Source: a virus (Duplodnaviria > Heunggongvirae > Uroviricota > Caudoviricetes). Taken from it: a DNA stretch of 33,748 nucleotides. The stretch lies in the IMG/VR virus record IMGVR_UViG_2718218139_000002; one strand, given 5' to 3'. The notes under the pieces were generated by a model. The model did no database searches. It saw only the letters and a list, made by a program, of their open reading frames with translations, and was not told where the DNA came from. Position numbers and translations under genes: made by a program. Shown piece after piece: positions 1 to 33,748 of the stretch; position 1 is the first letter of the stretch; each line of letters begins with the position of its first letter.

Positions 1-177
1 ATGGAAAAAGATCTGAAAGCGTTGCGGGAATACCTGTTACTCTCCCCTGACTATCCTGAAGTTAACGATTCTCTGGCTAATTTCTCAACTGAAGACATGA
101 CCAACGAAGAGATAGCGGAACGTTTGGGAATTGCTCCAGATTGGATGGAAACCGTAGACCCCAGCAAACTTACCTGA
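1..177 (+). CDS. small hypothetical protein, 58 aa (possibly 5'-truncated by the window edge)
   Basis: Hand translation from ATG at 1 to TGA at 175-177 gives MEKDLKALREYLLLSPDYPEVNDSLANFSTEDMTNEEIAERLGIAPDWMETVDPSKLT. It is below the size cutoff of the ORF track and is followed directly by a hairpin terminator. No family recognised. Confidence 0.4.
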   Translation: MEKDLKALREYLLLSPDYPEVNDSLANFSTEDMTNEEIAERLGIAPDWMETVDPSKLT

Positions 178-182
178 TGCAG

Positions 183-210
183 AACGCGCCTTTGCTGGGC
201 GCGTTTCTTA
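183..210 (+). terminator. rho-independent terminator-like hairpin after the small ORF
   Basis: aacgcgcc (183-190) pairs with ggcgcgtt (198-205), followed by tttctta. Confidence 0.55.
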
Positions 211-262
211 GTCTTACATATGGCTGTTAATAGCTCAATACAGATGAGATTAGCCCTGCCAT

Positions 263-292
263 TTGACTATAAGTATCTTACACCGGATAATT
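263..292 (+). promoter_or_regulatory. putative sigma70 promoter of the orphan two-gene operon
   Basis: TTGACT (263-268), 17-nt spacer, GATAAT (286-291), about 110 nt upstream of the first ORF. Sequence match only. Confidence 0.35.
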
Positions 293-402
293 CGTGCGTA
301 AAAAGTGTTCAAACATATGATTCTTGATTTTGTTTGCCACCATAGTAAGCATTTTTATGTTGCATGTAGAGATGAGAAGGCAGGTATCACTTGATTGATA
401 TA

Positions 403-2868
403 ATGAAGGTTTGGCTTATTTCTCAAAAGTGGTTCTGGAAATTAAGAACAGATCTTGTGAGGGTTAGATTTATTTTAGAACGTGCGTCATACATACATCG
501 TACGTCTGTTTTTAAAGCTAAGTCTAACGCTCATGTTTTTATGTCTTTTGCGTTGGTAGGTTTAAAAAATTTGTTATGGGTCATATTAACGTTATTTGCA
601 CTGGGTTTTGTTGAAGATTATATTCGGAATAATACGATTTTGCTTCATCCTCTTAGCTATGATGAAAAAAAATTTAATATTGATCAACTTAGGTTGTACG
701 CACAGATACTTACCGCTATATTTTCAATATACTTTGCTACAATAGGTATCATTCTAAGTGCAGGATATACCAGACTTCGGCGAGATATTATACAAATGCT
801 TACTACCGAGCAGGTAGGTAATGTGTATTCGCGGACTTTAGTGCTTTCTGCGGTGTTTTGTCTTAGTGCAACTGCTCTCCACTTGTTCGGGGTTGAACCC
901 GGTCTTTTCGTTTATGCAATGGGAACATTGCTGACACTTGTTAGTTCCTTAGCTCTGTTCCCATTAGGTCAAAGATTATTCAATTTTTTTGACCTAAATC
1001 AGTTAGCCCGAAGTGAAATACTCCCACGAATTGCACGACACATCGAAGGTGCGTCTAATCCCAAGAATTCAGTATCTTTAGCTAATCATCACTCTAAAGC
1101 CGCACATTTGGCCTTTGAGCAGTTAAACTACATTGATGATCGCCTGATATGTGAAAAAGTAGGACTCGGAGATAATTTACCTGCTCTCAGTAATGTTTAT
1201 TCGGCATTACTTCTTCATTACCTTAATCAGAAACACAGAATTGATTATCAAAGTTACTGGTTCCCTAGACGAATAAAACATAAGCAATGGTTCTTAGCTG
1301 GCGACAGTGTAACATCCATTGCTTTAAAAACAAGGAGCCAATTAACGGTTGAAGAAGAACCAAATTATCTTTGGTTAGAGAATGAAATTATCAATAGGTT
1401 GGTAGGCCATATTGAACTTGCATTCAAAGCCGGTGATTTCAAGCTCGGGTTGGATCTCATCAGTCTATTCTCATCTCGTATATTAACTTATGCACAACAG
1501 TTTCAGTTCGATATTGGTATACGTGAACTTCGGAAAATGAAGACGATCATTGAAAAAGCCTTTACACCGTCTGATGTCGTTAATTATTTTGAGGAAAAGG
1601 TGATAAAAGTTGGAATTGCGGATGCATGGGCTGCATTAGGCAGCAATCTTTGCCTTGAAATGTTACGCCGCATGATTACTTTTGAGAAAGAATTGGAGCA
1701 GTTCTTTAAAGATGATATCTGGACAGAGACCTCTCTACACACTTTGCCTGCTTTTCTGCAGGTTGAGTTGGCCTTTATCGTAGAACGTATCGAATTCGAA
1801 AAAGAGATTGAAGGACAGAGATTATCCAAACCAAAGTACGTCCAGCAGTTGGCGGTTCAGAAGTTATTACAACAATATTCTAAAATTCTGCCAGAAGTAT
1901 GCGATTTTCACGTAAACATGGTTCCAGATTTCGTTAACTCACTGATAAACATGAAGATGCCGGAAGCCGCAACGCAAGTCGTTCTCGCTAGCCTACATAA
2001 TCATTTGAAGTTTCCCCATTGGTTTAATGAACTTTCTCTGCTCTTGGAGAGATACAGAAAGTACGAGCACTACTCTGAAAAGCTATACGCATTACCAGAA
2101 ATTAATATTGCTGAAATGCTCAAACAGTTTGTCGTTACACAGGATGAAGCTATAGCTATTCTTGGTAGGGAGGAAATTGTGGGACATATCATTGAACAAG
2201 AGCAAGATGATGAACTACCGGATCATTTGGGACAGATATATTTTGAGTTGGCTGAGGAATGTATACATGCGCTTGAACAGAATGATGAAAATAAACTGAG
2301 CAAGGTATTCCCTATGTTCATGGTTCTCTCATTGCTGGCATCAGATACTAAATTTGTAGATCCGAAACTCGATATAAACAACGAGTTTCGACTGCATCTC
2401 CTTTCATCCGCGATCAACGATCTGATGTCAGTTCTAGGTTTTGCTATCCTTTACAGTGCTTATTTCGATAATGCAAAACTATCTAAAACAGTACTTGATA
2501 GGTTTAAGTCTTGGCTCGAGTCTGTTCCCAACAAACAGCAGTATTTGAAGAGAATGATGATTCTTTCAAATCCGCGCAATTTCAGCTTGTGCGCATCACC
2601 GAGAGATATGATTCGTCTTAACTGGAAAATGGAATTTGAGCGCCGCGCAAGACATGATGGCTTTAGCGATCAAATGGGAATGAATCGAGGGAAATCTCAT
2701 ACGAACAAAGTTGTCAGAGAGTTCTTAAACTCCCATTCAGATGCATCGCATCTCTTTTGTGCTCTCGAAATTTTCCCGCAACTCGAGCAAATTGACTTCA
2801 AGATCGATTACCATGTTAGTGAGTTGGCTCGTCGTTTTGGCGTGGAATACGATAAGGATTTTGAATGA
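403..2868 (+). CDS. orphan large membrane-anchored protein (~821 aa from ATG 403; 825 aa from TTG 391): four N-terminal TM helices plus a ~630-aa helical soluble domain, function unknown
   Basis: A 2.5 kb uninterrupted ORF in AT-rich DNA, which is very unlikely by chance. Hydrophobic helices FMSFALVGLKNLLWVILTLFALGF, ILTAIFSIYFATIGIILSAGY, LVLSAVFCLSATALHLFGV and LFVYAMGTLLTLVSSLALFPL. No catalytic motif recognisable by eye. Start is ambiguous: TTG 391 has GAGAAGG 10 nt upstream, ATG 403 has no SD. Confidence 0.85.
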   Translation: MKVWLISQKWFWKLRTDLVRVRFILERASYIHRTSVFKAKSNAHVFMSFALVGLKNLLWVILTLFALGFVEDYIRNNTILLHPLSYDEKKFNIDQLRLYAQILTAIFSIYFATIGIILSAGYTRLRRDIIQMLTTEQVGNVYSRTLVLSAVFCLSATALHLFGVEPGLFVYAMGTLLTLVSSLALFPLGQRLFNFFDLNQLARSEILPRIARHIEGASNPKNSVSLANHHSKAAHLAFEQLNYIDDRLICEKVGLGDNLPALSNVYSALLLHYLNQKHRIDYQSYWFPRRIKHKQWFLAGDSVTSIALKTRSQLTVEEEPNYLWLENEIINRLVGHIELAFKAGDFKLGLDLISLFSSRILTYAQQFQFDIGIRELRKMKTIIEKAFTPSDVVNYFEEKVIKVGIADAWAALGSNLCLEMLRRMITFEKELEQFFKDDIWTETSLHTLPAFLQVELAFIVERIEFEKEIEGQRLSKPKYVQQLAVQKLLQQYSKILPEVCDFHVNMVPDFVNSLINMKMPEAATQVVLASLHNHLKFPHWFNELSLLLERYRKYEHYSEKLYALPEINIAEMLKQFVVTQDEAIAILGREEIVGHIIEQEQDDELPDHLGQIYFELAEECIHALEQNDENKLSKVFPMFMVLSLLASDTKFVDPKLDINNEFRLHLLSSAINDLMSVLGFAILYSAYFDNAKLSKTVLDRFKSWLESVPNKQQYLKRMMILSNPRNFSLCASPRDMIRLNWKMEFERRARHDGFSDQMGMNRGKSHTNKVVREFLNSHSDASHLFCALEIFPQLEQIDFKIDYHVSELARRFGVEYDKDFE

Positions 2869-3857
2869 AAATTATCAAGAATATACCCCTTTACGGTTAT
2901 AGCGTCGATCCTGAGCAATTAAGTTTTGTTGATAGACTATTGACCAAGTCTAAGAATGAACGACCAGGTTTCTATCAAAGGATGTTTTATGAGGATTTTG
3001 CTAGAGTTTTTAATTTTGTAAATCACGGTGATACCAATTTGTTTCAAATCGAAACTAACGACGAAGAACTCATACGTAAAATGTTTGGAAATTTACAAGC
3101 TAGATATAGGAAATACTCGGTAGATGAAACAATACGTGAATTGGTGGAGGCAGTAGCGCAATCGTTGATTTGGCAAGGAACGGCATACTATTTTGTTCAA
3201 AACGTTTCTGAGCAAGAAAAAATACATATTACTCCTCTCGTTTCTGATAATATATTTTGTTTTTTTTCAGTGTATTTTCAGTATGTGCCGAAACGGTGTG
3301 AAAGATATTTAGAACGGGATCATGAGATGCTTCCAAGAGAATTAAGAATCTTGGATAAAAACAAACTAATGCGTTTCGAAATTCCTAGGTCCTTAAGGCA
3401 GATGTTGTCTGAACAAAATCGGACTTTAAAGATCATTGACAAGCATCAATTTGGTGTTACTAATTTTTATCCTCAAGCAACATACGAAAATCCTAACCCG
3501 AAAAGTCACTTTGATTTTAGCATTTGGAAAAATACGCAAGAGCAAGCATTATTCCGAGCTACGAGGAAAACCGGGTGGAATGGTAGAAATTATGATTCAT
3601 CAAAATGTTCTGATTTCTTCCATTACTATCGTCTTATTCGATTTAGACGGAATCAACTTATTTTACGTGATTATATATTGTTGCAATTAGGTAAAGAGCT
3701 CACAAGGGTAGGTCACCGATATAATGAGGACTTTAATGTTGTGATTTCACCAACAAGTGTTTTGCCTCAAATCGATAAACTAGATGAGATGGAATCATTA
3801 CTTTCTAGGGAGGAAATAGATTTTACTGAGGTGTCGGATTACTATTACGAACGTTGA
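2865..3857 (+). CDS. orphan soluble protein, 330 aa, translationally coupled to the upstream ORF, function unknown
   Basis: ATGA stop/start overlap at 2865-2868 and SD AAGGA (2854-2858) 6 nt before the ATG. Aromatic- and Arg-rich protein with no TM segment and no recognisable family. Confidence 0.85.
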   Translation: MKIIKNIPLYGYSVDPEQLSFVDRLLTKSKNERPGFYQRMFYEDFARVFNFVNHGDTNLFQIETNDEELIRKMFGNLQARYRKYSVDETIRELVEAVAQSLIWQGTAYYFVQNVSEQEKIHITPLVSDNIFCFFSVYFQYVPKRCERYLERDHEMLPRELRILDKNKLMRFEIPRSLRQMLSEQNRTLKIIDKHQFGVTNFYPQATYENPNPKSHFDFSIWKNTQEQALFRATRKTGWNGRNYDSSKCSDFFHYYRLIRFRRNQLILRDYILLQLGKELTRVGHRYNEDFNVVISPTSVLPQIDKLDEMESLLSREEIDFTEVSDYYYER

Positions 3858-3980
3858 GCTTAGAAAAGTAACTATCGAACATTTAACACTATCATTTCGT
3901 TTCAATCTGGAGACTTATGGTGAACGTGCCCAAATTTCGCTCAGAGCAGACTGTCAGATTCAATCGTACCTTTTAAGTTG

Positions 3981-4011
3981 ATAACGCAATTTTGCGTTAT
4001 GCTTGTTTTTT
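3981..4011 (+). terminator. terminator-like hairpin downstream of the two-gene operon
   Basis: ataacgc (3981-3987) pairs with gcgttat (3994-4000); a T6 run lies at 4006-4011. The 5-nt gap before the T-run is not ideal. Confidence 0.5.
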
Positions 4012-5020
4012 GGATGGGGATATATTTATCTCATTGATTTATATATAAATATAACGTTTATGTTGTTAGTCGTGCACGGTAAAGTTCTAGTATATGTCTC
4101 AGAATCTTCTTCAATACCTCAGGTATATTAAATGGTTAAAAGATAAAAAGCCTTTCAGAGTCGTGCTTACGCGCTCAAATTTCATGGTTGGGGATTTATA
4201 CGTGTATTCAACCCAAAAAGTGACTGAAAAAGTGCTTACAGAGTGACGTTACGTTGACGTTGTTTTCTGGTGATTTTTGCTCAGTAGTTGTTATTATATG
4301 TTTGATTATTATATATATTTTTAATATGTTGCTCACTTCAAACTCACGTCAACTCACTCTTATAGAGTGATTAATTTCTATAAGTACTTTATCTCAAAAT
4401 TTGATTTTTACGGATGGAAGCCCTTCAAAGAAACGTCATTTTTTTCTAAGACTTTGATCTTTCGTTAACGGTGTTAGTGGGGACTTCGGTCATCGAGTGC
4501 GATGCGCTCTTCTGACCGTTTCAATGGATAGGTTCGCCTTCTTGCGCCTCTCGCGGCGCTTGCCGCGCTCCGCGCTTTTGGCGATTGGGCAGGGATATTT
4601 CTCTTATATTGGTCGTTTTTTGCTCTGCCTTGTCACGATCTGTCACTACTAGTAGTAATGGTCATAACCTCCGCTTTCTCTTCTGGCTCTGGATGCTCTC
4701 ACTCGTGCTTTTCTTAACATCCTTAACAGCGGGTGGGTTTGTACTTTGTTCGAGTTTATTGTCTGTGAGGATAGTAACTCCCTGCGCTCTGTCTCTGCCT
4801 CTTTGGTGACCGCTATCACTGATAAATCCCAATCGTGTTTGCTAATTAACGGTGCTTGGAACGGGGTGATTGGTGAGCGATTTATGTCTTGTCGTTTCAA
4901 TGTACGCTGTCTGGATTCTCCTGTCAGTTAGCTTTGAGTAACGCGCCGTGATGCTTATCTCCACGGTTGCTGTCTTGCAGCTGCATTTCGCGCTACTCAA
5001 AGCCTTCTGCTTTGAATGCT

Positions 5021-5051
5021 GCCCTTCTTCAGGGCTAAATTTTTAAGAGCA
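5021..5051 (-). promoter_or_regulatory. nutL: lambda-type nutL (boxA + boxB)
   Basis: The minus strand reads tgctcttaaaaatttagccctgaagaagggc. boxB gccctgaagaagggc (5021-5035) is identical to lambda boxB as I remember it, and boxA is tgctcttaa (5043-5051). The surrounding leader matches the lambda pL leader. Confidence 0.85.
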
Positions 5052-5083
5052 TCACCTTCATGGTGGTTAGTACGTCCTGCTGA

Positions 5084-5119
5084 TGGCTAAATAGTACGAT
5101 TTGTACTTTATCGAGTCAA
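5084..5119 (-). promoter_or_regulatory. pL: pL-type early leftward promoter with embedded operator
   Basis: The minus strand reads TTGACT (5119-5114), a 17-nt spacer cgataaagtacaaatcg, TACTAT (5096-5091), then ttagcc and ATCAGCAGG, which is the lambda pL transcript start sequence. The spacer holds a CGAT...ATCG / AGTAC...GTACT symmetric element, a likely operator. Confidence 0.7.
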
Positions 5120-5182
5120 TACAAAATGTTCTAAATATAATTAGTTTTTTATAACGCTTTGTATTTAATGGGTTTATATTTT

Positions 5183-5214
5183 GGAAAAAGAAAACCCGAC
5201 GCTAAGGTCGGGTT
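5183..5214 (-). terminator. rho-independent terminator downstream of the repressor gene
   Basis: aacccgac (5193-5200) pairs with gtcgggtt (5207-5214). On the minus strand the hairpin is followed by ttttcttttt. Confidence 0.75.
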
Positions 5215-5244
5215 ATTGTTGTGTGTTTTAGAGTTGTGAGGCTG

Positions 5245-5904
5245 TTAACTAAATGTCTCTTCAGGCCACTGGCTGGCGATAACTTTCCCTACTACGGAAC
5301 AGCTATCATTGCATGGAATCATTGGATATTGCGGGTTTAGTGGCTGTAGGAACACCTGACCGCTATCCCTGATCAGTTTCTTGAAGGTAAACTCGTCACC
5401 ACCAAGTCTGGCTATGCAGAAATCACCTGGCTCAACAGCCTGCTCAGGGTCAACGAGAATTAACATCCCGTCAGGAAAGCTTGGCTTTGATCCTGTTGGC
5501 GCGGTCATGGAATTACCTTCAACTTCAAGCCAAAACGCACAATCACTGGCTTTTTTGGTTGTGCTGACCCATCTCTCCGCATCACCTTTGGTAAAGGTTC
5601 TAAGCTCAGGCGAGAACATCCCGGCCTGAACATGAGAAAAAACAGGGTACTCATATTGTTTTTTAACGGGGGCAGATGAGTATTCGCCAACAGGTGAAAA
5701 TGTACCGTCGTGGTTGAATGAGACGTTATCAATACTAAGGTATTTAAACACCACACCAATCTCGTCAAGAGATGGATGACGAGATCCGCGCAACCAGTGA
5801 CCAATTCCACCCTGCGTCATACCAAGCTCTTCAGCTAACTTCTCTTGAGTTATGCCGAGCTCTTTCATTCTGGATCTAGCCAGTTCATACCATTTCATTT
5901 TCAT
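5245..5904 (-). CDS. cI: CI-type prophage repressor (HTH N-domain plus S24/LexA-like autocleavage C-domain)
   Basis: From [21 protein letters not shown] to the end it is near-identical to lambda CI as remembered, including the Ala-Gly cleavage site (VQAGMF), GNSM (Ser nucleophile) and FKKL (Lys). The N-terminal HTH ([25 protein letters not shown]) is not lambda-like. Start chosen at MKMKW (5904); the track ORF extends to 5946. Confidence 0.9.
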
Positions 5905-5960
5905 ACCCTTATTATTACGCTCTGTACTAAAACCATCCATGCACAAGATGTATTTTTTGT

Positions 5961-5989
5961 TTGCATTCTAAAAGTGCATATCGTATTAT
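5961..5989 (+). promoter_or_regulatory. pR: pR-type early rightward promoter
   Basis: TTGCAT (5961-5966), 17-nt spacer tctaaaagtgcatatcg, TATTAT (5984-5989). The spacer resembles the pL spacer (aaagtRcaWatcg). The cro RBS GGAGGG lies at 6007-6012. Confidence 0.5.
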
Positions 5990-6015
5990 TGTTTCATGGT
6001 TACTATGGAGGGCAT

Positions 6016-6222
6016 ATGAGCAACCTACGAAAATATCGAGAGTCACTGAATATCTCTCAAACAACACTTGCTAAGGCAGTTGGATGCACACAGGGAGCTA
6101 TCGGACATTGGGAATCTGGTCGTCGCTTCCCAGACCTTAAAACATGCCGTGCTCTTGTTGAGTGCCTAAAGCGGTATATGACGAGAACAGTAGCGCCGCG
6201 CCATTTGCTGAAATCATCGTGA
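6016..6222 (+). CDS. cro: Cro-like HTH (XRE family) protein with a C-terminus altered by a deletion junction
   Basis: ATG at 6016 after GGAGGG. HTH is [22 protein letters not shown]. After about residue 50 the frame runs into helicase-derived DNA read out of frame. Confidence 0.6.
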
Positions 6223-6377
6223 CGAAAAACCGTTTTGGCTCGCTTGGTACGGTTTACCAGCGGTTCTGCAACGGACACTTTGTTGCATGTGACCAGGATG
6301 AAGCCAGACAGATTTGCACAGAATCAAATGCACCTGCTGCGCGTGGCAGACGATATGCACAAGGGGCGGACGTATGA
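6168..6377 (+). pseudogene. 3'-terminal remnant of a DnaB-type replicative helicase gene (P22 gene 12 type)
   Basis: [37 protein letters not shown] aligns by eye with the E. coli DnaB C-terminus [36 protein letters not shown]. There are no upstream helicase motifs, so only about the last 70 codons remain. Confidence 0.65.
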
Positions 6378-6402
6378 CCATCTACATCACTGAGCTAATA
6401 AC

Positions 6403-6434
6403 AGGCCTGCTGGTAATCGCAGGCCTTTTTATTT
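6403..6434 (+). terminator. tR2: lambda tR2-like terminator
   Basis: aggcctgc (6403-6410) pairs with gcaggcct (6419-6426), followed by ttttattt. The sequence taataacaggcctgctggtaatcgcaggcctttttatttggggga matches the lambda region upstream of ninB as remembered. Confidence 0.75.
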
Positions 6435-6449
6435 GGGGGAGAGTAAATC

Positions 6450-6656
6450 GTGGTTGAGTTGATTTTTTCTGCATTGAGGATTCTCGGTGCTATGTGGATG
6501 GTGTCGACGTTCATTGCGGTTGTCGGAAGTTTTGTCCGGTTGGTAGGCGAAGGTAAAGACCTGGTGGGTGTGCTGTTCGGTAGCATTCTCCTGTGGGTGA
6601 TTATCGGTGTTGCGCCTGTCGCTGTAGCAAAAATGGCGTGGCGTTTTGTGAGTTGA
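6450..6656 (+). CDS. small hydrophobic protein (68 aa, two predicted TM helices), nin-region ORF
   Basis: GTG start after GGGGGAGAG. Fills the tR2-ninB gap on the operon strand. Hydrophobic composition. No family recognised. Confidence 0.4.
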   Translation: MVELIFSALRILGAMWMVSTFIAVVGSFVRLVGEGKDLVGVLFGSILLWVIIGVAPVAVAKMAWRFVS

Positions 6657-6663
6657 GGTGACA

Positions 6664-7110
6664 ATGAAGCAAATATACATGCTTCGCAACGAAGCAATCA
6701 GAAACAACGCCATAGACGCAATACTCTCACTTCCGATCGACGACAAGTCACCTCACGAAGTCCACATTAAAGAACCAAAGCGGAGCAATCCTCAAAACCG
6801 CCTTATGTGGGCGTTATTGCAGGACGTATCACGTCAGGTGCTTTGGCATGGACAGAGACTTGCGCCGGAGGACTGGAAAGACCTGTTCACTGCCCTGTGG
6901 CTTAAGACCAAAAAACTGGAGCAACGAAGTGTGCCTGGTATCGATGGTGGCGTTGTCATGCTTGGCGTGCGTACCAGCAAAATGCGAAAGGCCAGCATGA
7001 CTGAGCTTATCGAAATCATGTTTTGGTTCGGCTCAGAGCGCAACGTGCGGTGGAGTGATGACTCCCGGCGAGAGTATGAATGGTCACAACGAAAAGGTAG
7101 GGCTGCATGA
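6664..7110 (+). CDS. ninB: NinB/Orf recombination mediator
   Basis: PQNRLMWALLQDVSRQVLWHGQRL and RNVRWSDDSRREYEW parallel lambda NinB (DQNRKLWACLGDVSRQVEWHGRWL, RGVKWSDEARLALEW). ATG 6664 follows GAGG. Confidence 0.9.
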   Translation: MKQIYMLRNEAIRNNAIDAILSLPIDDKSPHEVHIKEPKRSNPQNRLMWALLQDVSRQVLWHGQRLAPEDWKDLFTALWLKTKKLEQRSVPGIDGGVVMLGVRTSKMRKASMTELIEIMFWFGSERNVRWSDDSRREYEWSQRKGRAA

Positions 7111-7634
7111 CTATCAAATCAAATACACCAGCACACGACAAGGACTGCTGGCAAACGCCGCTTTGGCTTTTTGATGCGCTGGATATTGAGTTTGGATTCT
7201 GGCTGGATTCAGCTGCGAGCGACAAAAATGCTCTGTGCGCTCACTGGCTAACTGAGGCCGACGACGCACTCAATTCTGAGTGGATAAGCCACGGTGCAAT
7301 CTGGAATAACCCACCGTACAGCAATATCAGGCCGTGGGTGGAAAAAGCCGCTGAGCAGTGCATACAACAGCGACAGACGGTAGTGATGCTTGTGCCAGAG
7401 GATATGTCTGTCGGATGGTTCAGCAAGGCTCTGGAGAGTGTTGACGAAGTTCGCATTATCACTGATGGACGGATTAATTTTATCGAACCATCGACAGGGC
7501 TGGAGAAGAAGGGAAACAGTAAAGGCTCCATGCTGCTGATTTGGCGACCGTTCATCAGTCCTCGACGGATGTTTACTACCGTATCCAAAGCGGCATTGAT
7601 GGCGATCGGGCAGGGCGTCAGGAGGGCGGCATGA
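7107..7634 (+). CDS. phage Dam-type N6-adenine DNA methyltransferase
   Basis: [16 protein letters not shown] and WNNPPYSNI (NPPY catalytic motif) are typical of the phage Dam family. ATGA overlap with the ninB stop. Confidence 0.85.
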
Positions 7635-15995: not shown

Positions 15996-16889
15996 ATGAA
16001 CCAGATGGCAGAAAACACACCAGAAGTTGAAATCGAAACCGACGCGTCAGAGCAGATTCCTGATGATGTCGAACTGGCTGAAGAAGTCGAAACAGAAGAT
16101 GGCAGTGAGTCCTCCGGCAATGATGCAGAGGAAGCTACTGAAACTGATGACGACGAATCAGAACAGGAATTCTACTTTGGTGACGAAAAGCTGGATTCGC
16201 CAACCAGCGAAGATAGCGCAGAGCATGGACTGGTTAAACACCTGCGCAAGACGATTAAAGAGAAAGACCGCGAGCTGAAAGAGCTGATGCGTCAGTCTCA
16301 GAAACCCGTCGAGCAGCAGCCGGTAATCACTCAACCACCGCGAATGCCAAAACTGGATGATGAGGACATCGGTTTCGATGAAGAAATCTATCAGCAACGC
16401 ATGGCTAAGTGGGCAGAGGATAACGGAAAGTACCAGCAACAGGAGATGGCTCGCAAGCAGAAGGAGCAGGAGCTTCAGGCTGCTTATCAAGAGCGATTAT
16501 CCAAATATCAGCAACGTGTTAAGGCTCTCAAGGTTCCTGGCTATCAGGAAGCAGAACAGGCCGTACTCGAGGAAATCCCCATCGAGACACAAAACGCGAT
16601 CCTGTTTGAGTCAGAGAAGCCGGAAATCGTTGTTCTGGCACTCGGTCGCAACGCTGAACTGCGCAAGCAACTGGCAGAAGCTACCAACCCCGTAGCAATT
16701 GGTCGTCTGCTGGAACGTATCGAATCGAAGGCCAGAATCATGCCAAAAGCAAAAACCACGGCAGCCACAACCCCGACAGTTAAGGGGAGCAACGGCGCAG
16801 TAATCAATAACCTCGACAAACTGAAAGCCAAGGCGCTGGAAACTGGTGACTGGACGCCGTATTTCGCCGCTAAAAAGGCAAAAAAATAA
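15996..16889 (+). CDS. scaffolding protein (P22 gene 8 position)
   Basis: 297 aa, with a highly acidic N-terminal third, then a charged helical region and a K-rich C-terminus (LDKLKAKALETGDWTPYFAAKKAKK). It lies immediately upstream of the coat gene. Confidence 0.75.
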   Translation: MNQMAENTPEVEIETDASEQIPDDVELAEEVETEDGSESSGNDAEEATETDDDESEQEFYFGDEKLDSPTSEDSAEHGLVKHLRKTIKEKDRELKELMRQSQKPVEQQPVITQPPRMPKLDDEDIGFDEEIYQQRMAKWAEDNGKYQQQEMARKQKEQELQAAYQERLSKYQQRVKALKVPGYQEAEQAVLEEIPIETQNAILFESEKPEIVVLALGRNAELRKQLAEATNPVAIGRLLERIESKARIMPKAKTTAATTPTVKGSNGAVINNLDKLKAKALETGDWTPYFAAKKAKK

Positions 16890-17351
16890 CCTATCGGAGC
16901 ATTAAGCATGGCTAACCAATTAGCAAAAGACCTTGAAATCATGTTCGAAAACTGCGTTGAAGGCTTTGAGGCCGCCTGCGTAGTTTCCCGTAACGCTAAA
17001 AAATTCCGTCCCGGTGATACAGCAATGCAGCGAGCAGGTGATGTTCTGTATCGTCCGCAGCATTACCACATGAACATTGAGGAAGGCCTCGACCTCAGCA
17101 GCAAAACACCAACAGCACTGGTTCAGCGCCTTGTTCCTTCAGTGTTCAAGGAGCCGAAAAACATTCTGTACACTCTGGATGCGCGTGAAATGCGTGACCC
17201 GGAACATAAAACTGAAGCTGGTCGCGCCGCAGGTATGCGCCTTGCTGCACAGATTGACTCTGACCTGATTTCCATGGTCACGCAGCGTGCTACTAACGTG
17301 ATCACAATGGCTGACTCAACCACTGGTTCACAGGGCCGTGATTTGTAGTGG

Positions 17352-18520
<1,169 letters not shown>

Positions 18521-19418
18521 TGGAGCACCTGTGTTGTTCTGAGGTGAGCATATCACCTCTGTTCAGGTGGCCAAATTCAGTGTGCCACTACAATTTGTGG
18601 AACTGTGCGGCAGGTATTGATGCCACCATGACGGCGATTGGTGTACCTCAGGGTATCAACCGTCGCTCTTTCTGGAACCCCTTCAACTACAAAGACCTTG
18701 CTGGCGAGCTTGGTCACCGTGCCTATGCTCAGGGCGCAACCCTGACAGCATACGAAAAAGCGCAGATCCCTCCGGTTGCGTCATTCGATAGCTACAAGAC
18801 CGATATTTCTGGTCGTGTTCCGAAGGGTACAGCAACTTCCATTACGCTGGCAGCAGCACCTGCGCACAAGGTTGAAGCGAAAGATGCTAACGATATGCCA
18901 GTGGATAACCGACAGGGGACCATTACGGTATCTGCTGAAGGTTTGCAGGTTGGCGATGCGTTTACCATCGCAGGGGTGAATTCCGTACACCAGATCACCA
19001 AAGATACCACCGGGCAGCCGCAGGTATTCCGCGTTCTGGCAGTTAGCGGAACGACAGTAACTATCTCCCCGAAAATTCTGCCGCCTGACAACGCGGATGT
19101 CGCCAGCCGTCCATATGCAAACGTTGATGCTAATGCGGCAAGTAACGCAGCAATCACCATTCTCAACAAAAATGCCGCACCGGCTAACCTGTTCTGGGCT
19201 GATGGTTCTGTTGAACTGATGTACGGCAAACTGGCGTTCCCGACTGGTCAGGGTCCACAGGTAATGACAGCAACCACCGAGCAGGGCGCTACGCTGATCA
19301 TGTCTTACGCCTTCGACCACATCAAAGGCGTAACCACTGCGCGTTTCACCACTCTGTACGGTTGCTCTGTACTGGTTCCTGAATATACGGGCATCGTTAT
19401 TGCCGGGCAGTAATTTAG

Positions 19419-19442
19419 GTGGGGCTTCGGCCCCATTTTTAT
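19419..19442 (+). terminator. terminator after the coat gene
   Basis: ggggc-ttcg-gcccc tetraloop hairpin (19421-19434) followed by attttta. Confidence 0.7.
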
Positions 19443-19623
19443 TGGGAGAAGACAATGGCACGAACAATGCTCTATAAGCCAGGCAACATGATCACCTGCG
19501 GTCAGTTTGCTGTCGATTACATCATTGTTGATGACTAAGAAGTTAAATCTCACCTGAAAAAAGGTTGGGTAAAAACTCCTGAAGAAACCGCAACGAAGCA
19601 AAAAGTGGCTAAGGCGGAAGAAG

Positions 19624-20085
19624 ATGGCGAAAACGAAGGGTAATCTCGTTCTAAAGGCTTTACGAAAAGCTGGGCTGTATTCCAATGCCACGTTGACAGA
19701 TGCTGACCCTCAGGCAATTGAAGATGCCATTAATGACCTCGAAGACATGATGGCAGCATGGCAGGCGAAAGGTATCGAGCTTGGGTATCAGTTTGCTGAT
19801 ACAGAAAACGGCATCATGCCGTTACCTGACGATGATTCAGGTATCCCTGCATGGGCAAATGATGGCGTCGCTTTGAAGCTCGCTGTGCAAGTGTGCATGG
19901 ATAACGTCATTCAGCCGTCAGACGCTCTCCTTACCGCTGCTGACAGTGCATATCAGACAATCTGCATCGCTTTAACCAAAATACCACCACTTGAGCGGCG
20001 AAATGACATGCCTCGCGGTAGTGGTAACAAAAGCGCGTTTACGTGGAATCGGTTTTACATCGAGAAAGATGATCCGAGTACGTGA
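19624..20085 (+). CDS. head-completion / tail adaptor protein (P22 gp4 family)
   Basis: MAKTKGNLVLKALRKAGLYSNATLTDADPQAIEDAINDLEDMMAAW parallels P22 gp4 ([44 protein letters not shown]). Confidence 0.85.
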   Translation: MAKTKGNLVLKALRKAGLYSNATLTDADPQAIEDAINDLEDMMAAWQAKGIELGYQFADTENGIMPLPDDDSGIPAWANDGVALKLAVQVCMDNVIQPSDALLTAADSAYQTICIALTKIPPLERRNDMPRGSGNKSAFTWNRFYIEKDDPST

Positions 20086-20094
20086 GGTGAATAA

Positions 20095-21513
20095 ATGCCG
20101 ATTCAGCAACTTCCGCTTATGAAAGGTGTCGGCAAAGACTTTCGAAACGCCGACTATATCGACTATCTGCCAGTGAATATGCTGGCTACACCCAAAGAAA
20201 TACTCAACAGCAGCGGATATCTTCGCTCATTCCCGGGCATTGCCAAACGCTCCGATGTAAACGGTGTATCGCGCGGAGTCGAGTACAACATGGCGCAGAG
20301 TGCTGTTTATCGCGTGTGCGGGGGCAAGCTGTATAAGGGCGAAAGCGAAGTCGGTGACGTCGCCGGAAGTGGTCGCGTATCAATGGCGCATGGTCGAACA
20401 TCACAGGCGGTAGGCGTTAATGGTCAACTGGTCGAGTATCGCTATGATGGTACGGTTAAAACCGTCTCAAACTGGCCTACAGACAGTAGATTCACTCAGT
20501 ATGAGTTAGGCTCAGTCCGCGACATTACGCGCTTACGTGGGCGTTATGCGTGGTCAAAAGACGGTACTGATTCATGGTTTATCACTGACCTTGAAGACGA
20601 ATCACATCCTGACCGATACAGCGCACAATATCGCGCAGAATCTCAGCCGGACGGCATCATCGGAATCGGAACATGGCGAGACTTCATCGTCTGCTTTGGT
20701 TCATCGACGATTGAATATTTTTCCCTGACAGGTGCAACCACCGTTGGTGCCGCTTTGTATGTCGCACAGCCATCACTGATGGTGCAGAAAGGCATTGCCG
20801 GAACTTACTGCAAAACGCCGTTTGCTGATTCGTATGCATTTATCAGCAATCCGGCAACGGGTGCGCCATCTGTATACATCATCGGCTCCGGTCAGGTGTC
20901 ACCAATCGCCAGCGCGAGCATTGAGAAAATACTACGCTCCTACACTGCTGATGAACTGGCTGATGGCGTGATGGAATCGTTGCGGTTTGATGCTCATGAG
21001 TTGCTGATTATCCACCTTCCTCGCCATGTTCTCGTGTACGACGCATCTTCAAGCGCCAATGGTCCGCAATGGTGTGTGTTGAAAACTGGCTTGTATGACG
21101 ATGTGTACCGCGCTATCGACTTCATTTACGAAGGCAATCAGATAACGTGCGGCGATAAGCTGGAATCCGTGACCGGGAAATTGCAGTTCGATATCAGCAG
21201 CCAGTACGACAAGCAGCAGGAACACCTGCTGTTTACTCCGTTGTTCAAAGCGGATAACGCCAGAGTTTTCGACCTTGAAGTTGAATCGTCAACTGGAGTT
21301 GCGCAGTATGCTGACCGCCTTTTTCTCTCTGCAACCACTGACGGCATCAATTACGGGCGTGAGCAGATGATTGAGCAGAATGAACCGTTCGTTTACGACA
21401 AACGCGTTTTGTGGAAGCGTGTCGGGCGAATAAGGAAAAATGTCGGATTCAAATTGCGCGTTATCACGAAGTCACCTGTCACTCTGTCTGGCGCTCAGAT
21501 AAGGATTGAGTAA
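20095..21513 (+). CDS. packaged-DNA stabilization / tail hub protein (P22 gp10)
   Basis: 472 aa. [49 protein letters not shown] is near-identical to P22 gp10 as remembered. Confidence 0.92.
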
Positions 21514-22361
21514 TGGCGGATTCGAATCTCAATGTGCCGGTAATCATTCAGGCTACACGGCTCGACACATCAGTTCTTCCACGCAATATCTTCTCGCAGT
21601 CGTATCTGCTTTACGTTATCGCACAGGGCACTGATGTTGGTAACGTGGCTAACAAGGCCAACGAGGCCGGACAGGGCGCTTATGATGCACAAGTCAGGAA
21701 CGATGAGCAGGATGTGATTCTCGCTGACCATGAGCAGCGAATTTCTGCTGCGGAAGCAACACTTGTTAATCATGAGGAGCGAATCAGCCAGGCAGAATCA
21801 ACTCTTCAGGAACATGAAACGCGAATCGCTCAGAATGAAAGCGATATTGCGTCGCTTGATACCAGAGTTCAGTCGCTGGAATCGCAGGTTTCAGACCATG
21901 AATCGCGCATTGATGCTCTGGAGTATGCCACTACTCGCAAGAAGTCAGAGATTGTTTACTCTGGCGTATCTGTAACTATTCCGACAGCGCCTACTAACCT
22001 TGTTAGCCTGCTGAAAACGCTCACGCCGTCATCCGGAACGTTGGCACCATTCTTCGACACTGTTAACAACAAGATGGTTGTTTTCAACGAGAACAAAACC
22101 CTGTTATTCAAGCTGTCGATTGTCGGGACGTGGCCCAGCGGAACCGCTAACAGATCAATGCAGCTAACGTTTTCCGGCTCTGTTCCTGACACACTTGTGA
22201 GCAGTCGTAATGCGGCGACAACAACCGATAACATCCTGTTAGCTACGTTCTTCAGCGTGGATAAAGACGGCTTTCTTGCCACAAATGGCAGTACGTTAAC
22301 CATTCAGTCAAATGGGGCGGCGTTTACTGCCACAACCATCAAGATAATCGCGGAGCAGTAA
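21513..22361 (+). CDS. tail needle (P22 gp26 family, long form with an extra C-terminal domain)
   Basis: The N-terminus [43 protein letters not shown] matches P22 gp26. Coiled-coil heptads follow ([36 protein letters not shown]). At 282 aa versus 233 aa it resembles Sf6-type knobbed needles (from memory). Confidence 0.88.
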
Positions 22362-22816
22362 TGATTCAGTTCAAACCAACGCGAAACATCGACCTGATCG
22401 AAGCAGTCGGAAATCACCCTGACATTATTGCCGGAAGCAACAACGGTGATGGATACGAATACAAGCCTGAATGCCGTTACTTTGAGGTGAACGTGCACGG
22501 TCAGTTTGGCGGCATTGTTTACTATCAGGAGATTCAGCCGCTGACATTCGATTGCCACGCCATGTACCTGCCAGAGATTCGCGGCTTCAGCAAGGAAATC
22601 GGGCTGGCGTTCTGGCGATACATTCTGACTAACACCACCGTTCAGTGCGTCACATCGTTCGCTGCACGCAAATTCCGCCACGGTCAGATGTATTGCGCAA
22701 TGATTGGCCTTAATCGTGTAGGAACCATCAAGAAATACTTCAAAGGCGTGGATGACGTGACGTTTTACAGCGCCACACGCGAAGAACTAATCGACTTCCT
22801 GAATCACGGGAGATAG
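22361..22816 (+). CDS. P22 gene 14-position protein (head assembly / ejection-associated)
   Basis: 151 aa. ATGA-coupled to the needle gene. Synteny 26-14-7-20-16. Confidence 0.65.
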   Translation: MIQFKPTRNIDLIEAVGNHPDIIAGSNNGDGYEYKPECRYFEVNVHGQFGGIVYYQEIQPLTFDCHAMYLPEIRGFSKEIGLAFWRYILTNTTVQCVTSFAARKFRHGQMYCAMIGLNRVGTIKKYFKGVDDVTFYSATREELIDFLNHGR

Positions 22817-22818
22817 CC

Positions 22819-23508
22819 ATGTTATATGCATTTAATCTGGGCAGAAAACTGCGCGGAGAGGAACCTTATTGCCCTGAAAAAGGCGGCAAAGGTGGCTCCG
22901 ATAAAAGCGCAAAGTATGCAGCAGAAGCCCAGAAGTATGCCGCAGACCTGCAAAATCAGCAGTTCAACACCATCATGAACAACCTGAAGCCGTTTACTCC
23001 TCTGGCTGATAAGTATGTCGGCAGCCTCGAGAACTTATCGTCTCTGGAAGGGCAAGGTCAGGCACTTAACCAGTATTACAACTCTCAGCAGTACAAAGAT
23101 CTTGCTGGTCAGGCTCGCTATCAGAGTCTGGCGGCAGCGGAAGCAACAGGTGGATTGGGTTCCACCGCAACCAGTAATCAGTTAGCAACAATCGCACCAA
23201 CGCTTGGTCAGCAATGGCTATCTGGTCAGATGAACAACTACCAGAATCTGGCAAATATTGGTCTTGGCGCACTGCAAGGTCAGGCAAACGCCGGGCAGAC
23301 ATATGCCAACAACATGAGTCAGATTTCGCAGCAAAGTGCGGCTCTTGCAGCGGCAAATGCCAACAGACCATCAGCAATGCAATCTGCTATTGGCGGAGGT
23401 GCGTCTGGTGCTATTGCTGGGGCTGGACTTGCGAAATTAATTGGTTCATCAACTCCGTGGGGGGCTGCGATCGGCGGCGGTCTTGGTCTACTTGGCTCGT
23501 TGTTTTAA
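22819..23508 (+). CDS. ejection (internal) protein gp7
   Basis: 229 aa, the same length as P22 gp7. MLYAF.LGRKLRGEEP N-terminus and a Gly/Ala-rich hydrophobic C-terminus. Confidence 0.85.
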   Translation: MLYAFNLGRKLRGEEPYCPEKGGKGGSDKSAKYAAEAQKYAADLQNQQFNTIMNNLKPFTPLADKYVGSLENLSSLEGQGQALNQYYNSQQYKDLAGQARYQSLAAAEATGGLGSTATSNQLATIAPTLGQQWLSGQMNNYQNLANIGLGALQGQANAGQTYANNMSQISQQSAALAAANANRPSAMQSAIGGGASGAIAGAGLAKLIGSSTPWGAAIGGGLGLLGSLF

Positions 23509-23517
23509 GGGGTAATC

Positions 23518-24933
23518 ATGGCTACGTGGCAACAGGGTATTAATTCTGGTGGTTTTCTGGCTGGCATCGGTACGCAAAATGAGAATGCGCCAAAGGCAAG
23601 CGACATTAACGCAACGCTTGGTCTGATCCGCGAAAACAATGAACTGGCTCGCTCAGGTGCAAATAACGTTGGTCTGACCGCGTTACGTGGTCTGGCTGGA
23701 GTTGCTGATATTTACAATCAGGAACAGCAACAGAAAGCGATTAGTGCGTTCAATAAGGTTCATGCTGATGCATGGGCTTCTGGTGATCCATCGGGACTAT
23801 TTAAGTTTGCCCAGGAAAATCCAGCGTTTGTTGCACAGGCACAACAGGCGTTTTCCGGTCTTAATGAGCAGCAACGCAACGATATGGGCGATTTAGCCAT
23901 GAGGGCTAACGTCGCTCTTTCTCAGGGACCGGAAGCCTACAGTAAATTCATTACTGACAACAAGGACAGGTTAAATCGCGTTGGCGCTAATGCTGACTGG
24001 ATGATTCAGACAGGTATCCAGAATCCAGAGCAGCTATCACACATGCTGACTACTATGTCTCTCGGTGCGCTTGGACCAGAAAAGGCGTTTGCTGTTCAGG
24101 ACAAGATGGCTGGTCGTGAGATTGACCGAGGCAGACTGGCAGAGACAATCCGCAGCAATCAGGCTGGAGAAGCACTTCAGGCGAGAGGGCAAAACCTTTC
24201 CTATCAGTCAGCAATGACTGGACACAATATCGCAGCACAACGCTTGGCTCTGGATCAGCAAGAGTTCGGATTTAAGATGCAGCAAGCGCAGGAAAAGGCT
24301 CAGCAGTTGATTAGCGAAGCACCTAAGCTGTCAGTAAACATGGAAAAAGGCATCGAGACGGCTGTAAACAATGCCACAGCATCATCAAACTCAGCCAATT
24401 CCATGAGTGCGCTTGCTCAACAGTTCAGAGCAGAAAAACCAACGACAGGTTTGTTCGGTAACGCACAGAACATGTTCGCAAAACTTACCGGAAGCGATAC
24501 GACATTGCGTGATTTGCGCATTCGCCAAAATGCCCTTGTTAACAGTCAGGTTCTTAAATTCCTACCTCCCGGCCCAGCAACTGATAAAGACGTTGAGATC
24601 GTTCGACAGGGTGCGCCAACTGACATGGATAACCCTGAGACGGTCGCAAGATGGCTTGATGCAATGGCAAACCTTGAGCGACGAAACGCGCAGTTTAATG
24701 AGTTTAAAGCCGAGTGGATGAGCGCGAATGGCAACTCTGGACAATCGCGTAATGGCGGTCAGATATTGGGGTTGGATGTTAAAAAAGGTGAATCATTGGG
24801 GAGTGCCGTTAAGCGGTATATGTCAATGAATACTGACGCAGCGCCAGCACAAGATTCGACACCTTCAGGAAAACCACGTAATCAGGTTGGATCATATACC
24901 TCAAAATCAGGCATTCAATTTACGGTGGAATGA
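23518..24933 (+). CDS. ejection protein gp20
   Basis: 471 aa, the same length as P22 gp20. Supported by synteny. Confidence 0.8.
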
Positions 24934-26771
24934 TGAAAGTAACTGCAAACGGTAAGACATTTACCTTCCCTGATGGTACGAGCACGGAAGATATTGGAGC
25001 CGCCATTGATGAGTATTTTGCTGGTCAGGTTGTTCAGCAACAAACAGTTAATCAGGCCAATAATGCACCAGTACGTGAAGACCCATCATTGATGCAACAA
25101 GCTGGCGATTGGCTCACTGGTGGTCAAAGTGCAGGGCAAATTGCAGAACAGGCTGGTCGTGGTCTGGTAAACATACCATTTGACGTATTGCAGGGTGGCG
25201 CAAGTCTGATTAATGCAATCAGTCAGGGGCTTGGAGGGCCAAAAGTTTTGGATGATGTTTATCGTCCAGTAGACAGACCGACAGACCCATACGCACAAGC
25301 CGGTGAAACAATTGGCGGGTATTTAGTTCCAGGAGTTGGAACGGCAGGAAGCATGGCTATTGGATCACTGGCAGAGGCCGCAAATCAGAAAGGTGATTTC
25401 GCACAAAATGCAGCTAAAAATGCCGGAGTTAACCTTGCCGCTCAGGGTGTTCTTTCCGCAGCAGCAAAGGGAATAGGGCGTGGAATAACGGCTATAAAAG
25501 GTGATATTGCGCCAGAAGTGGCGAAGAAAATAGCCACATCAGAATCGATGGGCGTGACACCAATGACATCTGATGTTATCCCGCCGAAAAATGCTTTCAC
25601 TCGCGGACTTACTCAGGATGCCGAGGGGGCTTTGCTCGGGACGGGCTCAAAGCGAGCAGAGCAATATGCAACGCGTAGTAAGCTGGTAAGCAATTATTTT
25701 GACCGTTTTGGTGAGTACAACCCTGATGATGTGGTGAAATCTCTGACCACCACGTTAAGGGGGCGGAAGGATGCTGCTGGCGCTGTTATCAATGACGTCA
25801 CCAATAAAATGGGTAATGCCGCAGTTGATACCACAAATACCATGAATGCTCTGAATACAGCGATCGCAAGACAGGAACGACTTGGGACGTCTGCCAATCA
25901 AAGCCTGCTTACATCCTTGCGTAACCTACGTGAAGAATTAGCAAACCCTGCAACTGATTTGGATGTTACGTTTGATCTCTTGCGTCAGCACAGAACAGCA
26001 TTTAGATCTAATGTTCAGGGAGATGCTATGGTCTTCCCCAACCAGGCAAAAGCAGCTACCAATATGGTAGAGAATGCAATGTCAAAAGACCTTCGTAACG
26101 CAGTTGCTAAAAACCTCGGTGCTTCAGACGCAGCAAAATACCTTAAAGCAAATTCCGATTATGCAAACGTTTATAATAAGGTGCTTAATAAAAACATTGC
26201 TAACAAACTCAACAAGGCAAGCAGTGAAGCCAGCCCTGAACTTATAAATACTGTTGTATTAAGCAGAAAACCATCTGACGTGAAACGAATCTGGAGCGCA
26301 CTGGATGATAAAGGGAAAGATGCTATGCGTGCAGCTTACATCAGCAAAATAGCGGAAAAGGCCGGTGACTCTCCAGCCAAGTTCATCACTGAAGTTAATA
26401 AGCTGAAATCTCAGTCAGGCGGTGAAATTTACAACACTATTTTTTCTGGAAAGCACATGAAAGAGCTTGATTCTCTTCATGAAGTTCTACAGCAAACAGC
26501 AAGGTCAGACACCGCAAATGTAGTAACTCAGACGGGGCAATCGCAAGCCAACCGGATAAGGACGATTGGCGCAACTGCGACTCTTGGCGTATCAATGGGG
26601 CTTGAGGCTGGCTTTGGTGCAATGATGCGTTTGTATGAGTCTAAAGCAGCAAGAAACATGCTTCTCCGCCTTGCAAACGTCAAGCCTGGAACTCCGGCAT
26701 ATGAGCGAGCGTTAAATCAGGCTGCTAACGCCGTTCGCCCTCTCCTAACTAACGAAGCTACCAGGCAGTAG
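24930..26771 (+). CDS. ejection protein gp16
   Basis: [32 protein letters not shown] matches the P22 gp16 N-terminus as remembered. 613 aa. Overlaps the gp20 stop. Confidence 0.88.
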
Positions 26772-26790
26772 AAATGAACGCCAAGGAAGG

Positions 26791-27120
26791 CTATTTAATT
26801 CTCTTTTCAATGGCTGCAATTATTGCTTTTCCTGATGTTTCAGGAGATTTTGTAGCCATATAAGACGAAAAAATCATGTCGGTCATTCTTTCATAACTTA
26901 CTATTTCCCACTTAGCCAATGCATGGGACAGTTTGTAGTTGTCATCAGTTAGTGCCCTTATGGAATTTTTTAAGTGTTTATTCTCTTCTGTTAATCGCGC
27001 AATTTTTGTATCAATTTCATGTGAGCGATCTAATTCCTTAACCTGTTTCTTGAGGGCAGCTAACCCTGCATATAGTACGCAACAGGATATCCCAAGAGCG
27101 AGTACGACTATTTCTAACAC
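26791..27120 (-). CDS. small membrane-anchored coiled-coil protein (109 aa), moron at the P22 sieA position
   Basis: GTG start at 27120 with a strong SD (TAAGGAGG, 5-nt spacer). N-terminal TM LEIVVLALGISCCVLYAGLAAL, then a heptad-like charged helix. AT-rich and on the strand opposite to the late operon. Confidence 0.7.
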   Translation of the reverse strand: MLEIVVLALGISCCVLYAGLAALKKQVKELDRSHEIDTKIARLTEENKHLKNSIRALTDDNYKLSHALAKWEIVSYERMTDMIFSSYMATKSPETSGKAIIAAIEKRIK

Positions 27121-27238
27121 ACCAACCTCCTTAGTTTTTCGCAGGATACCATGAAAAAAGTAAACATCTTTTGCCTACTTCACATTTGAATGGTTTGTCA
27201 TTAGGATGTTTCCGGTTTTTTCAAATATGGAAATTGAT

Positions 27239-27658
27239 ATGAAGAGGATTATCGGCGTTGTTGCTGGCGCTATATTGTTATCTGGGTGCGCAACTATTGT
27301 TGGTGACGAAACACAGCTCGTGCAAGTGAACAGCAATCCTTCCGGTGCGAGCTTTAAAGTAAAAGACGAATCAGGCGTGATTGTTGCGCAAGGCAAGACC
27401 CCGCAAGGAGTAACTCTTGCCAAGTCAGATGGTAGTTATTTTGGCAAAAAGAGCTACCAGATCACTATGGAAAAGGATGGGTACGAACCAGTTACCCTGC
27501 CAATCAAAGCCAATGCTAATGGTTGGTATATTGGTGGAAACCTTGTGTTTGGTGGGTTAATTGGTTGGCTTGCTGTAGATCCTTTTAATGGTGGGATGTA
27601 TACCTTGAAGCCAAAAGAGGCAAACGCATCTCTTATACCATCAACAAAGCAAGACTAA
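27239..27658 (+). CDS. lipoprotein with a PEGA-like beta domain and a Gly-rich hydrophobic C-terminal segment (139 aa)
   Basis: Signal peptide plus lipobox MKRIIGVVAGAILLSGC. NSNPSGASFKVKDESGVIVAQGKTPQGVTL and GYEPVTLPI resemble the PEGA domain. WYIGGNLVFGGLIGWLAVDPFNGGMY is the hydrophobic segment. Followed by a terminator. Confidence 0.8.
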   Translation: MKRIIGVVAGAILLSGCATIVGDETQLVQVNSNPSGASFKVKDESGVIVAQGKTPQGVTLAKSDGSYFGKKSYQITMEKDGYEPVTLPIKANANGWYIGGNLVFGGLIGWLAVDPFNGGMYTLKPKEANASLIPSTKQD

Positions 27659-27664
27659 TAAATA

Positions 27665-27690
27665 GGACCCACCTTCAGGTGGGTTTTTTG
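27665..27690. terminator. bidirectional hairpin terminator shared by the lipoprotein gene and mnt
   Basis: acccacc-ttca-ggtgggt (27667-27684) followed by T6. The mnt stop codon lies in the loop. Confidence 0.8.
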
Positions 27691-27926
27691 TACAAATCCT
27701 TCAGCGTATCAAACACCATCTTCTTAACAAGCTCTGACTGCTCATCAGCGAGTCGTTCTGCATCGTCGCGATATCCAGTCACAGGCGATGGTTTTGATAG
27801 AGCATCTTGGACGATTTGTAACAACTCGGAGTTCATTGATCTCCCATTCGCCTCCGCCCTGAATTTTAATTTCTCCCTTACTTCCATAGGCATACGGAAG
27901 TTAAAGTGCGGATCATCTCTAGCCAT
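27675..27926 (-). CDS. mnt: Mnt repressor (immI)
   Basis: MARDDPHFNFRMPMEVREKLKFRAEANGRSMNSELLQIVQDALSKPSPVTGYR is essentially identical to P22 Mnt as remembered (83 aa). Confidence 0.95.
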   Translation of the reverse strand: MARDDPHFNFRMPMEVREKLKFRAEANGRSMNSELLQIVQDALSKPSPVTGYRDDAERLADEQSELVKKMVFDTLKDLYKKPT

Positions 27927-27948
27927 GCCATCACTCCAAGTTAGTGTA

Positions 27949-28000
27949 TTGACATGATAGAAGCACTCTACTATATTCTCAATAGGTCCACGGTGGACCT
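27949..28000 (+). promoter_or_regulatory. Pant promoter with the Arc operator and Mnt operator
   Basis: TTGACA (27949-27954), 17 nt, TATATT (27972-27977). The Arc operator atgatagaagcactctactat lies at 27954-27974. The Mnt operator is the perfect palindrome aggtccacggtggacct at 27984-28000. All as in P22 immI. Confidence 0.9.
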
Positions 28001-28016
28001 ATATTGTGAGGTGAAT

Positions 28017-28178
28017 ATGAAAGGAATGAGCAAGATGCCGCAGTTCAATTTGCGGTGGCCTAAAGAAGTATTGGATTTGGTACGCAAGGTGGCGGAAGAG
28101 AATGGTCGGTCTGTTAACTCTGAGATTTATCAGAGAGTAATGGAAAGCTTTAAGAAGGAAGGGCGCATTGGCGCGTAA
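28017..28178 (+). CDS. arc: Arc repressor (immI)
   Basis: [53 protein letters not shown], 53 aa, P22 Arc. Confidence 0.95.
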
Positions 28179-28179
28179 A

Positions 28180-28255
28180 GTTGAAGCCCCAACTGCGGGA
28201 ACAGTCAGGGCTTCGGTATCAACAAATCGGATTAGGAAATATTGACATGAAAAGT
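28180..28255 (-). ncRNA. sar: possible sar-like antisense RNA covering the ant ribosome-binding site
   Basis: By synteny with P22 immI only. The arc-ant spacer contains the long hairpin gaagccc...actg/cagt...gggcttc (28183-28214). I could not identify a convincing Psar -10/-35. Confidence 0.3.

Positions 28256-33748: not shown

Follow-up and report, generated by a model that had tools for sequence, protein, structure and literature searches.

A two-gene membrane-protein cassette carried by an Escherichia coli argW island: a candidate defence module whose soluble partner has a predicted portal-like fold

Here, I describe a pair of overlapping genes, ORF1 and ORF2, found in a window of 33,748 nucleotides (the whole stretch of DNA that was analysed), which encode an inner-membrane protein with a large cytoplasmic domain and a soluble partner whose predicted fold is that of the portal protein of tailed phages. 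The pair is kept together well outside E. coli, and its genomic context and distribution point to a candidate role in defence. I give an even chance to the reading that it is a self-contained two-protein module directed against phages or other invading DNA, and an exchangeable cargo of integrative elements.

The cassette and its carrier

The features of the cassette and of its immediate surroundings are collected in Table 1. The original prediction described two same-strand ORFs overlapping by ATGA, with an AAGGA motif 6 nt before the second start, and these coordinates are confirmed (the ATG occupies 2865-2867 and the TGA 2866-2868). It also placed ORF1 at 403-2868; the ORF is real, but its start is probably TTG 391 rather than ATG 403, because the former is the RefSeq start, homologues open with 'IDxLKIW' and an AGG lies 6 nt upstream. 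The sigma70-like promoter, which had been called good, is present and is the best site in 1-5000; promoter-like sites are nonetheless no commoner in the region than in shuffled sequence (12 seen against 14.6 expected), so that the cassette promoter is plausible by position and unproven. The downstream hairpin and T-run were recovered as described. Judged from these signals, ORF1-ORF2 is, as had been proposed, an autonomous, translationally coupled two-gene unit lying between a promoter-like site and a terminator.

Table 1. Features of the cassette and its surroundings (positions in the window)
Feature	Position	Strand	Remarks
Carrier-island 58-aa ORF (RefSeq WP_001535482.1)	1-177	+	Upstream of the cassette
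Terminator-like hairpin, 10 pairs	182-206	+	Closes the upstream gene, insulates the cassette
Sigma70-like promoter TTGACT-17-GATAAT	263-291	+	10/12 positions matched; top-scoring site in 1-5000
Shine-Dalgarno-like AAGGCAGG of ORF1	377-384	+	6 nt before TTG 391
ORF1	391-2868	+	825 aa from TTG 391 (821 aa from ATG 403); inner-membrane protein, unannotated family
ORF1 membrane domain, four transmembrane helices	529-966	+	Residues 43-70, 98-123, 145-165, 167-188
ORF1 cytoplasmic domain	988-2865	+	About 630 aa; predicted all-helical alpha-solenoid
Shine-Dalgarno AAGGA of ORF2	2854-2858	+	Within the end of ORF1, 6 nt before ATG
ORF2	2865-3857	+	330 aa, soluble; predicted portal-like fold
AT-rich spacer, 33% G+C	3858-4450		Belongs to the island cargo slot
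Intrinsic-terminator-like hairpin ATAACGCAATTTTGCGTTAT, then T-run	3981-4011 (hairpin 3981-4000)	+	End of the transcription unit
Island rolling-circle Rep gene (REP_ORF2-G2P type), 3' fragment	4649-4910	-	Colinearity with the intact island stops at about 4910

The 58-aa ORF upstream has no Pfam or PADLOC match and is not kept beside the pair in other taxa, and the AT-rich spacer yielded neither a convincing ORF nor a match in Rfam. The block at about 210-4450 is low in G+C, as noted earlier, yet not as low as the 30-35% then estimated: its G+C content is 36.9% (38.7% in ORF1, 34.8% in ORF2) against about 47-48% in the flanks, and values of 30-35% are found in only 21 of its 70 lines of 60 nt.

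The cassette had been regarded as a prophage moron beside the immunity region, flanked by lambda-like genes. The moron reading is rejected, for positions 1-4910 are colinear with an integrase/Rep island of about 10 kb at tRNA-Arg (argW), carried by 147 E. coli genomes, and the island's Rep gene is represented in the colinear part by its 3' end. By this colinearity the cassette is cargo of the small argW island, where the pair fills a variable cargo slot; the other cargoes of the slot in E. coli are orphan ATPases and not proven defence genes. The neighbouring prophage (4911-32664) has lost its early-left arm, has virion genes that are P22-like instead of lambda-like, and carries its cI-type repressor gene on the minus strand (5245-5946), opposite to the cassette. 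The cassette adjoins cI because a deletion between tandem elements fused the argW island to this defective P22-like prophage, a case which illustrates how such a fusion can cause a cassette to be mistaken for a prophage moron. The claim that the lytic functions are all dead stands in part: no terminase genes are left, only the last 84 codons of the portal gene survive and an IS3-family element interrupts the capsid gene, but Q, int, the holin gene and the genes for the tail and for ejection are intact.

The two proteins

ORF1 and ORF2 have no match among PDB sequences or in Pfam, NCBIfam, PHROGs or PADLOC, in agreement with the earlier view that neither belongs to a recognisable family, and no nuclease, NTPase, protease, TIR or SIR2 signature was found in either of them; with ORF1 as tblastn query, no match was found in 50,697 sequenced phage genomes. 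Helix and structure prediction bear out the four hydrophobic helices and the long helical domain previously read in ORF1, as well as the solubility of ORF2 (zero transmembrane helices). The predicted topology of ORF1 is N-in/C-in, both ends being cytoplasmic and only about 30 residues being exposed to the periplasm, and its N-terminus is rich in Lys and Arg. Its best-conserved part comprises TM2, which is rich in polar residues, and the next cytoplasmic loop (97% and 92% column identity, respectively); no catalytic fold was detected in the cytoplasmic domain.

The fold of ORF2 is predicted to be the wing, stem and crown of a tailed-phage portal. When its model was searched against BFVD with Foldseek, nearly all named matches were portal proteins, with probability up to 1.00, and portals dominate the matches in two independent structure searches. 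The model is mediocre (pLDDT 61, the remaining four models being at 42-48); in the most conserved part of the protein, residues 187-248 have pLDDT below 50, and residues 205-270 are Arg/Lys-rich and include a long helix. A sequence link with portals was not found by Pfam scans of 114 superfamily members or by PDB profile search, and hhalign against HK97 gp3 gave a probability of 0.3%. The ORF2 superfamily, which extends to Firmicutes, comprises about 600 clusters at 50% identity.

The predicted portal-like fold was absent from the earlier, sequence-only reading, and emerged from the structure searches.

Conservation and genomic neighbourhoods

The pair co-occurs strictly among homologues: ORF2 lies immediately 3' of ORF1 in 39/39 informative genomes (those in which the contig continues) of alpha-, beta-, gamma- and deltaproteobacteria, a pairing far above chance. 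No third gene is conserved at the same loci, ORF1 being the only conserved neighbour of ORF2. In most loci there is an overlap of 4 or 14 nt between the two genes, and their divergence is correlated (identities to the query, r=0.95, n=38). Distant relatives share this arrangement at about 20-25% identity (852+325, 862+308 and 759+350 aa), a relative on a Paenibacillus plasmid has the same architecture at about 20% identity (856+298 aa), and in the metagenomic protein P0366 ORF1 and ORF2 are naturally fused (hhalign 99.8% for its ORF1 part). Adjacency, co-divergence and one fusion argue that the two proteins almost certainly work as one complex. At 90% identity the core family forms about 300 clusters.

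Across four proteobacterial classes the identity of the pair is 50-75%, which implies horizontal transfer. It is present in 147 of 5426 complete E. coli genomes (2.7%), and the G+C of the cassette is below that of the flanks in 35/38 loci.

Mobile and defence-related locations, which the original prediction expected of homologues, are found: integrases and known defence genes adjoin the pair in many taxa. In V. cholerae it adjoins RnlAB and an integrase; in Proteus it resides in tandem att cassettes (icd), one of which holds AbiGi and Mrr_cat-nSTAND3; and a P4-like element contains one distant relative, which adjoins a PDC-S31 match. The 144 nearest neighbours include type I, type IIG and methyl-directed restriction enzymes, SngC, Upx, NERD+UvrD, type IV DinG, mad genes, AriA and integrases. 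Defence systems near the pair overall are RnlAB, AbiG, nSTAND, restriction-modification, Shango, PARIS and others, and those of toxin-antitoxin (TA) type include RnlAB and HEPN/MNT. The pair is also seen at prophage ends, and its carrier elements belong to several unrelated types; housekeeping genes adjoin it at some loci, and at some chromosomal loci flank scans found no integrase or other satellite-type gene nearby. Two traits of defence systems are thus displayed, namely the siting in defence islands or as mobile cargo beside known defence genes (in a raw listing of neighbours) and a patchy distribution with signs of horizontal transfer.

Candidate function and alternatives

The trigger and the output of a module directed against invading DNA can be put forward as pure conjecture. 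ORF2, probably assembled into a portal-like ring, would be held by the solenoid on the cytoplasmic side of the membrane; there it would be bound, as a decoy, by a phage component whose usual partner is a portal (candidates are a free DNA end, the terminase-DNA complex, or proteins of scaffolding or head completion); and the signal would be relayed to the near-invariant TM2/loop-2 region of ORF1, resulting either in a leak that collapses the membrane potential (abortive infection) or in the trapping of the phage component or DNA. As to its origin, it is conceivable, if doubtful, that the ORF2 superfamily is a cellular offshoot of the tailed-phage portal, exapted by bacteria and tethered to the inner membrane via the four-helix/solenoid partner, the ring luring, as a decoy, or trapping the machinery with which phages package their DNA or bring it into the cell, and setting off a membrane response.

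If the pair protects, it adds a widespread defence family missed by current detectors, PADLOC, Pfam, NCBIfam and PHROGs all being blind to it. The predicted portal fold sets it apart from ordinary orphan pairs and suggests a host-encoded, membrane-held mimic of a core virion protein; were this true, phage packaging or DNA entry would be tied to a membrane effector, and a viral hallmark fold would have been recruited by cells. Exaptation, if true, would represent a defence principle without a described counterpart and the first non-viral, non-GTA portal-fold family.

An unlikely alternative is that of a Kiwa-like, non-lethal blocker, in which ORF1 would sense envelope or membrane perturbation at phage DNA entry and ORF2 would clamp or coat the incoming DNA (e.g. 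through a ring channel), stopping replication and late transcription with no killing of the cell. The gross architecture is the same (a coupled operon for a four-helix membrane protein and a soluble partner, the latter of about 320 aa), the surroundings are mobile and linked to defence, the Arg/Lys-rich segment of ORF2 with its long helix would suit such a role, and a portal-like ring would encircle DNA; yet the PADLOC models of KwaA/KwaB and Pfam DUF4868 gave no match, ORF1 is four times the size of KwaA, and it is poorly suited to sensing phage attachment because so little of it faces the periplasm.

Phage satellites (SaPI, PICI, P4, PLE) remodel the capsids and packaging of their helpers. 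By analogy, on the small integrase/Rep islands, P4-like element and prophage ends that bear the pair, a portal-like ORF2 might serve the element itself, either by hijacking or disrupting a helper or competitor phage at the stage of capsid assembly or packaging (piracy or exclusion in the manner of satellites) or by stabilising the element. This is distinctly improbable, for unrelated elements carry the same pair, as do chromosomal sites where flank scans found no integrase or satellite-type gene, a membrane anchor fits poorly with incorporation into capsids, and no conserved terminase small subunit, capsid gene or cos/pac module stands alongside.

ORF1 might also be a latent membrane-permeabilising toxin restrained by ORF2, in a TA-like addiction pair that stabilises the island and whose effect on phages, if any, would be secondary. 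Both proteins are oversized for such a pair, a natural single-chain fusion is known (P0366), the supposed antitoxin lies downstream and is conserved as well as the toxin, and the 630-aa solenoid would be left without a role; even with the tight coupling of the overlapping genes, the strongly conserved, polar TM2, the carriage by mobile elements and the TA-type neighbours in its favour, this explanation is very unlikely. Finally, an ordinary membrane pair outside genetic conflict (e.g. in transport, envelope stress or niche metabolism), with which the lack of enzymatic signatures and the housekeeping neighbours at some loci would agree, is hardly credible in view of the sporadic distribution in E. 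coli, the foreign base composition, the horizontal transfer across classes, and the recurrent siting at integrase-bearing elements and beside defence genes.

Comparison with known systems

The cassette had been likened to Rex and Kiwa in architecture and context. The likeness is architectural only: no sequence match and no clear fold match to either system was found. Like Kiwa, the candidate defence module favoured here has co-oriented adjacent genes encoding a four-helix inner-membrane protein and then a soluble partner of about 310-330 aa, plausibly DNA-binding, and it occurs in defence islands and mobile elements. Unlike KwaA, of about 200 aa, ORF1 has about 825 aa and a 630-aa cytoplasmic solenoid, and the predicted fold of ORF2 is portal-like, whereas KwaB carries DUF4868; neither ORF2 nor the 114 superfamily members matched DUF4868 in Pfam at E<=1, with no PADLOC match to KwaB, and ORF1 has no PADLOC match to the KwaA profile.

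Rex, too, combines a four-helix membrane protein (RexB) with a soluble partner (RexA), and the cassette adjoins a cI-type gene by chance; it is, however, on the strand opposite to cI, with its own putative promoter and terminator on the separate argW island, and is not co-transcribed with cI. No RexA or RexB homology was detected with Pfam or PADLOC at E<=1. The remark that ORF1 is several times larger than its counterparts is correct, the ratio being about six to RexB and four to KwaA.

The pair also recalls the slots for defence cargo in prophages, P4-like satellites and PICI-type islands, being found at the edge of elements that bear an integrase, where related elements have differing cargo, such as the E. 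coli argW island, the Proteus icd cassettes, the V. cholerae int-RnlAB element and the P4-like element; it departs from them in that its carriers are of several unrelated types, and the alternatives in the E. coli slot are uncharacterised.

With the portals of tailed phages (HK97, SPP1, T4 and lambda types) ORF2 shares, in its predicted model, the beta-rich wing, the long stem/wing helices and the C-terminal crown helices, and its size is near that of the smallest portals; in contrast to them, it has no detectable sequence similarity or portal-family membership, and is never beside terminase, scaffold or capsid genes, always adjoining or being fused to a membrane protein. The Avs/STAND sensors of phage portal and terminase offer a conceptual parallel only, that of a large helical-repeat domain coupled to the recognition of the packaging machinery; ORF1 differs in having no STAND NTPase or effector domain, and the portal-like protein would here be a self-encoded bait or partner, rather than the phage target.

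Results

The overlap between the two genes of the cassette is that of the ORF2 start codon (ATG, 2865-2867) with the ORF1 stop codon (TGA, 2866-2868), and this ATGA, together with both reading frames, the AAGGA motif and the downstream hairpin with its T-run, was found as originally predicted (Table). For ORF1, TTG 391 is more likely the true start, since it is the choice made in RefSeq, the residues it adds are common to the homologues and an AGG lies 6 nt upstream. The promoter sequence claimed upstream of ORF1 is present and tops its kind; however, promoter-like sites are not over-represented (12 found versus 14.6 expected from shuffled sequence), so that only its position speaks for this promoter. 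Likewise, the block at 210-4450 is indeed AT-rich, with 36.9% G+C compared with about 47-48% in the flanks, although the earlier hand count of 30-35% was too extreme. An Rfam scan of 1-5300 found nothing, and no repeats flanking or delimiting the cassette were found.

Positions of the features discussed in the text
Feature	Sequence	Position	Remarks
ORF1	window	391..2868 or 403..2868	825 aa from TTG or 821 aa from ATG; same strand as ORF2
ORF2	window	2865..3857	330 aa; same strand as ORF1
AAGGA	window	2854-2858	6 nt 5' of ORF2 ATG
TTGACT-17-GATAAT	window	263-291	top promoter-like site within the first 5 kb
Hairpin, 10 pairs	window	182-206	closes the 58-aa gene upstream of the cassette
Hairpin and T-run	window	3981-4011	3' of ORF2
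590-aa ORF	window	8317-10089 (-)	second orphan
IS600 copy (IS3-family)	window	14235-15477	replaces the end of the lysis genes to the portal gene
IS3-family element	window	17421-18591	splits the P22-type capsid gene
tRNA-Arg/yfdC side	window	32665-33748
Tandem icd cassettes	L048 (Proteus mirabilis)	1-12900
ORF1-ORF2 fusion P0366	L143 (metagenome contig)	10001-13438	1145 aa, single chain
Sll1717-family P-loop ATPase	L144 (E. coli argW island)	7548-9182	544 aa; alternative argW-slot cargo
ParA-like ATPase	L145 (E. coli argW island)	7242-8306	354 aa; alternative argW-slot cargo

ORF2 lies directly 3' of ORF1 in all 39 loci with a continuing contig, among 41 genome loci retrieved, which bears out the co-occurrence that the original prediction implied. 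In most loci the two genes share an overlap of 4 or 14 nt, and the identities of their products to the query rise and fall together (r=0.95). Clustering of all flanking ORFs yielded no third conserved gene, small upstream ORFs being common to near-identical loci only. Distant members of the ORF2 superfamily have a large overlapping gene upstream in every contig inspected, and this gene is ORF1-like where tested (hhalign 99.8% and 97.7%). The same pair is present on a Paenibacillus plasmid, and in a metagenome the two proteins are fused into one chain, in chromosomal surroundings with an SNF2 helicase and an HNH_2 protein.

ORF1-like proteins form 324 clusters (63-74% identity among the top matches listed, down to 42% in the genome loci) and ORF2-like proteins 266 clusters (52-63% among the top matches listed, down to 37% in the genome loci). 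Their hosts are scattered over the Proteobacteria, namely gammaproteobacteria (Enterobacterales, Vibrio, Halomonas, Alteromonas, Marinobacter), Nitrosomonas, many alphaproteobacteria and Desulfobacterales. With a profile search over 1.84 billion representatives, the ORF2 superfamily grew to 605 proteins (E<=1e-3), most of them 300-340 aa long; a third homologue search, with the diverse superfamily alignment A4, brought back the close family again, and a plasmid collection gave 3 distant matches only.

That neither protein belongs to a recognisable family, as first claimed by eye, holds against databases too: no model of PADLOC, Pfam, NCBIfam or PHROGs matched ORF1 or ORF2, Pfam scans of 42 ORF1 homologues and of 114 ORF2-superfamily members found nothing, 10 distant ORF2-like proteins matched nothing in Pfam or PADLOC, and a search of PDB sequences with the profiles A1, A2 and A4, built from the homologues of the pair, returned nothing relevant. 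The label 'DUF2254' carried by two UniRef homologues could not be reproduced. As a possible catalytic motif, an HD-like site around H595/D607/H608 was considered but discarded, since the distant fusion protein does not conserve H608. Searches of open-access papers and bioRxiv preprints turned up no description of the pair.

The four hydrophobic helices reported for the N-terminal part of ORF1 were located at residues 43-70, 98-123, 145-165 and 167-188; from their positions and the Lys/Arg-rich N-terminus, an N-in/C-in topology with about 30 periplasmic residues is predicted. Conservation in ORF1 peaks at TM2 (97% column identity) and the following cytoplasmic loop (92%), which argues that the membrane domain is more than an anchor. 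Among the invariant residues of TM2/loop-2 are Q95, R97, Y110, G115, R126, D128 and E136; the ORF2 motif comprises G237, W238, R241 and R262.

As to ORF2, the best of five models reached a pLDDT of 61, residues 187-248 being below 50. Two independent searches with this model converge on one fold, that of the portal proteins: with Foldseek against predicted viral structures nearly all named matches are portals, at probabilities up to 1.00 and with low TM-scores of 0.25-0.35. A portal-like fold of ORF2 is likely. A sequence-level link to portals was not found by Pfam on 114 members, by the PDB profile search or by hhalign against HK97 gp3. An IMG/VR scan with HK97 gp3 recovered relatives at >=96% identity only, hence there was no usable portal profile for an HMM-HMM comparison, and hhalign gave no significant alignment between A4 and the single gp3 sequence (probability 0.3%). 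The sole segment aligned in that comparison pairs ORF2 residues 89-110 (TIRELVEAVAQSLIWQGTAYYF) with gp3 residues 112-133 (TAQEFREAMTMQLCFYGNAYAL), in both of which a helix leads into a 'G-x-A-Y' strand, and may mark an equivalent position.

The cassette block occurs, at 99.8% identity, in 147 of 5426 complete E. coli genomes, every copy being chromosomal. A collection of 50,697 phage genomes lacks the block and, by tblastn, gave no match to ORF1. The window itself is 100% identical to a viral contig of IMG/VR. In E. coli DA33137 the cassette resides in an island of about 10 kb at tRNA-Arg (argW), adjoining yfdC, in the order integrase, small regulators, rolling-circle Rep (a match to Pfam REP_ORF2-G2P), cassette, 58-aa gene and serine recombinase. 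This island is colinear with window 1-4910, the last 260 nt of the Rep gene included. Between it and the tRNA-Arg/yfdC side of the window lies a P22-like prophage of the Sf101/CUS-3/Kapi1 type, whose intact relatives run from tRNA-Arg through intS, the tailspike and the virion and replication genes to the c2 repressor and the early-left genes. At about 4910, within the Rep gene, colinearity with the argW island stops and P22-like prophage DNA starts. Since both the early-left arm of the prophage and the int-to-Rep part of the island are missing from the window, the arrangement points to a deletion that spanned the boundary between two tandem argW elements, by which the cassette came to lie beside the repressor gene. 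The earlier view of the cassette as a moron of this prophage is thereby contradicted, for the cassette is cargo of the argW island. AT skew reaches -0.33 to -0.48 across 4350-5100 (the Rep fragment and the junction), the strongest in the first 9 kb, and probably arises because the Rep gene, which lies on the minus strand, has an A-rich coding strand.

The prophage is defective, as had been stated: both terminase genes are lost, the portal gene is reduced to its last 84 codons (residues 650-733) adjoining the IS600 copy, and the capsid gene is split. Within its replication/nin region is inserted another AT-rich block (7950-10100; 34% G+C, 29-31% at its core), whose 590-aa ORF has no Pfam or PADLOC match; it may be a true moron of the prophage or a defence candidate.

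Elsewhere too, the cassette is poorer in G+C than its flanks (35 of 38 loci, mean gap 9 points). Its 144 nearest neighbours include integrases, one conjugal-transfer protein and impB/mucB-family genes; strong PADLOC matches listed among them are to type I, type IIG and methyl-directed restriction enzymes, SngC, Upx, NERD+UvrD, type IV DinG, PDC-M60A, mad genes, AriA and PbeA. In V. cholerae an integrase and RnlAB precede the pair where a cI/cro element ends, a further E. coli variant, 62% identical, has a YfjJ/G2P-type gene next to it within a CP4-57-like island, and a distant pair sits in a P4-like element (DUF3987, P4-type integrase), adjoining a PDC-S31 match. In Proteus mirabilis the pair is flanked by icd fragments and has a prophage integrase next to it. 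At this icd attachment site one strain of the species has tandem cassettes, each of which begins with a 147-aa gene and has a 73-aa icd fragment as its boundary; one holds an Mrr_cat-nSTAND3 protein with AbiGi and the next the ORF1-ORF2 pair. The arrangement resembles a series of exchangeable defence cassettes next to the integrase of a prophage. Related E. coli argW islands share the same backbone, and the slot that separates Rep from the serine recombinase holds other single-gene cargo in them, an Sll1717-family or a ParA-like ATPase, for neither of which a tie to known defence genes was found.

Discussion

The pair is coupled, co-inherited and horizontally mobile, it codes for a membrane/solenoid protein and a soluble partner, and the neighbourhoods in which it rides as cargo are conflict-rich. 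I infer that the two proteins form a membrane-bound complex acting against phage. A portal-like ORF2 assembly would be held at the membrane by the ORF1 solenoid; it would be bound by a phage factor that normally engages the portal, or by a DNA end, and the invariant TM2/loop-2 region would then turn binding into a membrane leak or trap. The main rival to this scheme is a non-lethal block of incoming DNA, similar to that of Kiwa. Of less weight are a piracy or exclusion module serving the mobile element, an addiction pair, and a membrane function outside genetic conflict.

The original prediction stands as regards a defence-like two-gene system and fails as regards its prophage-moron context. 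The pair is classed here as a candidate defence cassette of the known membrane protein and soluble partner type, made up of proteins unrelated to those of the described systems; that it is something categorically new, a cellular, membrane-tethered decoy with a portal fold, is a rather improbable reading.

With regard to known systems, the pair is by profile a member of neither Kiwa nor Rex: the profile tests failed for both, and KwaA of Kiwa and RexB of Rex are several-fold smaller than ORF1. The fold searches returned no match to either system. Nor is the pair, by sequence or gene context, a member of the portal family.
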